Positions 1 through 64,000 of a stretch of DNA of 64,000 nucleotides are shown here, piece by piece. The DNA is from Alphaproteobacteria bacterium. Lineage in GTDB: Bacteria; Pseudomonadota; Alphaproteobacteria; Micavibrionales; Micavibrionaceae. The notes beneath the pieces were generated by a model. It was given only the letters and a program-made list of their open reading frames with translations. It was not told the DNA's origin and made no database searches. The position numbers and the translations under genes are program-made. How positions within the stretch are numbered: position 1 is the stretch's first letter; each line of letters starts with the position of its first letter. The stretch lies in contig JASMHE010000010.1 of the NCBI GenBank assembly GCA_030750865.1, positions 86,534 through 150,533 of the forward strand, in the 5' to 3' direction.

Positions 1-383
1 ATGCGGTTCCACGCCGTTAAGATCAGGGTCAGGGCAACGGCATTATGCGCCATGATCCAGATAAAGCCGAGGCCCATCCAGTGCTGGGTGAAGAAGATAT
101 AGGTCCAGGACCAGTTCAGGGCCATATAGCCGACAAACAGCCCGATCAGCACGGCGTTTTTCTGATGGTCTTTCCGGTGTGTCCAGAGCGCATGGCCCGC
201 CGCCGCAATCAGCGCGTAAAGCAGCGTCCACATGATCGGGAACGCCATATTCGGCGGTGTGAATGGCGGCGCTTGCAAGGACGCATACCAGCCGTCAACA
301 TCCCCTTGTGTTGCAATGCCGATAGCCATTGAAATGGCTTCGAACGCAACAATCCAAAGGAAAAGGGAAAAGGTGTTTTTCAT
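1..383 (-). CDS. tspO: TspO/MBR family tryptophan-rich sensory protein (5' part only; the 3' end lies beyond position 1)
   Basis: Absent from the ORF track because it runs off the window. Reverse-strand translation from ATG at 383..381 gives [71 protein letters not shown]... This fits the TspO pattern (WY-x-x-L-x-x-P-x-x-x-PP ... W-x-x-LY) in a multi-TM context. The start ATG overlaps the lepA stop (TGATG). Confidence 0.75.
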   Translation of the reverse strand, partial: MKNTFSLFLWIVAFEAISMAIGIATQGDVDGWYASLQAPPFTPPNMAFPIMWTLLYALIAAAGHALWTHRKDHQKNAVLIGLFVGYMALNWSWTYIFFTQHWMGLGFIWIMAHNAVALTLILTAWNR

Positions 384-2200
384 CATTCATCTCCCATTTT
401 CAGGGCGTTGATGAAGGCGCTTTGCGGGATTTCGACATTGCCGTACTGGCGCATTTTTGCCTTCCCTTTTTTCTGCTTTTCAAGCAATTTACGTTTCCGC
501 GTCACATCACCACCGTAACATTTTGCCGTCACGTCTTTGCGCATGGCGCTGACCGTTTCGCGGGCAATAATCTTGCCCCCGATGGCGGCCTGAATGGCGA
601 TCTTGAACATCTGGCGCGGCACAAGTTCTTTCAGTCGTTCGCACAGCTGGCGACCGCGCGCTTCGGCGCCGCTGCGGTGCACGATCATGGCCAGCGCATC
701 AACAGGTTCTTCGTTGACGCGGATTTCCATTTTGACCAGATCATTTTTGCCGTATCCGTCAAGTTCGTAATCAAAGCTGGCATAGCCGCGTGAAATGGAT
801 TTCAGGCGGTCGTAAAAATCGAAGACAACTTCGTTCAGCGGCAGACGATAAACCAGCATGACGCGGTTACCTGCATAGGTCAGGTCAAGCTGTGTGCCGC
901 GGCGTTCTTCGCATAATTTCAGCAAGCCGCCGACATATTCATTCGGTGTCAGAATGGTGGCCTTGATCCACGGTTCTTCGACATGTTCGATTGACACGAC
1001 GTCCGGCATATCGGCCGGATTGTAAAGTTCGGTCATCTCGCCATCCGTTTTATAGATATGATACACAACGCTGGGCGCGGTCGGGATCAGATCAAGATCA
1101 AATTCACGGTCAAGACGTTCTTGAATGATTTCCATGTGTAACAGGCCGAGGAAGCCGCAGCGGAAGCCAAGCCCCAGTGCCTGCGAATTTTCCGGTTCGA
1201 AATGCAGGGCCGCATCGTTCAGCTTCAGCTTGCCTAAGGAATCGCGCAGCTGTTCGAAATCGCCGGCATCGGCGGGGAACAGGGAGCAAAATACCATCGG
1301 CACGCTTGGTTTGAAACCGTCCAGTTTTCCATCGCACGGGCGTTTTTCTTCGGTAATAGTGTCACCGACCTGTGTTTCTTCGATATCTTTGATCGAGGCC
1401 GTGATGAAGCCCATTTCACCGGGGCCCATATCGTCGAGCAAGACAGGTTTTGGTGTAAACATACCAACGCGGTCGATATCGCGTACGGCGCGCGTATTCA
1501 TGAATTGAATGCGCTGGCCTTTTTTGAGTTTGCCGTCCAGCACGCGCACCAGAATCATGACGCCGAGGTAAATATCGTACCAGCTGTCCACCAGCAATGC
1601 TTTCAGCGGTTTTGTTTCGTCGCCTTCGTGCGGAGGCGGCAGCCGGTCAACGATGGCCTGTAGAAGTTCCTGAATGCCTTCGCCTGTCTTGGCAGAGCAC
1701 AGGATCGCATCATCAGCGGGCAGACCGATCACATCTTCGATTTCCTGAATGACGCGGTCGGGTTCGGCTGCGGGCAGGTCGATTTTATTGATGACCGGAA
1801 TAATGTCATGATCATTATCAATGGCCTGATACACGTTGGCCAGCGTCTGTGCTTCGACCCCTTGTGAGGCATCAACAACCAGAAGGGATCCTTCGCACGC
1901 TGCCAGTGAGCGTGATACTTCGTATGAAAAATCAACGTGGCCGGGTGTGTCCATCAGGTTGAATTGGTATTCAACACCGTCTGCAGCGGTAAAGGCAAGG
2001 CGGACTGTCTGCGCCTTGATTGTAATGCCGCGTTCGCGCTCGATATCCATTGAATCAAGCACTTGTTCTTTCATTTCACGGTCCTCCAGGCCGCCGCACT
2101 CTTGTATCAGGCGGTCAGCGAGTGTGGATTTTCCATGATCGATATGCGCGATAATCGCAAAGTTTCGAATTTGTTTTAAAGGTTTTGTCATGACACGCAT
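383..2200 (-). CDS. lepA: Elongation factor 4 (LepA), translational GTPase
   Basis: 605-aa ORF. It has the N-terminal G domain [29 protein letters not shown] and NKIDL motifs, and a full-length LepA-like C-terminus. The start could be M1 (2200) or M4 (2191). Confidence 0.97.
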
Positions 2201-2303
2201 ACATAAAGGGTTTTGAAAGAAATTTCCATTCTTTTCTGCCTGTTTCAGTCAAAGAATTCACGCCATTATTTATGGGTTTGTTTGGGGGCTTGTTTCAGGG
2301 CAT

Positions 2304-2332
2304 TTTTCAAATAAGTTTGCGTTATGTATAAT
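2304..2332 (+). promoter_or_regulatory. Candidate sigma-70-type promoter for the 152-aa gene
   Basis: TTTTCA (2304-2309), a 17-nt spacer, then a perfect TATAAT (2327-2332), 54 nt upstream of the ATG at 2386. By eye only. Confidence 0.3.
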
Positions 2333-2385
2333 TACTGTTATATGATGGCGCATCCAAAACAGGGTAAAATAAAAGGGCGTCATTT

Positions 2386-2844
2386 ATGTTTGAAAAATTA
2401 TCGGCACGCGTTAGTGCCTTATTCGCAAAGAAGCCGAAGGTTCTGGTTGATTTGGCGACATATCAAAAAGGATATCAGCGTACGGTCTGGTACACGGCCG
2501 GCACCGATCTGGAGCGCAACATATTCGATCAGTGTTTTGAACAGGATGTTGATTGTCTGGATATTGACGAGGCCGGACAGGTCAGCCGCGATGCGCTTGT
2601 CTCTATTGTCGGTACGGCGATGAATATTGCACTGGACTCGCAAATCAGAAAAAACATGGAAACGGCAGATGATCATGAGCGAGCCACGTTGCGTACGCAG
2701 TTGCATCGTGGCCGTGATATCAAGGATAGCGCGGACGTTTTTGTGACTGTGGCGTTACAACAAGGTGAACATCTGTTGGCGCAAGAGCAGGGGCGTGTCA
2801 CGTATTTAAGACTAGTGCCAAACCCATCAAGCGCCCCATCGTAA
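2386..2844 (+). CDS. Hypothetical protein, 152 aa, no recognised motif
   Basis: ATG start preceded by AAAGGG about 10 nt upstream. Followed by a strong hairpin terminator. The composition is ordinary and I recognise no family signature. Confidence 0.6.
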   Translation: MFEKLSARVSALFAKKPKVLVDLATYQKGYQRTVWYTAGTDLERNIFDQCFEQDVDCLDIDEAGQVSRDALVSIVGTAMNIALDSQIRKNMETADDHERATLRTQLHRGRDIKDSADVFVTVALQQGEHLLAQEQGRVTYLRLVPNPSSAPS

Positions 2845-2892
2845 ATCGGTATATATGATTTTCCATTTCCTGCTTGTGAGGCAGGCATAATA

Positions 2893-2914
2893 AAAGGGCG
2901 CAAATGCGCCCTTT
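2893..2914. terminator. Bidirectional rho-independent terminator between convergent genes
   Basis: AAAGGGCGC (2893-2901), loop AAAT, GCGCCCTTT (2906-2914), giving a 9-bp GC-rich stem. T-rich tails on both strands (TTTGTTGTATT on +, TTTTATTATG on -). Confidence 0.65.
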
Positions 2915-2944
2915 GTTGTATTCGTATCATATACCCTTTCAGGT

Positions 2945-3160
2945 TTACATGCCGAGGCCACCTGGACCGCCCGGTCCGCTTGGGTCGACTTTGTCCATAC
3001 CGGGTGCTTGTGCAACTTCCGGTGCCGGACCTTGTACTGCAAGGTTAAAGGCGTTCTGGGCATATGCCTGACTCATTACCGGTTCACTTGTTCCGAGTTC
3101 GCCTGGTGTTCCCACTTGCGCCTGAATCTCTGTAATTTCTTCCAATCCTGTCATGTTCAT
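2945..3160 (-). CDS. Hypothetical small acidic protein, 71 aa, Gly/Pro-rich C-terminus
   Basis: ATG preceded by AGGGG 6-7 nt upstream. The sequence ends ...VQGPAPEVAQAPGMDKVDPSGPGGPGGLGM. About 8 acidic versus 1 basic residue. No family recognised. Confidence 0.5.
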   Translation of the reverse strand: MNMTGLEEITEIQAQVGTPGELGTSEPVMSQAYAQNAFNLAVQGPAPEVAQAPGMDKVDPSGPGGPGGLGM

Positions 3161-3237
3161 AGTACCCCTGTGTTGTCTAACTATAATAAGAATACATAAA
3201 AAGGGTTTAAAATTGGTTAAGATAAGGGGGGTATGTC

Positions 3238-3564
3238 TTAAATATGATGAATAATCAGCGGCAGGTATCCATGTTCGACCGCTTCGCCGTCAACGGCAGG
3301 CATTTCAACGATTTGCACCTGATAGGAGTTCTGCAGATATTTGCCCAGACGGGGTTCGATCGGCAGACCGAAGTCGCGCGTATCGCCATCTTCCATAATT
3401 AACATAAGCTGGCCATCTGTGATGTCATATTCCAGCCATGACAATTCCTTTGTAAAGGGTTTGTCATGAATCAGAATCGCCTCGGCCGTGTTCGTCACCA
3501 TAAGTTCGACACGAACATTCTGGTCCATCAAGAGGCCTTTATTATATTCTTGTTGCTGATTCAT
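3238..3564 (-). CDS. Hypothetical small acidic protein, 108 aa
   Basis: Complete ORF in the same orientation as its neighbours. About 18 D/E versus 7 K/R by my count. It shows weak collinear similarity to the adjacent 116-aa protein. No family recognised. Confidence 0.6.
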   Translation of the reverse strand: MNQQQEYNKGLLMDQNVRVELMVTNTAEAILIHDKPFTKELSWLEYDITDGQLMLIMEDGDTRDFGLPIEPRLGKYLQNSYQVQIVEMPAVDGEAVEHGYLPLIIHHI

Positions 3565-3619
3565 TGTCCGGTTAACCCTAGAAAAGCAGATTCAAGCTGA
3601 AATAATAAGGTGTATTTTG

Positions 3620-3631
3620 TTTTATTTCAAT
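3620..3631 (-). promoter_or_regulatory. Short copy of the recurrent TTTTATTTCAAT element (ATTGAAATAAAA in gene orientation)
   Basis: The exact 12-mer TTTTATTTCAAT lies 56 nt upstream of the 108-aa gene start. In gene orientation it reads TTGAAA, a 17-nt spacer, then TATTAT, which resembles a -35/-10 pair. Confidence 0.35.
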
Positions 3632-3656
3632 GATGTTTCCGTGAAATAGGGGTGTT

Positions 3657-4007
3657 TTACGCGGTTTCTTTGATGTGCGGGGCGTTCGGGTCATCGCGTT
3701 TGACGGCGACTTCACTGGCTGCGACCGGCAGTTTGTTCCGCATGTCGATCTGGAAAAGCGCCACATTGTCCGTTTGTTTGAATTTTTCCAGCAAATCGTC
3801 TTTCAGCGCGCTTCCGAGCCGTTGCACCGTATGGTTTTTGTAGTGAAATAAAAGTGTACCGGTTTCGGTTGAAACGGAGACATAATCAACCTCATCACGT
3901 AACGGCTTTTCGTAAAGAATGGATATTTCATCACGGTCCGTGCTTGCGTAAATATCAACAAGCATTTCATCTGTTAGCGCATGTTCAAGTAAATTTATGT
4001 CCGGCAT
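3657..4007 (-). CDS. Hypothetical small acidic protein, 116 aa
   Basis: Complete ORF. About 22 D/E versus 13 K/R. Weak collinear similarity to the 108-aa neighbour. I see no obvious Shine-Dalgarno sequence. Confidence 0.55.
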   Translation of the reverse strand: MPDINLLEHALTDEMLVDIYASTDRDEISILYEKPLRDEVDYVSVSTETGTLLFHYKNHTVQRLGSALKDDLLEKFKQTDNVALFQIDMRNKLPVAASEVAVKRDDPNAPHIKETA

Positions 4008-4057
4008 TTTTCAACTTACGAGCGTGGAAAAGGATCAGGATGATCCCTATATGCTAA

Positions 4058-4085
4058 AAGCATAGCAGAAAAACCTGCTATGCTT
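4058..4085 (-). terminator. Hairpin downstream of the 491-aa gene (candidate terminator)
   Basis: AAGCATAGCAG (4058-4068), loop AAAAAC, CTGCTATGCTT (4075-4085), a perfect 11-bp stem. On the minus strand the stem is followed by TTTTAGCAT, a short U-tract. Confidence 0.5.
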
Positions 4086-4116
4086 ATAGTCCTATTTTTG
4101 AATAAATTATCGATTC

Positions 4117-5592
4117 TTAGCTCAAAGCCAGTTCGTCATTTCCAACAGCCGGGCCTTCTCTTTCCTGATCAAGGCCAGCAACGGCATCACCAAGACCAAG
4201 ACTGTCTCCGAATTGTGTGACGATACGGCCCTGGATCATGTCAACTGTCATGCTCTGGAAGCGTTCGACGAGACCGTCAAGCGCGCCGCCGAACAATGAA
4301 TTTGCCATTGAAAGCATGCTTGCCGCACCTGAAAGCAATTGGAATTTGATACTTTCCGCGTTGAAACCAAGAAGGTTATCACTGCCGAAGTTCATGTTTT
4401 CGCCAATCATGGAGGCTTGTCTAAAGCGTTCCGTGAGTGATCCTTCGCCTTGTGCGAATGCGCGCAGAGAATCACGTCCGATACCCATCATCCGTTCTTC
4501 TGCTGTTCCGGCAGTTGCGGACGGATCGATACCTGCGTCCGGATCACTTGGATCGGCGGCCACGACATCGCCATCTGCTGCTGGGTCTGCTTCTTCGGAT
4601 GAGAAATCAAGACCTGTTGCTTCCGGTGTTGCGGCGATCCAGTCACCCATTTCTAAGGCAAGACTATCTGCGCCGACAAAATCAAGTGTTGCGATTGTGG
4701 CTTCTGTCGCACCGACAGGAACATCGACGAACAGATCGTGAAAGCTGCCCTGAATGGCTTCTGCTTTACTTTCGTCCATGACATAGTGCCTGATACCGGC
4801 ATCTGTTACCAGAAAACCACCAGTTGCAGATACGATAGAGCGTCTGATAGCAACGGCTTCTCTGGTTGGTAGCTCGATATCTGTCAAGCGTCCGCCACGA
4901 TCTGCGAGATCCTGCAATGTGCGTCTTTGTCCACGAGACAAAAGGCTTGCATAGTCAGGATCGGCAAGTCTGCGTGCTGCATCTTCCGCATCGATTGACA
5001 TCTTTTGTGTGTGTTTGCTCAGCACAGCGCGTTTCAGACCATTGTCCCAAAGGGCGCGACCTGAGGCCATTGCCATGTTGCCCATACGAACAACGCCGCG
5101 TTGTGCAATGTCGCCGCCAATTTCAAAGAAACGTGTTGCGATTTGCTGTGATTGTTGTGCGATGCGCGCTGAACGAGACATAATCGCAGGTGCAGCTGAT
5201 TCCATCGCTCTTGCGAGTTCCGGTGAAGAGCTCAGGTTTCGTGACATAAAGCTGTTAAACTCGTCTGTGTTACGAATGGCGCCCGGACCAACACGGGTTA
5301 ACCGTGAAGAGGCCTGTTCAAAAACGCTTGCATTCTCACTCAGGGTGCGTGTTGCGCGTTGCAGTGTACCTGCAAATTCACCTGAGTTCAGCGCTGCGCG
5401 TGTTGCATCATCAATGTGCTCTGAACCTCTGACGCCATCAAGAAATGTATCAAGGCGTGATGCGTCACCGCTGCGGATCACATCGGCGAGTTCATCGCCA
5501 TGATGTAACAGCAGGTCATCAAGCGCTTGGCTGTGTGAGGCTAAGCCTCTAAAGCCTTTAAGTGCTGATCTGATTAATGCGTTCGGTGTCAT
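4117..5592 (-). CDS. Hypothetical protein, 491 aa, with an acidic D/P/A-rich internal linker
   Basis: Long uninterrupted ORF. AAGGA lies about 9 nt upstream of the ATG, which is 34 nt downstream of the 321-aa gene stop, suggesting an operon. No signal peptide, TM segment or catalytic motif recognised. Confidence 0.7.
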   Translation of the reverse strand: MTPNALIRSALKGFRGLASHSQALDDLLLHHGDELADVIRSGDASRLDTFLDGVRGSEHIDDATRAALNSGEFAGTLQRATRTLSENASVFEQASSRLTRVGPGAIRNTDEFNSFMSRNLSSSPELARAMESAAPAIMSRSARIAQQSQQIATRFFEIGGDIAQRGVVRMGNMAMASGRALWDNGLKRAVLSKHTQKMSIDAEDAARRLADPDYASLLSRGQRRTLQDLADRGGRLTDIELPTREAVAIRRSIVSATGGFLVTDAGIRHYVMDESKAEAIQGSFHDLFVDVPVGATEATIATLDFVGADSLALEMGDWIAATPEATGLDFSSEEADPAADGDVVAADPSDPDAGIDPSATAGTAEERMMGIGRDSLRAFAQGEGSLTERFRQASMIGENMNFGSDNLLGFNAESIKFQLLSGAASMLSMANSLFGGALDGLVERFQSMTVDMIQGRIVTQFGDSLGLGDAVAGLDQEREGPAVGNDELALS

Positions 5593-5626
5593 TGGTTCCG
5601 TCCTTTTCTTTTATTTATTCTTTGTC

Positions 5627-6592
5627 TTATGCCGCAGCGCCAAGTGTCATGCCCGGGATAGGTGTCGCCGGTGTAATATCCTGCGCTTGCGTATTAAATT
5701 CGCTTGTCAGTTTGTCCATGTAAGCAATCATTGCCTGATCTGGATCGATTGCTGTTTCAAATCCTGCTGACAGACCGCCGCTTTGTCCAAGTGTAAACTC
5801 GCTATCTGTTGCACGTGGTGCGGATGCATCTCTGTCCAGTGTTGTTGTTTCAGGTTCTGCAACAGGCTCCGATGCTGAAATTCCCATTCTCTCAAGTTGT
5901 GTGTCGTATTCATCAATTGTCGCATCCATCTCCGAGATAACGCCATCAACAACCATTTGGTTTGCAAATTCGGCTTCTTGTTGATCTTGGCCGATATTCG
6001 TTGTGATGGAGTGTGTTGTCACTGCACCTTCGAGTGTCAGCGCTGCGGCTGAATTAAACGGGCTCATAATGCGTGCTGTGTTTACAGCTGCAGTTCCTGC
6101 GCGGGCTGCAATGCTACCGCCGCGAACCGCTGCGAGTGCTGCACCGCCGGCACCGGCTGTGGCTGCGGACACTGCGATAAATGTACCAACTTCGAATACG
6201 CCTTGTGTACCGTACATCATTGCACGTTCATAATCGTTACGTGGCTCTGTGAATTGTCCAAGTCCACTTAATGATTCTGTGCAACTGAAATCTGTTTTGT
6301 CCAAATCAACGCCAGGAACAAGGTTGACGCCATGTCTGATGCCGTGGTTATAGGCCATAAGACCGAGGTCTCCGACAGCGCCAACCGTGCCGGTTACGCC
6401 GTTAACAACACCCTGTCCTGCAACTTGAAGCATACGGCCTGGATTTTCGACGGCGTATGATGCAAAGCCGGAAACAGCATCTGATGCTGCTTCGAATGTT
6501 TCACGTGGGTGTGTTACAGCATGAGAGACGCTTGACGCGACGCTAGAGGCTGTGTCTGAAAGCCAATCTTTTGCTGAACTAAAGAAACCCAT
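5627..6592 (-). CDS. Hypothetical protein, 321 aa, Ser-rich N-terminus and Gly/Ala-rich hydrophobic segments
   Basis: ATG preceded by GGAAGGAAAAGGG. The N-terminus is MGFFSSAKDWLSDTASSVASSVSHA. Small-residue hydrophobic stretches include GVVNGVTGTVGAVGDLGLMAY and FEVGTFIAVSAATAGAGGAALAAVRGGSIAARAGTAAV. No family recognised. Confidence 0.7.
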   Translation of the reverse strand: MGFFSSAKDWLSDTASSVASSVSHAVTHPRETFEAASDAVSGFASYAVENPGRMLQVAGQGVVNGVTGTVGAVGDLGLMAYNHGIRHGVNLVPGVDLDKTDFSCTESLSGLGQFTEPRNDYERAMMYGTQGVFEVGTFIAVSAATAGAGGAALAAVRGGSIAARAGTAAVNTARIMSPFNSAAALTLEGAVTTHSITTNIGQDQQEAEFANQMVVDGVISEMDATIDEYDTQLERMGISASEPVAEPETTTLDRDASAPRATDSEFTLGQSGGLSAGFETAIDPDQAMIAYMDKLTSEFNTQAQDITPATPIPGMTLGAAA

Positions 6593-6698
6593 TTCGTGTA
6601 CCCTTTTCCTTCCGTTTTAATCTTGCCCCTATTATGGTGAGGAAAACTGAAGAAATCGTTAACAAAATGGGTTATGAGAAATAAAATTAAAATAAGAA

Positions 6699-6744
6699 TC
6701 TTTTTATTTCAATGGGTTAATAATATAAAATTTTATGTAATTTT
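6699..6744 (-). promoter_or_regulatory. Bipartite AT-rich element shared with the ctrA-fliI intergenic region
   Basis: TCTTTTTATTTCAAT (6699-6713) and TTTTATGTAATTTT (6731-6744) are both identical to 42059-42073 and 42089-42102. The element starts 107 nt upstream of the 321-aa gene start. In gene orientation it reads TTGAAA, 17 nt, then TAATTT. Confidence 0.5.
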
Positions 6745-6762
6745 TATGTTTTTACATAGAAA

Positions 6763-8412
6763 TTAATGTCTGAAGTGGCGCATATCGGTAAATATCATCG
6801 CCAGACCGCGTTCATTTGCGGCCTCGATGACTTCATCGTCACGAATAGAGCCGCCGGGTTGTATTACGGCTGTGACCCCCGCATCAGCGGCGGCAATCAG
6901 GCCATCAGGGAAGGGGAAGAATGCATCGGACGCAACCACAGACCCTTTGGCCAGTGACTCTTCCAATCCGGCTTGTTCAGCGGCTTCGATCGCTTTGCGT
7001 GCGGCGATGCGGCTTGAATCAATGCGGCTCATCTGGCCGGCGCCGATACCGGCTGTGGCATTATCCTTTGCATATATAATGGCATTGGATTTCACGTGTT
7101 TTGCAACTTTGAAGGCGAAAATCATGTCGCGCAGCTCTTCATCCGTCGGTTCACGGTCCGTGACAACGCGCAGCGCATCAGGGTCAATCTGGCCGTTATC
7201 CGATGTTTGTACCAGAAGACTGCCGGATAGTGTTTTGACGTTCAGGCGTCTTTGTGTCGGATCGGGCATGGCGCCTGTGGTTAGAACGCGCAGCTTTTCT
7301 TTCTTCGAGAGGATGTTCAGCGCTTCGTTTTCAATAGAAGGTGCGATAATGACTTCGCAGAACAGCTTTGACATTTCAATCGCGGCTTCGGCATTCAGCG
7401 GCTTGTTCATGGCAATAATGCCGCCAAATGCACTGACCGGATCACAGCGCAGGGCTTTTTGATAAGCTTCTGTAATATCCTTGCCGATGGCAACACCGGC
7501 CGGATTGGCGTGTTTGATAATGGCAACGGCCGGGTCTGTGAACTCGGAAATAAGTTCGAACGCGGCATCTGTGTCGTTCAGATTGTTATAAGATAGCTCT
7601 TTGCCTTGCACTTGTGTTGCCGTTGCAACGCCCGGACGGTTTGTGCCGTCCAGATACAGCGCGGCCATTTGGTGCGGGTTTTCGCCATAACGTAGTGTGT
7701 TTTGCAGCGTGCCTGTGAAGCTGAGCTTCTCGGGGAAGTATGAATCTTTATCGGTCGGATCATCCTGTCCGAGAAACCAGTTTGCAATATGGGCATCGTA
7801 ATGGGCTGTGTGTGCAAAGGCTTTTGCGCCGAGCTTTTTGCGTGTTTCGTACGAAACGGCTCCTTCATATGCGCCAAGCTCTTCGATCAGGGCGTCATAA
7901 TCTGCCGGATCGGTGACAACGGTCACATAGGCATGGTTCTTGGCCGCCGCACGAATCATAGCCGGGCCGCCAATATCGATGTTCTCGATACAGTTTTCCG
8001 CATCTGCGCCGGATGAAACGGTTTCGGTGAAGGGGTAAAGATTAACGACAAGCATGTCGATATCGCCGATATCATTGTCTGACATGGCGTTCTGATGCGC
8101 TTCTTTGTCGCGGATGGCCAGCAGACCGCCGTGAATCTTCGGGTGCAGCGTTTTGACGCGGCCATCCATGATTTCAGGAAAGCCTGTATAGTCTGAAACA
8201 TCTGTGACGGGAATATTCATGTCTTTGATGGCTTTTGCTGTTCCGCCCGTTGACAGAATTTCAACACCTGCGTCATGCAAGGCTTTGGCAAGATCGTTGA
8301 TTTTGTTTTTATCTGACAGTGAAATCAGCGCGCGCTTGATTTTGATGCGTTTATCGGTTTGCGCTGTGTGCTGGGGTGTATCTGTTTTGTTTTCTGCCAT
8401 AAGCGATGCCAT
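6763..8412 (-). CDS. purH: Bifunctional AICAR transformylase / IMP cyclohydrolase
   Basis: 549-aa ORF. It has an MGS-like N-terminal domain ([12 protein letters not shown]...STGGTAK) and a typical PurH C-terminus ending ...[11 protein letters not shown]. Confidence 0.97.
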
Positions 8413-8482
8413 GCCTAAACCCTTTTAACCTTCTTGACTGGAAAAATGATATCGCCGGATCATAGACATTTCCTGCAAATGT

Positions 8483-9352
8483 TCAAGGCATAAAAGCAGA
8501 TTTTGCGTCGGCTTGTTCAGAGACAGTCAGCGCGATCTCGCTGTCTGCGTGTGCATAGAGGCCACGCACCCCTGTAATGGGTTTAAACGCATCCGTCACG
8601 CCGAGAACCGTTTCCGCGCCGCCCAGATAGAGCACGCCATCGGGCGCAAGACATTTGGACATACGCCCCAGAATGTCGCGTTTTGTGGCTTCGTCAAAAT
8701 AAATCAACACATTGCGGCAGAATATAATGTCAAACGTACCCAGCATCGTCATGGAGTCGAGCAAATTAAAATACCGGTAGCGCACCATTTTGCGGATATC
8801 ATTCTTAAGTTGCCATTTCTTGTCGGTTTGTTCGAAATATTTCATCAAGAGCTGGATGGGCAAGCCGCGCTGGACTTCAAATTGTGAATAAATCGCCGTG
8901 CGCGCTTGTTCCAGAATATCTTCGGAAATATCCGTGCCAAGAATATCTGTTTGGAAGACGCCGTGCTTTTCGGCTTCTTCTTTTAAGATCATGGATAGGG
9001 AGTAGGGCTCTTGCCCGCTGGAACAGGCCGCACACCATATCTTAAGGCGGCGTGTATTTTGGCGCTGTTGTGTTATGTATGGCAAAACGGCGTGTTTGAA
9101 CAGATTAAACGGGCGTGTATCGCGGAAGAAAGAGGTTTCGTTCGTTGTCATCGCCTCGACGATTTCTTTTACAAGCCTTTTATCAGGCGCGCCGCGCAGG
9201 GCAGCGGCCATTGCATCAAGATCCTCATGTCCCCAGCGGCGCGCGACGGGTGTTAAACGCGAGTCGAGCAGATAGGCTTTATCCGGTGTGATGATAATGC
9301 CGGACTCTGTCTTGAGTAAGTCTTTATAAATGTCAAAATCTGCGGTGAGCAT
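8483..9352 (-). CDS. cheR: Chemotaxis protein methyltransferase CheR
   Basis: 289 aa. It has the CheR N-terminal helical domain (TTNETSFFRD) and a SAM-binding fold (IWCAACSSGQEPYSLSM, FCRNVLIYFD). Confidence 0.9.
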   Translation of the reverse strand: MLTADFDIYKDLLKTESGIIITPDKAYLLDSRLTPVARRWGHEDLDAMAAALRGAPDKRLVKEIVEAMTTNETSFFRDTRPFNLFKHAVLPYITQQRQNTRRLKIWCAACSSGQEPYSLSMILKEEAEKHGVFQTDILGTDISEDILEQARTAIYSQFEVQRGLPIQLLMKYFEQTDKKWQLKNDIRKMVRYRYFNLLDSMTMLGTFDIIFCRNVLIYFDEATKRDILGRMSKCLAPDGVLYLGGAETVLGVTDAFKPITGVRGLYAHADSEIALTVSEQADAKSAFMP

Positions 9353-9410
9353 TGTATTGCAAAAACTCCTGTCGATATCGGTTGTCAGCTATGAGGCGTG
9401 CGGCGGCCAT

Positions 9411-9773
9411 TCAAAGCAATCCGATCTGTTCGAATTTGGACCGGATGATGTCACTGTCGAACGGTTTCATAATATATTCGTCCGCGCCTGCGGCGAGGGC
9501 TGCCTGTATATGATCTGTGTCATTTTCCGTTGTGCAGAAGATGACTTTCGGTTGTGTGGGTGTCGGGTGGGCGCGTAATTTGCACATGAACTCCATGCCG
9601 TTCATAACGGGCATGTTCCAGTCCAGCATAATGACGTCAGGCATCGTATTTTGACATGATTCGAATGCTTGTTGGCCGTCTGCGGCTTCGGCGCAGTCGA
9701 TGTCCATTTCTTCCAGAATGCGCCGGACAACTTTGCGGACAACACTGCTGTCATCAACGATAAGGCATAACAT
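9411..9773 (-). CDS. Single-domain CheY-like response regulator
   Basis: 120 aa. Receiver motifs are present: IVDDS, the phospho-acceptor context IMLDWNMPVMNG, and KPF near the C-terminus. There is no output domain. Confidence 0.9.
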   Translation of the reverse strand: MLCLIVDDSSVVRKVVRRILEEMDIDCAEAADGQQAFESCQNTMPDVIMLDWNMPVMNGMEFMCKLRAHPTPTQPKVIFCTTENDTDHIQAALAAGADEYIMKPFDSDIIRSKFEQIGLL

Positions 9774-9869
9774 AGAGGCGTAATCCTTTTACAGGTGAGT
9801 GTGTTTTCTTACCCGTTAGGATTTCGTATCTCTGCCAAGAAGTAAATAGCGTGTCAGGCGCAAAAAAGG

Positions 9870-10505
9870 TTAGGCGAGCGAGATTTCAAAGGAAACGTGC
9901 GTGTCCTGTTCATCATGCAGTGCGATCTGATAACCGCATTCTTTTGCCAAGACCGCAGAAACGTAGGGATGCACAAGACGCGCATCCAGATCGCCAACAG
10001 GCAATAAAAGCTGGAGACATTCGTCAACATAGTCGCGAATTTTTACACGTTCGCCGGAAGCGGTGACAATCGTATTCTCATTATCGCCTGACGTGACGGT
10101 GATTGCACCACCTTTGGGCAGGCATTCCTGCGCCAGCATCAGTGTTGCCGTTAGAACTTTACAAAAACCGTCAGGGCCGTCATTCAGGCCGAGGTCGGCA
10201 TGCGGGTCCCAGTTTTGCGTGACTTTGCTGTCAACACTGAGGAGTTTGTCAAAGGCCGCGTGGACATCTTCGGGTTTGATGCTGGCATCTTTGCCGCCTT
10301 GCCCGTAAACCAGACGAAAAACCTGTAATCGCGCTGCTGCTGTTTTGGCGCTGTGTCCGATCAGGCCAAATGCTTCTTCCGCGCCATCATCCATGCCCAT
10401 TTCTTCGGCAAACTCGATACCGTTCTGAATCGCGCCGACGGGGCTGACCAGATCGTGACAGATGCGGGATGCCATTAATTCCAGTAAAAGCGGGCTGAAT
10501 GTCAT
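9870..10505 (-). CDS. chpT: Histidine phosphotransferase ChpT
   Basis: 211 aa. The N-terminus LLELMASRICHDLVSPVGAIQNGIEF is HisKA-like with the phosphorylatable His. The C-terminal half is a degenerate ATPase-like fold without G-boxes. Both features are typical of alphaproteobacterial ChpT. Confidence 0.8.
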   Translation of the reverse strand: MTFSPLLLELMASRICHDLVSPVGAIQNGIEFAEEMGMDDGAEEAFGLIGHSAKTAAARLQVFRLVYGQGGKDASIKPEDVHAAFDKLLSVDSKVTQNWDPHADLGLNDGPDGFCKVLTATLMLAQECLPKGGAITVTSGDNENTIVTASGERVKIRDYVDECLQLLLPVGDLDARLVHPYVSAVLAKECGYQIALHDEQDTHVSFEISLA

Positions 10506-10598
10506 AAGAAGGTCTCCTGAATGGTTGTTTATGTGATGTTATTGATGTGGTGCTATCGCGGTTGAAGTAAATGTCCGGCGTCCGGCGGTGAAGAAGCC

Positions 10599-12011
10599 TT
10601 AGCCGAAATCAATCTGATATCCGATTTTCCTGACTTCATCGTGAAGCATTTTTTTGATTTCTTCAAGTGATTCAGGGCTGTCGGCTTCGGCGCGCGCGAC
10701 CAATACATTCTGTGTGTTGGACGGGCGCAAAACCCACCAGCCGAAATCGGTTGTGGCGCGAATGCCGTCAATATCGTTGATTTTAATTTGATGGGCCGTT
10801 TCGCCACTTTCGATGGCGGTTTTGATATTATCGGCAATGCGGGTTGCCAGATCGAACTTTTCACGCTCATCGACTTCAAAACGGATTTCTTCGGTGCTGA
10901 ATGTTTCCGGGATGTGTGCCAGAAGTTCAGAGGCTTTGCCATCTGATTCCTCCAGTGCGTTCAATAGGCGTATCGCGCTATAGATGCCATCATCAAAGCC
11001 GTACCATTTATCGGCAAAGAAGATATGGCCGCTGAGTTCACCGGCAAGCGGGGCTTTTGTTTCGTGCATTTTTGCTTTAATCAGGGAATGGCCCGTTTTC
11101 CACATCACAGAATCGCCGCCGAGGCGCGTAATTTCATTGAATAAGGCCTGCGAACATTTGACATCGGCGATGATCGGCGCATTCGGATGTTCTTCCAGCA
11201 CTTCTTTCGCGTAAACGGCTAACAGCAAATCGCTGCTCAGGACATTGCCTTTTTCATCAACGGCGCCAATACGGTCGCCGTCGCCATCGAACGCCACGCC
11301 GAGATCACATTTTTCGTTTTTGACGGTTTCGATTAGGTCCGCCAGATTCTTTTTGACGGTCGGATCGGGATGGTGGTTCGGGAATGTACCGTCAATATCG
11401 TCATAAAGCAGGATATGTTCGCCCGGTAATTCTGCCGTCAGCATCCGCACGATTTCGCCTGCCGCGCCGTTACCGCAATCCCACGCGACTTTGTAGTCTC
11501 GGGAAACGGATAAATCACGCAGGATTCTGTTGACGTAGGTTTGTTTGACATCAATATCGCGCACGCTACCCGGTTTATCGGGAACGTTATAATCGCCGGT
11601 TTCGGCAATCTGGCCGATGACCTGAATGGTCTGGCCATAAATGATTTTGTTCTGCATCATCATCTTAAAACCGTTATAGGCGGGCGGGTTGTGCGATCCT
11701 GTAATCATGATGCCGCCGTCCGCCATGCGGTCTTTGACCGCAAAATACAGCATGGGTGTCGGGCCGAGGCCGATATTTTCGACATCAATGCCGACATCGG
11801 TTAAGCCGCGTGCGAGAGATTGCGCTAATTTTGGTGAGCTGTCACGCCCGTCATAGCCGATACAGACTTTTGTGCCGCCGTCATTAAAGACAAATGTGCC
11901 GAACGCACAGCCCAGTGCATAGGCGTCATCTTCGGTCAGATCAATGCCGACATGGCCGCGTATGTCGTATTCACGAAGAATCGTCGGTGAAAATGTATAA
12001 GGTTCTGTCAT
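10599..12011 (-). CDS. Phosphomannomutase / phosphoglucomutase
   Basis: 470 aa. The active-site loop is TGSHNPPAYNGFK, the metal loop is FDGDGDR, and GELSGH is also present. Confidence 0.93.
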   Translation of the reverse strand: MTEPYTFSPTILREYDIRGHVGIDLTEDDAYALGCAFGTFVFNDGGTKVCIGYDGRDSSPKLAQSLARGLTDVGIDVENIGLGPTPMLYFAVKDRMADGGIMITGSHNPPAYNGFKMMMQNKIIYGQTIQVIGQIAETGDYNVPDKPGSVRDIDVKQTYVNRILRDLSVSRDYKVAWDCGNGAAGEIVRMLTAELPGEHILLYDDIDGTFPNHHPDPTVKKNLADLIETVKNEKCDLGVAFDGDGDRIGAVDEKGNVLSSDLLLAVYAKEVLEEHPNAPIIADVKCSQALFNEITRLGGDSVMWKTGHSLIKAKMHETKAPLAGELSGHIFFADKWYGFDDGIYSAIRLLNALEESDGKASELLAHIPETFSTEEIRFEVDEREKFDLATRIADNIKTAIESGETAHQIKINDIDGIRATTDFGWWVLRPSNTQNVLVARAEADSPESLEEIKKMLHDEVRKIGYQIDFG

Positions 12012-12037
12012 GTTGCAAATATATATGTGTTTGTGTG

Positions 12038-12922
12038 TTACAAAATAGATTCGATATAGGATTTGATATCGTCACGCAGGGACGGGTCCTTTAACGCATA
12101 GGTGATGTTGGCTTTGATAAAACCGTTACGGCCGCCGCAATCAAAATGGTCGCCTTCAAAACGCAGGCCGTGGAACGGCTGGTTGCCGATCAGCTTTGCC
12201 ATCGAGTCGGTCAGCTGTATTTCACCGCCCGTTCCTTTTTCAAAAGCGCTGAGATAGTTGAAAACTTCCGGTTGCAGGATATAACGCCCGATCACGCACA
12301 GTGTTGACGGGGCTTTGTCGATGTCCGGCTTTTCAACCAGTCCTTGAATATCAACGGTTTTGCCGTTATCCGATGCCGGATCGATAATACCGTATTTATA
12401 TGTTTCTTCACGCGGGACATCTTTTACAGCGACAATATTGCCGCCATGTTCATTATAGGCATCCATCATCTGTGTAAGACAGCCACGTTCCCAGTGAATG
12501 ACATCATCGGGCAGAATAATGGCAAATGGCTCATCACCGATCAGCTTCTTGGCGCACCAGATGGCGTGGCCGAGGCCCAGCGGGTTCGCCTGACGTGTGC
12601 AAAAAAGCTGCGCTTCCGACATTTCGCTGGTTTTGACTTTGTCGATCATGTCGTCTTTGCCGCGCTGTTCCAGTGTGCGCATCAATTCGGGCTGATGGTC
12701 GAAATGTTCTTCGATCATTTCTTTTTGGCGCCCTGTCACGAAAACAAATTCTTCGATTCCGGCTTCACGGGCTTCTTCGAACGCGTGCTGGATGAGCGGA
12801 CGATCATTCAGCGGCAGCATTTCTTTTGGCATGACCTTCGTGGCAGGAAGAAAGCGCGTGCCCAATCCGGCAATCGGGAAGACCGCTTTGCGCACTGGCT
12901 TGAAAGATGACGTGTTCTGCAT
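12038..12922 (-). CDS. galU: UTP--glucose-1-phosphate uridylyltransferase
   Basis: 294 aa. The N-terminus is KAVFPIAGLGTRFLPATKVMPKEMLP and VEKP is present. The architecture is GalU-like throughout. Confidence 0.93.
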   Translation of the reverse strand: MQNTSSFKPVRKAVFPIAGLGTRFLPATKVMPKEMLPLNDRPLIQHAFEEAREAGIEEFVFVTGRQKEMIEEHFDHQPELMRTLEQRGKDDMIDKVKTSEMSEAQLFCTRQANPLGLGHAIWCAKKLIGDEPFAIILPDDVIHWERGCLTQMMDAYNEHGGNIVAVKDVPREETYKYGIIDPASDNGKTVDIQGLVEKPDIDKAPSTLCVIGRYILQPEVFNYLSAFEKGTGGEIQLTDSMAKLIGNQPFHGLRFEGDHFDCGGRNGFIKANITYALKDPSLRDDIKSYIESIL

Positions 12923-12956
12923 AAAAATACTTTACTTTATTCGCGTTGTGGCAATC

Positions 12957-13718
12957 CTATTCCCTGTTTTCGTCCTTTTCAAGGGACAATAGGGTTTTGC
13001 GCTCTATTTCTTTGATGTTTTCTGTCATTTTTGCGCTGTACTGGTCTGATAATATTGCGGAATTCCACTTTGTTGTGCTGCGCATAACACGCTGGAACGG
13101 ATAAAGGTCGTTTTCATCAATCGGGCTATGTGCGCGCACGACAGCGGGCATAAAGCGGAAATCCCACCATTCTTGCGGCAAAGGCAGGATGTCCAGATCG
13201 CAGCGGCGTGCGGCGTCGCACATCGCGTTCTGCAATTGTGTGCGGTTTTGTATGACCTCGTGCGGTAAATCTGTGAAGTTGCGGGCGGCCGGATTATGAC
13301 GGTCGGGATCGGGCGCGAAATAATCAAACGGCGTGCCCATATCAACGGTATGCCCGTTGTGGTCTAGCGGTACGATATCAATAGCCATGCCGCGCGGATG
13401 ACCGCCTTGTCCGGGGGCGGATAATAGTGACGGATGCACGTTGAAGTCCTGCATCTTGCGCTGGGCATCGACCGGACGGTAACAATCCTTGAGGCTCAGC
13501 ATCCATCCATATGCGCGATGGCAAAGATGGGCTGCGATTAATGTGATTTGCAGAATATCCTTATGTCCCCACATGATATCCGTGCCGGCGGGATAAAGCT
13601 GCCCGAACAAGTTATGCGGGTGGTCCGGCTTGGCGTAAACGATGTCGATTTCAATAGGGTGGTGATCGGCAAATGCATTGAACGGTAACAGATTATCCGG
13701 CGATACGGTATGTGTCAT
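12957..13718 (-). CDS. M15-family D-alanyl-D-alanine dipeptidase-like protein (VanX/DdpX-like) with an altered second metal motif
   Basis: 253 aa. It contains CYRP, then H-x6-D (GGHPRGMAID, H107/D114), then DMGTPFDYF, then EWWDF where the family normally has E-W-W-H. The D codon is read directly at 13161-13163. Confidence 0.75.
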   Translation of the reverse strand: MTHTVSPDNLLPFNAFADHHPIEIDIVYAKPDHPHNLFGQLYPAGTDIMWGHKDILQITLIAAHLCHRAYGWMLSLKDCYRPVDAQRKMQDFNVHPSLLSAPGQGGHPRGMAIDIVPLDHNGHTVDMGTPFDYFAPDPDRHNPAARNFTDLPHEVIQNRTQLQNAMCDAARRCDLDILPLPQEWWDFRFMPAVVRAHSPIDENDLYPFQRVMRSTTKWNSAILSDQYSAKMTENIKEIERKTLLSLEKDENRE

Positions 13719-13738
13719 AATGTTATTTCAGCAATATG

Positions 13739-14185
13739 TTATTTCAGCAATTTATCGCGTGCTTCGTTCAGTTTTGCGGCCATCCATTCCGATCCGTCCT
13801 GATCGGGGTGTATTTTCTTGATCAATTTCTTATGGGCGGCCTTGATATCATCGGTCGTGGCTTTTTCATCCAGCCCCAGAATTTCAAGGGCTTCTTCGCG
13901 GCTGATCTTGGTGCCGGATTGTGGGGCGGCGCTTCCCGGCTTTTTTTGTCTGTTTTTCTTTGAAAATGGTGACGCCTGATAAAAGAAAGGCAATACAGCG
14001 ACCAGCAGCCCGATTGCCGCCGGAAGTTTGCCTGTGATAGCGAGGTAAAACACGCCGACCAGAAACGCAATGAAAAAGCCGGTCAGGAACAGGCTTTTGA
14101 TCTGGCTGACCGAGGCACTCAGGAAAAAACGGTATAGACCGATGACGGCAAAGAGTAATCCCAATCCTAATAGAAAATAATGCAT
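13739..14185 (-). CDS. Membrane-anchored J-domain protein
   Basis: 148 aa. Two or three N-terminal TM helices are followed by a C-terminal J domain, EEALEILGLDEKATTDDIKAAHKKLIKKIHPDQ, with the HPD motif. Confidence 0.8.
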   Translation of the reverse strand: MHYFLLGLGLLFAVIGLYRFFLSASVSQIKSLFLTGFFIAFLVGVFYLAITGKLPAAIGLLVAVLPFFYQASPFSKKNRQKKPGSAAPQSGTKISREEALEILGLDEKATTDDIKAAHKKLIKKIHPDQDGSEWMAAKLNEARDKLLK

Positions 14186-14322
14186 ATCTGACCTTTGTTA
14201 TTACCGTTGTCTTATTCTGATCTGTTTTTGACCTAATCCGGCGTCACGGAATTTTTGCGTGACTTCGGGTGTGATCTTGTCGCATATTATTGTCACACAC
14301 GATAAATCATACGGGGAACATT

Positions 14323-16209
14323 ATGGCAGAAAAACAGCCTGAACACAGCAGCGAAAACAGAAATAAAACGGATTTTGCGCAAAAGTTGCAGGATTTGCGG
14401 CAGATGATGCGCAAAAAGAAGATTGATGCCTATCTGATTCCCAAAGAAGACGAATGGCAGGGCGAGTATTTGCCGGCACGGGCGGAACGGCTGGTCTGGA
14501 TGAGCGGCTTTACGGGGTCTGACGGGACAGGCATTGTGACGCAGGATAAAGCCTGTGTCTTTACCGATGGCCGTTATGAAACGCAAGTGCGTGATGAGCT
14601 GGCCGGTACGCCGTATGACCCACAAGACCGCAAGCCGGGTGAATACGGCCCTGAAGACTGGCTTGTTGCCAATCTGGCTGATGGTGATGTTGTCGGATAT
14701 GACCCGCGTCTTTATACCGTATCTGGTGTGGCTGCACTGAAAGCAAAGCTGGAAGGGCCAGGCAAGCATATTACATTAAAGCCCGTAAAACAGAATCTGG
14801 TGGATGCGATCTGGACGGACCAGCCCGCCTTTCCACGTGAAGCCGTGCGTAAATATCCGCATAAAATGGCAGGCAGAAATTCCCTGACCAAACGCAAAGA
14901 GATTGCAAAAACAATTGCGGCGGCAGGCGCGGATTCGTTTTTCATCGCCGCGCCGGATTCCATTGCGTGGCTGTTGAATATTCGGGGCAATGATGTGCCG
15001 ATGACACCGTTTGCGCTGTCGTTCGCCGTATTGCATGCTGATGCGTCTGTGGATTGGTTCGTGCAGGATGGTCATCTGGATGACACAAATAAAAGCGCAA
15101 TCGAAAAACATATCGGTACAGGTTTGCGCGTTCATGCCATTGATGGTCTGGATAAATTCTTGAAAACGCAAAAGAAGAAGGCCGTTTTTCTGGATCGCAG
15201 AATTACGCCGCAACATTATCTGGATGTATTGACGAAGGCCAAAGCCAAGCCGGTGTACGGGACCGAGCCCTGCCAAACGGCAAAAGCCGTGAAAACAAAG
15301 GCCGAGCAGGAGTCGATTAAAGCCGTGCATGTGCAGGATGGTGTGGCCGTGACGAAATTCCTGAAATGGGTGGATGATAACGCGCCAAAAGGCAAGTTGA
15401 CCGAAATTGATGTTGAAAACAAACTGCGTTCATACCGTCAGGACGGCAAAGATTACGAGCAGGACAGCTTCGGCACGATTGCGGGCTGGGCCGGAAACGG
15501 GGCGGTGATCCATTATCACGCCACACCGGACAAACATAAGAAGATCAAAGGCAAAGGGCTGTTGCTGGTGGATAGCGGCGGCCAGTACAAAGGCGGTACA
15601 ACCGACATCACGCGCACAATGGCCGTCGGTAAACCGACAAAGGCCATGTGCGAGAATTTTACGCGCGTGCTGAAGGGGCATATCCGTATTGCGAATTTAC
15701 GTTTTCCGGAAGGAACGCAATCCGGCCAGATTGATGTGCTGGCCCGTGCGGCATTATGGCAGGATGATCTGGATTACAAGCATGGCACAGGGCACGGCGT
15801 TGGCTGTAATCTGTCTGTGCATGAGGGCGGGGCAGGGATTGCATCGTCTTTGTCTTATATTTTCAAGGCCGGCATGTTGGTATCGAACGAGCCGGGCTAT
15901 TACGAAAAAGACAAATACGGCATCCGTATCGAAAATCTGATTATGGTTGAAGATGATGGCCGGAATAAAACAACAGACCGCGTAATGTTGCGTTTTAATA
16001 CGGTTTCACTTGCGCCGCTTGATCGCCGCTTGATCGTGGCTGATATGTTGTCTGATGATGAAGTCGCGTGGCTGAATGAATATCACAGCCGTGTGTATCA
16101 GGAAATTGCGCCGCATCTGGATCAGGATGAAAAGGCATGGCTGCGTGCGGCGACACAGCCGATTACGCGTGGCGCACAGACCCCGGCGGCAAAGCCATCT
16201 GTGTCATGA
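14323..16209 (+). CDS. pepP: Xaa-Pro aminopeptidase (M24B, aminopeptidase P family)
   Basis: It has a creatinase/prolidase N-terminal domain plus a pita-bread domain (VDSGGQY, HGTGHGVG, SNEPGYY, IRIEN). I prefer the ATG at 14323 (GGGGA 8 nt upstream) over the TTG at 14290 used by the ORF track. Confidence 0.9.
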   Translation: MAEKQPEHSSENRNKTDFAQKLQDLRQMMRKKKIDAYLIPKEDEWQGEYLPARAERLVWMSGFTGSDGTGIVTQDKACVFTDGRYETQVRDELAGTPYDPQDRKPGEYGPEDWLVANLADGDVVGYDPRLYTVSGVAALKAKLEGPGKHITLKPVKQNLVDAIWTDQPAFPREAVRKYPHKMAGRNSLTKRKEIAKTIAAAGADSFFIAAPDSIAWLLNIRGNDVPMTPFALSFAVLHADASVDWFVQDGHLDDTNKSAIEKHIGTGLRVHAIDGLDKFLKTQKKKAVFLDRRITPQHYLDVLTKAKAKPVYGTEPCQTAKAVKTKAEQESIKAVHVQDGVAVTKFLKWVDDNAPKGKLTEIDVENKLRSYRQDGKDYEQDSFGTIAGWAGNGAVIHYHATPDKHKKIKGKGLLLVDSGGQYKGGTTDITRTMAVGKPTKAMCENFTRVLKGHIRIANLRFPEGTQSGQIDVLARAALWQDDLDYKHGTGHGVGCNLSVHEGGAGIASSLSYIFKAGMLVSNEPGYYEKDKYGIRIENLIMVEDDGRNKTTDRVMLRFNTVSLAPLDRRLIVADMLSDDEVAWLNEYHSRVYQEIAPHLDQDEKAWLRAATQPITRGAQTPAAKPSVS

Positions 16210-16242
16210 CGTTGGCTATATGGATCCATAAACAAGACAAAT

Positions 16243-16276
16243 AAAAAAGGTTTCAGAAATGCTGAAACCTTTTTTT
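16243..16276. terminator. Bidirectional rho-independent terminator (pepP / rpsU convergent pair)
   Basis: AAAAAAGGTTTCAG (16243-16256), loop AAATG, CTGAAACCTTTTTT (16262-16275). A/T runs flank it on both sides. Confidence 0.75.
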
Positions 16277-16296
16277 AATTCATATATCGGGAGAAA

Positions 16297-16497
16297 TTAA
16301 TCTCTCTCGCGACGCTTGCGTTCAAGCTTGCGCCAGCGACGTACTGATTCCGACTTCTCGCGTTTCTTCTTCTCAGAAGGTTTCTCGAAGTCACGACGCA
16401 GTTTCATCTCGCGGAAAATTCCTTCGCGTTGCATCTTCTTTTTCAAAGCACGCAAGGCCTGCTCGACGTTATTGTCACGTACGTTTACGCTTACCAT
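16297..16497 (-). CDS. rpsU: 30S ribosomal protein S21
   Basis: [48 protein letters not shown]... The start at 16497 is preceded by GAGGTGA. The ORF-track start at 16515 is less likely. Confidence 0.95.
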
Positions 16498-16604
16498 TAT
16501 ATCACCTCTTTCCAATTCTAGATTTTCGGTAAGCCCGAAAGTGAGCCATTTCTATACGCTTCCGCGCAGAAATGCAAGCTCTAAAAGACTGTTCTGTGGG
16601 TATA

Positions 16605-18242
16605 TTATACCGCTTTAAGGTTTAAAGCCGCGTTAAGAAGGCGTTTTGTATAGGATTCCTGCGGGGAATCAAAGATTGCAGTGGCTGCGCCTTGTTCGAC
16701 AATTTTGCCATCTTTCATCACAATCAGGTCGTGCGCCATTGCTTTGACCACGCGTAAATCATGGCTGATGAACATATAAGACAGGCTGTATTTTTCCTGC
16801 AAGCCGCGCAGCAGGTCAACGATTTGCGCCTGTACGGATAAATCGAGCGCAGAGGTCGGCTCATCCAGTACAACAAATTCCGGTGCCAGAACCATTGCGC
16901 GCGCAATAGAGACACGTTGGCGCTGTCCGCCGGAAAATTCATGCGGGTAACGTTGGCGCGTGTCGGGATCAAGTGCCACATCACGCATGGACTGCACGAT
17001 GCGGTCTTCGCGTTCGGATTTGCTGATATCCTTGAAATGCACTTCCAGTCCTTCGCCGATGATATTTTCAATCGGCAGGCGCGGTGACAGAGAGCTGAAC
17101 GGGTCCTGAAATACGATTTGCAGTTTGTCCCGTAATGGCCGGAATGCTTTGCGGCCGATATTGCTGATGGTTTCATCGTGAAAGCGCACCGACCCGTCAT
17201 AAATTTGTTGCAGGCCAAGCAATCCGTATCCCAGCGTTGACTTGCCGGAGCCTGATTCCCCGACCACGCCGAGTGTTTGCCCTTTGCGGCATGTCAGGCT
17301 GATATCGTCAACGGCTTTGACCCATGCTGTCGGTTTGCCGAAGAAATTCTTTTGTTTCGGGAACCATATTTTCAGATTATCGGCCTGTATAATGGGGGCG
17401 TTACTGTCGTTGGCGGCAATGGCTTCGCCCTTTGGTTGGGCGCTGAGTAACATTTTTGTGTAGGGATGTTCCGGTGCTTTGAAAAGCGTTTTGCAGTCTT
17501 TCTTTTCAACCAGTTCACCATGTTGCATGACGCAAACGGTATCTGCCATTTTTTCGACGATGCTCAGATCATGTGTAATCAGCAGCAGTGACATGCCGAG
17601 CTTTTCCTTCAGGTCTTGCAGAAGAGAAAGAATTTGTGCCTGCACAGTCACATCCAGTGCCGTTGTCGGTTCGTCGGCAATTAGCAATTCGGGATCATTG
17701 GCAAGGGCCATCGCGATCATAACGCGCTGGCGCTGGCCGCCGGATAATTCAAACGGATAGGCATCAAGTCTGTCTGTCAAATTTTCAAGGCCGACAAGGG
17801 TCAGCAGTTCGATAACGCGGGCTTTGACCTCTTTGGGGGATTTCAGTTGATGCAGACGAATGACTTCGCCGATTTGCTTCTCTATGGAATGAAGCGGGTT
17901 CAGGCTGGTCATCGGTTCTTGAAAAATCATGCCGATCTGTTTGCCGCGAATGGCACGCATATTTTTATCGCTGAGTTGCATCAGATCATGCTCTGCGCCT
18001 TTGTCATCTCGATAGAAGATATGCGCATTACCGGGGTGTGATGCACGCGGATAGGGCAGCAATTTCATGATGGAAAGGGCTGTCACGGATTTGCCCGAAC
18101 CGGATTCGCCGACCAGTGCGACCGTGTCACCCTTTTGAATGTCAAAAGAGACATCCTTGACGGCGTGCACGGTGCTGTCATGTGTTTTAAAATCCACAGA
18201 CAGATTTTGTATTGATAAGAGTCGCGAATCAGTCATAACCAT
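16605..18242 (-). CDS. yejF: Peptide/microcin-type ABC transporter, fused double ATPase (YejF-like)
   Basis: 545 aa with two ABC cassettes. Walker A is GESGSGKS twice, the signature is LSGGQRQR and FSGGQRQR, and Walker B is LLIADEPT and FVVLDEPT. Confidence 0.85.
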
Positions 18243-18365
18243 ATTAAAAACTACATCAAACTATCTTGCAACGGCTTAAGTCTCCCTCTATATGATGTGT
18301 ACAAGGTTTTTATAGAAGGGTTGGCCCTGCATAAAACGAAAACAAGGTTGCGGAAAGGAAGAGCA

Positions 18366-19253
18366 ATGAGCAAGTCGAGAGTGATTAATCTGAAGACCGG
18401 ATTGGCCGAGATGTTAAAAGGTGGCGTCATTATGGACGTGATCGATGTTGAACAAGCGAAAATTGCCGAGGATGCCGGAGCCGTTGCCGTGATGGCGCTG
18501 GAACGCGTGCCGTCCGATATTCGCAAGCAGGGCGGCGTGGCGCGTATGTCTCCGCCGGAATTGATTCAAGAGATTATGGAGGCTGTGTCGATCCCCGTGA
18601 TGGCAAAATGCCGTATCGGTCATTTTACAGAAGCGCAGGTGCTGGAAACAATCGGCGTGGACTATATCGACGAAAGCGAAGTGCTGACGCCGGCAGATGA
18701 TGAGTTTCATATCAATAAACATGATTTTAAAGTGCCGTTTGTTTGTGGTGCGACAAATCTGGCCGAAGCGTTGCGGCGTGTTGGTGAAGGGGCTGCCTTG
18801 TTGCGTACAAAGGGCGAGGCCGGCACAGGGAATATCGTCGAAGCGGTCCGCCACTTGCGTCAGATCAACAAGGAAATCCGCGATGTTGTGAATGCGGATG
18901 AAGCGGAGCTGATGACAATAGCCAAAAATATGGGCGCGCCATACGAATTATTACAGGTTGTGCGCGAAGAAGGCCGTTTGCCTGTGCCGAACTTTGCCGC
19001 CGGTGGTGTTGCGACACCTGCCGATGCCGCACTGTGTATGCAGCTTGGTGCGGAAACGGTGTTTGTCGGGTCCGGTATTTTCAAGAGTGACGATCCGGCA
19101 GGCTATGCGAAGGCGATTGTCAAAGCGGTTGCGCATTTTGATGATCCGGCCGTTGTTCTTGAGGCTTCAAAAGGGCTGAAAGGCGAGCCGATGCGCGGTA
19201 TTGAAATGTCCGCACTGGAAGAAGACCAGAAGCTTGCAAAACGCGGATGGTAA
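18366..19253 (+). CDS. pdxS: Pyridoxal 5'-phosphate synthase, lyase subunit PdxS
   Basis: [37 protein letters not shown], and a C-terminus ending ...RGW. The start was moved to the ATG at 18366 (M24 of the tracked ORF). Confidence 0.96.
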
Positions 19254-19287
19254 CAAAACGAAACTTTGTCGCTCATAGGAACTTTTC

Positions 19288-19854
19288 ATGACATCAAAAC
19301 CGGTCATAGGTGTTCTGGCTTTGCAGGGGTGTGTCACCCCGCATAAGCCGCATATTGAAGCCGCAGGCGGCGTCTTTCGTCCTGTGAAGCGTGCGGCTGA
19401 TTTTGACGGTATCGACGGGCTGATCCTGCCGGGCGGGGAAAGCACGACGATGTTGAAGCTGATTGACCGTTTTGAATTGGCTGATTGTTTGAAAAAGGCC
19501 TTTGAACGAATGCCTGTCTGGGGCATTTGCGCCGGTGCGATCCTGATGGGTGAATCGGTTGCAAATCCGATCCAGCGGTCTTATGGCGTTATTCCTGTGA
19601 CGTTGATCCGTAACGGTTACGGCCGGCAAATGGACAGCACGCATTTTGACATTGACGGATACACAGTCTCCTTTATTCGCGCGCCGATCATGGCGCCGGT
19701 GAATGATGATGTCGAAATTCTTGCAAAACGGGGTGAATCTCCGGTCTGGGTGTTGTACAATGACAAAATGGCGACATCGTTCCACCCTGAATTAACGCAG
19801 GATTATCCGTCGCCGATGCATGAAAGATTCATGTCGTTAATTACAAAACACTGA
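19288..19854 (+). CDS. pdxT: Pyridoxal 5'-phosphate synthase, glutaminase subunit PdxT
   Basis: 188 aa. VIGVLALQG, LILPGGESTT, a GICAG nucleophile elbow, and FHPELT. Confidence 0.95.
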   Translation: MTSKPVIGVLALQGCVTPHKPHIEAAGGVFRPVKRAADFDGIDGLILPGGESTTMLKLIDRFELADCLKKAFERMPVWGICAGAILMGESVANPIQRSYGVIPVTLIRNGYGRQMDSTHFDIDGYTVSFIRAPIMAPVNDDVEILAKRGESPVWVLYNDKMATSFHPELTQDYPSPMHERFMSLITKH

Positions 19855-19865
19855 ATGAGGCGCGT

Positions 19866-20228
19866 ATGGCGAACCCCGACAAAAAAGAAACACCGCAGAT
19901 TCTGCACGAAAATCCGGCGCAGGCGATGAAGCAGCTGATCGATTTGGCTGAAAGCCTGAATACGCTTCTGGATCAAGAGGCAAACGCACTGATTCTGATG
20001 CGTGATCCGGTGGCGCTGTCTGCGATTGAAAGCGAGAAAGAGGCACTGGCCGCCAAATATGAGCAGAGCTGTCGGGAATTCAAAGAACGCCTTGCCGCAT
20101 TTAAAACAATGCCGAAGCCGCAAATCGAAAAATTATATGCCTTGCAGGAACAGATCGGCGAGAAGGCGACCCATAATATGGGACTGATCAAAGAAAAGAA
20201 AGTTGTGGTGCAAAAGCCCGAAGAGTAG
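19866..20228 (+). CDS. Hypothetical coiled-coil protein, 120 aa (possibly FlgN-like)
   Basis: The ORF lies directly after pdxT. It is helical and heptad-like (QLIDLAESLNTLLDQEANALILMRD...EKEALAAKYEQ), which resembles FlgN-type export chaperones. The family assignment is weak (about 0.3); the confidence given is for it being coding. Confidence 0.55.
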   Translation: MANPDKKETPQILHENPAQAMKQLIDLAESLNTLLDQEANALILMRDPVALSAIESEKEALAAKYEQSCREFKERLAAFKTMPKPQIEKLYALQEQIGEKATHNMGLIKEKKVVVQKPEE

Positions 20229-20596
20229 GGCTACTGTCAGTTTTGTTACCTCAGGCAATGTCCCGATATAGGCAATAAAGCACGGGCAATGTCTCGCCCC
20301 AGATATTTTCCGGCCCGAGCAATCCTGCCCGCGCGATAAGGCCGGGAGAATGTCCTGATCCTGCCAATTTTGCAATCCAGGCAATGCGGTTCAGCCGGTT
20401 TTACAATCCGGACAATGAAATCCAGATAGCGCGGGCGCATTTGCCGCGCTTCTTGGTGGTCGCACTTGTGGTGCTTGCGCTGGGTGGTTGCGCGTGGTCG
20501 TTCTTGGAACAGGGTGGTGTTCTTTTGTTTCTGTGTGTCCGGTATGACAGTATGACGCGTGTTGTTTTGCGTTCCGCAGGCCTTGCATCTCAGGCA

Positions 20597-20639
20597 TCAA
20601 GCCTCGGGGCCTCAAACCTCGGGCCTTAAACCTCAGTCG
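20597..20639. repeat. Three imperfect tandem copies of a 14-15-bp unit
   Basis: TCAAGCCTCGGGGCC (20597-20611), TCAAACCTCGGGCC (20612-20625), TTAAACCTCAGTCG (20626-20639). The array ends 20 nt from the argH stop codon. Confidence 0.6.
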
Positions 20640-20658
20640 TCTTTCAGAAGTCGTCCCT

Positions 20659-21966
20659 TCAGATTTTCAAAACACTGAAAATATCATCCGAAATGCGTGC
20701 TTCCACAGATTGCATATCGTCGAGTGAAAGCTCGTACAGCTTGCATTGCTGTTGTTCGGCCATTTTAACGATACGTCCGGTGACGTGATGGGCATCACGG
20801 AAAGGCATATTCAAATTCATGACAAGCCAGTCCGCAAGGCGTGTTGCGGTCGAATAACCATCTTCGGCGGCATCAAACATGCGCGCTGTGTTCCATGTCA
20901 TGCTGTCCAGCATGCCTGTCATGGCTTTCAGGCAAAGATCAATCGTATCAAAGCTTTCAAAAACGCACGCCTTGTCTTCCTGCAGGTCCTTGTTATAGGT
21001 CATCGGCAAGGCTTTTAGCACGGTCAGCAGTTGCAGAAGGTTGCCGTTCAGGCGGCCTGTTTTGGCCCGCACAAGTTCAGCCGCGTCCGGATTTTTCTTT
21101 TGCGGCATAATGGATGATCCGGTGCTCCATTCATCGCTGAGTGTGACAAAACCGAATTGCGGTGTCGCCCAGATGATGATTTCTTCGGCAAGGCGTGACA
21201 GGTGCGTGCCGCACTGTGCGGCGCAAAACAGAAATTCGGTGGCAAAATCACGTGCGGCCACGGCGTCCATTGTGTTTGGCATCGGTCTGTCAAACCCGAG
21301 GGCGCTTGCCGTTTGTTCACGATCAATGGGGAAAGGCGTACCGGCCAATGCGGCCGCGCCTAGCGGCGATTCGTTCAGGCGTTTACGGCAATCGGTGAAA
21401 CGCGCTTTATCACGTTCCAGCATTTGATCATACGCACCAAGATGTATGCCAAGTGTGACGGGCTGCGCACTTTGTAAATGTGTGAAGCCCGGCATCGCGC
21501 TGTCTTTGTGCGTGGCGCATAATTGTTTTAAAACAGATTGCGCTTTGTCGATATTTGCGACAATGATGTCAATAGCATCGCGTGTCCAAAGGCGGAAGTC
21601 TGTGGCAACCTGATCATTCCGTGATCTGGCCGTGTGTAAACGTCCGGCCGTGTCGCCGATAATCTCTTTCAGGCGTGATTCAACATTCATGTGAATGTCT
21701 TCCAGCTCTTTTGAAAACTGGAATGTGCCGTTTTCGATTTCGCTTTCGATTTGTGTCAGACCATCAATGATTTTGTCGCCATCGTCTTTGGTGATGATTT
21801 TGGTTGCGACAAGCATATTGCAGTGTGCTTTTGATGCGGTGATGTCATGACGCCAGAATCGTTTATCGATATCAATAGAGGCGTTGATGTCCTGCATAAT
21901 ATCAGACGGCCGGGCATCGAACCGGCCGCCCCATATGGCGCTGCTTTTTTGCGTATCGGCACTCAT
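20659..21966 (-). CDS. argH: Argininosuccinate lyase (about 25-30 codons shorter at the C-terminus than typical)
   Basis: 435 aa. WGGRF at the N-terminus, the fumarate-lyase signature [12 protein letters not shown], and [11 protein letters not shown]. The ORF ends at ...DDIFSVLKI, where homologues as I recall them continue for another ~30 aa. Confidence 0.93.
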
Positions 21967-21969
21967 TGA

Positions 21970-22260
21970 TTACTGTCCGTTTCTGTTGTCGTCGTACATA
22001 TCGGCCTGCGGTTCTTGCGGCTGAGTGTCTTCTTCGTCATATGTTTCAACATATTCTTCAACATACGCATCGTCGTCTTCTTCTTCGGCAGGTTTGTCGC
22101 GCAGGAAAATCAGCGCGGAGATACCGGCAAAAATCAAAAAGTAAAAGGCAACACTACCGCCGACAATCTTGGCAAAAATGAACGCCAGAATGAATGAGGC
22201 CACCAGTGGCATCACGGCTTTGATGATGGCGCTCTGTGTCGCCGGGTCGAGATTCTTCAT
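21970..22260 (-). CDS. Small membrane protein with a highly acidic tail, 96 aa
   Basis: Two predicted TM helices ([40 protein letters not shown]) are followed by [33 protein letters not shown]. The start overlaps the argG stop (ATGA). The stop lies 3 nt before the argH start. Confidence 0.6.
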
Positions 22261-23519
22261 GCAGCTTCTCCCTTTTTCTTTTGTGCAGTGTTTTTGAGTT
22301 TATCTTGCGCGATCTTGTACTGACGCAAGCGGATTGCATTGATCTTGATGAAGCCTTCGGCATCTTGTTGGTTATACCCGCCTTCGATATCCATTGATGA
22401 CTGGTCTTCATCGTAAAGCGCGATCTCGCTGTCACGTGCGATCGGATAGGCAAGGCCTTTGTAGAGTTTGACGCGCACAGTGCCTGTCACATCCTGCATG
22501 GATTGGTTGATCATGCTCCAGAGGATGGTCATTTCCGGGCTGAACCAGAAACCGTTATAAATGCTGTGTGCGACTTTGACAGACAGTTCATCACGCAGAC
22601 GCATGACTTCACGGTCCATTGTCAGACCTTCGAGGTCACGCAGTGCGGCGAAGAGTAAATGTCCGCCGGGTGTTTCATAAACACCGCGTGATTTAATGCC
22701 GACAAAGCGGTTTTCGACCATGTCCAGACGGCCGATGCCGTGTGTGGCGGCAAGGTCGTTGGCAAATTCAAATAGGGCGAGGGGCGATGTTTCTTTTTTG
22801 CCGCTTTCTTCACTTTCAAGGCTGACAGGCACACCGTTTTCAAAGGTTACTTTGATGATTTCGGCGGCATCCGGCGCTTTTTCTGCGGCGGCTGTGTGGC
22901 TGTAAACATCTTCGTCACAGGCGTGGTTCGGGTCTTCGAGGACACCGGCTTCGTGCGAGATATGCAGCAGGTTCTCATCTTCACTATATGGTTTTGCGCG
23001 TGATGCTGTCACAGGAATGCCGTGCTGTTCGGCATAGTGTAGCATATCGGAGCGGCCACGGAAGCGGTCCAGGAATTCCGGCATTTTCCACGGGGCCAGC
23101 ACTTGAATATCAGGTTTTAAAGCGTAATAACCAAGCTCGAAACGGACCTGATCGTTGCCTTTGCCTGTTGCGCCATGTGAAACGAAGGCCGCATTTTCTT
23201 TTTCTGCAATTTCAATCTGGCGTTTTGCAATGATCGGACGGGCAACGGATGTGCCGAGCATGTAACGGCTTTCATACAGGGCATTGGCCTGTATAGACGG
23301 AATGATGTAATCCGTAACGAATTCTTCTTTCAAGTCTTCGATATAAACGCGGGATGCGCCGATTTTAAGCGCTTTTTCGCGCGCGGCTTCGAAGTCTTCT
23401 TTCTGTCCGACATCGGCCAGATACGCGATGACTTCGTATCCTTCTTCCATTAACCATTTCAAAATAACCGATGTATCCAGACCACCGGAATAAGCGAGAA
23501 TGACTTTACCTTTACTCAT
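22257..23519 (-). CDS. argG: Argininosuccinate synthase
   Basis: 420 aa. AYSGGLDTS (ATP-binding), [15 protein letters not shown], and [24 protein letters not shown]. Confidence 0.97.
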
Positions 23520-23569
23520 GTTTCTACCCTCTATGTGTTTTTTAATATGTGTGTTTTTAAGTTTCTGTT

Positions 23570-24463
23570 TTAAAGATCAAAGCTGTGTTGCTGTATTTTT
23601 ACACCTGACTCACCCAAACACCAAGCCAAAATTGCCTTTTGCGCATGCAGGCGGTTTTCCGCTTCGTCATAGATGACGCAATGTTTTGATTGCAGAACAT
23701 CATCGCAAACTTCATAGCCGCGATGGATCGGCATGCAATGCATGAACAGGGCGTCGTCTTTGGCGTGAGCCATTGTGTCCATTGTGACTTTGAACGGTGC
23801 AAACTTCTCTGTCCCTTTGCCTTCTTCGCCCATTGATACCCATGTGTCTGTGACGATTACATCGGCATCTTTTGCGGCGTCTTCGGGGGACAGGGCGTTG
23901 GCATGCTGTTCTTCTGGAACGGCCAGTGTCAGTTCAAAGTCAAAAATCTTTCCGGCATGTTCAAATGTGCGGGCCACATTATTGTAATCGCCGAACCAGG
24001 CAATCTTTTTGCCCTGTATATCGCCGCGCTTCTCTTCGATTGTTACGATATCGGCAATAATCTGGCAGGGGTGGGAGTGGTCCGTCAGGCCGTTAATGAC
24101 CGGAATGCTGGCGTGTTCTGCAAGGTTCAGGAGCGTATCATGGTCACTCATGCGGATCATGACAGCATCGACATAGCGTGACAGCACATTGGCCGTATCT
24201 TCGACACTTTCGGACCCTGTGATTTGCATTTCAGCCATTGTCATTGGGATGGTATGGCCGCCAAGTTGTTTCATAGCGACTTCAAAGCTCATCCGTGTGC
24301 GCGTGCTGCGCTTGTCGAAAACCATCGCAAGGCTCAGGCCGCTGAAAAGTTGCGGCGGGCAAAATTTCTTCGCTTTCAGGCGGTGGGCATTTTGTACGAT
24401 CCCTTTGATAACTTGCGGATCAATGTCCGGCAGATCGATGAAATGTCTGGGCTGTGTTGTCAT
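23570..24463 (-). CDS. argF: Ornithine carbamoyltransferase
   Basis: 297 aa. The carbamoyl-phosphate motif is [17 protein letters not shown] and HCMP (an HCLP-type motif) are also present. Confidence 0.92.
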
Positions 24464-24534
24464 ATGTCTTCTTTCTTTATCTTCTGTCGTGGTCTTTTGT
24501 TGCGGTCTTACGCGTTGTGCCTGTGTCTGATCGG

Positions 24535-25731
24535 TTATGTATCCTGACTGCGCAATACGGTTTCGATAATGTGCAGGGCTTCGTCTATTTCATCGGCAGA
24601 GACGATCAGTGGCGGTGTCAGACGCAGGGTATTTGCGCCGGCCTGTGTGGTCAAGAGACCCGCTTCCATCAGGGCATTACGTAGCGTTGCAATATCCCAT
24701 GTTGTATCAACGCCGATCATCAGGCCCATGCCGCGCACATCTTCAATTTTGTTGGTGCGGCGTTTGATATCTTCAAGTCCTGCCGTCAGGCGCTGGCCCA
24801 TTGTGCTGACATGTTCCATAAAGCCGTCAGCCAAAATTGTTTCCATGACGAATCCGGCCAGTTTTGTCGCAAGAGCGTTGCCGCCATATGTTGACCCGTG
24901 TGAGCCCGGTGTGAAATGGGCGCCGAATTTCTTCTTGGCAACGAGCGCGCCGACGGGGAAGCCTGCGCCTAATCCTTTGGCCAGTGTCGCAATGTCGGGT
25001 TCGATACCAAACTGTTCGTGGGCAAGGAAGGTGCCTGTGCGCCCCATACCTGCCTGAATTTCATCGAAGATCAGGGCGATGTTCTGTTCATCACAGAGGG
25101 CACGCAGCGCGACCATGAAATCCTTGTCGGCAGGTGTGACGCCGCCTTCGCCTTGAACGGGTTCAATGACAATCGCTGCCGTTTTGTCGCTTATGGCATC
25201 TTTGACGCTATTGATGTCGTTGAAGTGCGCGAATTGAATGCCGGACAGGTATGGCGCAAAGAATGGCTGTGACTGACTTTTGTTTGTAATGCTTGCTGCG
25301 CCGTAGGTGCGCCCGTGGAACGCATTGTGGAATGCGACAATCTCGTTGCAATCCGGTCCTTTTGTTTCATAGGCCCATTTGCGTGCCAGCTTTAAGGCGC
25401 CTTCCATTGCTTCGGTGCCTGAATTCGTGAAGAACACATTGTCGAAACATGTATTGTCCGCCAGCAATTGCGCGCTGTACAGTTTTTCTTCGGTGATGAA
25501 GGTGGCCGGCACCAGCATCAGTTTTTCCATTTGCTCTTTTGCGACTTTGATATAGTCCGGATGGGCATGCCCGAGTGCAGTCACGGCAATGCCGGCCGCG
25601 AAGTCGAGATATTTCTTGTCATCGGAATCATAAATGTAACAGCCTTCGCCGCGTACAGGGATCACCGATTGTGGTGGGAAGAGGGGGAAGAAGACATCTT
25701 CTGATAATGCGATTTTGTCGTTTTTGTTCAT
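24535..25731 (-). CDS. argD: Acetylornithine aminotransferase (class III PLP aminotransferase)
   Basis: 398 aa. FFTNSGTEAMEGALKLAR, DEIQAGMGRTG, and the TLAKGLG PLP-lysine context. It sits within the arg cluster. Confidence 0.92.
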   Translation of the reverse strand: MNKNDKIALSEDVFFPLFPPQSVIPVRGEGCYIYDSDDKKYLDFAAGIAVTALGHAHPDYIKVAKEQMEKLMLVPATFITEEKLYSAQLLADNTCFDNVFFTNSGTEAMEGALKLARKWAYETKGPDCNEIVAFHNAFHGRTYGAASITNKSQSQPFFAPYLSGIQFAHFNDINSVKDAISDKTAAIVIEPVQGEGGVTPADKDFMVALRALCDEQNIALIFDEIQAGMGRTGTFLAHEQFGIEPDIATLAKGLGAGFPVGALVAKKKFGAHFTPGSHGSTYGGNALATKLAGFVMETILADGFMEHVSTMGQRLTAGLEDIKRRTNKIEDVRGMGLMIGVDTTWDIATLRNALMEAGLLTTQAGANTLRLTPPLIVSADEIDEALHIIETVLRSQDT

Positions 25732-25786
25732 CTCTGTCTCACATTTTCTTTCTTTTACGCTTAAGATCTTTCTTCAAAATAGGCTG

Positions 25787-26803
25787 TTACGGGAATGACG
25801 GTGCAATCGCGTGCAGTCCAGTCGTTTCATCCAGTCCGAACATAATATTCATACATTGTACCGCATTGCCAGATGATCCTTTGGTCAGGTTATCAAGCGC
25901 GCCTTGTGCGATGATCTGATTTTGCTGGCCGTGCCTGTAATGCAGATCGCAGAAGTTTGATCCTGCGATGTTGGCAATATTGATCACAGGCTGATGTCTG
26001 ACATAGGGCGCATCCGCATACGTTGTGTCGCAAATGGCGTCAATGTCTCTATCGTCTGGTGTGTTCTGTGTTTCAATAAAGGCCGTTGCAAAAATGCCGC
26101 GCGTAAACGGCCCTAAGGTCGGGACGATATTAAGCTGTGTTTCATCAATTTGCGCCGTGCGGATGATTTCAGGGATGTGACGATGTGTATTGATCTTATA
26201 GCTCTGCATATTGTCATTATAAAGCGGGTGGTGCGAGAGATCGTTCGGTGTTTTGCCAAAACCGCTTGATCCCGTGACGGCCATAACAGACATTGTTTTG
26301 ATATCACCGGCAAACGGCAGGGCAATAAGCTGCAACAAAAGCGCATAACATCCCGGATTGGCAACCAGTGCGGCGTTCTTGATGGTATCCTTATTCATTT
26401 CAGGCAGGCCATATACGGATTGTTCCAGCAGGGCAGGCACCTTATGGTCTTCGCCGTAATATGTTTTGTATGTCTGCGCATCGGAAAGACGGAAGTCCGC
26501 ACCGAGATCAATGATGCGCACTTTATCGTAAAGCTGCTTCACAATATCTTGCGAGGCCGTGTGCGGCAGTGCCAGAAAAACGACATCACTGTCTTTTGCA
26601 ACGGTGTCGAGCGGAACATTTTGCACATCGTGATCAATCAGGGATGCAAGATGCGGCGCAAGCGTGGCCAGTGCAACGGGCTGTTCCTGCCGTGAAACAA
26701 GGTGCGCAATTTCGATAAACGGGTGCGCCGCCGCCATACGCAGAAGTTCAAGGCCCGTATAGCCGGTGACACCAATAACTGATATTTTTATTTTCTTATT
26801 CAT
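25787..26803 (-). CDS. argC: N-acetyl-gamma-glutamyl-phosphate reductase
   Basis: KISVIGVTGYTGLELLR NAD-binding N-terminus, and the catalytic Cys context ANPGCYA. The ATG at 26803 is preferred over the TTG at 26830. Confidence 0.95.
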   Translation of the reverse strand: MNKKIKISVIGVTGYTGLELLRMAAAHPFIEIAHLVSRQEQPVALATLAPHLASLIDHDVQNVPLDTVAKDSDVVFLALPHTASQDIVKQLYDKVRIIDLGADFRLSDAQTYKTYYGEDHKVPALLEQSVYGLPEMNKDTIKNAALVANPGCYALLLQLIALPFAGDIKTMSVMAVTGSSGFGKTPNDLSHHPLYNDNMQSYKINTHRHIPEIIRTAQIDETQLNIVPTLGPFTRGIFATAFIETQNTPDDRDIDAICDTTYADAPYVRHQPVINIANIAGSNFCDLHYRHGQQNQIIAQGALDNLTKGSSGNAVQCMNIMFGLDETTGLHAIAPSFP

Positions 26804-27069
26804 ATGTTTTTTCCGATAATAGACGTTCAATTAATCATGATCGACGATGAAAACCAAGAGAAATCCGAACGGAAATACAGGAAGAACGGAACGCGTTGTT
26901 CATCAGTCTGTTGACAGTGTGATGTAAACAACAGATACACATAGGGAGCGATAGGCTTGGGGGAACGATGCGCTTGGGGTAAAGATGAATTTGAGGCCAA
27001 GATAGTTTCGGTATAAAGATCGGTTGAGACAAAAGCCCCGCCGCGCAAAGATTTGGATGGAGACAAAGG

Positions 27070-27942
27070 ATGGACGATTTGGATTTTGATGCAAAGACAC
27101 GCTATATCGCAAAATATAGCGGTGAAACGGTTGTCATTAAATGCGGTGGCGAGACACTTGAATCGCCGCAAGCGCTTGATCATGTTTTATCGCAGATTGT
27201 GATGCTGGCTTATGCGGGCGTACATGTGTTGATGGTGCATGGCGGCGGCGCACAGATTAAGGCCGAAGCCGAAGCGCGCGGCGTGCCTGAAGTCAAACAG
27301 GATGGTGTCCGTATTACATGTGCGCAGACCATCCCCGTGGTCGAAGATGTGCTGACGCGGCTGAATGAAAAAATCACCGCAGATGTACAACAGCGGGTAC
27401 AGCAAGCAGGTCTTGATATTGACGTGCTGGGCGGGCCTGCGTCTGATTTCGTTGTCGCCCGTCAGGTCGAAGCACTGGGCTATGTCGGTGAACCTGAATC
27501 TGTTGATGTCGCGGCGCTGAAACGGCGTGTGTCGGCGGGGAAGATCAATATTATCCATCCGCTGAGTAAAGATCATAACGGGCAGCGTTTGAATGTGAAT
27601 GCGGATTCGATTGCCGGACGGCTGGCGCATGAACTGGGCGCGCGGCGCATTATTTTCTGTACCTCTGTGCCGGGTGTTCTTGATAAAGACGGTCACACGA
27701 TTGATACATTAACGCCGGAGCGTATCGAGCGCCTGATCGCAGATGAAACGATTTCGGGCGGTATGACGAAAAAGGTACGGGAATGTGCCATGTTACTGGA
27801 TCGTGTCAAAGGGGTTGCGATTGTCGCATCGGCAGAGCCGCTTAGCATTGTCAAAGAATTGCTTGGCGATGGCGGCGGTACGTTAATTCGCACCGAAGAG
27901 GCCGCCGCGCGTGCCGCGGCAGAGGCGGATGTTCAGTCTTGA
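27070..27942 (+). CDS. argB: Acetylglutamate kinase
   Basis: 290 aa. VVIKCGG, VHGGG, NVNADS, and GGM..K. GGAGA SD upstream. It is divergent from argC. Confidence 0.95.
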   Translation: MDDLDFDAKTRYIAKYSGETVVIKCGGETLESPQALDHVLSQIVMLAYAGVHVLMVHGGGAQIKAEAEARGVPEVKQDGVRITCAQTIPVVEDVLTRLNEKITADVQQRVQQAGLDIDVLGGPASDFVVARQVEALGYVGEPESVDVAALKRRVSAGKINIIHPLSKDHNGQRLNVNADSIAGRLAHELGARRIIFCTSVPGVLDKDGHTIDTLTPERIERLIADETISGGMTKKVRECAMLLDRVKGVAIVASAEPLSIVKELLGDGGGTLIRTEEAAARAAAEADVQS

Positions 27943-27953
27943 TGGCATGATGT

Positions 27954-28478
27954 CTATGCCGATATTTTCTTATGGAAGACGCAGATTTTCGCGTTATCAC
28001 GCGGGTCAATCATGGTGTCGATCAGTGTAAAGCCGTGTTTTTTGAAGTTATGCTGACTTGCGCCGTGGCTGGCCTCGGTCCGGGCAGCCAGATGCGATAT
28101 GTTCTGGTCTTTGCACCATACTTGCCATTGTTCGATAAAACGTGACATCAGGCCTTGTCCGCGCATGGCCGGGTCAATCAGCATCCCTTGCAAAACAGAT
28201 GCGCGCATGCCGCGTTCAAATCCTTCCGGCAGGGTCGGGACCCCAAGCTCGGCGACATCAAAATCGTGCGGGGCATGGAAAATGGCCTGCGCAACATGTT
28301 GCCCGTCATCACTTTGCAGAGCGGCGATTTTGTGCGGGCTATCCAGATGTTCGGTGAAATAGGCTTCTGTGCGGGGTACGATAAAGCGCGGATTGCTCTG
28401 TTCTTTCAGGAACGCGTAAATCCGGTTCTGGAGGTCGAGAACCTTTTGGAGATCATCTGGCTCCAGATAATAGATCAT
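27954..28478 (-). CDS. GNAT family N-acetyltransferase, single domain, 174 aa
   Basis: Acetyl-CoA motif A is LIDPAMRGQGLMSRFIEQ, with a C-terminal HNFKKHGF motif. It is convergent with argB, with 11 nt between the stop codons. Confidence 0.85.
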   Translation of the reverse strand: MIYYLEPDDLQKVLDLQNRIYAFLKEQSNPRFIVPRTEAYFTEHLDSPHKIAALQSDDGQHVAQAIFHAPHDFDVAELGVPTLPEGFERGMRASVLQGMLIDPAMRGQGLMSRFIEQWQVWCKDQNISHLAARTEASHGASQHNFKKHGFTLIDTMIDPRDNAKICVFHKKISA

Positions 28479-28488
28479 GATATCAGTC

Positions 28489-29676
28489 CTACTCTGTTAG
28501 ATAATCCTCTACCAGCGTGGCAAACAAGCTTGCGCCGATCGGAATGATATCATCGTTAAAGTCATATTGCGGTGTATGCAAGCCTTGATTATGCGGACTG
28601 TTTTCTTCATCAACAGCTTGTCCGACCAGAATGAAAGCGCCGGGCCGTACAGCCATAAAGCCGCCGAAATCTTCGCCGCCCATGCATGGTGCGCAGTCAC
28701 GATCCACATTTTTGGCATCAACCACCTTTCCGGCGGCATCATACACCATGTCCACACCGTCGGCTGAATTGACGGTCGGGTCGATATTAATATCATAGTC
28801 GATTTCAATCGTTGCGCCGAACATGGCCGCGGTGTGTTCGCAAATTTGTTCGATACGGTCTTTGATCATCATGCGTAAATCGTGCGAGAAGGTCCGAACG
28901 GTGCCCTCGATTTTGCCCTTTTCGGCAATGATGTTCACAGCACCTGTGCCGACATTAATGTTTGTGATGCTCAGCACAGCTGTGTCAATCGGATCGACAT
29001 TACGGCTGACGATGGTCTGTAAGGCATTAATCAGATGGGTGGCGACAATGATCGGGTCTTTTGTCACGTGCGGCATCGCGGCGTGACCGCCTTTGCCTTT
29101 GATATAGATTTCAAACTCGTCCACGCCGGCCAGAAGCGGGCCTGTCCGTGTTGCGATTTCGCCTTTTTTCAGATAGGGCCAGTTATGCAAGCCAAAGATG
29201 TAATCGCAATCAAATTGATCCAGCAGACCGTCATCCATCATGCTGTGCGATCCGCGTCCGCCTTCTTCGGCGGGCTGAAAGATCAGGTGTACTTTACCGT
29301 TAAAGTTTTTTGTGTCGTTCAGATATTTTGCGGCAGCCAGCAATGTGGCTGTATGGCCGTCATGGCCGCATGCATGCATCTTGCCGGGCGTTTTCGAGGC
29401 ATGGGGCAGGCCGGTTTCTTCGGTGATGTTCAGGGCATCCATGTCGGCGCGTAGCCCGATGGATTTGCCGGATGTATCTTTTTGCCCTGTGATAGTTGCG
29501 GCAATGCCGGTCACGCCAAGCCCGTCTTTGAACGGAATGCCCCATTCAGTCAGTTTTTCTTTGATCAGGTTGTTTGCAAAAGTTTCTTCATACATTGTCT
29601 GCGGATTTTCATGCAGTGCGTGGCGCCATTGCGCGGCGTCTTTTCCAATTTCGGCAAGGCTGTTGATGATCGGCAT
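28489..29676 (-). CDS. M20D-family amidohydrolase (N-acyl-amino acid deacylase type)
   Basis: WRHALHENPQ, the metal site ACGHDGH, and FQPAEEGGRGS. The start was set to the ATG at 29676 (AAGGGA 9 nt upstream) rather than 29760. Confidence 0.9.
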   Translation of the reverse strand: MPIINSLAEIGKDAAQWRHALHENPQTMYEETFANNLIKEKLTEWGIPFKDGLGVTGIAATITGQKDTSGKSIGLRADMDALNITEETGLPHASKTPGKMHACGHDGHTATLLAAAKYLNDTKNFNGKVHLIFQPAEEGGRGSHSMMDDGLLDQFDCDYIFGLHNWPYLKKGEIATRTGPLLAGVDEFEIYIKGKGGHAAMPHVTKDPIIVATHLINALQTIVSRNVDPIDTAVLSITNINVGTGAVNIIAEKGKIEGTVRTFSHDLRMMIKDRIEQICEHTAAMFGATIEIDYDINIDPTVNSADGVDMVYDAAGKVVDAKNVDRDCAPCMGGEDFGGFMAVRPGAFILVGQAVDEENSPHNQGLHTPQYDFNDDIIPIGASLFATLVEDYLTE

Positions 29677-29768
29677 AAGATGTTTCCCTTCATTGTCCTT
29701 CGGATGGATTGTCTGTTGCACTTTGCGGTTTCGGCATGGCCGTTGATGACCGGCAGACACGGCAGCGT

Positions 29769-29796
29769 GTTTTGTCAGTGTTCAATATGACAAAAC
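29769..29796. repeat. Inverted repeat between the 303-aa gene and the M20 gene
   Basis: GTTTTGTCA (29769-29777), a 10-nt loop, TGACAAAAC (29788-29796). There is no T-tract, so it could be an operator or a tail-less terminator. Confidence 0.5.
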
Positions 29797-29846
29797 TGGC
29801 GGAATTATCAAGACACAGAATAAAGGAATTCAATATTTCGGGGTGT

Positions 29847-30758
29847 TTAGGGCGATGGCGGCGGTGACAAAGGACCGCTAAAACCGTTTTTGGCATTGAC
29901 CTGCATCAGAATTGATTTGTTCAATTGCCCCTGTGCCAGATATTCAAGGCGCGGGCGTGTCAGACCGATATCGTCAAGCGCGCCGAGATCCAGATCAATG
30001 GTTTCCCCTGTACGCTTATTGAACAGGTAACCATCATCCATAAAGTGGATCAGGATTTGCGCCTGAATACAAAGTGAAACAGGGGTCATGACATACCATG
30101 TTTCGGCATCATCCGGATTTGTGCTCTGGCTTTTATGGATGAAGGCTTGTGATGGATCGTCCAGACTCTGGTCGCACGCCTCGCCGATTTCCTGTGCCAG
30201 TTTCGGATCATGCAGCGGGTCCCAGCCCAGCTTTTGGAAGGTGCGGATCGAGCTTGTGTTGTCATCTTTAATATTGGCGATAAACAAGCGGTTTGGCGCG
30301 GCTTCCCACCATTCTTTCAGAGTGCAGGCCGCAATACAAAGCGCGCCGATTTCAAAGCCTTTAATGTCGGTCAGAACCGTGCCGATTTCCGAGAAGTCAT
30401 GGCCGTTTTTGGGTGGGTTTTGTGGTGGATTCATACGGTATGATAACGCAACAGCATGTGCGATCTCGTCTTCATCCTCCAGATAGGCTGTGGCCTTGTC
30501 CAGCGCAGGGTCAAAGTAGGTGTCCTTGCGGATAAGAACATAATCATCCGGATCGATTTTGCTTTTGTTGGTCGGATGGAAAAAATCATCAAGTTTCACG
30601 CGATCCGCAGCCGCTTTGGAAAAGCTAAGCTTTAGCCAACTCTTTTTGCCTTTCAGGGCATCTATTGTTTGTGTCGTATGACTATTGTCGGACGGTTGGG
30701 TGTTTGCTGTCGCTGATCCATCACCATCGGACACATCGTCCTGCGGTTTCTTCTTCAT
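29847..30758 (-). CDS. Hypothetical protein, 303 aa (possible divergent acetyltransferase-like core)
   Basis: Complete ORF with a polar N-terminus. The segment FIANIKDDNTSSIRTFQKLGW resembles the C-terminal GNAT motif (N-x-x-a-i-x-x-y-x-k-l-G-F), but I see no clear Q/R-x-x-G-x-G/A motif. Confidence 0.65.
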   Translation of the reverse strand: MKKKPQDDVSDGDGSATANTQPSDNSHTTQTIDALKGKKSWLKLSFSKAAADRVKLDDFFHPTNKSKIDPDDYVLIRKDTYFDPALDKATAYLEDEDEIAHAVALSYRMNPPQNPPKNGHDFSEIGTVLTDIKGFEIGALCIAACTLKEWWEAAPNRLFIANIKDDNTSSIRTFQKLGWDPLHDPKLAQEIGEACDQSLDDPSQAFIHKSQSTNPDDAETWYVMTPVSLCIQAQILIHFMDDGYLFNKRTGETIDLDLGALDDIGLTRPRLEYLAQGQLNKSILMQVNAKNGFSGPLSPPPSP

Positions 30759-30889
30759 TCGCTAACCGTTTCCCTGTTCAAACGAGCTTTTATTATGCTC
30801 TTGTTTTTTATAACTAATGGCTCATTATCGTGTAGAAAACGGCGAAACGCAAGTTTCATATATGTTGCGCTGCATTATGCTGTTTATCA

Positions 30890-31915
30890 CTATATCTTGG
30901 TCTTGCGCGGATCAAAGGCATCCCGTACCGCTTCACCGATAAATGTCAGTAATGTCAGCATCACCGCCAGAATGATAAAGGCCGTAAAGCCGAGCCACGG
31001 TGCTTGCAGGTTGTTTTTGCCTTGTGCAAGCAACTCGCCGAGGGACGGCGAGCCGGGCGGCAGGCCCAGCCCCAGAAAATCAAGACTTGTCAGCGCTGTG
31101 ATGGAGCCTGTCAGAATAAAAGGCATCAAAGTCAGGGTGGCGACCATTGCATTGGGCAGGATGTGACGCCACATGATTTTGCTGTTGGAAACACCAAGCG
31201 CGTGTGCGGCCCGCACATAATCAAAGTTCCGCGTGCGCAGAAATTCGGCGCGGACCACATCCACTAATTGCACCCATGAAAAGAGAAGTAAAATAAGCAG
31301 TAACGTCCAGAAGCCGGGGACGAACATGGAGGAAAAGATAATCAAAATGAACAAGCTTGGCATACTGGTCCAGATTTCAATGACCCGCTGCAGGGTCAGG
31401 TCCAGCCAACCACCGTAATAGCCTTGAAACGCGCCGGCTGTGATCCCGATGATGGAACTGACAACGGTCAAGATCAATCCGAACAGAACCGAGATACGAA
31501 AACCGTATATAACACGTGCCATAACATCGCGCCCTTGATCGTCTGTGCCGAGCCAGTTTTCTGTCGTCGGCGGGGACGGGGCCGGTTGCGGTAAGTTATA
31601 ATTGATCGTGTCATAGGAAAAACGAATGAGAGGCCAGATGATCCAGCCTTTTTCATTGATTAAATCCTGTACGAAGGGGTCGCGATATTCGGCTTCCGTC
31701 TCGAAATCGCCGCCAAATTCCGTTTCTGCATAGCTTTCGAAAACGGGCATATAAAACGCCCCGTCATAACGCACCAGAATCGGTTTGTCATTGGCCAGAA
31801 ATTCTGCACCAAGACATAGAATGAAAAGAAATAAGAATATCCAGAAGCTCCAATAGCCGCGCTTATTGGCTTTGAATTGATGCAGTCTGCGCTGTGTGAT
31901 CGGTGATAATGTCAT
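30890..31915 (-). CDS. yejE: Peptide ABC transporter permease (YejE-like)
   Basis: The start was moved to MTLSPITQRRLHQFKANKRGYWSF (ATG 31915, 1 nt after the yejB stop). It has a BPD-type permease core with an EAA-like loop (FDYVRAAHALGVS). Confidence 0.88.
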   Translation of the reverse strand: MTLSPITQRRLHQFKANKRGYWSFWIFLFLFILCLGAEFLANDKPILVRYDGAFYMPVFESYAETEFGGDFETEAEYRDPFVQDLINEKGWIIWPLIRFSYDTINYNLPQPAPSPPTTENWLGTDDQGRDVMARVIYGFRISVLFGLILTVVSSIIGITAGAFQGYYGGWLDLTLQRVIEIWTSMPSLFILIIFSSMFVPGFWTLLLILLLFSWVQLVDVVRAEFLRTRNFDYVRAAHALGVSNSKIMWRHILPNAMVATLTLMPFILTGSITALTSLDFLGLGLPPGSPSLGELLAQGKNNLQAPWLGFTAFIILAVMLTLLTFIGEAVRDAFDPRKTKI

Positions 31916-31916
31916 G

Positions 31917-33017
31917 TCAGCGGGCCTCGAAATCAATGCGTGGATCGACCATAACATAGACAAAGTCGCGGATGAGCGTCATGACCAGTCCGATGAGGGC
32001 GAAAATATATAATGTCCCCAATACGACCGGATAATCGCGGTTGATGATCGATTCATAGCCAAGCAGCCCCAGACCGTCGAGCGAGAAGATAACCTCGATC
32101 AGCAGCGAGCCTGTGAAGAAGATTGCAAGAAAGGCGCTCGGGAAACCGGCAATGACAATCAGCATCGCATTGCGGAAGATATGACCGTATAAAACGTTCT
32201 TTTCTTCCAGCCCCTTTGCCCGCGCCGTCAGCACATATTGTTTATTGATTTCATCCAGAAATGAATTTTTGGTCAGCATAGTCAGTCCGGCAAAGCCGCT
32301 GATAACCATAGACAGGATCGGTAGAGTCATGTGCCAGAAATAATCGATAATCTGTCCGATCAATGTCATGTCATCAAAGCCATCCGATGTCAGGCCGCGT
32401 AGCGGGAATAAATCGAAATACCGTCCGCCTGCGAACAGGATAATCAGCAAGATGGCAAACATAAAGCTGGGAATAGCATAGCCGATGAAGATGGCCGCAC
32501 TGGTCCAGATATCGAACTTTTCACCGTCATGGACGGCCTTTTTTATGCCCAGCGGTATGGAGATCAGGTAAATAATCAATGTTGACCATAGGCCAAGTGA
32601 GATCGAGACGGGGAGTTTTTCAGCGACCAGTTCAAAGACGCCGATATCCCGGTAATAGCTTTCCCCCAGATCAAATTGTAGATAATTTTTGACCATAATG
32701 AAAAAACGTTCATGGGCGGGTTTGTCAAAGCCGTACATTTTTTCCAGTTCCGCGATGAAATCCGGATCAAGCCCTTGCGCGCCACGGTAAGACGAGCCAT
32801 CGCCCGTGCCTTGCGTACCACTGCCATTGCCGGCGAGATCACCTGTGGCACTGCCGGAAAAGCGGGCCGTGGCGTCTGCGCCGTGCCCTTGTATCTGGGC
32901 AATCATGCGTTCAACAGGGCCGCCGGGTACAAATTGTATAATCACAAAAGAAATAAGCATGATGCCGAGCATCGTCGGCAAAATCAGCAACATTCTTTTT
33001 AAGAAATAATTGAACAT
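31917..33017 (-). CDS. yejB: Peptide ABC transporter permease (YejB-like)
   Basis: [15 protein letters not shown] start (ATG 33017). It is a DppB/OppB-type permease with an extended periplasmic loop and TARAKGL in the EAA loop. Confidence 0.88.
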
Positions 33018-33251
33018 GCGCAAAAGGGTAAAGGCTCGGCCGACGCAAATCAATTCGATTTATGTGCCGAAACCGGAATATCCTTGCTTTTGTTAAGATC
33101 GCAGTAATGCTTTGTCTTTATGATGGAGCATATGTTTTTCTTGCACAGACCATCTATTTGCTATAATGTGTTATTTGCATAATTAATTTGTGCGAAAAAT
33201 AGACAGCATTTGTGTTAAGATTGTCTATGTTGAGAATATAAGGGAGAAGTC

Positions 33252-33650
33252 ATGGGACTTTTATTTATGATTTTATATCCGCTGATCACGTTCATCTCGT
33301 GTACAGCCTATTGGCCGCAAATCAAGAAATTGATGAAGAGCAGTTCAGGGTCGCCGGATTTTTGTTTGAAAACGTGGTTTTTGTGGGTGCTTGAAAGCGT
33401 GGTGATCGCCGGATATGCTTATTTCACCATGAGTGATTTGATTTTTGCAGTGACGGCTTGTGTGCCGCTTGTGCTTGATTGCATCATCATTTATCTGGTG
33501 CTGCGCAACCGTTTTGTGCGCACTGGGCAGGCAAGTGGCACGGTCGATGCCTTAGGCCTGTGGCTTAGAATGACGGCATATGACATGATGACAAAACAGC
33601 AAGCGCTCTTCGTACGTGTTAAAAGCGATGCGCCGCGCGTGCGTGACTAA
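33252..33650 (+). CDS. PQ-loop / SemiSWEET-like small membrane protein with a C-terminal extension
   Basis: Strong SD (AGGGAGAAGTC before the ATG). It has three TM helices and the PQ-loop pattern SCTAYWPQIKKLMKSSSGSPDFCLKTWFLWVLESVVIAGYA. A soluble tail of about 45 aa follows. Confidence 0.55.
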   Translation: MGLLFMILYPLITFISCTAYWPQIKKLMKSSSGSPDFCLKTWFLWVLESVVIAGYAYFTMSDLIFAVTACVPLVLDCIIIYLVLRNRFVRTGQASGTVDALGLWLRMTAYDMMTKQQALFVRVKSDAPRVRD

Positions 33651-33669
33651 TTGATTGTAAGGGCGGTTC

Positions 33670-34302
33670 TTATTCAGCCAAAGGCGGTTTTAGATTCCAT
33701 TCCCGTACAGACCAATATTGACCGTCATGGTCCAGAATACAGATAGCACCCGTTGAAATTTTCAGCGGGTGTTTTTCGTGGAATGCATCAATATCGACTA
33801 GAATATGCGGCGCAAAGCGGGCGATACCGTTGGATGTCACGACCAGAATTGTTTCATCCTTGAAGCTGTCGAGCAGGTTGGCGGCAAAGTGGTGCCAATT
33901 GCGGATAATATCGGCTGGGGATACGTTCCAGTCCGGCGGTACGGTTGCATCGCGGTCCCATGCTGTAATGGCGTCCTGTCCGATGCGTGCGACCACTTCG
34001 GCTTCGGTCTTGTCTTCGTCAGGGCCGTAATCGATCTCGTCAAAGATTTTCAGGGGAACCATCGGTGCGCTTGGACGTCCGGCTTCCTGTAATGCCGTAT
34101 AGGCGGTTTCCATTGTGCGTTGAAGGCGCGATGTGAAAACGCGGTCTGGAATCATGTCGTGATCGGCCAGATAGCGGCCGATCGCCGTGCCTTGCGCGCG
34201 GCCTTTGGATGTCAGCGGTATATTCGTTTTCGCACCAACGCGGCGCGGTGTTTCGTGTGATTCGAATGTGTTGCCGTGGCGGGCGATAATTAAACGGGTC
34301 AT
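33670..34302 (-). CDS. Histidine phosphatase (phosphoglycerate mutase) family protein
   Basis: RHG motif at the N-terminus (LIIARHGNT) and SRLQRTMETA. The start overlaps the kdsB stop (ATGA). Confidence 0.88.
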   Translation of the reverse strand: MTRLIIARHGNTFESHETPRRVGAKTNIPLTSKGRAQGTAIGRYLADHDMIPDRVFTSRLQRTMETAYTALQEAGRPSAPMVPLKIFDEIDYGPDEDKTEAEVVARIGQDAITAWDRDATVPPDWNVSPADIIRNWHHFAANLLDSFKDETILVVTSNGIARFAPHILVDIDAFHEKHPLKISTGAICILDHDGQYWSVREWNLKPPLAE

Positions 34303-35204
34303 TCTGTTTCTGTTGCGGTTGTGGTGGCGGTGTGTGCCTGTTCTGTTTGATACGATTCTGTTTGGCGTTGCTCTGTTTGGGAAAGCAATGTCTCGATACG
34401 GGCCACATCTTCGGGGGAATCGACGCCGGCTTGCGCCATGCCCGCATCAACATCCAAAAAGACGGCCTTGATTTCAATGCCATTTTCCAGCATGCGGAGC
34501 TGCTCCAGCCCTTCGAGCTGTTCATAGGGGCTTTGCGGAATATTCACGTAATATTCAAGTACATCAAGGCGATAACCATAAAGGCCAAGATGCTGCAGCA
34601 CAGGCGAATATTCGCCTTCCTGTCGCAGGGCTTGTTCGTTGCGGATCGCGGGAATGATGGTTTTGGAAAACCATAGCGCATCATTGTGGGCGTTGACGAT
34701 GGCCGTCGTGCCGCTGAACGGTGTTGTTTTCTTGCTCTCACGCAAGGCATCCAGTTCGGACCAACGTAATTTTATCACGGGGGTTACGACATCGGCTTGC
34801 TCGGTTTCAAGGCGCGAGATCATTTTTGCGATGGCATCTGCGGGCGTGCAGGGGGCATCACCCTGCAGGCCGATCACGAAATCGTAAGTCTTTCCGGTTT
34901 TCTGCACGGCTTCCAGCAGGCGGTCTGATCCGGTCGGACAGTCAGCTGATGTCATGATGCACGGCACGCCGATCTCACGGCAGTGCTCTTCGATGCGTGT
35001 ATCTTCCGTGGCGACATAAAGATCAATGTCAGGGTTGGCATCACTTGCTTTGCGGCCGACTTCCACAACACGTTGCAGCATGCTCTGGCCCGCAATCTTT
35101 GCCAGTGGCTTGCCGGGAAAGCGCGTTGATCCGTAGCGCGCGGGAATAATGATGGCGGTCCGTTTTGTCCCGTGGTCGTTATCGTGATCGTCTGTCATAT
35201 TCAT
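34299..35204 (-). CDS. kdsB: 3-deoxy-manno-octulosonate cytidylyltransferase with a Thr/Gln/Glu-rich C-terminal tail
   Basis: AIIIPARYGSTRFPGKPL, GLQGDAP and LEQLR. The start is ambiguous (35204 or 35198; the ORF-track start at 35243 would overlap yejA). About 45 extra C-terminal residues are present (...TEQRQTESYQTEQAHTATTTATETE). Confidence 0.9.
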   Translation of the reverse strand: MNMTDDHDNDHGTKRTAIIIPARYGSTRFPGKPLAKIAGQSMLQRVVEVGRKASDANPDIDLYVATEDTRIEEHCREIGVPCIMTSADCPTGSDRLLEAVQKTGKTYDFVIGLQGDAPCTPADAIAKMISRLETEQADVVTPVIKLRWSELDALRESKKTTPFSGTTAIVNAHNDALWFSKTIIPAIRNEQALRQEGEYSPVLQHLGLYGYRLDVLEYYVNIPQSPYEQLEGLEQLRMLENGIEIKAVFLDVDAGMAQAGVDSPEDVARIETLLSQTEQRQTESYQTEQAHTATTTATETE

Positions 35205-35218
35205 CTTTCTTGCGTCCT

Positions 35219-37066
35219 TTATTGAGCCGCTTTTGCCCACCATGTATCGATATAGCCCAGATTGTACGGCGCTTGTTTCTCCGGTTTATCGAATTTGTCC
35301 CAGTATGCAACGCGCCATGCCGGAATGTGCCAGTTCGGAATGACATACCAGCCGAATTGCAAGACACGGTCGAGCGCCCGTGTGCGCGTCACAAGTTCAT
35401 CCCGCGTTTGCGCCGTGACAATTTCCCCGACCAGATCGTCAACAATGTCGGATTGGATGCCGAGATAATTACGTGATCCGGGCTGGTCGGCTTTGTCTGA
35501 GCCCCAATATTCGCGCTGTTCATTGCCGGGGGATGTTGATTGCCCCCAGCTGGCGACGATCAGGTCATAATCGAAATTCAAAATACGGTTCATATATTGA
35601 GAGGCATCAACAATGCGGATTTCAGATGCGATACCGATCCGTTCCAGATTCTTTTTATAGGGTTGATACCAGCGTTCGAAGGCCGCATTGATGTTGGAAA
35701 CAAGAAATTCAAAACGTAATTCTTCGCCTGTTTCCGGATCAAGGCGGATTTTGTTCGGTCCCATTTTGTATCCTGCATCATTCAGCAGTGTCATGGCTTT
35801 GCGCAGGTTTTTGCGGTTATTGCCTGATCCGTCTGTTTCGGGCGGATTGAATTCTGTTGTGAACAGAGCCTCAGGCAAGCGATCGCGATAGGGGGCCAGC
35901 AAGGCAAGCTCGGCGTCCGAAGGCAGGCCTTTTGCTTCCATGTCGGAATTTTGGAAATAACTGCGCGTTCTGGTGTACGCGCCATAGGCAAACTGCTTGT
36001 TTGACCATTCAAAATCAAAGGCATAATTCATGGCTTTGCGTACGGCGATGTCCTGAAAGATCGGACGGCGCAAATTCATGGCAAAGGCCTGCATGCCTTG
36101 CGGAATGCTGTTTTCAATATAGTCTTTGATGATGTCACCATTTTCAACCGGCGGCGCGTCATAGGCCGTGGCCCACAGCTTTGCCGTATATTCTTGACGG
36201 AAATCATATTCGCCGGCGAATAACGCTTCGAGCGAGACATTTTGATCGCGGTAATAATCAAAGCGGATCGTGTCAAAATTGTAACGTCCCTTATAAACGG
36301 GCAGGCCCGCTGCCCACCAGTCTTTGATCCGTGTAAAGGTGACAGTACGTCCGGCGGTAAAATCACTGATTTTATATGGGCCGCTACCGACGGGTGGTTC
36401 GAGGGTAGTGTTTTCGAATTTGCGCTCTTCGGCTGTCCAGTAATGTTTGGGCAGTACAGACATTTCGCCGACGATTAATGGCAATTCGCGGTTATTGGCT
36501 TCGGTGAAGCTGAATTTGACGGTCTTGTCATCAATGGCTTCGACGGTTTCGACATGCGCATAATAGGCACGGAAAAACGGCGCGCCTTTTTCAATTAATG
36601 TGTTGAATGTCCAGACAACATCATCGGCGGTCACGGGTTTGCCATCGTGCCAGATGGCATCCTCACGGATTTTGAATATAACCCAACTGCGATCTTCCGG
36701 CGTGGTGATGGTTTCGGCAAGCGCGCCATATTGGCTGAAGGCTTCATCCTGTGATTTTTCCATCAGGGATTGATAGAGAAGTCCAAGACCGCTGGCAGAC
36801 ACGCCCTTTGTAATAAAGCCATTGAAGTTATCAAATGTTTCCGCGCCGGACAGGTTCATGATGCCGCCCTTTGGTGCGTCGGGGTTCACATAGTCGAAAT
36901 GTACGAAGTCTTTGCCGTATTTGGCATCGCCATGCATCGCGATGGCATGTGATGTTGTGGTGTCTGCCTGCGCTGATACAGCGAAGCTTGCTGTGGTAAG
37001 TAAGCATACAAGCGTGAAAATTACGGAGGCCGCATTAAACATGTTTTGTGTCGGGCGAAATGTCAT
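35219..37066 (-). CDS. yejA: Periplasmic peptide-binding protein of an ABC transporter (YejA-like, family 5 SBP)
   Basis: 615 aa. It has a signal peptide (LVCLLTTASFAVSAQA) and family-5 solute-binding architecture of YejA length. Confidence 0.85.
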   Translation of the reverse strand: MTFRPTQNMFNAASVIFTLVCLLTTASFAVSAQADTTTSHAIAMHGDAKYGKDFVHFDYVNPDAPKGGIMNLSGAETFDNFNGFITKGVSASGLGLLYQSLMEKSQDEAFSQYGALAETITTPEDRSWVIFKIREDAIWHDGKPVTADDVVWTFNTLIEKGAPFFRAYYAHVETVEAIDDKTVKFSFTEANNRELPLIVGEMSVLPKHYWTAEERKFENTTLEPPVGSGPYKISDFTAGRTVTFTRIKDWWAAGLPVYKGRYNFDTIRFDYYRDQNVSLEALFAGEYDFRQEYTAKLWATAYDAPPVENGDIIKDYIENSIPQGMQAFAMNLRRPIFQDIAVRKAMNYAFDFEWSNKQFAYGAYTRTRSYFQNSDMEAKGLPSDAELALLAPYRDRLPEALFTTEFNPPETDGSGNNRKNLRKAMTLLNDAGYKMGPNKIRLDPETGEELRFEFLVSNINAAFERWYQPYKKNLERIGIASEIRIVDASQYMNRILNFDYDLIVASWGQSTSPGNEQREYWGSDKADQPGSRNYLGIQSDIVDDLVGEIVTAQTRDELVTRTRALDRVLQFGWYVIPNWHIPAWRVAYWDKFDKPEKQAPYNLGYIDTWWAKAAQ

Positions 37067-37082
37067 ATCGTATTCTATCCTG

Positions 37083-37991
37083 TTACCATTCCAAATGATG
37101 CATAAAAGCCGTTGGCTGAACGGCGTATTGTTGAGTAAAAAATGTCAGGCGGTCAGAGTCAATTCCGCCGCGCGGTTTAATCACGTCTTTTATTTCTTCG
37201 TAATGGATGCCGACCATGTTCAAAACACAATCAATACCGAAATGACAGGCACCGGCCATGTCGGTTTTGAATGAATCGCCGACGGCAAGCATTTTGTCTT
37301 TTGGGGGCATGCCGAGGCGCTTACGGGCTTCGGTATAAATTTGCGGGTGCGGCTTGCCGTGGTATGACACATGTCCGCCCATCTGTTCATATTGCAAGGC
37401 AAATGTTCCGGCACATTGGAATTGCCGGTCGCCGATATTCACGACCATGTCGGGGTTTGCGCACACCATCGGCAAATTGCGGGCGATTCCGGTTTCCCAG
37501 ATTGTCTGGATGTGCGGCACTTCTTTGTCCTGCTGACCGGAGATTGCATTCAGAATAAAATCAGCGCGCTCTATGTTGTCTGTAATCGTGATGTCGATCC
37601 CTTCGAACAAAGCGTGGAAGCGTTCGATCCCTGCAAAATAACCGCATTGGCCGTGCAGTGTTTCCAGCTTCGCGCGGGCAGAATCTCCGGCTGTGACAAT
37701 GTCATCATACAGCGTTTGCGGCAGGCCGATGGCGTCGAGATCTTCGATAATGCCGTCTTTCAGGCGCGGCGTATTTGAAACAAGGCAAATGGATTTACCG
37801 TTTGCTTTCAAGTGTTCAAGGCAATTGATCGTGCCGCTGTAAAGTTCAACGCCATTATGCAGTACGCCGAATATATCCAGAATAAACGCATCGTATCCTT
37901 CGGCGATTGCGGACAAGCCTGGAATAAAACGTGGTTCCGGAAGGGGTGTGTCGGTATCGTGTTGTGGCATGGCGTGCGAGTGATCGTTCAT
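37083..37991 (-). CDS. HAD-superfamily class IIA hydrolase
   Basis: 302 aa. Motif I is ILDIFGVLHNG, followed by LVSNTPR and the C-terminal GDSFKTDM. The start overlaps the stop of the upstream EAL gene (ATGA). Confidence 0.85.
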   Translation of the reverse strand: MNDHSHAMPQHDTDTPLPEPRFIPGLSAIAEGYDAFILDIFGVLHNGVELYSGTINCLEHLKANGKSICLVSNTPRLKDGIIEDLDAIGLPQTLYDDIVTAGDSARAKLETLHGQCGYFAGIERFHALFEGIDITITDNIERADFILNAISGQQDKEVPHIQTIWETGIARNLPMVCANPDMVVNIGDRQFQCAGTFALQYEQMGGHVSYHGKPHPQIYTEARKRLGMPPKDKMLAVGDSFKTDMAGACHFGIDCVLNMVGIHYEEIKDVIKPRGGIDSDRLTFFTQQYAVQPTAFMHHLEW

Positions 37992-39325
37992 GCGGATTTC
38001 TTTTCACGCAACGGCGCTATCGTCATGTCGGGCTTGCCGAACAGATAGCCTTGTCCGTAATCCAGCGACAAATCATGCAGTTTGCGTAAATCCTCTTCGG
38101 CTTCGATCTTCTCGACGATCAGGTCGATGCCGCTCTGGTTCAGATGTGTTTTCAGGGACACTAATCTGCGGATGCCGTGTTGTGTTTGCATTTCGCGCAA
38201 CATCCACAGCGAGTCCATTTTGATAAAGCGGATGCCGCATTTGCGCAGAAAATCAATATTGATTTCCGTGGAGTGAAGTCTGTCCATTGAGAAGCGGCAG
38301 CCGATTTTTCCAAGTCCTTTGACAATGGCCAGTGTGCCATCCGACAGTGTTTCATAAGCGCTTTGCGGCATTTCGAAGATCAGTTGCCGTGCCACTTCTT
38401 TGCGATAGGTCAGAAAAGACAGTAAATCCGCCATAAAGTTACGGTCGCGCAAGGCTGTCGGCGAGATGTTCAGGATATAGCCGCTTTGATCGTGCGGGTC
38501 TTTTTCAATCCGTTTTTTGATCAGCTTAACCGCATTAAACAGCATGATGTTATCAATGGCCGCAAGCTGTTTATCGTCTTCGATATGTTTCAGGAAATGC
38601 GCGGCAGGCATATAAACGCCGGGGGAAATACGGATACGGCTATAGACTTCGTACAGCGAAGACTGGCGCATCGGCAGTTTGACAACAGGCTGCATGAAAA
38701 GCTGCGTGCGTCCGGCACGAACGGCCTCGCGTAATTTCCGTTGTATGGTGCGTGCATCATATTGCGTGAAATCAAGGCCGAGTTCTTTGTCCAGATCATT
38801 GGCGGCTTTGGCAACACGTTTTTGCGGGCGGATTTCCAGTTTCAGGATATTACCGCCATACTGTGCGGGCATATTGTTTTTGTCTGCACTGTCCAGAGCG
38901 CTTAGGCTGTTTTTAACGGCCAGTATTCTTTGATTTTCGCTGAGGCGGATACCCGGAGATTCTTCGATAACGGCGTTCAGGCCGTCTTTCAGTACGTTCA
39001 CGCCATAGCGGTGGCGCGCCACTTCGTGCACAATTTTATTGTGGCTGTGTTCCAGCCTTTTATACCGTTCGGACAGGTCGTCAATTACACGACGCCGTTT
39101 GATGATGTCGTAAATGAATGCGCCGCACGCCACGGCAAGCATGGCTGTCATGACCAGTGTATCAAGGCTGAGATGCTGCAAAACCGCCATGTACAGGGCA
39201 AATGTACCGGCCACAATAATGAATGCCATTGTGACAAAACGGGCCGTATCAAGCGTGCCGTCACGGAATCGTTGATAGCCGCCGGAAAATGAGTCGCGAA
39301 TAATTTGGCCCAATGTCCTTGTCAT
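37988..39325 (-). CDS. Membrane-anchored EAL-domain protein with a partly degenerate active site
   Basis: 445 aa with two N-terminal TM helices and a C-terminal EAL fold. It reads E-V-Y for E-A-L, has NIS, FEMPQ for E-x-T-E, MDRL for DDFG, IKMD, VEKIE and GQGYLFGKP. Confidence 0.8.
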   Translation of the reverse strand: MTRTLGQIIRDSFSGGYQRFRDGTLDTARFVTMAFIIVAGTFALYMAVLQHLSLDTLVMTAMLAVACGAFIYDIIKRRRVIDDLSERYKRLEHSHNKIVHEVARHRYGVNVLKDGLNAVIEESPGIRLSENQRILAVKNSLSALDSADKNNMPAQYGGNILKLEIRPQKRVAKAANDLDKELGLDFTQYDARTIQRKLREAVRAGRTQLFMQPVVKLPMRQSSLYEVYSRIRISPGVYMPAAHFLKHIEDDKQLAAIDNIMLFNAVKLIKKRIEKDPHDQSGYILNISPTALRDRNFMADLLSFLTYRKEVARQLIFEMPQSAYETLSDGTLAIVKGLGKIGCRFSMDRLHSTEINIDFLRKCGIRFIKMDSLWMLREMQTQHGIRRLVSLKTHLNQSGIDLIVEKIEAEEDLRKLHDLSLDYGQGYLFGKPDMTIAPLREKKSA

Positions 39326-39464
39326 GGATTATGCTTCTTTTTCATTCTGAATAAGACACTTATAGCACAAAATTCACAAGCAAGACAATCGCGCTTTGCG
39401 AAGTTTCGCGTTGATCCACAGCCTGTTGCAGGCAGTCTTATGCTGGGGTTTTATGTGTGATGGC

Positions 39465-40535
39465 TTATTCTTGCCCGACGGCGTCAGCGATACTGCTATA
39501 CCCATCGCGTGCCAGGCATGCCAGCAAGTCCTTGTTGATTTGCGCGGGCAGGGACGGGCCTTCGTAAATCAGGGCGGAATATAACTGCACCAATGTTGCG
39601 CCGGCCTTGATCTTTTCATAAGCATCGTCCGCGTTTGAAATACCGCCGCAGCCGATGATCGGAATTTGTCCGTTGGTGGCGGCGTAAAATTTGCGGATGG
39701 TTTGTGTTGCTTTATCTTTGACGGGCGCGCCGCTGAGGCCGCCGGTTTGATTGCGGAAGGTGTCCGGTAGATCGGCAGGGCGGTCCAGCGTTGTATTGGT
39801 CAGGATGATGCCGTCAATACCGGATTCCAGCAGTGTTTGTGCAATATCCTGTATTTGCGTGTCGTCCAGATCGGGGGCGAGTTTGACAAAAAGCGGCGGA
39901 TTGTTGTTGCCGCGGCTTTTTTCTTTTTGTGCCTGAATAGATGTGATCAGGGCCAGTAAATTTTCTTTCTTCTGCAAATCACGCAGTCCCGGTGTATTGG
40001 GGGATGATATGTTGATTGTCAGATAATCGGCTTCGGACGCCAGTTTTTCTATCAGGAAATTGTAATCTTTTTCAGGGGCTTGCTGATCTTTGTTCATGCC
40101 AATATTCAGGCCTGTGATAATATCCTGTTCAGCACTTTTTTCTGCTTTATAGCGTTTGAAGTTTTTGTAGAAATAATCAAACCCTTTGTTCGGAAACCCC
40201 ATGCGGTTAATCACGGCGCGATGGGCAGGGCATCGGAAGATACGTGGTTTCGGGTTGCCGTCCTGCGGTTTCGGGGTGACCGTGCCGACCTCGATAAAGC
40301 CAAACCCCAGTTTGCCCATTGGGGCGATGACCTCGGCATTTTTGTCGAATCCGGCAGCTAAGCCCACGGGGCTTTTGAATGTTTTTCCCCACAGTGTTTG
40401 GGATAATGCCGCGTTCTGTTTTGATTGACAGGTCGGCAGCGGAAAGATTTTGAGTAGTTTGAGTGTCAAGTTATGGGCTGTTTCGGCCGGAAGCAGGAAA
40501 ACCAGTGGGCGTGCGATTTTATACAAGCATATCAT
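39465..40535 (-). CDS. pyrD: Dihydroorotate dehydrogenase (quinone), class 2
   Basis: 356 aa with the class-2 N-terminal membrane-association helices. GLAAGFDKN, EVGTVTP, NISSPNTPGLR and GCGGI are present. Confidence 0.95.
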   Translation of the reverse strand: MICLYKIARPLVFLLPAETAHNLTLKLLKIFPLPTCQSKQNAALSQTLWGKTFKSPVGLAAGFDKNAEVIAPMGKLGFGFIEVGTVTPKPQDGNPKPRIFRCPAHRAVINRMGFPNKGFDYFYKNFKRYKAEKSAEQDIITGLNIGMNKDQQAPEKDYNFLIEKLASEADYLTINISSPNTPGLRDLQKKENLLALITSIQAQKEKSRGNNNPPLFVKLAPDLDDTQIQDIAQTLLESGIDGIILTNTTLDRPADLPDTFRNQTGGLSGAPVKDKATQTIRKFYAATNGQIPIIGCGGISNADDAYEKIKAGATLVQLYSALIYEGPSLPAQINKDLLACLARDGYSSIADAVGQE

Positions 40536-40541
40536 GGCGCG

Positions 40542-41084
40542 TTATTGATCCATATGTTTGAAGCCGGTGGTCAGATAGGCCCAGCCCGTTTGTACGGTCA
40601 GAACAGCCGCAACGACAAGGGCGATTAACCCGCTGATGGCGGCGAGGGTGTAATATGGCGCAAGGATCAGCAGACCCATCGCAACCATCTGTACCGTTGT
40701 TTTCCATTTGGCCAGTTTCGTCACGGGCAGCTTAATGTTTTTCGGGCCAAGAAATTCGCGCATGCCGGACACCAGAAATTCACGAATCAGAATGATCAGC
40801 AGCGGGATCACCCAAATGCCTTGTACATGGTCGGCAGCGACCAGCATTAAGGTGATGACAACGACGAAAATTTTATCAGATATTGGGTCAATAAATGTGC
40901 CGAACTCTGTGATTTGATTATATTTTCTGGCGACCCATCCATCAAGAAAATCGGTGATGGCTCCGATGGCATAAAGGGTCAGGCAGGCAAAGGCCGCCCA
41001 CTTTGCCGGGATGAAAAACAGCACGACAATAAAGGGCAGCAGAACCAGCCGCGCCAACGTCAATATGTTTGCAAGATTCATCAT
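40542..41084 (-). CDS. pgsA: CDP-diacylglycerol--glycerol-3-phosphate 3-phosphatidyltransferase
   Basis: 180 aa. The CDP-alcohol phosphotransferase motif is D-G-x2-A-R-x8-G-x3-D-x3-D (DFLDGWVARKYNQITEFGTFIDPISD). Confidence 0.93.
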   Translation of the reverse strand: MMNLANILTLARLVLLPFIVVLFFIPAKWAAFACLTLYAIGAITDFLDGWVARKYNQITEFGTFIDPISDKIFVVVITLMLVAADHVQGIWVIPLLIILIREFLVSGMREFLGPKNIKLPVTKLAKWKTTVQMVAMGLLILAPYYTLAAISGLIALVVAAVLTVQTGWAYLTTGFKHMDQ

Positions 41085-41150
41085 GGCTTTGTTTTAGGGG
41101 ATTGACCGTGCGTTGACAAGCCGAATTCGTCTGTCCGGTTAAATGCCCAC

Positions 41151-41180
41151 AAAAAAAGCCCGTATCGTAACGGGCTTTTT
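41151..41180 (-). terminator. Rho-independent terminator downstream of ctrA
   Basis: AAAAAAAGCCCGT (41151-41163), a loop, then ACGGGCTTTTT (41170-41180). On the minus strand the stem is followed by a run of seven T. Confidence 0.7.
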
Positions 41181-41243
41181 AAATTCGTTTTGGATGTGTT
41201 GCGCGCTTGGTGCGCTGACGCGTAAAGGCAGGTTAGGTTGTCA

Positions 41244-41945
41244 CTAGCCTTGTGCCGCGTTTTGCTCTTCCTGCGGGTTGCGCAGAACATAACCGCGTCC
41301 CCAGACAGTTTCGATGTAGTTATCACCGCCTGTAGCATCCTGAATTTTTTTGCGCAGTTTGCAGATGAACACGTCAATGATTTTGACTTCCGGCTCATCC
41401 ATGCCGCCGTAAAGATGGTTCAGGAACATTTCTTTTGTCAGTGTTGATCCTTTGCGCAGGGACAGCAGTTCAAGAATGCCGTATTCTTTGCCTGTCAGGT
41501 GCAATGGCTTTCCGGCTACTTCAACCGTGCGGGAATCAAGATTGACTTTCACATCGCCTGTTTCGATGATGCTTTGCGCATGCCCTTGTGAGCGGCGGAC
41601 GATGGCTTGTACCCGTGCGATCAATTCGCGTTTGTCGAATGGTTTTGTCAGATAGTCATCTGCGCCGAAGCCAAGACCCTTGATCTTGTTATCCAGTTCG
41701 GCAAGGCCGGACAGGATCAAAATCGGTGTTTCGACCTTTGCAGCCCGCAGGCTTTTCAATACATCATAGCCATCCATATCAGGCAGCATCAAATCCAGAA
41801 TGATGATGTCGTAGTCGTAAATTTTACCGATTTCCAGACCATCTTCGCCCAAATCGGTGGCGTCAACGATGTAGCCTTCCGATTTCAGCATCATTTCAAT
41901 GCTTTTTGCTGTTGATGTATCGTCTTCAACTAATAGAACACGCAT
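41244..41945 (-). CDS. ctrA: Cell-cycle master response regulator CtrA (OmpR family)
   Basis: [25 protein letters not shown]...[15 protein letters not shown]...[26 protein letters not shown]...[52 protein letters not shown]. This is a very close match to the CtrA family as I remember it. The start was set to 41945. Confidence 0.93.
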
Positions 41946-42012
41946 GATATTCATCCCCAATCACGTTAAAAATTCAAAGAACAAAGCGTTTAAAATGTCG
42001 ATTCGCTTCGCG

Positions 42013-42049
42013 TTAACCTTTATTAATATATTAACAAAGATTAACAAAG
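42013..42049. promoter_or_regulatory. Cluster of TTAA half-sites, including a tandem TTAACAAAG repeat, upstream of ctrA
   Basis: TTAA occurs at 42013, 42023, 42031 and 42041. TTAACAAAG lies at 42031-42039 and again at 42041-42049, one helical turn apart. Start-to-start spacings are 10/8/10, not the canonical 11 of TTAA-N7-TTAA. A GATTC (GANTC) site lies at 42000-42004. Confidence 0.4.
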
Positions 42050-42058
42050 TCCACAAAT

Positions 42059-42102
42059 TCTTTTTATTTCAATAGGAAAAAACACCTTTTTTATGTAATT
42101 TT
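42059..42102. promoter_or_regulatory. Second copy of the bipartite AT-rich element (ctrA-fliI intergenic)
   Basis: TCTTTTTATTTCAAT (42059-42073) and TTTTATGTAATTTT (42089-42102) are identical to 6699-6713 and 6731-6744. The element starts 114 nt upstream of the ctrA start and ends 95 nt upstream of the fliI ATG at 42197. Confidence 0.5.
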
Positions 42103-42196
42103 GTACTTTTTATAGCGCGAAATCATGTTATTTTTCGTTTTTGAAAGGCTTTTTAGGCAGTTTTTCTTCATAAAATTCTGCTATAATGGACAAATC

Positions 42197-43624
42197 ATGA
42201 CGCGTATCGCAGACAAAGTACTCGGATCGGTTTCTACAATGAAAACACACGAAATTTATGGTCGTGTGACCAAAGTGCTTGGTTTAATGGTAGAAATTGC
42301 CGGATTCGGCGATCATTTATCCATCGGGTCACATGTGACAATTCGCCCGACCGAGGGGCGGGATATTCCCTGTGAAGTTGTTGGTTTCAAGGATGAGCGC
42401 GCGCTTTTATTGCCGTTTGGTACGCTAGAAGGAATCAGTCTCGGTGCGCCTGCGATTATTCAGGAAACGCGTCCTGAAATTCACCCGACTGACGAATGGC
42501 TCGGGCGTGTCATTAACGCGCTTGGTGATCCGGTTGACGGCAATGGGCCGCTTGATAAGGGGGATGTGCATGTGCCGCTGCGCAATGTACCGCCGCCTGC
42601 GCATAACAGACAACGGATGGGAACGCAGCTTGATCTCGGCGTGCGTGCGATGAATAGTTTTCTTGCGACATGTCAGGGGCAACGGATGGGGATTTTCTCG
42701 GGCTCTGGTGTTGGTAAATCCGTGCTGTTGTCGATGATGGCCCGCTATACCGAGGCCGAGGTTGCTGTGATCGGTCTGGTCGGTGAACGTGGCCGTGAGG
42801 TACAGGAATTTCTGGAAGATGATCTGGGCGAAGATGGTTTGCGCCGTTCTGTGGTGGTTGTGGCTACGGGGGATGAGCCCGCTTTGATGCGGCGGCAGGC
42901 CGCTTATATGACGATGGCCATTGCCGAACATTTCAGGGCGCAGGGCAAAAAAGTTTTATGTTTGATCGATTCATTGACGCGCTTTGCGATGGCGCAGCGC
43001 GAAATTGGCCTCTCTGTCGGGGAGCCGCCGACCTCGAAAGGCTATCCGCCGACCACCTTCGGCGAGCTTGCACGTTTGTTGGAGCGTGCCGGACCGGGCG
43101 CGCCGGGCGAGGGGTCTATCACAGGACTGTTTTCGGTACTGGTCGAAGGTGATGATCATAACGAACCGATTTCGGATGCCGTGCGCGGTATTGTTGACGG
43201 TCACATCGTGATGGACCGTTCGATTGCCGATCGCGGGCGTTATCCGGCGATTGATGTGCTGAAGTCTGTTTCACGTTCGATGCCGGGGGCGGTATCACCC
43301 GAACGCAACCAGATTTTGAAAAAGGCCAAGCAGATCATTACCAGCTATGAAAATATGGAGGAATTGATCCGTCTGGGCGCATATCGCAAGGGCAGTGACC
43401 CTGTGGTTGATGAAGCGATAAAGATTTATCCGCAACTGGAAGAATTCTTATCACAGGACAAGGATGACAGAACATCGATCGACGACACATTTGACCGTCT
43501 GGCGGAAATCGTCGGGGGCGCATCCGGCAATAAGGCGCGCGGAAACGATCAGGCGCGTGACCGCCGTCAGTTCCAGAGTATGGGGCAGCAACCGACAGGT
43601 GGGCAGACCGAGGGTGATGCGTAA
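42197..43624 (+). CDS. fliI: Flagellum-specific ATPase FliI
   Basis: Walker A is GSGVGKS and Walker B is LCLIDSLTRFA, with an F1-ATPase beta-like fold. The start is ambiguous (42125 in the track; I prefer 42197; 42239 is also possible). Confidence 0.95.
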   Translation: MTRIADKVLGSVSTMKTHEIYGRVTKVLGLMVEIAGFGDHLSIGSHVTIRPTEGRDIPCEVVGFKDERALLLPFGTLEGISLGAPAIIQETRPEIHPTDEWLGRVINALGDPVDGNGPLDKGDVHVPLRNVPPPAHNRQRMGTQLDLGVRAMNSFLATCQGQRMGIFSGSGVGKSVLLSMMARYTEAEVAVIGLVGERGREVQEFLEDDLGEDGLRRSVVVVATGDEPALMRRQAAYMTMAIAEHFRAQGKKVLCLIDSLTRFAMAQREIGLSVGEPPTSKGYPPTTFGELARLLERAGPGAPGEGSITGLFSVLVEGDDHNEPISDAVRGIVDGHIVMDRSIADRGRYPAIDVLKSVSRSMPGAVSPERNQILKKAKQIITSYENMEELIRLGAYRKGSDPVVDEAIKIYPQLEEFLSQDKDDRTSIDDTFDRLAEIVGGASGNKARGNDQARDRRQFQSMGQQPTGGQTEGDA

Positions 43625-44061
43625 TGGCGGACCTTGAATCGCTTATCAAATACAGAAAGCACATTGTTGACGAAAAACAGCGCGTTTTGTCGCAACTGTA
43701 CCGCGAAGCTGAACAGATTGAACAAAGAAAGCGCGATATTCTGGATCAAATCGAAAAGGAAAAAGCCTTTGCCGCAAAAGAGTCCGGTTCTGCGGTCGCG
43801 ACGGCGCTTGCGGCTTATCTTGATAGTGCGCGCAAAGATATTGCGCGGCTTGATGTCATGTTGCAAAAAATGGAAAAACGCATTGCCGATGCGCAGGAAG
43901 ATATGCGGGCGGCTTTTGCCGAACAAAAGAAAATCGAAATCGTACAGCGAGAACGGCTGGCTGAAGAAGAAGCGGAGATAAAAAAGAAAGAAGGGGAGGC
44001 GTTTGATGAAATTGCGATCGAGGGCTTCCGCCGCCGTCAGGAAGAAGAAGAGACGTCCTAG
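43624..44061 (+). CDS. fliJ: Flagellar export protein FliJ-like coiled-coil protein
   Basis: 145 aa and entirely helical and charged. The start overlaps the fliI stop (TAATG). The position directly after fliI is canonical for fliJ. Confidence 0.7.
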   Translation: MADLESLIKYRKHIVDEKQRVLSQLYREAEQIEQRKRDILDQIEKEKAFAAKESGSAVATALAAYLDSARKDIARLDVMLQKMEKRIADAQEDMRAAFAEQKKIEIVQRERLAEEEAEIKKKEGEAFDEIAIEGFRRRQEEEETS

Positions 44062-46493
44062 CCTGAATAGCCGCCGCGCTGCACGGGCGCGTGACCGTCA
44101 AATTGTATAAATTGATCCGCTTTCCCCTGAAATGATAATTCCCCTGCCGCGCCGACAACTTCAAGCGCGTTTGTATAGGTTTGACGCATACGTTGCTGCA
44201 TGGGCGCGCTGAGCGGTTTTTGCGTGCGGACAATCAAATCCAGCTTGGCTTTATCTTGTTTGATCATGCGGTGATAGCCGTCTATTTGTACGGGCCCCAT
44301 GCGGTTTAACGATAAATCAAAAATGAAGCGTGTCATTTTGTTCTTGTCTTCTGTTTCGTCGTCATCATTATCGCCGCCATGCTCTTGCTTGTAATGCAGC
44401 ATAATATGTTGCAGATCCCCTTCGGCATGAAATGGCAGCGGTATGGTTTTCCAGTCGGGTGCGGCTTGATCTGTCGATAAACGGCCTGTGCTGCCGATAT
44501 CGCGTGTCAGGCGGCTGAGCAGGTCGGATTTACCTGCAGTTTTCAAAGACTCAATGGTTTTGTCGCCAAGCCATCCGCTGAGGTCGCCGGAGCGGATGAC
44601 GGCAATCATCAACAGAGCGGCGGCCGGAAGGCGCGCAGGCGTTGACGGATTTGGGGTGACTTGTGCCATATGCTGTGTGACGTGTGCGGCTAGCGTATTT
44701 TGCTGCAGCAATTGGTTCAACTCTTCAAGGGCGGGCCACTGGAAATTGGCCAGTTGCATCAGGGTTGGCGGCTGTGTAATGCCGGCCGGATTATTCACGG
44801 CCCCTGCATGCCCTGCGGATGTTGTGGCGCTATTTTGCTGCGCAAGTTCGATTTGCGCGCCCAGTGGCAGATTGTCAGCCGGAAATTGCAGCGCGTAAAA
44901 TGTCTGGCTTTCGACATCATACGGCAAGTAAAGCCCTTCGGGGTGAAAGGCAGACAGCGCGGGCGATGGCTGTTGGAAAGAAATAATAGGCAAGTTATTT
45001 TGCGTGCGTCCGACAATATGTGCGGTTTTTGTCTGCGCGGGATGATGTGCGTTTGTAACGGGGTGTTTTTGTTGCGCGGCGGGCCATTCAAAATGGCGGG
45101 GTGTGCCGTCTGCCGCGTTTGGTACAGTCGGTTGAAAGGCCGCTGTTTGCGGTCCTGCTGTCAATGGCTGGAATGTAATTTGTGTGTTATCAATGCGCGT
45201 AATTTGTGCATCAAAGCTTTTGTTTTCCGTGAAGGCGGCGTGTTGCGATACGCTTTGTGTTGTTGAAACAAGGGGGGCGTTTTGCGTGACGGGTGTTGCT
45301 GTCAGCGTTGCCGGAATTTGTGCCGCTGTCGGCAGTCGTGCGCGCTGGAAGAGTGTCGATGATTGCGGCTGTGATGCTGTGGTTTGCGGGGCTGTAAAGG
45401 CAACTGGGGCACTGTTGGTCGTGGCTGTGTGCGCAGTAGCTGTGATGAGGCTTGATTGTAGCGCCGGTGACGCTTGTGGCGCGGCAGAGACGAGGGTCGG
45501 CGCGTTTTGCTGTAAAACCGGTTGTGCCGTTGTGCCTGTGTAGAGAGGAAAACCGGCAGGTGTTTGTTGTGCCGCGATGGTGTGTCGTGTTGATCCGGTG
45601 GTGGTCAGCGTATGCTGTGCTGTCGTGCCTTTCTGTGTATTCGTTTGCGCGCCGTTTTGTTGTAGCGGTGCGGATGGATAGGGCACGGTTGTCAATTGCG
45701 GTATGCCGCCGTTACCGGCAAGTGCGGTAAGGGCGAGTTGTGTTGTTGTTATTGTTAATGTGTTCGTCAGCGTGCGCTGCGCGGTTGTTTTCGGGAGCGC
45801 TTCAGCTGTTGTGTCAGAGGCTGGTTGTCCGCCTGTTTTTGTGACGGCATGCAGCAAATTTTGATAGCGCGGTGTTTCCGTTTGGGCCGGACGCTGTAAA
45901 TAACGTTCGACGTCCTGATCGGATAGCGGAATGAAACGCACGATGGCTTTTTCGGTGATAGGCTGACGGATTTTTTGTGCCGCATCGGCCTTCAGATACA
46001 TATTTTCTTCGTTGATTTTGACCGAATTATCGGGCGCGATATATTGACTGTCCGGCTTTGGCGGTGGGGACGGCTGGTCGGCTTTTACCGATTTGTCTGT
46101 TTGGTTTGGCGCTTGTGTCTCGGTCGTTTGAGGAGAGAACGACGATGACGTTGCACGGTCAGGCGTTGCTTGTTTTGGCGTGATGTGTGTGTCACGGCCT
46201 TTTGATCCGTTCCGGATTTCGATCTCGACGGTATCGCCTTCTTTGATATGTTGTGTTTGTTGTTTGGGAAGGTGTACGGTGACATCGCCGCGCGCTGTTC
46301 TGATGCGGGTTGTGCCATCGCTTTGTGTGTCCACGACGCGGCCTTCCAGTTTGGTCGGGCGCTTGATCGTGTGTATGTCACCATTGGCTGTTTTTTCAAT
46401 ACGCGCACGCACGGCGCTGTCCGATTTGCGGCTGCTGGCGGCCGTCGGCTGTGGTATTTTCGGCGGTAACTGGGTTGATCCTGACTCGCTCAT
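44058..46493 (-). CDS. Large Thr/Gln/Ala/Pro-rich protein, candidate hook-length control protein (FliK-like)
   Basis: 811 aa, last gene of the flhA-flhF-flhG transcription direction. It has a long low-complexity centre. The C-terminal ~100 aa (MTRFIFDLSLNRMGPVQIDGYHRMIKQDKAKLDLIVRTQKPLSAPMQQRMRQTYTNALEVVG) follow the FliK C-terminal domain pattern. The coding call is firm; the family call is about 0.45. Confidence 0.5.
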   Translation of the reverse strand: MSESGSTQLPPKIPQPTAASSRKSDSAVRARIEKTANGDIHTIKRPTKLEGRVVDTQSDGTTRIRTARGDVTVHLPKQQTQHIKEGDTVEIEIRNGSKGRDTHITPKQATPDRATSSSFSPQTTETQAPNQTDKSVKADQPSPPPKPDSQYIAPDNSVKINEENMYLKADAAQKIRQPITEKAIVRFIPLSDQDVERYLQRPAQTETPRYQNLLHAVTKTGGQPASDTTAEALPKTTAQRTLTNTLTITTTQLALTALAGNGGIPQLTTVPYPSAPLQQNGAQTNTQKGTTAQHTLTTTGSTRHTIAAQQTPAGFPLYTGTTAQPVLQQNAPTLVSAAPQASPALQSSLITATAHTATTNSAPVAFTAPQTTASQPQSSTLFQRARLPTAAQIPATLTATPVTQNAPLVSTTQSVSQHAAFTENKSFDAQITRIDNTQITFQPLTAGPQTAAFQPTVPNAADGTPRHFEWPAAQQKHPVTNAHHPAQTKTAHIVGRTQNNLPIISFQQPSPALSAFHPEGLYLPYDVESQTFYALQFPADNLPLGAQIELAQQNSATTSAGHAGAVNNPAGITQPPTLMQLANFQWPALEELNQLLQQNTLAAHVTQHMAQVTPNPSTPARLPAAALLMIAVIRSGDLSGWLGDKTIESLKTAGKSDLLSRLTRDIGSTGRLSTDQAAPDWKTIPLPFHAEGDLQHIMLHYKQEHGGDNDDDETEDKNKMTRFIFDLSLNRMGPVQIDGYHRMIKQDKAKLDLIVRTQKPLSAPMQQRMRQTYTNALEVVGAAGELSFQGKADQFIQFDGHAPVQRGGYSG

Positions 46494-46570
46494 AACACGC
46501 TGATTATAGCATTGATCAGTCTATAAATCGTGAAGATTTTTGCGCAGATATGTTTTGTCGCGGTGCGCGC

Positions 46571-47440
46571 TTATGATGCGGCTTTCATCTTCTTTTGCTC
46601 TGCGATCAGCGCCTTAAGGGCGTAATCGGCGATTTTCTCAAGGTCGAGCGCCGCATCGCTGTTCGGGGAACGGATCAATAGCGGGGTCTGGTGGCGGATC
46701 GACTCTTTCACCCGCGGGTCAAGGCTAATCATACCGGCCAGTGGCGGCGATAAGCGCAAGAAGTTCTCGCAGGCTTTTAAAATCGTTTTGTATGTCTTTT
46801 CGCCTTCGGATTTTGATGGTGCCATATTCACAACGACGCTGACATTTTTGGACATGCCCGCCGCATTACCGAGTTTGATAAAGGCGTACGCATCGGTCAA
46901 TGACGTGGGTTCGTCTGTCGTGACGAGCAGTGTCTTTGTTGCAGAGGCAGACATCATGCGGACGGTGCGGTCCACGCCGGCGCCGAGGTCAATAAGGACA
47001 ATATCGTAATCTTCGGCAACTTCCAGAAGCTGATCGCGCAGCGAGGCCAGGCGCTGGCTTGGCAGGGCTGACAGCGAGGCTTGACCGGAACGGCCTGCGA
47101 TAATATCAAATCCGCCTGCATCATAGGTCTGGATGACTTTATCAAGGGCAAGGCGCCCGCGGATAACATCATTCAGGTCGCGCTTTGGCATCAGGCCAAG
47201 CTGTACGTCCACATTGGCAAGGCCGAGATCGCCGTCAAACAGCAGCACTTTTTTGCCGGTGCGTGCCAGCGCGTGTGATAAAGAAATCGAAAAGAATGTC
47301 TTGCCGACACCGCCTTTACCGCTGGCAACGGCAATGACATTCGTGCCGCGCTTGAAAGACGGGCTTTGCGGTGACGGCGCACCGCTTTTTGTTTTTTTAT
47401 CTTTGTTTGTTGCTGTTTCGGTCATATTTTCATCCTGCAT
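46571..47440 (-). CDS. flhG: MinD/ParA-type ATPase FlhG (FleN), flagellar number regulator
   Basis: Deviant Walker A is VASGKGGVGKT, followed by LFDGDLGLANVDV. It lies immediately downstream of flhF. An alternative start is at 47425. Confidence 0.85.
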   Translation of the reverse strand: MQDENMTETATNKDKKTKSGAPSPQSPSFKRGTNVIAVASGKGGVGKTFFSISLSHALARTGKKVLLFDGDLGLANVDVQLGLMPKRDLNDVIRGRLALDKVIQTYDAGGFDIIAGRSGQASLSALPSQRLASLRDQLLEVAEDYDIVLIDLGAGVDRTVRMMSASATKTLLVTTDEPTSLTDAYAFIKLGNAAGMSKNVSVVVNMAPSKSEGEKTYKTILKACENFLRLSPPLAGMISLDPRVKESIRHQTPLLIRSPNSDAALDLEKIADYALKALIAEQKKMKAAS

Positions 47441-48509
47441 TCACAGTTTTCTTGTCTGTTGCGTTTTTATCGGCGCCATTTGTGCCCGGTTTATTGCGGA
47501 AGGCCTCAGGCATCAGGAGCGCGGTTAATTTCTCGGGTGAGAGGGTCATCAGGCCATCGGCGACTTTGGCTGTGTTGCTGGCATCAGCAAAGAACAGGCC
47601 ACCATAATGCGCCGCAGAAAGCAAGCCGCCAAGTCTGCGCGCAATATCCATACGGCTCGGCATCATGTAATGCACGCCGAGTGTGCCGTAAATGCGTGCG
47701 ATTTCACCGGATTCTTCGGCATCAATGCCCGCAGGCATCACCAGAACCGGTTCTATGTTTCCTGCGCCGATCAGGCGGGCGAGGCGACGCATATCTTCCG
47801 GATCAAACGGGTTCATGCCCGCCGTATCAATGTAAATCTCATCAGCGCCGCGTGCCGCTTCGATTTTCGCGCGTAAGTCTTTTGATGAAGCCGCTTTCTG
47901 CAGCGGAACATCCATCAGTTTTGTGAAGGCCTGTAGCTGTTCAATGCCGCCTGCGCGCACGATATCGGTCGAGATAACGGCAATCTTTTTATCATTCATG
48001 GTGCTGCGTGCGGCAAGTTTAGCCGCAATCAATGTCTTGCCCGATCCCGGTGGACCAACAAGCATGGTGGCCTTTTTCGATTTGCTGGTCGAATGCATCG
48101 GGCGGAAGGCGTACAGATGTTCCAGTGCGGCCGTTAACGAGACTTCGGGTTGTTCGATCCCGATGACGCTGGCGCATGAAATGACCTGGTCTGTGATTTC
48201 TTCGGGGACGGCATGACGCAGCATGACGTCGGTTAGCTTCTCTATGACGGCATCTTCGCCGTCAATATCGTTCTCGTCCGTCCAGCGGTCGCCGTAATTC
48301 ACGTGATCGCGATCATCACCGTCAGTATTGTACAATGACTGTGATTGTTCTTCATAACGGTCAGGCTGTTCGATAGCCGCAGTGACGTGCACTGCTTTTC
48401 CGTTTTTTTCTTCGCGTGTTGCGACAATCACTGCGTCTTCTCCTAGAGTGTCTTTGACCATTTGCATGGCTTCAGTCATTGTTTTTGCATAAAAAGATTT
48501 GAGCCGCAT
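47430..48509 (-). CDS. flhF: SRP-type GTPase FlhF, flagellar placement
   Basis: 359 aa. G1 is GPPGSGKT and DTAG is present, with an NG-domain architecture. It lies between flhA and flhG. Confidence 0.88.
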   Translation of the reverse strand: MRLKSFYAKTMTEAMQMVKDTLGEDAVIVATREEKNGKAVHVTAAIEQPDRYEEQSQSLYNTDGDDRDHVNYGDRWTDENDIDGEDAVIEKLTDVMLRHAVPEEITDQVISCASVIGIEQPEVSLTAALEHLYAFRPMHSTSKSKKATMLVGPPGSGKTLIAAKLAARSTMNDKKIAVISTDIVRAGGIEQLQAFTKLMDVPLQKAASSKDLRAKIEAARGADEIYIDTAGMNPFDPEDMRRLARLIGAGNIEPVLVMPAGIDAEESGEIARIYGTLGVHYMMPSRMDIARRLGGLLSAAHYGGLFFADASNTAKVADGLMTLSPEKLTALLMPEAFRNKPGTNGADKNATDKKTVNAG

Positions 48510-48653
48510 GGCAGGATGTACTTTCGAATCAATACTATTATAAAGGAATTATAATAATATTCTATATCATAAAGGTAAACAAACCGTGTGTGAATCCCTT
48601 ATCTGCTTTAATTTGCATTTTTTTAACAGCGCGGGAAATGGACGGAAAGCGTA

Positions 48654-50774
48654 TTAGATTTGCCCCAGAGTTTTGATTTGCGCTTTGGGGTGGATTTCGT
48701 TTTGTGACATGACAATTGTTTGCGGTCTGAAGCGTTCGATCACAGACCGTACATAAGGACGTATGCCGGGTGATGTCAGCAGCACGGGTGATTCCCCTGT
48801 TGCCGCATGTTCTTCGTATTTTTCGCGGACGGCCGTAATGAAATCTTGCAGGCGTGACGGTGGCATCGCCAGCTGTTTTTCTTCGCCGTCGCCGTGCAGC
48901 GCTTCGATAAAGGCCTGTTCCCAGTCCGGTGAAAGCGTCAATAGCGACACAACACCGTTTGCGTTGGTGTTCTGGTTGCAAAGCTGACGGCCCAGACGGG
49001 TGCGTACATGTTCGGTAATCAGCATCGGATTTTTGGTATAGCCAGTTGCTTCGGCAATGCCTTCTAAAATAGTCGGCAGGTCGCGGATGGATACGCGTTC
49101 TGTGACAAGTTTTTGCAAAATGCGCTGCAGGCCGCCAATAGAAATCTGGGACGGGATCACATCGCTGACAAGCTTCTGGTATGGTTCCGGCAGTTCCTTG
49201 AGCAGTTTTTGTGTTTCCGCATAAGAGAGCAAATCAGACATGTTGTCTTTGATAATTTCCGTGATATGCGTTGTGATGACCGTCGGGGCATCAACAACGG
49301 TGTATCCTTTGAAGTGGGCTTCTTCCTGATATTGTGCATCAATCCACATGGCGGGCAGACCGAAGGTCGGCTCAATGGTGTTTTCCCCCGGTAACGAGAT
49401 TTGGTCGCCGGACGGGTCCATGCACAGGAACATGCCCGGGCGGATTTCGCCTCGTCCGACTTCGATTTCCTTGATGTTCACCGTATAGCTGTTAGAGGGC
49501 AGTTGCAGATTGTCCTGAATGCGGACAGACGGCAGGATATAGCCCATATCCTCGGCCAGTTGACGGCGCAGGCCTTTGATTTGTGTTGTCAGTTTGTTTT
49601 CGTCTTCGGCCTGTACGAGAGGCAGAAGACCGTAGCCAAGCTCAACGCGGATCGTGTCAATTGCCAGTGCTTGTGCAATCGGTTCTTCGGCCGGCGTGCC
49701 GTCCGGACGGGCGCCGCCGCTTTCAAGTGCCAATTGTTCGTTGGTTTCTGCCTGAATTTCTTCCTGTCTTTTCCAACTCAGATACGCGACTGTTCCTGTG
49801 ACCGCACTCAGGACGAAAAACGGCATAAAGGGAATGGCCGGAATAAGGCCCAGCGCCAGCATCAGGCTGGACGACATGATCAAGGCCTTCGGGTGGCGGC
49901 CGAATTGTTCGACCATGATTTTGTCGGTGGTGCCTTCGACACCGCCTTTGGAGACAAGAAGACCGGCGGATACAGAAACAATCAGTGCCGGAATTTGGCT
50001 GACAAGACCGTCACCGATTGTCAGGATTGTATAGTTTTGCGCCGCTTCGGCCACGCTCATGTTCTGAAAGACCGTACCGATAATAATGCCGCCAATGACG
50101 TTGATGAAGACGATCAGCAGGCCCGCAATCGCATCCCCGCGCACGAATTTTGCCGCACCATCCATTGCCCCGAAGAACGAGCTTTCGCCCTCCAGTTTCT
50201 TGCGGCGCTCTTTGGCTTCTTCTTCGGTGATCAGACCGGCAGACATATCGGCATCAATCGCCATTTGTTTACCGGGCATGGAATCAAGTGTGAAGCGGGC
50301 GGCGACTTCGGCGATACGGCTGGAACCTTTTGTAATCACGACAAAGTTCACGATGACCAGGATGGCAAAGACAATCCCCCCGACAACGTAGCTGTCCTGA
50401 ATGATGAAACTGCCGAAGGCTTCGATGATCTGTCCGGCCGCATCCCCGCCGGAGTGCCCCTGACTTAGGATCAGGCGTGTGGAAGCCACATTCAGCCCCA
50501 ATCTGAGCGAGGTTGTTAAAAGCAATATGGTCGGGAAGGACGAGAAATCCAGCGGCGTGGCCAGAAACAGAACCGTCATCAAAACCATGATGGAAAGCGT
50601 GATCGAGATGGCAAGGCCGCCATCCAGAACCCATGTCGGAATAGGGATCAGCATAAACAGCAAAATGCAGATGATGCCGATTGCGAACACGACATCGCCC
50701 CGAAAAAAGTTTCGGAAAATCTGTGCGCCCTGACCGGGTCCGGTCGTATTCTTTTCAACAGATGAGTCTGACAT
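48654..50774 (-). CDS. flhA: Flagellar export gate protein FlhA
   Basis: 706 aa. It has an N-terminal 8-TM domain with FHIPEP-type motifs (AEVAARFTLDSMPGKQMAIDAD, GAMDGAAKFVRGDAIAG) and a large cytoplasmic C-terminal domain. Confidence 0.97.
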   Translation of the reverse strand: MSDSSVEKNTTGPGQGAQIFRNFFRGDVVFAIGIICILLFMLIPIPTWVLDGGLAISITLSIMVLMTVLFLATPLDFSSFPTILLLTTSLRLGLNVASTRLILSQGHSGGDAAGQIIEAFGSFIIQDSYVVGGIVFAILVIVNFVVITKGSSRIAEVAARFTLDSMPGKQMAIDADMSAGLITEEEAKERRKKLEGESSFFGAMDGAAKFVRGDAIAGLLIVFINVIGGIIIGTVFQNMSVAEAAQNYTILTIGDGLVSQIPALIVSVSAGLLVSKGGVEGTTDKIMVEQFGRHPKALIMSSSLMLALGLIPAIPFMPFFVLSAVTGTVAYLSWKRQEEIQAETNEQLALESGGARPDGTPAEEPIAQALAIDTIRVELGYGLLPLVQAEDENKLTTQIKGLRRQLAEDMGYILPSVRIQDNLQLPSNSYTVNIKEIEVGRGEIRPGMFLCMDPSGDQISLPGENTIEPTFGLPAMWIDAQYQEEAHFKGYTVVDAPTVITTHITEIIKDNMSDLLSYAETQKLLKELPEPYQKLVSDVIPSQISIGGLQRILQKLVTERVSIRDLPTILEGIAEATGYTKNPMLITEHVRTRLGRQLCNQNTNANGVVSLLTLSPDWEQAFIEALHGDGEEKQLAMPPSRLQDFITAVREKYEEHAATGESPVLLTSPGIRPYVRSVIERFRPQTIVMSQNEIHPKAQIKTLGQI

Positions 50775-50953
50775 GACCTTTTGACTTTAAAATATTGGCG
50801 ATAAGAAAAATGCCCTAGCTTACAGTTTACGCTTTATGCGGTTCAGTTGCAAACACTTCTGGTCAGTTCTGTTGCGATGTTGTGTGCCGTAAAAGTTGCG
50901 TTTTTATTCAAAATCGCTTATATCGTATTTCTTTTGAATTCAAATGGATATAA

Positions 50954-51868
50954 ATGCGTTTTAAAAGCATAAATAGACGGGTGTTCCGCGTTGGTGTGAT
51001 GTGTTTTCTTCTGCTCTGCATGGCAGGGTGTTCGGAAGAAAATCTGCCCTATATTTCACGTTTGCATCAGACATATGTGGTGCAGGATGATTTTCAGGAC
51101 ACGCTGAAGGCGGAATATAAAAACCTTGCCGCGTTCGAGGAAGACGAGCGTCACGATGCACCTGCGGCCGAGCATTACATGGCAAAGGCCCGTGATGCAT
51201 CTTGGGGCAAGAAAGTTGCGCCTGATACACTTGAAATGTACCCCGATATTCCCAAAAAATATCACCGTAAAATCAACGAAGCCCGCGATATGTTGCTTGA
51301 TGCGATTGATACGATGTTTATCCCCGAAAATGAAGGTCTGCTTGCGATCGCGCAAACAAAATATGATTGCTGGTTGCATTATAGAAATGAACTGAAAAAC
51401 CGTCCTGCGAATCTGGCCTGCGAAGAAGATTTTTATAACGCGCTGCGTAATTTGCAAATGCCGGGGGCTTATAGCGGCGTGTTTAATGTGTATTTCGGAT
51501 CAAACGAAACGCAATTATCCGGCGAAGGGTTCGAAACAGTCCGCGAAGTGGCTGAAATCTATGGCAACCGTAGTCACTGGACAATTATTCTGACGGGGCA
51601 TACGGACAGTGTCGGGAATCGTACAAAGAACAAGACGCTGTCTTTGCGCCGTGCGGTCGCCGTCAAAAACGCATTGGCGCAATATGGTGTTGATTTTGAC
51701 AATATCGCGATCAGTGCCGATGGTGAAGAGCGTGTCGCAGGGGAGGGTGACGCCGATAACGCAGAAAGCCGCCGTGTCAGCATTGCCTTTAAACCGGGAT
51801 TCGTAACGGATTCAGTTATTCGTGATATCAGTGAATATGAAGGCTGGCGCCACATTGGCGGTAATTAG
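50954..51868 (+). CDS. OmpA/MotB-domain lipoprotein within the flagellar region
   Basis: The signal peptide has a lipobox-like LLLCMAGC. The C-terminal peptidoglycan-binding domain reads LTGHTDSVGNRTKNKTLSLRRAVAVKNAL. The N-terminal ~170 aa are unrecognised. Confidence 0.85.
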   Translation: MRFKSINRRVFRVGVMCFLLLCMAGCSEENLPYISRLHQTYVVQDDFQDTLKAEYKNLAAFEEDERHDAPAAEHYMAKARDASWGKKVAPDTLEMYPDIPKKYHRKINEARDMLLDAIDTMFIPENEGLLAIAQTKYDCWLHYRNELKNRPANLACEEDFYNALRNLQMPGAYSGVFNVYFGSNETQLSGEGFETVREVAEIYGNRSHWTIILTGHTDSVGNRTKNKTLSLRRAVAVKNALAQYGVDFDNIAISADGEERVAGEGDADNAESRRVSIAFKPGFVTDSVIRDISEYEGWRHIGGN

Positions 51869-51901
51869 ACGCTCTTCTAGATGCTCTTCGCGCTACGCCT
51901 T

Positions 51902-53317
51902 TTAACTGCCTGATCCGGCATTGGGGATATCAACCCCTTCTTCTTTATATTGATTGAGTTTATTGCGCAGTGTTCTGATCGAAATACCCAGAATATTGGC
52001 CGCATGCGTACGGTTGCCAACGCAATGTTCCAGTGTGTTGACGATCATGTCGCGCTCGACTTCGGCCATTGTCTTACCGATCAGGCTTTCAACGCCGCTT
52101 TTATTCTGAAGGGCTTGTCCGGCATCGTCTTGTGCTGCGGCATCACTGCCGCTGTCTGCCGGTGCATTTATTGCTGCGGCGCTTGAGGGTGCGGCCGGTG
52201 TTGCATTGTCGTCGCCGAAAGAACTCTGGATCATGATGGCGGATGCTTCGATTTCATCCTGCACAGACATCAGAATTGCGCGGTGCATCGTGTTTTCCAG
52301 TTCACGGATATTGCCGCGCCATCCGTTTGATTTGACGTGTTCTTGCGCTTCTTTGGACAGTTTCTTTTTATCGACACCGTTTTGTTCTGCGTATTTGTCG
52401 GCAAAAAATTGCGCCAGCGGTACGATATCTGACGGACGTTCGCGCAGGGCAGGCAGTTTCAGGTTCACCACATTCAGGCGGAAATATAAATCTTCGCGGA
52501 AATCACCGTTTTGAACGGCGGCTTCCATGTTGCGGTTTGATGTTGCAATGATGCGGACATCAATTTTAACGTTATTGTTGCTGCCGATCCGTGTGATTTC
52601 GCGTTCCTGAATGGCGCGCAGCAATTTGGCCTGCAACAGCGGGTGCATTTCCGTGACTTCGTCCAGCAACAGCGTGCCGCCATTGGCTTCTTCGAATTTC
52701 CCGATCCGGCGGTTTGCTGCACCCGTAAAGGCACCTTTTTCATGGCCGAACAGCTCTGATTCAAGCAGGTTTTCAGGGATCGCGGCGCAGTTCACAGCGA
52801 TCATAGGGCCGTCTTTGCGCTTGGATTTTCTGTGAATGAAGCTCGACATGACTTCTTTACCTGTGCCGGATTCCCCTGTGATCAGCACAGTCGCATCACT
52901 CGGTGCGATTTTTTCAGCCATTTCGACAACGGATTTCATGGCGGGATCGCCCGCAATCATGTCGTTGCCTTCCTGCGTTACCGCTTCCAGAACGGCGGCA
53001 ATCAGATCGGCATCAGGGGGCAGGGGCACATATTCTTTTGCCCCATCCTGAATGGCTTTGACGGCGCTGCGTGCATCGGTCCCGATACCGCAGGCCACGA
53101 CAGGCATGTGGATGCGCTCTTTTTCCAGTGCAGCGACAAAACCGGCAATGTCCTGTTTGATATCGACCATCGCCAGATCGGCGCCTTTGCCGTTTAACAG
53201 TGCGCCGAGGGCTTGTTCTTTGTCTTCGCAATGAATAACACGTGCGCCGCGTTGCAAGGCGATTTTCCCTGCGGTGCTGATATATCCTTCCAGATTTCCG
53301 ACAATCATAAGACGCAT
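51902..53317 (-). CDS. flbD: Sigma-54-dependent flagellar transcriptional activator (FlbD-type)
   Basis: The receiver-like N-terminus MRLMIVGNLEGY lacks the usual acidic pair. The AAA+ core has GESGTGKE and the ELFGHEKGAFTGA sigma-54 contact loop. A C-terminal Fis-type HTH is present (NRTHAANILGISIRTLRNKL). Confidence 0.85.
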   Translation of the reverse strand: MRLMIVGNLEGYISTAGKIALQRGARVIHCEDKEQALGALLNGKGADLAMVDIKQDIAGFVAALEKERIHMPVVACGIGTDARSAVKAIQDGAKEYVPLPPDADLIAAVLEAVTQEGNDMIAGDPAMKSVVEMAEKIAPSDATVLITGESGTGKEVMSSFIHRKSKRKDGPMIAVNCAAIPENLLESELFGHEKGAFTGAANRRIGKFEEANGGTLLLDEVTEMHPLLQAKLLRAIQEREITRIGSNNNVKIDVRIIATSNRNMEAAVQNGDFREDLYFRLNVVNLKLPALRERPSDIVPLAQFFADKYAEQNGVDKKKLSKEAQEHVKSNGWRGNIRELENTMHRAILMSVQDEIEASAIMIQSSFGDDNATPAAPSSAAAINAPADSGSDAAAQDDAGQALQNKSGVESLIGKTMAEVERDMIVNTLEHCVGNRTHAANILGISIRTLRNKLNQYKEEGVDIPNAGSGS

Positions 53318-53356
53318 AATGTTTTAAGCTCCTGTTATTTGCTTTGTGTTCTTTAA

Positions 53357-54208
53357 TTACTTAAAGAATTTAATTCTTTTTTCCGGTGGCAGGATGCTGT
53401 TCAAAATCATTTCAAGCCGTCTTGGGTTTTCCTGCCGTACGATCGACCCCATAGCGGTTAATATAATACTCTTCGACAAGATTTCATCACTGGAGTTGCG
53501 TTCCAGTTTCGCGCTCAGCGGCGAAAGAACAATCGTGCCCATGATCGCACCATAAAACGTGGTCAGCAATGCAACTGCCATCGCCGGACCGATCGAAGCC
53601 GGATCATCAAGCTGGGCAAGCATCTGCACCAGACCGACAAGTGTCCCGATCAGGCCCATCGCCGGCGCGATATCTGCCGCGCGTTTTAAAATGCTGGCAG
53701 ACCGTTTGTGTCGTTCGGCAAGCGAGCTTATTTCCCGTTGCATAATTTCATCAATTTCATCTGCGCTATATCCGTCTGTGACCAATAAAACGGATTTGTG
53801 CAAATAAGGATCGGCCTGCAATTCTTTGTCGGCGGCAGACAGGGATAGAATGCCTCTCTTGCGGGCTTCCGTTGCGATGATTAAAAGTTGGATGGCCAAT
53901 TTTGACGGGTCACGGACTTGCCGCATGATTGTTTTGCGGACGATGCCGGGGAAGGCGCGAAGTTCTTCGCCGGAATATGATACGCTGGTGGCGGCCATCG
54001 TCCCGAAAATGACGATCATGAAAGCCGGTACGTTGAGAAAGTTCGCGTTGCTCTGACCGATGATGATCGCGCCGATAATCAGGCCGAAAGACACAAGAAG
54101 TCCTAAAATTGTTGCAAAATCAATCTGCGTGCTTGGTGCCTCGATATTTAGGTTGGCAATCTTTGTGGCACGGTTTGCAGTTGATGTTGACGCAATGTCA
54201 CTGACCAT
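53357..54208 (-). CDS. motA: Flagellar stator protein MotA
   Basis: 283 aa with a MotA/TolQ/ExbB channel signature in the C-terminal TM pair (IAPAMGLIGTLVGLVQML...GPAMAVALLTTFYGAIMG). No motB lies adjacent. Confidence 0.9.
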   Translation of the reverse strand: MVSDIASTSTANRATKIANLNIEAPSTQIDFATILGLLVSFGLIIGAIIIGQSNANFLNVPAFMIVIFGTMAATSVSYSGEELRAFPGIVRKTIMRQVRDPSKLAIQLLIIATEARKRGILSLSAADKELQADPYLHKSVLLVTDGYSADEIDEIMQREISSLAERHKRSASILKRAADIAPAMGLIGTLVGLVQMLAQLDDPASIGPAMAVALLTTFYGAIMGTIVLSPLSAKLERNSSDEILSKSIILTAMGSIVRQENPRRLEMILNSILPPEKRIKFFK

Positions 54209-54249
54209 TTTGACCCGTTTCCCTATCTCGTTTTGTGCTTAAATCCGTG

Positions 54250-54654
54250 TTAGCTGCGATCCGATTTCACAATTTCGGTCATCGTTACCCCAAGTTTATC
54301 TTCCACAACAACGACTTCGCCACGTGCGACCAGACGGTTGTTGACGTAAATGTCGATGGCTTCGCCGACTTTTCTGTCTAACTCGACCACAGCACCACGC
54401 CCCAGTTTCAACAGCTGACTGACCTGCATGTTTGATCGGCCGAGGACGGCTGAAATCTGGACGGGAATATCATAAATGGCTGTGACATCATTGGCCATTG
54501 CTTCGCCGATTTCAAAATCGTTGGCATCATCGTCATCAGGTAGCGATGATTCAATCTCTTTATATTCCGGATTTTTCTTCTCGGCCGTATCGGCAGCTGC
54601 CGCAGCATCTGCGGCTTCTTCTGGTTTCTCATTTTCTGTGTTGTCATCACTCAT
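54250..54654 (-). CDS. fliN: Flagellar motor switch protein FliN
   Basis: C-terminal SpoA domain: IPVQISAVLGRSNMQVSQLLKLGRGAVVELDRKVGEAIDIYVNNRLVARGEVVVVEDKLGVTMTEIV. The start at 54654 overlaps the fliH end by 8 nt (alternative 54672). Confidence 0.92.
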   Translation of the reverse strand: MSDDNTENEKPEEAADAAAAADTAEKKNPEYKEIESSLPDDDDANDFEIGEAMANDVTAIYDIPVQISAVLGRSNMQVSQLLKLGRGAVVELDRKVGEAIDIYVNNRLVARGEVVVVEDKLGVTMTEIVKSDRS

Positions 54655-55474
54655 GAGTCTTCTCCGTTTCATTGCTTTGCGGATGATCGTCTGTCAGCGG
54701 GTCCGCATCATCAATATTATTTTGATTATGGTCCGGTTCGGCTTCGTGTTCCGGCGTTTGTACAGAAGGCGCAGCCTGTTTTGTGGCGGAAGCATCCTGC
54801 GTTTCAGGTTCATCGCTTTCATTATCGCTTACTTGCGGCATCTCAGCAAGGATATGTTGTAAATTCTCCATAATTTCTGATGAAATGCCGGACGCATCAC
54901 GTTTTGCGCCGCCATCGTCCCATGAAATAAGGCAATCACTGAACCCGAAGCCGGTTTTGACCTGCAGGTTCACGGTCGCGTCTGTGTTCAGTTGCGGCCG
55001 TATTTGTTCATCGAAATAGACTTTCAGCTCGTCAATAACTTCGGATGAGACTTCGACTTTTATATTCGAGGCCGATTTTTGGCTGCGCAGGGCGTTTTCA
55101 ATCAGGTTTTTGACTTCGTCCAGACCGTGTTTGCGTTCGAATGCCGGGAACAGTTTGCTCGTGATTTCCAGTGTCAGATTGATGACATCCCGTTCATAGA
55201 GTGCGGCACGTTTTTCTTCTTCCTGTAAAAAGGTTTTGAAGATGCCGACCATATCTTCTGTCAGTTCGACAAGCGCCTGTTCGCGGGAGCGGGCGGCATC
55301 ACGCAGCGCAGCTTCGCGGCCTTCTTCAAAGGCAACCTTTTTGGCTTGTTCCAGTTCTTCTTCGTTAAAGACAGGGGCAGGCGGTTCTTCGACATAATCA
55401 TCATTGAAGTTGTTTTTGTCGAAAAAGAATTTTTGCGGTTTGGCCTTGTCTTTATCTTTGAGATCTTCTGTCAT
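54647..55474 (-). CDS. fliH: Flagellar assembly protein FliH-like
   Basis: 275 aa between fliG and fliN. It has the charged helical motif EEELEQAKKVAFEEGREAALRDAARSRE typical of FliH/FlbE-position proteins. Confidence 0.65.
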   Translation of the reverse strand: MTEDLKDKDKAKPQKFFFDKNNFNDDYVEEPPAPVFNEEELEQAKKVAFEEGREAALRDAARSREQALVELTEDMVGIFKTFLQEEEKRAALYERDVINLTLEITSKLFPAFERKHGLDEVKNLIENALRSQKSASNIKVEVSSEVIDELKVYFDEQIRPQLNTDATVNLQVKTGFGFSDCLISWDDGGAKRDASGISSEIMENLQHILAEMPQVSDNESDEPETQDASATKQAAPSVQTPEHEAEPDHNQNNIDDADPLTDDHPQSNETEKTHE

Positions 55475-55481
55475 CTTTTCT

Positions 55482-56498
55482 CTAGTAGATCAGCTCATCT
55501 TCCTCGTTTCCGGCGGAAATAACGATTTCGCCACGGCTTTCGAGGTCTTTTGTTACGTTCACAATATATTGCTGAGCTTCTTCGACATCTTTCAGGCGTA
55601 CAGGTCCCATTGCGGCCATGTCTTCTTTCATAATCTTCGCGGCACGCTCGGACATGTTCGAGAAGAACAGATCACGCAACGATTCTGTCGCGCCTTTCAG
55701 GGCAATCGGAAGCTTATCTTTATCGACGGCACGGATAACAGTCTGGATCGCGGTCGGATCGAGGTTAAGCAGGTCCTCGAACGTAAACATGAGGCTGCGG
55801 ATTTTCTCGGCCGATTCAGGCATAGCTTTTTCAAGCTCTTCCATGAACTTGCTTTCAATAGAGCGGTCAAGGCTGTTGAAGATTTCAGCCATCAGTTCAT
55901 GCGAGTCGCGGCGCTGTGTGCGGGACAGGTTCGCCATGAATTCGGTGCGTAATGTACGCTCGACATCTTCGAGGACTTCTTTTTGCACGGCTTCCATGTG
56001 CAACATACGGTTAACGACCTCGAGCGCGAAATTTTCCGGCAGAAGGGCGAGGACGCGGGCGGCGTGATCCGTCTGGATTTTAGACAAAACGACAGCGACC
56101 GTTTGCGGATATTCTTTTTGCAGAAAGTTGGACAGAATTTCTTCGTTCACATTGCCCAGCTTTTCCCACATGGTGCGACCGGCAGGGCCGCGGATTTCTT
56201 CCATGATACTGCTGACTTTTTCTTCGCCGAGGACGCGGGTCAAAAGACGTTCCGTGCTGCCGAGGGAGCCGACAAGAGAGTTTGTCGAGCTCATCTGTTC
56301 GGCGAAATCAACGAAAAGGCGTTCAACAACCTTAGAGCTGATTTTACCGAGATTGGCCATTGTTTGTGAAATCTCCATGATTTCATCATCGTCCATATGC
56401 TCGAAAATCTTGGCTGTATGGTCTTCGCCGAGCGCAAGCAAAAAGATCGACGCTTTTTCAGCTCCGCTTAATGTCCTGTAATCTTCCCGTGCGCGCAT
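55482..56498 (-). CDS. fliG: Flagellar motor switch protein FliG
   Basis: 338 aa. [17 protein letters not shown] at the N-terminus, and C-terminal torque-helix region motifs ([24 protein letters not shown]). Confidence 0.95.
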
Positions 56499-56524
56499 TT
56501 ATTGTGTTTCCTGTCTTCTGTGTT

Positions 56525-58249
56525 CTAGTTCTCCGAGCTCATCCAGCCGCGCAAGACGGAGACTGTTTCGCTTGGATAGTTTTCGACAATATCTTCAACT
56601 TTTTTCACGGCAGAGGCTTTAACTTTACCCTGTACGGATTGCATATCGATCATCGCATCATCATCGTCTTGTCCGCCTTGTTGCTGTGGCTGTTGTCCGC
56701 CACTGCTGCCTTCGCCTGCGCCGGATTCCGCACTGACAGGGCCGTGTATTTGTCCGGCACTTGCGCCGCTATTGCCGCCCGGTCCGGACAGCATGCCTGC
56801 GGTTGCGGCAGAGCCAGATAATAGTTCTGTCTCAAGCTCTGAATCCAGTGCGCTGCCACTTGAAGAGAGCAGGCGGCCAAGCATTGGCTGTACGATCAGC
56901 AGGATAATCAGGATGACCATAATGGAAACGGCCAGTACCTCGACAGCGTCAAGCAGGTCGCTGCGCTCGAAACCGAAAATCATATTTGTAATGTTTGTGT
57001 TTTCGCCCGTATCAACTTCGGCGAACTTCATGTTGACGACCTGAATGCTGTCGCCGCGATCTTCGTCAAAGCCAACGGCCGATTTAACCAGCGATTCAAT
57101 CTGCTGAATTTGTTCTTCGCTGCGTGGCTCGTAGGTTTCATTGCCTTCTTCGTCTGTCGTGTATGTACCGTCAACCAGAACGGCAACAGACAGTTTTTTG
57201 ACTTCACCGACTTCGCGCACCATGCTGCGAACGGTTTTACTGATTTCGTAATTTGTGACTTCCTCAATGCGGGAGCCTTCTTGCACAGGCTTCGGATCGG
57301 CCAGAACATCGCCGCCGACGCCGGGAAGGTTTTGTGTCATGGAAACCTGACCGGATGGCGGTTCCCGTTCCAGATTATTTTCTTCGACAAGTTGTGTTGA
57401 ACGGACAACCTGTGTTTCAGGGTCATACAGTTCTTCGTTTGTTTGGATGCGGTCAAAGTTAAGGTCGGCTGTAACATTGGCGCGGACATTGCCGTAACCG
57501 ACAATGCGGCTAACGATATCTTCGATAGATGATGTCAGGCGTTTTTCATAGGTCAGACGCAGTTCTTCGGTTTTAACGGGCATCAGGCTTTCGCTGTCTT
57601 CGCCGCCACGTGCCAAAAGATTACCGTTACTGTCGATGACAGACACGTTATCAACTTTCAAATCAGGAACGGCTGATGCGACAAGCGACTGGATAGCCAG
57701 AATTTGTTCGCGCTGTATGCCTGCAGCGTTGCGGAAGGAGAGAAAAACACTGGCACTTGAATCTTGGTTTTCGCGGCTGAAGAGCTTTCTTTGTGGCAGA
57801 ACGAGGTGGACACGTGCGCTGCGTACTGTGTCAACAGACCCGATTGTACGGGCCAGTTCGCCTTCAAGGGCGCGGACCTGATTAATGTTCTGGACGAAGT
57901 TTGTTGTGCCGAAGCCTGATTGCTTGTCAAACAGTTCGTACCCCATGCTGCCGCCGTTCGGCAGGCCTTCTTGTGCCAGCAACATACGGGCGCGCTGTAC
58001 ATCATTTTCAGGGACGCGGATGCGTGATCCGTCATCGGAAAGGTCGTAAGGGATATTCGCACTTTGCAATGTTTGTGTTATGCGCGTTGAATCTGTCGGT
58101 GTGATATCGTTATAAAGCAGGCGTAGTTCGGGGGAGGAGATGCTCATTGTTACAAAAACGAAGAACATCAACAAAATAACAAGCACGCCGCCCATGATGG
58201 CAAGTCTGGACGGTCCTAGTTGCTTCAATGTGTCGACGAAACTACTCAC
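56525..58249 (-). CDS. fliF: Flagellar MS-ring protein FliF
   Basis: 574 aa with a GTG start. It has an N-terminal TM segment, a YscJ/FliF periplasmic domain (EGLPNGGSMGYELFD, RVHLVLP), a second TM segment and an FliG-binding C-terminus. Confidence 0.95.
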   Translation of the reverse strand: MSSFVDTLKQLGPSRLAIMGGVLVILLMFFVFVTMSISSPELRLLYNDITPTDSTRITQTLQSANIPYDLSDDGSRIRVPENDVQRARMLLAQEGLPNGGSMGYELFDKQSGFGTTNFVQNINQVRALEGELARTIGSVDTVRSARVHLVLPQRKLFSRENQDSSASVFLSFRNAAGIQREQILAIQSLVASAVPDLKVDNVSVIDSNGNLLARGGEDSESLMPVKTEELRLTYEKRLTSSIEDIVSRIVGYGNVRANVTADLNFDRIQTNEELYDPETQVVRSTQLVEENNLEREPPSGQVSMTQNLPGVGGDVLADPKPVQEGSRIEEVTNYEISKTVRSMVREVGEVKKLSVAVLVDGTYTTDEEGNETYEPRSEEQIQQIESLVKSAVGFDEDRGDSIQVVNMKFAEVDTGENTNITNMIFGFERSDLLDAVEVLAVSIMVILIILLIVQPMLGRLLSSSGSALDSELETELLSGSAATAGMLSGPGGNSGASAGQIHGPVSAESGAGEGSSGGQQPQQQGGQDDDDAMIDMQSVQGKVKASAVKKVEDIVENYPSETVSVLRGWMSSEN

Positions 58250-58688
58250 GCTTTCGGCCTATCTTTCTCTTGTGTTTCAAGACTGCAAATCCCGGAACGA
58301 GATCTTGGATGGATTGCGGATAACCGGATACAAACCAAATCACCCCTATATATGAATCTAAATGTTTGGCGACTCATGTGCAAGTCACAATTTTCACCAT
58401 ATCAAGTGATTATATAACTTTTTTAACAATTTTTCCATTCATCATTTGCGATATCACGCGAAAAAAGCGGATATGGCTGCAAAAACCTTAAAATCTGCCA
58501 GTGAGACGGTTTTTCATCGCTTCGTTTCACCAAAATAGGGTTTTTCCTCGTTCCTACACCACTCATTTTGACAAAAAAGGTTAAAATAACTCTAAAGAAT
58601 AGACCGCATTTAATGTTCTTGATTTTCCGGCCACGGTCAGCCATAAAAGCCTTATCAATATTGAAAATAATAAGAATAGAGCAAGCCA

Positions 58689-59804
58689 ATGGACTATAAA
58701 GACTTGGATCAGTCGGCACTGTCAGCCTTTGTGGATTATGACGGACACGAAATCGTCAGACGTTTTGAAGATGAAAAGACGGGATTAATCGCGTTTATCG
58801 CCGTTCATAATACGAATATCGGACCCGCGCTGGGGGGCTGTCGTATTCGCCCGTATGCCAGTGAACAGGACGCAATCGAAGATGTGCTGCGTTTGTCACG
58901 CGGTATGACGTATAAGAACGCGGCGGCAGGGTTGCCGCTTGGCGGCGGAAAGGCTGTTGTCATTGCCGATCCGTACAGCGAAAAAACCGATGAAATGATC
59001 AAGGCAATGGGCCGTGCGGTCGAAACGCTGGATGGGCAATATATCTCGGCTGAAGATAGCGGCCTGTCCGAAGATGATGTCCGTTTGATGTATGGCGAAA
59101 CACAATATGTGACAGGCTTTTCCGATGGTTTGACCGGCGGCTTGGGCGGTAATCCGTCACCGGCCACGGCGCATGGCGTTTATTGTGCCCTGAAAGCCAC
59201 GGTGAAATACAAGCTGGGGGCCGATACTGTTGACGGTCTGCATGTGGCTATTCAAGGACTTGGCGCGGTTGGATATGCGCTGTGCCGCATTTTGACAGAA
59301 AATGGCGCGCGCGTAACTGCGTGTGAAATGCGCGAGGATGTTGTAGAAAAAGCGCAAGAAGAATTTCCCGCGTTGCAGATTGTGCCCGTGGACAGCATTT
59401 TTGATGTCGATGCCGATATTTTTGCGCCGTGCGCGATGGGCGCGCAGCTGAATGACCTGACAATTCCGCGTTTGAAGGTTGATATGGTTGTCGGTGCGGC
59501 CAATAACCAGCTTGCGACAATGGGGCATGGCCAGATGCTTGCAGAGCGCGGTATTTTGTATGCGCCTGATTATGTTGTGAATGCCGGCGGCGTTATTTTT
59601 GTCAGCTATGAATATTTTCAGCGCAGCGGCAAAAATCCCTTCGATCATGCGTTAAATCACGATGAGATGATGGATCATGTCGAGCGTGCGACATCAAGCA
59701 TTGTGAAAATATTCGAACGCGCCGAGCGTGATAAGAGTCTGCCGCATGAAGCGGCCGATCGCTATGCGGAAAGCATTTTTATGACGCAGTCAAAAGCGGC
59801 GTAA
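58689..59804 (+). CDS. Leucine (Leu/Phe/Val) dehydrogenase, Glu/Leu/Phe/Val dehydrogenase family
   Basis: 371 aa. GPALGGCRIRPY, the catalytic-Lys context GLPLGGGKAVV, and the NAD-binding GLGAVG. Confidence 0.9.
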   Translation: MDYKDLDQSALSAFVDYDGHEIVRRFEDEKTGLIAFIAVHNTNIGPALGGCRIRPYASEQDAIEDVLRLSRGMTYKNAAAGLPLGGGKAVVIADPYSEKTDEMIKAMGRAVETLDGQYISAEDSGLSEDDVRLMYGETQYVTGFSDGLTGGLGGNPSPATAHGVYCALKATVKYKLGADTVDGLHVAIQGLGAVGYALCRILTENGARVTACEMREDVVEKAQEEFPALQIVPVDSIFDVDADIFAPCAMGAQLNDLTIPRLKVDMVVGAANNQLATMGHGQMLAERGILYAPDYVVNAGGVIFVSYEYFQRSGKNPFDHALNHDEMMDHVERATSSIVKIFERAERDKSLPHEAADRYAESIFMTQSKAA

Positions 59805-59820
59805 TGGCGCAGCATAAACG

Positions 59821-61935
59821 CTAATTTTTTATTTTATTCCAATATGTTGTGATGTGACGGTAAGACATTTTCTCTGTCGCATCATAGAGCGTGAACGGCT
59901 TATCGAGATATTGTCCGCTGTTGCGGCCAATTTGGTGCATGTTGATATTTGCGCGGCTGCCTTCCGGTATATATGGCACATTCCCGATCGGTAATGTCAG
60001 GGCAAGCCCCGTGTATAGGTGGGTGGTGCCACCGAAGCTATCAAAATCGGCATCATCCGTGGCTGTGATAAAAGCTTCGATTGAGGTGCCGTTTTTAAAT
60101 CTGTTTTGCAGGCTGAGTGTGCCGCCGATATCTTCGGCCAGATAGCGTCCTGCGCGGGCGTGCAGCGTCATGTCCGTTCCCGGAAATTCATACCAGCCAT
60201 TCAGGGCGCCGATCACCAGCCCGTCGCCGGTCATTGATAAATCGGCAAAGCTGTAGGGATCTCGCTTCATGACCTGATAGGCTTCGGCGCCGATACCGAA
60301 TGTTTTGCCAAATGGCCTGTACAGAATCTCACCGCCGAGGCCGGCATACATTTCTTCGAGGTAGCCACCGACCAGAGCCGCATGCACCTCATTGCCGAGG
60401 CTTTGCGTCCAGCCGATATAGGAATGATCAAGACTGGCAAAGCTATCGGTAAAGCGGTCAATATCGCCGCGTGTCGGCAGCGGATTGCGCGGCCGTAAAT
60501 CATGTATTTTGTGCAGATTATCAGTGATGTTCAGACGAAAGCCGTTTGTAATGTGGAAACGGTCGCTGAGCTGTTTTGTGTTTGATAAAACGGCGGATGT
60601 GCGATGCAGGATTCCGCTATCTTCTTCCGATAGGCTGATATCTTCGTTCAGGGATAAGGTAAACCATTGTGCCGATAATGTGCGGCGGTCTTCCAGAAGC
60701 TGTTTTGGCGGTGCTGTTTTGCGAAAATCCGTGTTGCGCCATATTTCTTGCGGGCTGCCATGATGACGGGCGATCGCGTTCTCCAGATCGCGCCGCATGA
60801 ATTTGATGTGCGGTCCGCGCAAGCCGAGATAGCGCGGCTGGAGTGTGATCGCCTCGACTGTTTTTCCGGCATGGTTGGAGATGTGCCGTGCTGTGCGGCC
60901 GATTTGCTTGGGCAGACTGTCATGTTGATTGATGTAAAGCGATGCGCGTACATCGTGCGGGCGGCGTTTTGTATCATAAAGCGCGATACCGTCTGATGAT
61001 GCCGCAACTTCCATTTCGCGCGGCAGGGATAGCCCTGTACGGTAGGGACGCATGCTGGCAGGTGTACGCTTTTTCGCTGTTTTGCCCCGCCAGTGCGATA
61101 GCGGGGATTGCAATGTCAGCGTGCCCATAATTTTTTCACCGCCCAGAATAGATACGCCGCCATTGATCCAGTCCGCCGGTTTATAATGTACGCCGATCGC
61201 CCACGGGTCAGGTGCATCATATCCGTCGATGTTCTGCTGTTCGACGATATAGCGGTCTGCGCCCCAGTCCGCTTTGAATGACAGGCCTTCCAGTTTTTTA
61301 TAGGGGGGCACGAAATATTCGATGCCACCAAAAAAGCCGACATCTTTGCCGGTAAACCAGTGTTCGGCCGTATTTGGAGATTCGCCGGATAATGCCCGTT
61401 TCTTGTTAAAGTGCGACCCCAGAATTTTCAGCGGGTTGTCGATATGGGCGGCTGAGCCGAGGCGCCCCCACGCAATCCCTGCACTGAAATCAAAATTCCC
61501 GTAATGTTTAGAGGCTGCCAGATATTCACTGGCAAAGCGTTTATGACCGAAGACGGATTGCAATCCGACGGAGATTGCGGGGATATATCTGTCTTCTTGG
61601 AGTAAGCGCAGTTTTAAATCAACACCGGGGTAGAAGCGGTCGGGTGAATCGTTCAGGCCCGAAATTTCGGCGCTTTGCCGCAGGGCGATATTCAAACCGG
61701 ATGTGATCTGGGTGCTGAGGCTGGCGTGAATATACGGGTCAGATGTCGAAAGATGCAGGGCGGTGTTGCCGGTTTCATCATGCCGTGCTGATGGTGTCGT
61801 GTTCAGACCGAGTGTGCCGTAAAGCCCGTGGGATGGTGATTTGTTACCTGCGTGTGTATGTTGCGCATGGGTTGATATCAAAAAAATGATACCGCAAAGA
61901 AATAAAACCTGTTTGCCAAAAGCCTTTATATGCAT
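59821..61935 (-). CDS. YjbH-family outer-membrane (exopolysaccharide-associated) protein
   Basis: 704 aa with a signal peptide. It contains GTLGLNTTPSAR, LRLLQEDRYIPAISVGLQSVFGHKRFASEYLAASKHYGNFDFSAGIAWGRLG, and beta-rich repeats. These match my memory of the YjbH/GfcD-like family. No yjbE/F/G-like partners lie nearby. Confidence 0.6.
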   Translation of the reverse strand: MHIKAFGKQVLFLCGIIFLISTHAQHTHAGNKSPSHGLYGTLGLNTTPSARHDETGNTALHLSTSDPYIHASLSTQITSGLNIALRQSAEISGLNDSPDRFYPGVDLKLRLLQEDRYIPAISVGLQSVFGHKRFASEYLAASKHYGNFDFSAGIAWGRLGSAAHIDNPLKILGSHFNKKRALSGESPNTAEHWFTGKDVGFFGGIEYFVPPYKKLEGLSFKADWGADRYIVEQQNIDGYDAPDPWAIGVHYKPADWINGGVSILGGEKIMGTLTLQSPLSHWRGKTAKKRTPASMRPYRTGLSLPREMEVAASSDGIALYDTKRRPHDVRASLYINQHDSLPKQIGRTARHISNHAGKTVEAITLQPRYLGLRGPHIKFMRRDLENAIARHHGSPQEIWRNTDFRKTAPPKQLLEDRRTLSAQWFTLSLNEDISLSEEDSGILHRTSAVLSNTKQLSDRFHITNGFRLNITDNLHKIHDLRPRNPLPTRGDIDRFTDSFASLDHSYIGWTQSLGNEVHAALVGGYLEEMYAGLGGEILYRPFGKTFGIGAEAYQVMKRDPYSFADLSMTGDGLVIGALNGWYEFPGTDMTLHARAGRYLAEDIGGTLSLQNRFKNGTSIEAFITATDDADFDSFGGTTHLYTGLALTLPIGNVPYIPEGSRANINMHQIGRNSGQYLDKPFTLYDATEKMSYRHITTYWNKIKN

Positions 61936-62107
61936 GCTTTCCCGTTTGGTGCGTGCGGAATTTGTGCCGACGTTAACCGGTCCGCAAGTGCTGTGATTCT
62001 TTTAAATGCAACGATTTTGAAGTCTCTTTGATGTAAATTGAGATGTCAAAACTTATAGAGGCCGCGCGTCTCTTAATCTCTGTATAATTTATGAGGCTAT
62101 TAGAACG

Positions 62108-63736
62108 GTGTTTTTCGACATTATACTTTTTGGACTTGTTGCGCTGGGCGGTATTTTGGTGCTGTGTGGAATATGGCTGCGTGTGACCCGGTTACGTCAC
62201 CGGTTACATCAGGAGCGCGATATCTCTTTGTTAACATATGCGATGGATCATCATGATGCGGGGGTTGCGGTGCTCGATCCGCATGATCATCGTGTGCTCT
62301 ACCAGAACAAGAGTTATCAGTGCTTTGCGCCGGATATTACGTCTGTGTTGGCGCAGGTGCGCTGGGATGAAAGGACGCACACGGAAACAGTGCATCGCGT
62401 TGATACGCGAAAAGAGGATCGTTTTTTATCTGTTTCGGTCTTTCCGGTTATTGATAATACCGGTTTGTTGCGCTGCTGGGTGATTTCGGTGCGGGATATT
62501 ACGCAGACGCATACGGATCATTTACTGCAGATGCAAACACGAAAGCTGGAAGCGATGGCGGCGCTCACCGGCGGTATTGCGCATGATTTCAATAATATCT
62601 TTTCAATCATTGAAGGGTTTACGCGGTTATCGCAAGTTGCAGATCATGACACGCAACATGATTATACGGATCGCGTATTGAATGCGGTTTTTCGCGGGGC
62701 TGATTTATGCCGTCGTATGATGACTTTCAGTCGTGCCGAGGTGCAAACGGAAGACGTCATTGATTGCGGGCAGGTTTTAACCGACCATGCGGAAAAATTT
62801 ATTGCGCATACTTATCCGTATGGCGGCCGGATCAAGCTTTATACTGATTTTGATATGGGGTGTGCCGTACGTCTATCCGAAGACGTGCTGTTCCAGATTG
62901 TCAGTGCATTGCTGCAAAATGCGATCGAGGCCATAGATGATGCTGAGAATGCAACAGGCGATATTATTCTGTCGGTTCAATCTGTAAGCAGCAATGATGT
63001 GCCACCGGCTGTGCAGCATGCCGCCGGTTTTGACGGCGGGCGCATCGTGAAGTTGTCGGTCATTGATGACGGAGCGGGGGTTGCGGCAGATATTGCGGAG
63101 CGGGTGTTTGATCCGTTTTTCTCAACCAAAGACAGTGGCCGCGGGACGGGGCTTGGCCTATCGCTTGTGTATGCGTTGATCAAGAATGCAGGCGGTTTTG
63201 TTGATTTTGTGTCCTATGCCGGCGAAGGGACGACAGTTGATGTCTATCTGCCTGAAAGTGACGACGTGCCGCAATCGCGTGAGGCGCGAGGCCATCGCAA
63301 TAATGCGGATTCCGATGATTTTGATTTGTCGCGGTGCCGGGCGCTGGTTGTGGATGATGAAGAAGATATTGTAGCGCTGACGGCGAATATGTTGCGCAGC
63401 TACGGCATGGACGTGCTGGAAGCCAATAACGGCAATCAGGCGCTGGTGCAATATGATGATTGTGACGGGGATATCGATGTCGTTATTACCGATGTCAGGA
63501 TGCCGGAACTCAATGGTGTGCAGCTTGCCGAATTGATTCGATCAATCGATCCGAATGTGAATATCATCTTCATGAGTGGCTATCCCGTATCCGCACAGGG
63601 CAACGGGAACGCGGTGCCTGTCACGGATGTCTGTTTGAAAAAGCCGGTTGATCCGGACGGATTGAAAGACGTGATCTGTAGCGTTTTGCAAAGGCAGGAC
63701 GGACGGCAGGCGGGTCGGGTTCAATATTGGCAGTGA
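62108..63736 (+). CDS. Hybrid sensor histidine kinase / response regulator
   Basis: 542 aa with a GTG start. The architecture is an N-terminal TM segment, a PAS-like segment, an H-box (GGIAHDFNNIFSIIEG), an HATPase domain (DDGAGV, GTGLGLS) and a C-terminal receiver (VVDDEE...ITDVRMPELNG). Confidence 0.9.
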   Translation: MFFDIILFGLVALGGILVLCGIWLRVTRLRHRLHQERDISLLTYAMDHHDAGVAVLDPHDHRVLYQNKSYQCFAPDITSVLAQVRWDERTHTETVHRVDTRKEDRFLSVSVFPVIDNTGLLRCWVISVRDITQTHTDHLLQMQTRKLEAMAALTGGIAHDFNNIFSIIEGFTRLSQVADHDTQHDYTDRVLNAVFRGADLCRRMMTFSRAEVQTEDVIDCGQVLTDHAEKFIAHTYPYGGRIKLYTDFDMGCAVRLSEDVLFQIVSALLQNAIEAIDDAENATGDIILSVQSVSSNDVPPAVQHAAGFDGGRIVKLSVIDDGAGVAADIAERVFDPFFSTKDSGRGTGLGLSLVYALIKNAGGFVDFVSYAGEGTTVDVYLPESDDVPQSREARGHRNNADSDDFDLSRCRALVVDDEEDIVALTANMLRSYGMDVLEANNGNQALVQYDDCDGDIDVVITDVRMPELNGVQLAELIRSIDPNVNIIFMSGYPVSAQGNGNAVPVTDVCLKKPVDPDGLKDVICSVLQRQDGRQAGRVQYWQ

Positions 63737-63804
63737 GCCAGGAAGTCATAAGCCACGCGGTAATAGAATGTAACGACAGGTAAGGTGATAAATAAAGGGA
63801 CGAT

Positions 63805-64000
63805 ATGACAAGATTTTCTGATTTCAGAGTATTGGTTGTCGAAGATCAAAGTGATGTACGGTCTATGTTGCGTAAAGTTTTGTCTGATTTGGGAATAACT
63901 CAGATTTTTGAAGCGTCTGATGGTCGTGAAGCGCTGTTATTCATGGATGACGCGTTTGATTTTGTAAATCTGGTGATTTGCGATTGGAATATGCCCAGCA
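63805..64000 (+). CDS. Response regulator receiver protein (5' part; continues beyond the window)
   Basis: The ATG at 63805 is preceded by AAAGGGA. The translation is MTRFSDFRVLVVEDQSDVRSMLRKVLSDLGITQIFEASDGREALLFMDDAFDFVNLVICDWNMPS, a receiver domain with a CDWNMP phospho-acceptor context. Confidence 0.85.
   Translation, partial: MTRFSDFRVLVVEDQSDVRSMLRKVLSDLGITQIFEASDGREALLFMDDAFDFVNLVICDWNMPS

Follow-up and report, generated by a model that had tools for sequence, protein, structure and literature searches.

Which proteins are encoded between lepA and purH in this alphaproteobacterium, and how did their genes come to lie there? In the window, the 64,000-nucleotide stretch of DNA analysed here, six consecutive open reading frames occupy this interval, and the first-pass annotation described them as a cluster of unrecognisable proteins inserted between the two housekeeping genes. 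All six frames, with their spacing and both hairpins, lie where they had been placed, as follows:

2386-2844, plus strand: o152, a 152-aa gene convergent to the block (pN/pS 0.19)
2893-2914, no strand: bidirectional terminator hairpin common to o152 and o71, from a terminator scan
2945-3160, minus strand: o71, a tiny acidic protein rich in Gly/Pro/Ala, with GLGM at its C-terminus (ORF; pN/pS 0.06)
3238-3564, minus strand: o108 (sB), acidic, 108 aa, the most strongly conserved protein of the block
3657-4007, minus strand: o116 (sA), a 116-aa acidic beta-rich protein, paralog of o108
4058-4085, minus strand: terminator-like hairpin 3' of P2, a 12-bp stem followed by UUUU
4117-5592, minus strand: P2, an acidic 491-aa ORF product with no cysteine
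4358-6476, no strand: hypervariable cassette of 2,119 bp between blastn breakpoints, spanning P1 codon 39 through P2 codon ~411
5627-6592, minus strand: P1, a 321-aa ORF product with the motif M-G-F-F-S at its N-terminus
6593-6762, minus strand: P1 upstream region with a CtrA-like box, a conserved block, a candidate promoter and AT-rich words

That no family could be recognised held up in profile searches: none of the six ORFs has a significant match in Pfam, NCBIfam, PHROGs, PADLOC or the PDB sequences, nor among phage records by tblastn. Support for coding is now strong and comes from within-species substitution patterns. The four small genes show almost no variation and evolve under purifying selection, with every one of the 15 segregating sites of o116 and o108 synonymous (5/5 and 10/10, respectively). 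SD-like tracts precede P1, P2, o71 and o152, and the gap between P1 and P2 is 34 nt. The hairpin behind this pair (-21 kcal/mol, z -4.3, none of 200 shuffles equally stable) marks P1-P2 off as a transcription unit of its own, away from the invariant genes; the terminator shared by the convergent o152/o71 pair was called by the scan. All six proteins are acidic and, like the two large ones for which this had been noted before, have no signal peptide.

In five lineages that are more distant (PurH identity 65-80%) the order is purH, P1, P2, two beta-rich paralogs of ~110-160 aa, a tiny Gly-rich protein and lepA, and on a sixth relative contig the block runs off the contig end inside P2. The relatives' proteins measure 612-933 aa for P1 and 1,545-1,890 aa for P2. 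Homology across lineages was detected for P1 (E down to 1e-34; 33-35% identity to L025) and for sB (E ~1e-24), with orthologs of o108 in four lineages at 33-37% identity. The sA and sB proteins are paralogs (alignment A3). By position o116 is the counterpart of the relatives' 122-161-aa sA proteins; direct similarity is weak (26% identity to the sA of L029, E 0.003), and a word-indexed search found no o116 homolog beyond the species. Likewise o71 is the positional equivalent of genes for 50-92 aa, with no detectable similarity beyond a C-terminal G-[LF]-[GN]-[ML]-like ending that is missing from the copy of L030. Because the purH-lepA slot is occupied by the P1-P2-sA-sB-tiny block in six further lineages, the block is ancestral in them and the notion of an insertion has to be given up. 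The view of the six genes as one cluster stood in part: P1, P2, o116, o108 and o71 keep their order across genera, but the opposite-strand o152 has no counterpart in relatives, where its position is taken either by a membrane protein of 87-113 aa, unrelated to it, or by a protein of 374 aa; o152 itself is a real gene outside the conserved block. Neither a tRNA nor a flanking repeat was found around the six-gene region, in line with the earlier remark that nothing points to recent mobility. The block is ancient, vertically inherited and clade-specific, with the order (pre)-P1-P2-sA-sB-tiny between purH and lepA, and ChpT, che genes and purH always lie upstream of it in the lineages examined. 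The P1-P2 pair is also kept in unrelated contexts in L022 and L024, and the gene downstream of P0005, a P1 relative, is homologous to full-length P2 (E 2e-11).

Within the species, the two large genes come in no fewer than three interchangeable versions that differ strongly from one another. Sister alleles carry 2,120 bp in place of the 2,119 bp of the cassette, with no nucleotide similarity by blastn. The edges are sharp, and the flanks are 97.4-98% identical at the breakpoints and 97.4-99.9% identical overall. Identity between alleles is 38% for P1 and 30% for P2; for LepA, PurH and the four small proteins it is 99.7-100%. The N-terminal 410 aa of P2 cannot be aligned between alleles (E > 1), and the first ~330 aa are not homologous; homology is confined to the C-terminal ~160 aa, within which the final 80 codons are nearly identical. 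Three allele classes were found on 15 independent contigs from different samples (5, 6 and 4 contigs). Diversity within classes is normal and equal to that of the flanks, which are 99.2-99.4% identical between classes, and cassette class does not predict how similar the flanks are. In the comparison of classes B and C, synonymous substitutions approach saturation (pS 0.5-0.86) and dN/dS stays below 1 (0.03-0.6 along the cassette). The versions are old and are moved between backgrounds by homologous recombination via the conserved ends (codons 1-38 of P1, final 80 codons of P2); introgressed tracts were seen in none of the adjoining genes on the 15 contigs. In Enterobacteriaceae, the fliC H-antigen locus has old alleles with conserved ends and an unalignable centre, and recombination via the ends shifts alleles between backgrounds. 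The P1-P2 cassette resembles it in its conserved ends, its unalignable centre and the shuffling of its alleles among backgrounds. Unlike in fliC, however, the variable tract covers two adjacent genes and not the middle of one, flagellin domains are absent from P1 and P2, and the variable parts are predicted from charge distribution to be cytoplasmic.

In P1, a helical module with a Gly-zipper (aa ~20-150) is followed by an acidic tail of variable sequence, and a short helix forms the C-terminus. The AF2 model, built from a 77-sequence alignment, is helical with pLDDT 81-92 over aa 20-150; the tail is mostly of low confidence (pLDDT <50 over much of its length) and shows one long helix and the short C-terminal one. 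An exhaustive search defined the P1 family, for which there is no Pfam model, as 77 sequence clusters sharing the N-terminal helical Gly-zipper module, to which C-terminal extensions of widely differing length (228-988 aa) are joined. The hydrophobic segment of P1 is single, rich in Gly/Ala and located at aa 138-156. Over the 77 members the conserved segment has a mean KD of 1.65 (below 1.6 in 24 of them) and a C-terminal flank with K+R 1.99 versus D+E 0.08, a distribution in keeping with the positive-inside rule for membrane proteins that stay resident. Judged from the sequence, P1 is predicted to insert into the membrane with the variable parts in the cytoplasm. There is no obvious reason for diversifying selection on cytoplasmic variable parts. 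P2 differs four-fold in length from genus to genus (491-1,890 aa), and its sequences cannot be aligned across genera. This species' short P2 is equated with the giant P2s by position alone, since homology between them is undetectable (hhalign probability 0.1%). The P2 of the window has no clear TM segment; in the giants, which have no signal peptide, the only strong hydrophobic segment or hairpin lies ~200 aa before the C-terminus. Motifs at the N-termini of both P1 and P2 are conserved across the clade.

Our best guess, and a tentative one, is that P1 and P2 form an allele-matched pair that is anchored in the membrane and accompanied by conserved accessory proteins. P1 would be anchored in the inner membrane via its Gly-zipper/hydrophobic hairpin, with the variable acidic tail in the cytoplasm, and P2 would be its partner, a short soluble protein here but a giant, tail-anchored one in relatives. 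Replacement always takes in both the P1 tail and the N-terminal region of P2, from which we infer that the two may form an allele-matched interface; joint replacement of adjacent DNA would, however, also follow from physical linkage alone.

Export of P1 and P2 is, in our judgement, unlikely. On that reading both would leave the cell unfolded, via the flagellar type III apparatus or another signal-peptide-free route, P1 acting like a translocator with a central hydrophobic hairpin, sA/sB as export adaptors, and variability arising from phage, grazer or host pressure on exposed proteins. The acidic, helical proteins without signal peptides, the hairpin and the clade-wide N-terminal motifs agree with it, as do FlhA, FliI and FliF of the flagellar export apparatus within the window and the old alleles at intermediate frequency, which recall the established flagellin H-antigen polymorphism. 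Like P1 and P2, the translocators of type III translocator-chaperone operons (YopB/D-SycD, IpaB/C-IpgC) are acidic, helical and Cys-poor, have a central hydrophobic hairpin and no signal peptide, and are encoded next to small acidic proteins. In contrast to those systems, injectisome genes were not seen in the window and P2 reaches 1,890 aa in relatives; products of 1,500-1,900 aa would be unusually large for flagellar export substrates. Three giant P2s of 1,688-1,890 aa have zero cysteine (P ~1e-7 at the window Cys frequency) and that of L031 has one, but this is not specific because MotA, FliG and FliF are also cysteine-free. The positive-inside pattern of P1, the C-terminal TM-like segments of the giants, and the absence of RTX motifs and of T1SS genes beside the block likewise speak against export. 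An effector with its chaperone, as first proposed, found no support, since the o108 model (AF2; pLDDT 82, pTM 0.73) is beta-rich with one short helix and has no significant Foldseek neighbour. A secretion-chaperone role for o108 is likewise unsupported, as no such chaperone is among the 50 matches listed, and its topology differs from that of class I T3SS chaperones.

The upstream region of P1 bears on the same question. The element that it had been said to share with the ctrA-fliI intergenic region is present, as two collinear AT-rich words of 15 and 14 nt (6699-6713 and 6731-6744). A CtrA-like box with one mismatch, TTAACGATTTCTTCA (6648-6662), is followed downstream by the conserved CATAATAGGGGCAAG (6622-6636), and a possible promoter, TTGAAA-N17-TAATTT, lies at 6684-6712. 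The box occurs upstream in three lineages, in favour of export, both box and downstream block are conserved in L025, and the one-mismatch box is shared with the nearest relative, but box and block are absent from L028 and L029. Despite the AT-rich words and the box, co-regulation with the flagellar programme was not sustained, as a plain sigma-70-type promoter takes the place of the box in two other lineages.

A neutral cytoplasmic scaffold, for instance a membrane-tethered polar hub beside the chemotaxis operon, is also improbable. P2 and the P1 tail would then be largely disordered acidic spacers of barely constrained sequence, and the alleles would be tracts introgressed from related species via the conserved ends and not maintained by selection. 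The unalignable, four-fold variable P2, the low pLDDT of the P1 tail, the predicted cytoplasmic location and the constant ChpT-che-purH neighbourhood would suit such a scaffold, and allele divergence in P1 approximates genus divergence (38% between alleles, 33-35% to L025). The low dN/dS between classes B and C argues that the sequence is constrained, however, and three classes of similar frequency, each with species-level internal diversity, suggest long persistence. Against it too are the nearly equal lengths of the replaced segments and the adjacent genes free of introgressed tracts.

A polymorphic toxin-immunity or kin-recognition system, modelled on CDI/Rhs cassettes or Proteus IdsD/IdsE, in which the variable part would be a delivered toxin or identity determinant with a matching partner, is very unlikely. 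As in CdiA-CT/CdiI and Rhs-CT/RhsI, the P1 frame switches sharply from conserved to unrelated sequence and the variable tract runs on into P2, so that adjoining parts of two proteins are replaced together; the conserved family module with its diverse extensions, the Gly-zipper segment, like that of membrane-inserting toxins, and weak tape-measure/ejection-protein matches would also fit. Toxin, immunity or delivery-system domains, however, were found neither in the 77 P1-family members nor in P2, the variable P1 tail is short and poorly modelled, and no orphan cassettes or repeats lie nearby. The toxin-plus-immunity module proposed earlier is unsupported because invariant small genes beside variable large ones, without co-variation, are the reverse of such cassettes; the conserved 3' end of P2 and strict vertical synteny across genera are likewise unlike mobile toxin loci. 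With IdsD/IdsE the likeness is one of logic only, two adjacent proteins whose variable regions need a mutual match; there is no sequence or structural similarity, and T6SS genes are absent from the flanks of the loci examined.

Descent of P1 and P2 from prophage tape-measure or DNA-ejection proteins, tied to the T7-like portal, Bbp19 and scaffold genes just past lepA and TspO, ~1 kb beyond the window start, seems far-fetched: the proteins are similarly long, helical, Gly/Ala-rich, length-variable and equipped with Gly-zipper hydrophobic segments, and P1-family members gave weak PHROG matches to tape-measure, pilot and internal virion proteins (best 1.7e-6; two matched phrog_3248 at 4e-17), but the tape-measure matches fall on low-complexity Gly-rich helices, tblastn of 50,697 phage records gave no match, IMG/VR contigs hold no relatives, no phage protein matched significantly in sequence or fold, giants and sA/sB have no PHROG match below 1e-4, and no other phage gene accompanies the pair within the block in the lineages examined.

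On the reading of a membrane-anchored, allele-matched pair, P1 and P2 would be joined in their membrane-associated assembly by the invariant beta-rich sA and sB, along with the tiny protein, as conserved accessory or adaptor subunits. Balancing (frequency-dependent) selection on the interface may uphold the polymorphism, as may repeated allele import at a very fast-evolving locus; at n = 15 contigs balancing selection and neutral introgression are not separable, and either may apply. The block is carried by a group of uncultured marine alphaproteobacteria, and our leading guess is that in these organisms the assembly would serve as an envelope or cell-pole scaffold.

The six ORFs between lepA and purH that the first-pass annotation had singled out as unrecognisable were all found where it had placed them, o152 on the plus strand and the other five on the minus strand:

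2386-2844, plus strand, ORF o152
2945-3160, minus strand, ORF o71
3238-3564, minus strand, ORF o108 (sB)
3657-4007, minus strand, ORF o116 (sA)
4117-5592, minus strand, ORF for P2, 491 aa
5627-6592, minus strand, ORF for P1, 321 aa

The 34-nt spacing claimed for P1 and P2 was borne out, and so were SD-like tracts for four of the six ORFs (5' of P1, P2, o71 and o152). The hairpin at 4058-4085 proved to be a perfect 12-bp stem followed by UUUU (-21 kcal/mol, z -4.3, equalled in stability by 0 of 200 shuffles), and the terminator at 2893-2914 was called by a scan. The six proteins are all acidic, with pI values of 4.0-5.4, and none has a signal peptide. Coding status was supported by population data from nine independent contigs, in which 15 of 15 segregating sites in o116 and o108 were synonymous, pN/pS was 0.03 for lepA, 0.06 for o71 and 0.19 for o152, and o116 and o108 occurred as one protein variant each and o71 as two. 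The description as unrecognisable also held, as profile searches of Pfam, NCBIfam, PHROGs and PADLOC gave no significant match for the six proteins or for both alternative alleles of the large genes. The sequences of solved structures contained no significant match to the single proteins or to an sA/sB profile, and Rfam gave no hits over the whole window. The exact proteins were found only on marine metagenome contigs (TARA, JGI, ENA, Logan), where their sole name is 'MAG: hypothetical protein [Alphaproteobacteria bacterium]', and scans of GTDB species representatives returned no match. For o116, the JGI metagenome scan yielded two short contigs only, and a word-indexed search found the same species and no homolog elsewhere.

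An exhaustive HMMER search with P1 as query recovered 77 cluster representatives of 228-988 aa, 31 of them at E <= 1e-10, which have in common the N-terminal ~220 residues of P1. Pfam detected no relevant domain in these 77 members; the P1 family, which comprises 77 clusters at the 50% identity level and is without a Pfam model, is a newly defined protein family. In five more distant lineages (L025 and L028-L031) a P1 homolog directly follows purH, with the same genes upstream. PurH is 80% identical to that of the window in L025 and 65-69% in L028-L031, and LepA is 74-81% identical in L028-L031. Where the contig continues, the gene order is P1 (612-933 aa), a giant P2 gene (1,545-1,890 aa) in which Pfam found nothing, sA (122-161 aa), sB (120-121 aa), a tiny gene (50-92 aa), one gene on the opposite strand and lepA. 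An additional Gly-rich gene, 'pre' (224-636 aa), lies 5' of P1 in three of these lineages, and in L028 and L030 its product shows clear hydrophobic segments. Hence the genes form an ancient, clade-specific block with a conserved P1-P2 pair. The proposed six-gene cluster survives for P1, P2, o116, o108 and o71, which keep their order in the relatives, but o152 falls outside the block because the opposite-strand gene is not conserved among them. Nor is the cluster "inserted" between lepA and purH, since that slot is occupied in every lineage examined; together with the lack of tRNA genes and flanking repeats, this upholds the view that there is no sign of recent mobility. The GC content is 0.42-0.53, compared with 0.47-0.54 in the flanking genes, and the reading as a recently acquired genomic island was rejected.

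The relationship between the short P2 of the window and the giant versions is less direct. Short P2 aligns over its full length with a 521-aa gene located 3' of another P1 relative (24% identity, E 2e-11); hhalign detected no similarity between short and giant P2 (probability 0.1%), so that their equivalence is positional only. In another P1-family locus, L024, a P1-P2 pair stands between housekeeping genes without sA or sB, which suggests that P1-P2 is the minimal unit. Several further observations were made around the relatives. In L031, the 636-aa pre-P1 gene and the giant P2 (8035-9945 and 12914-17551) share a segment of 175-230 aa with 72-89% identity, which indicates a recent duplication or gene conversion between members of this block. 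The block always lies 3' of ChpT (HPTransfase), a single-domain response regulator, CheR and purH (window 9411-10505, minus strand, and relatives). L028 and L031 have a full cheA-cheW-cheY-cheB-cheR operon at the ChpT/CheR position, and the window species seems to carry a reduced version of it. In L027 (1178-8575, GCA_964548445.1), a 577-aa P1-family member situated outside the purH-lepA slot precedes a fused ABC exporter (ABC_membrane plus ABC_tran) and genes for sugar-nucleotide modification (formyltransferase, GFO/IDH/MocA oxidoreductase, CTP_transf_3, short-chain dehydrogenase), a context that possibly links the family to cell-surface glycan export.

Orthologs of o108 in the relatives have 33-37% identity with it (E ~1e-24). 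The sA proteins of the relatives also match o108 (E 2.5e-8 and 1e-5), indicating that sA and sB are paralogs. Direct similarity is weak for o116 (26% identity, E 0.003), which is sA by position and has the common C-terminal tail. The tiny proteins have in common a Gly-rich composition and, except for that of L030, an ending like G-[LF]-[GN]-[ML]. A model of o108, built from two sequences only (the window paralogs), reached pLDDT 82 and pTM 0.73 and consists of six strands, a short helix and two strands; Foldseek found no significant neighbour in the PDB, the best match being a PH-like domain (E 0.13, TM 0.34). We conclude that sA and sB are a paralogous pair of small proteins predicted to be beta-rich, with a model that has no structural neighbour. 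The first-pass annotation had likened the cluster to an effector-plus-chaperone module. Class I chaperones of type III secretion systems (T3SS) are small acidic proteins with an alpha-beta-beta-beta-alpha-beta-beta-alpha fold. The order of strands and helices in o108 differs from this and no secretion chaperone was present among the 50 Foldseek matches listed, so the idea of a T3SS effector/class I chaperone module found no support in the o108 model.

The region upstream of P1 does share an element with the ctrA-fliI intergenic region, as reported, in the form of two collinear AT-rich words of 15 and 14 nt. Upstream of P1 they overlap a possible TTGAAA-N17-TAATTT promoter, and there is a 13-nt copy 5' of o108. 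This copy, TTTTATTTCAATG, is overlapped in the o116-o108 intergenic region (3602-3632, minus strand) by a promoter-like TTGAAA-N17-TATTAT, and the presence of the word at o116-o108, upstream of P1 and at ctrA-fliI hints at a shared promoter type. No perfect CtrA box (TTAA-N7-TTAA) was detected near the cluster in the window. A one-mismatch CtrA-like box, TTAACGATTTCTTCA, lies at 6648-6662, followed by ATAATAGGG[GT]CAAG, and both are conserved in L025; L030 has a perfect box, but in L028 and L029 the box is absent and a canonical sigma-70-type promoter is found instead. As to the proposed co-regulation with the cell-cycle/flagellar programme, CtrA control is thus possible in the window lineage, but as L028 and L029 lack the box, such control is, judged from these promoter regions, not a conserved property of the block. 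Upstream of P1 we also noted two copies of TAACCCATT (6666-6674 and 6711-6719, minus strand), 45 nt apart. The word occurs nowhere else in the 64-kb window, two copies were reached in 5 of 100 shuffles, and the upstream copy carries one substitution in allele B contigs.

Within the species, gene order is unchanged on a second set of contigs, whose large genes encode 308 and 503 aa. Between the two sets, LepA, PurH, o152, o71, o108 and o116 have 99.7-100% protein identity, P1 38% and P2 30%. The proteins o116, o108 and o71 are 100% identical between allele A (window) and allele B (L007, a contig of the same species); the accessory genes are invariant and constrained. Window positions 4358-6476 (2,119 bp) and L007 9152-11271 (2,120 bp) have zero blastn similarity and sharp boundaries, with flanks that are 97.4-98% identical at the DNA level. 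The conserved ends of this cassette are codons 1-38 of P1 and the final 80 codons of P2. At the protein level, homology of P1 runs ~210 aa beyond the DNA breakpoint (35% identity, E 3e-25), the C-terminal ~100 aa being unrelated between alleles; the N-terminal ~410 aa of P2 gave no alignment (E > 1), and P2 homology picks up again at about residue 333 (E 2e-45). Using the invariant o116, we distinguished three cassette classes, A (321 + 491 aa, window), B (308 + 503 aa) and C (308 + 501 aa), which occur 5, 6 and 4 times on 15 contigs from different samples, a number too small for a frequency-spectrum test. Identity between B and C amounts to 96% for P1 and 74.5% for P2.

On the same 15 contigs, cassettes of one class are 98.9-100% identical, about equal to their flanks, and flanks are as similar between classes (99.2-99.4%) as within them. 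Flank similarity is incongruent with cassette class: the left flank of the class A contig L018 is 99.1-99.2% identical to class C contigs, but 97.8% to another class A contig. Divergence between B and C is maximal at P1 codons ~200-260 and P2 codons 1-320, where pS reaches 0.5-0.86, near saturation, and dN/dS is below 1 throughout. Near-saturated synonymous sites, dN/dS below 1 and incongruent flanks together lead us to conclude that the cassettes are old, constrained alleles, at least three in number, which are shuffled by recombination among the backgrounds of one species. The locus has the features of a hypervariable allelic locus of the replacement type, i.e. non-homologous alleles in genomes that are ~98% or more identical, sharp boundaries, recombination and age. 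An assembly artefact was rejected as source of the difference, and so were a recent burst of positive selection and a recent sweep, which would have left the cassette more uniform than its flanks. Nearby, a 176-aa ORF without Pfam hit separates lepA from TspO in L007 (15247-15777), L014 and L017 and is absent from the window (junction 383-385), L013, L015 and L018, independently of cassette class.

In a P1 model based on an alignment of 77 sequences, residues 20-150 are helical (pLDDT 81-92) and the tail is mostly below pLDDT 50, the exceptions being a long helix and, at the C-terminus, a short one of higher confidence. Foldseek found no significant neighbour in PDB or BFVD (best BFVD match E 0.09). 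The P1 module comprises a helix with a Gly-zipper, and a single Gly/Ala hydrophobic segment (mean KD 1.65 in the family), with a C-terminal flank rich in positive charge (K+R 1.99, D+E 0.08) and a net negative N-terminal flank. By the positive-inside rule, the variable tail of P1 would be cytoplasmic. We tentatively favour a reading in which P1 would be anchored in the membrane, its tail and the N-terminal part of P2 would form an allele-matched interface on the cytoplasmic face, and sA, sB and the tiny protein would serve as conserved subunits or adaptors.

Export of P1 and P2, by the flagellar apparatus or otherwise, with selection acting on the exposed proteins, appears unlikely to us. The flagellar apparatus is the sole secretion apparatus seen in the window. 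The giant P2s have no signal peptide, and strong hydrophobicity is confined to one segment or hairpin ~200 aa from the C-terminus. Cysteine is absent from three of the four giants and from nearly all P1s (the P2 of L031 has one), for which the chance is ~1e-7 in the giants at the cysteine frequency of the window. We rejected this as evidence for export since it is not specific: MotA, FliG, FliF and an orphan are other long ORFs of the window without cysteine. An 811-aa Thr/Gln/Pro/Ala-rich ORF next to fliI in the flagellar region (44058-46493, minus strand), also Cys-free and without Pfam hit, has no relation to the block by BLAST and could, from position and composition, be a divergent hook-length-control (FliK-like) protein. 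Doubtful, too, is a cytoplasmic scaffold under loose constraint whose variation would stem from neutral introgression.

We regard a toxin-immunity or kin-recognition module as improbable. The first-pass annotation had seen a toxin-plus-immunity layout; Pfam, NCBIfam and PADLOC found no toxin domain in P1, P2 or the 77 family members, no delivery system (T5SS/CDI, T6SS, T7SS, Rhs/PAAR) was present in the 10-kb flanks of any lineage examined, and the supposed immunity genes o116, o108 and o71 do not co-vary with the large genes, all of which speaks against a polymorphic toxin-immunity system. A domesticated phage remnant is very improbable: PHROG matches of the P1 family are weak and fall on Gly-rich helices of some members, and a tape-measure or ejection protein was rejected because the best PHROG score of window P1 was E 0.034, phage records gave no tblastn match to P1 or P2, the BFVD match is poor and the block contains no phage genes; profiles of P1 and sB recovered no relatives from viral contigs, and PHROGs gave nothing below 1e-4 for giants and small proteins. 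Separately, a small phage-like cluster adjoins TspO/lepA in all strains examined (L001 15756-20608, past TspO, ~1 kb beyond window position 1). It encodes a T7-type scaffold protein (PF05396), a Bbp19-like protein, a head-tail connector/portal (PF12236) and several small ORFs; capsid, terminase and tail genes were not called in it. Possibly it is what remains of a podovirus after decay or domestication.

Old, non-homologous alleles that occupy one slot and are swapped by recombination are known from flagellin H antigens, O-antigen loci and polymorphic toxin cassettes. The population pattern is the same here but concerns families without a described relative, and a literature search turned up no relevant description of such a hypervariable locus. 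It also occurs inside a five-gene block kept in place across genera of ocean bacteria. The conserved order and position and the strong purifying selection on the small genes argue that the block is functionally important, and the large genes, evolving beyond recognition while several versions persist within a species, point to an unusual evolutionary pressure. Going beyond the membrane-anchored, allele-matched pair, one could speculate that the block encodes a hitherto undescribed membrane-associated apparatus, specific to this clade of abundant marine alphaproteobacteria, with its two main subunits as a lock-and-key pair kept polymorphic within species by frequency-dependent selection. If so, the pair might, for example, be targeted by entering phages or bar their entry, or act as a self/non-self recognition device, and would represent a new class of identity or resistance determinant made from protein families without known relatives. 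Metagenome-assembled genomes usually miss loci of this type.

Follow-up and report, generated by a model that had tools for sequence, protein, structure and literature searches.

The window is a 64-kb stretch of DNA (C10:86534-150533) from a genome of 2.19 Mb with ~50% G+C in 14 contigs. The genome belongs to a marine alphaproteobacterium, and identical DNA is found in Tara and other ocean metagenome contigs. Its nearest labelled FliI and PurH relatives bear the submitter names Micavibrio sp., Rhodospirillales or "Alphaproteobacteria bacterium". Two intergenic regions of the window are the subject of this work. The site 1 spacer (6593-6762, 170 nt) separates the stop codon of purH (6763, minus strand) from an orphan gene that encodes a 321-aa protein and starts at 6592 (minus strand). 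The orphan gene heads a gene run, here called the orphan operon, for whose proteins no family was found in Pfam, NCBIfam or PHROGs. The site 2 spacer (41946-42196, 251 nt) is divergent and separates ctrA, which starts at 41945 on the minus strand, from fliI, which starts at 42197 on the plus strand.

The two spacers share two exact words. Block A, the 15-mer TCTTTTTATTTCAAT, is found at 6699-6713, downstream of the purH stop codon and 107 nt upstream of the 321-aa gene start, and again at 42059-42073 in the ctrA-fliI spacer. Block B, the 14-mer TTTTATGTAATTTT, is found at 6731-6744 in site 1 and at 42089-42102 in the ctrA-fliI spacer. Blocks A and B are separated by 17 nt at 6.7 kb versus 15 nt at 42 kb, and together they span 107-152 nt before the start of the 321-aa gene and 114-157 nt before that of ctrA. 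A 12-mer, TTTTATTTCAAT, has four copies genome-wide. Its third exact copy (3620-3631) lies upstream of a 108-aa gene, and a loosely similar sequence, TTTTTATTCAAAAT, lies upstream of flhA (50901-50914). A first-pass annotation, made from the letters of the window, had taken these sites for copies of one regulatory element. Its strings, coordinates and spacers were all correct on re-reading, and its distances to the minus-strand gene starts (56, 107, 114 and 127 nt) hold with ctrA starting at 41945 and the 321-aa gene at 6592. Both block pairs are located in upstream control DNA, as it held.

Copy number and comparison with chance

The 15-mer and the 14-mer are each present exactly twice in the genome, once at 6.7 kb and once at 42 kb. 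A fuzzy search of the whole genome, allowing up to 4 mismatches per block and a spacer of 8-30 nt, was carried out for a third bipartite site. After the two perfect sites the best candidate was C8:631863, with 5 mismatches in total and a 9-nt spacer, and it was judged a chance match. The words that make up the blocks are not enriched in AT-rich islands, where all 8- and 10-mers occur at Markov expectation (TTATGTAA, 22 observed versus 22 expected; TATTTCAA, 41 versus 40). The 12-mer TTTTATTTCAAT was observed four times in islands versus 0.85 expected. Since two of these four copies belong to the pair itself, neither the copy at 3620 nor that at 50901 exceeds chance expectation. Without graded matches or word enrichment, and with two of its members at chance level, the proposed four-copy element and its regulon could not be upheld.

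Two copies per block also mean that the element is not a generic dispersed repeat, a point on which the first-pass annotation was right. Repetition itself, and nothing further, would suggest a relic of a small mobile element or dispersed repeat of the MITE, REP or Correia type, or else a pair of sRNA genes. The genome holds no near matches to the two copies, terminal inverted repeats were not seen, and related copies were not found in other taxa. RNA folds of both strands of both sites gave z-scores of -1.4 to +0.5, with no significant or shared structure relative to shuffled sequences, and the Rfam covariance models returned no match in the whole window at gathering thresholds. With two copies, no structure and no Rfam match, an origin from a mobile repeat or sRNA is effectively refuted and retains a negligible probability. 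Membership in the REP, MITE, ERIC or Correia class was likewise rejected on copy number and on the hairpin or inverted-repeat criterion.

To what extent can chance account for the pair? The genome was cut into 1722 AT-rich islands (<=33% G+C), which were compared all versus all (1.48 million pairs). Single exact 13-15-mers between an AT-rich spacer and the rest of the genome are common, and the 170 nt of the 6.7-kb spacer alone have four other exact 15-mer matches in the genome. When the 1.48 million island pairs are ordered by gapped local score, this pair comes 22nd, within a smoothly decaying tail. The high-scoring island pairs C3/C7, C13/C13 and C1/C1 were considered as comparable cases and rejected, as they are part of larger paralogous regions.

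The arrangement of the matches was assessed with a chain statistic, defined as two collinear exact matches of at least 11 nt, no more than 40 nt apart, with a diagonal shift of no more than 5. This statistic was chosen after seeing the data. As the null, 60 genomes' worth of order-3 Markov islands were generated. The pair has a chain score of 29 (15+14), and the simulated maxima were 22-27. The genome-wide P for a chain of 29 is about 0.01, extrapolated from the simulations for a statistic picked post hoc. Apart from the pair, all real chains of at least 27 are evident longer repeats (C2/C8, taken as contig ends, C13/C13 and C3/C7), and the next real chain scores 24. A chain of 29 was never reached in the 60 simulations, which bears out the earlier claim that a 15-mer and a 14-mer recurring in order exceed chance. 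In other haplotypes of the species, block A matches at 14/15 positions and contains an exact run of 12 nt; with this reading the chain drops to 26, a value reached in ~0.13 of the simulated genomes.

Outside the blocks the two sites are no more alike than random island segments. This holds for the 30 nt before block A (P 0.37), the spacer between the blocks (P 0.63) and the 30 nt after block B (P 0.08), the last of which had been credited with a looser similarity. The patchy pattern, in which two exact words stand in unrelated surroundings, is not the signature of a drifted duplication. The 24-nt bipartite core was also sought in public metagenome and genome collections and found at 17 loci. 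Two of these are from the same species (L074 and L077), both at site 1. The remaining 15 belong to unrelated AT-rich organisms (for example SAR86, Gastranaerophilales and Clostridia) and are chance matches, showing that such words arise readily in AT-rich DNA.

Pure coincidence would mean that a 12-15-mer and a 14-mer came to be shared, without common descent or function, by two independent AT-rich control regions that are each built from phased T-tract words (TTTTAT...). The abundance of exact 13-15-mers between AT-rich spacers, the place of the pair in the smooth tail of gapped scores, the matches in unrelated organisms and the unrelated spacer and flanks are all in keeping with it. So is the lower chain of 26, which is obtained with the ancestral base of block A at site 1 (see below). 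Against it stand the absence of a chain of 29 from every simulated genome and the fact that this is the sole isolated pair of its kind in the real genome. Coincidence is a possibility to be taken seriously, but we doubt it, and comparison with a second species bears on it further.

Conservation of the ctrA-fliI spacer

One informative sister species (L088) was found through its FliI and PurH homologues (87% and 80% amino acid identity, respectively); its ctrA is 82% identical at the nucleotide level. From 42010 to 42078 the sister species is identical to the window at 65/69 positions (94%), and the ctrA-proximal and fliI-proximal parts of the spacer match at 33/96 and 61/118 positions. The conserved stretch contains an array of TTAAC half-sites upstream of ctrA (42011-42050), of which all 40 nt are identical in the sister species and which is recognisable across the family. 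It is followed by a conserved 21-nt run, ACAAATTCTTTTTATTTCAAT (42053-42073), that holds the whole of block A copy 2 (15/15 in the sister species). Judged by this conservation, block A at 42 kb clearly behaves as constrained, functional DNA and forms the outer edge of a conserved ctrA-fliI control module.

The history of block B is different in this spacer. It lies within a 21-nt segment (~42088-42108) flanked by TTTTTA direct repeats, and the sister species is without the segment. The outgroups L086 and G001 could not be aligned across this 21-nt indel stretch. The extra segment, TGTAATTTTGTACTTTTTAT, matches 6736-6755 at 15/20 positions by manual count. The 4 nt inside the putative copy are not shared (GTAC versus TATG). 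The block B side of the similarity thus coincides with an indel relative to the sister species, which argues against coincidence. Within the species, haplotype L052 has an A to G change at 42097, inside block B copy 2.

The 40 GTDB genomes closest to this one, among them a member of the same genus, are too distant (ctrA ~76% nt identity) to be informative about the blocks. In them a TTAAC(AA) array with a ~10-nt period lies upstream of ctrA. Neither block A nor block B was found upstream of ctrA in these genomes. The CtrA box, TTAA-N7-TTAA(C), has a canonical 11-nt period and is found at alphaproteobacterial ctrA and class II flagellar genes. The two sites resemble such control regions in that the 42-kb copy abuts the conserved TTAAC array and a single conserved TTAAC lies at ~-35 of the probable orphan-operon promoter. 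They differ in that the blocks themselves lack TTAA and the adjacent array has a ~10-nt period. Moreover, neither TTAAC nor TTAACAA, used as a proxy for the CtrA regulon, is enriched genome-wide.

The array and ACAAATTCTTTTTATTTCAAT, together with GGAAAAAA, make up a 72-nt module (42011-42082) that is ~94% identical to the sister species, the rest of whose spacer could not be aligned; the period of the array in the module, ~10 nt, is not the canonical 11.

Conservation and variation downstream of purH

In the sister species the spacer 3' of purH is 57% identical overall. Block A is represented by a 10-nt identical run, its core TTTTATTTCA (6702-6711 in the L088 alignment). The positions of block B are present as TTTTATTCTTTTTT, with 4 substitutions and no indel. 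The first 6 nt of block B are kept, and they form the right half of a perfect palindrome, ATAAAATTTTAT (6725-6736), that is itself kept in the sister species. Within the blocks at 6.7 kb, conservation therefore extends to TTTTATTTCA of block A and these 6 nt of block B. The two loci of the sister species have only a 10-mer in common, as pure coincidence would allow. Since block A is constrained at 42 kb, and since its core at 6.7 kb is one of the longest runs to be conserved there, a factor common to both sites may bind block A.

Between the two species, no conserved run in this spacer is longer than the 12-nt palindrome ATAAAATTTTAT, which closely follows purH. The palindrome might act as an operator or belong to a weak terminator of purH.

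Contigs encoding identical or near-identical proteins supplied further haplotypes of the species, four of them non-reference at site 1 (purH 1.4-3.2% divergent). All four read TCGTTTTATTTCAAT (TCGTTTT...) and match block A at 14/15 positions. Because the sister species and 4/4 non-reference haplotypes have G at position 6701, the reference T, which completes the 15-mer, is derived. Directly after block A lies a multi-allelic trinucleotide (6714-6716; GGG, AAG, GCC or GTG) whose differences include dinucleotide changes. Among the five haplotypes every spacer polymorphism falls within the 21 nt from 6701 to 6721 (6701 T/G, 6714-6716 and 6721 T/C), and the other ~150 nt of the spacer are invariant despite the divergence of purH. 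This cluster could reflect a hot spot of mutation or recombination, or it could mark the sole unconstrained positions.

Both blocks are polymorphic within the species (6701 in block A, 42097 in block B), suggesting, from small numbers, that they are not protected from substitution. Together with the missing block B at the ctrA-fliI spacer of the sister species, this result speaks against constraint on a bipartite unit. In the same-genus GTDB genome, purH is likewise followed by a homologue of the 321-aa gene, with a spacer of 472 nt. No collinear counterpart of the blocks was found in that spacer.

Strains differ greatly in the first gene of the orphan operon (5627-6592 in the window; L077, 502-1428; L008, 1-963; L088, 5553-6608). 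One contig is 94.7% identical over 695 aligned nt, comprising the purH 3' end (purH 3.2% divergent), the spacer and the 5' end of the gene, and only the first ~115 nt of the 321-aa gene align; its product is a 308-aa variant. The sister species homologue of the 321-aa protein is 32% identical. The N-terminus is conserved and the rest variable, and small acidic genes follow downstream, a pattern that resembles polymorphic toxin/immunity or surface-protein loci.

Promoter signals

The first-pass annotation had proposed that the minus-strand reading of the blocks supplies a TTGAAA -35-like hexamer. An extended form of this proposal is a shared sigma-70 module in which TTGAAA would be the -35 for both the orphan operon and ctrA, and block B an upstream activator or UP site. 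Plausible promoters can be written on the minus strand at two places, TTGAAA-N17-TAATTT at 6.7 kb and TTGAAA-N17-TATTAT at 3.6 kb, and 4/4 copies of the 12-mer are oriented toward a downstream gene. At 42 kb, on the other hand, there is no acceptable -10 at 16-18 nt (CTTTGT), and none follows on the minus strand at 50.9 kb. The sister species has CTGAAA without a -10 at the purH locus, and a consensus promoter scan did not call the TTGAAA promoters. A terminator scan found no terminators.

The conserved signals lie elsewhere. At 6.7 kb the run CCCTATTAT (6627-6635, minus strand; sense ATAATAGGG) is conserved versus L088 and lies ~65 nt further downstream. ATAATAGGG is probably the -10 region of the orphan-operon promoter, with a conserved TTAAC (6659-6663) at ~-35. 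It is retained in the sister species where TTGAAA is not, and a shared sigma-70 module is accordingly very unlikely. At ctrA the sole consensus promoter found by the scan is a predicted TGGACT-N17-TATATT on the minus strand.

The plus-strand reading, by which the blocks would serve fliI, fares no better. A putative extended -10, TGCTATAAT (42179-42187, plus strand), ends 9 nt before the fliI ATG (42197) and lies ~80 nt away from the blocks. Next to fliI the sister species has TGTTATAAT, in which TG(C/T)TATAAT is kept and ends 7 nt before the ATG. The conserved position of TGCTATAAT suggests that fliI mRNA may be leaderless or near-leaderless.

Relative to the predicted ctrA promoter start, block A occupies ~-41 to -55; relative to the probable start of the orphan operon, it occupies ~-75 to -89. 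These differing distances from the conserved core promoter signals argue against a common promoter architecture. At both loci the putative core promoter signals fall outside both blocks.

Discussion

Much of what the first-pass annotation described is sound, namely a link beyond chance between two upstream sites that is not due to a dispersed repeat. What it built on that link, a regulon, a TTGAAA -35, a reading for fliI and a constrained bipartite element, did not stand. Our tentative preference, with a probability somewhat short of even, is for a one-off, species-specific patchy resemblance between two AT-rich promoter-upstream regions that involves no dedicated co-regulation.

In this resemblance two parts of different age would be combined, an old shared A/T word (block A) and a small, recently copied patch (block B). 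By its position, block A at 42 kb may be the A/T-tract flank of the predicted ctrA promoter, serving as an UP-like or DNA-bending site. At 6.7 kb only the 10-nt core TTTTATTTCA would be old, and chance sharing of a word of this length is ordinary in the spacers of this genome. Block B would be young at 42 kb, where, on the simplest account, ~20 nt from downstream of purH may have been copied into the ctrA-fliI spacer, templated through TTTTTA microhomology. Alternatively, the segment may have been lost by slippage in the sister lineage. The consequence is likely to be generic, one more phased T-tract in curved upstream DNA rather than specific co-regulation of the two loci. The more distant relatives, which have the TTAAC array and neither block, fit a one-off event. 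The derived T at 6701 counts against it, as this base belongs to the commonest haplotype and raises the likeness of the sites, which selection or gene conversion would predict as well.

Known systems offer partial parallels. Microhomology-templated insertion or short-patch ectopic gene conversion would be consistent with a ~20-nt, TTTTTA-bounded segment that is present in one species only and resembles a same-strand segment 35 kb away. Here, though, the interior 4 nt differ and no second example was seen in the genome. UP elements and phased A-tract curved DNA are likewise AT-rich, with T-tracts ~10 nt apart, and the position of block A at the predicted ctrA promoter is in line with them; the positions of the blocks relative to the core promoters are unlike between the two loci. 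The nearest concept is that of putative mobile promoters, in which similar non-coding DNA is found at -150 to -50 of unrelated genes and upstream regions must be 80% identical or more across a minimum of 50 nt (Nijveen, Matus-Garcia and van Passel 2012, PMC3575422). The present pair is similarly placed, upstream of two unrelated proteins (the 321-aa protein and CtrA), and in both cases there is no tie to a known mobile element. It falls below the identity threshold, however, as its best local alignment is 41/56 (73%), shorter and patchier, and its core promoter signals are probably outside the similarity.

We also considered whether A and B form a true bipartite operator, recognised by one regulator or by an architectural protein of the IHF, MucR or GapR kind that couples the orphan operon to ctrA-fliI. 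Two exact blocks with a free spacer have the look of such a site; the 2-nt difference in spacer length can be held against it. At 42 kb block A is strongly conserved, at 6.7 kb its core is retained, the derived T at 6701 increases the identity of the sites, and motility and chemotaxis genes surround both loci. The IHF consensus is WATCAANNNNTTR. The 6.7-kb copy, TTTCAA-TGGG-TTA, agrees with it at 12/13 positions, and the hypervariable trinucleotide falls in its NNNN positions. The 42-kb copy, TTTCAA-TAGG-AAA, lacks the TTR part, having AAA instead. Other results are also difficult to reconcile with an operator. Block B is absent from the ctrA-fliI spacer of the sister species and altered at purH, both blocks vary within the species, no third site, graded matches or word enrichment was found, and block A lies at unequal distances from the core promoter signals. 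A bipartite operator is therefore unlikely.

A related proposal is that the two loci are being kept alike. The strain-hypervariable orphan operon would be tied to the control of ctrA and fliI by a bipartite docking site peculiar to this lineage, at which an architectural protein or dedicated regulator would bind, and the site would be maintained or renewed by the exchange of short patches. This proposal agrees with the 21-nt patch at 42 kb and with the derived T at 6701, but we regard it as distinctly improbable. Were it true, it would give a rare view of the birth of a cis-element at a new promoter, and it would connect a strain-variable orphan operon with ctrA and with the control of flagella in a marine relative of Micavibrio-like bacteria.

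As it stands, the result is of limited significance. It removes the tempting regulon reading and illustrates how so striking an exact match can be produced by an old A/T word together with a young patch. The comparison also provides landmarks for the ctrA-fliI control region, the 72-nt module and the putative near-leaderless fliI promoter.

One further difference between the two species was seen in this spacer. At 42076-42092 the window reads AAAAAA-CACC-TTTTTT and the sister species AAAAAA-GGTG-TTTTT, so that the loop of an A6/T6 inverted repeat is swapped for its reverse complement. Such a CACC/GGTG swap is the signature of a putative hairpin-templated inversion.
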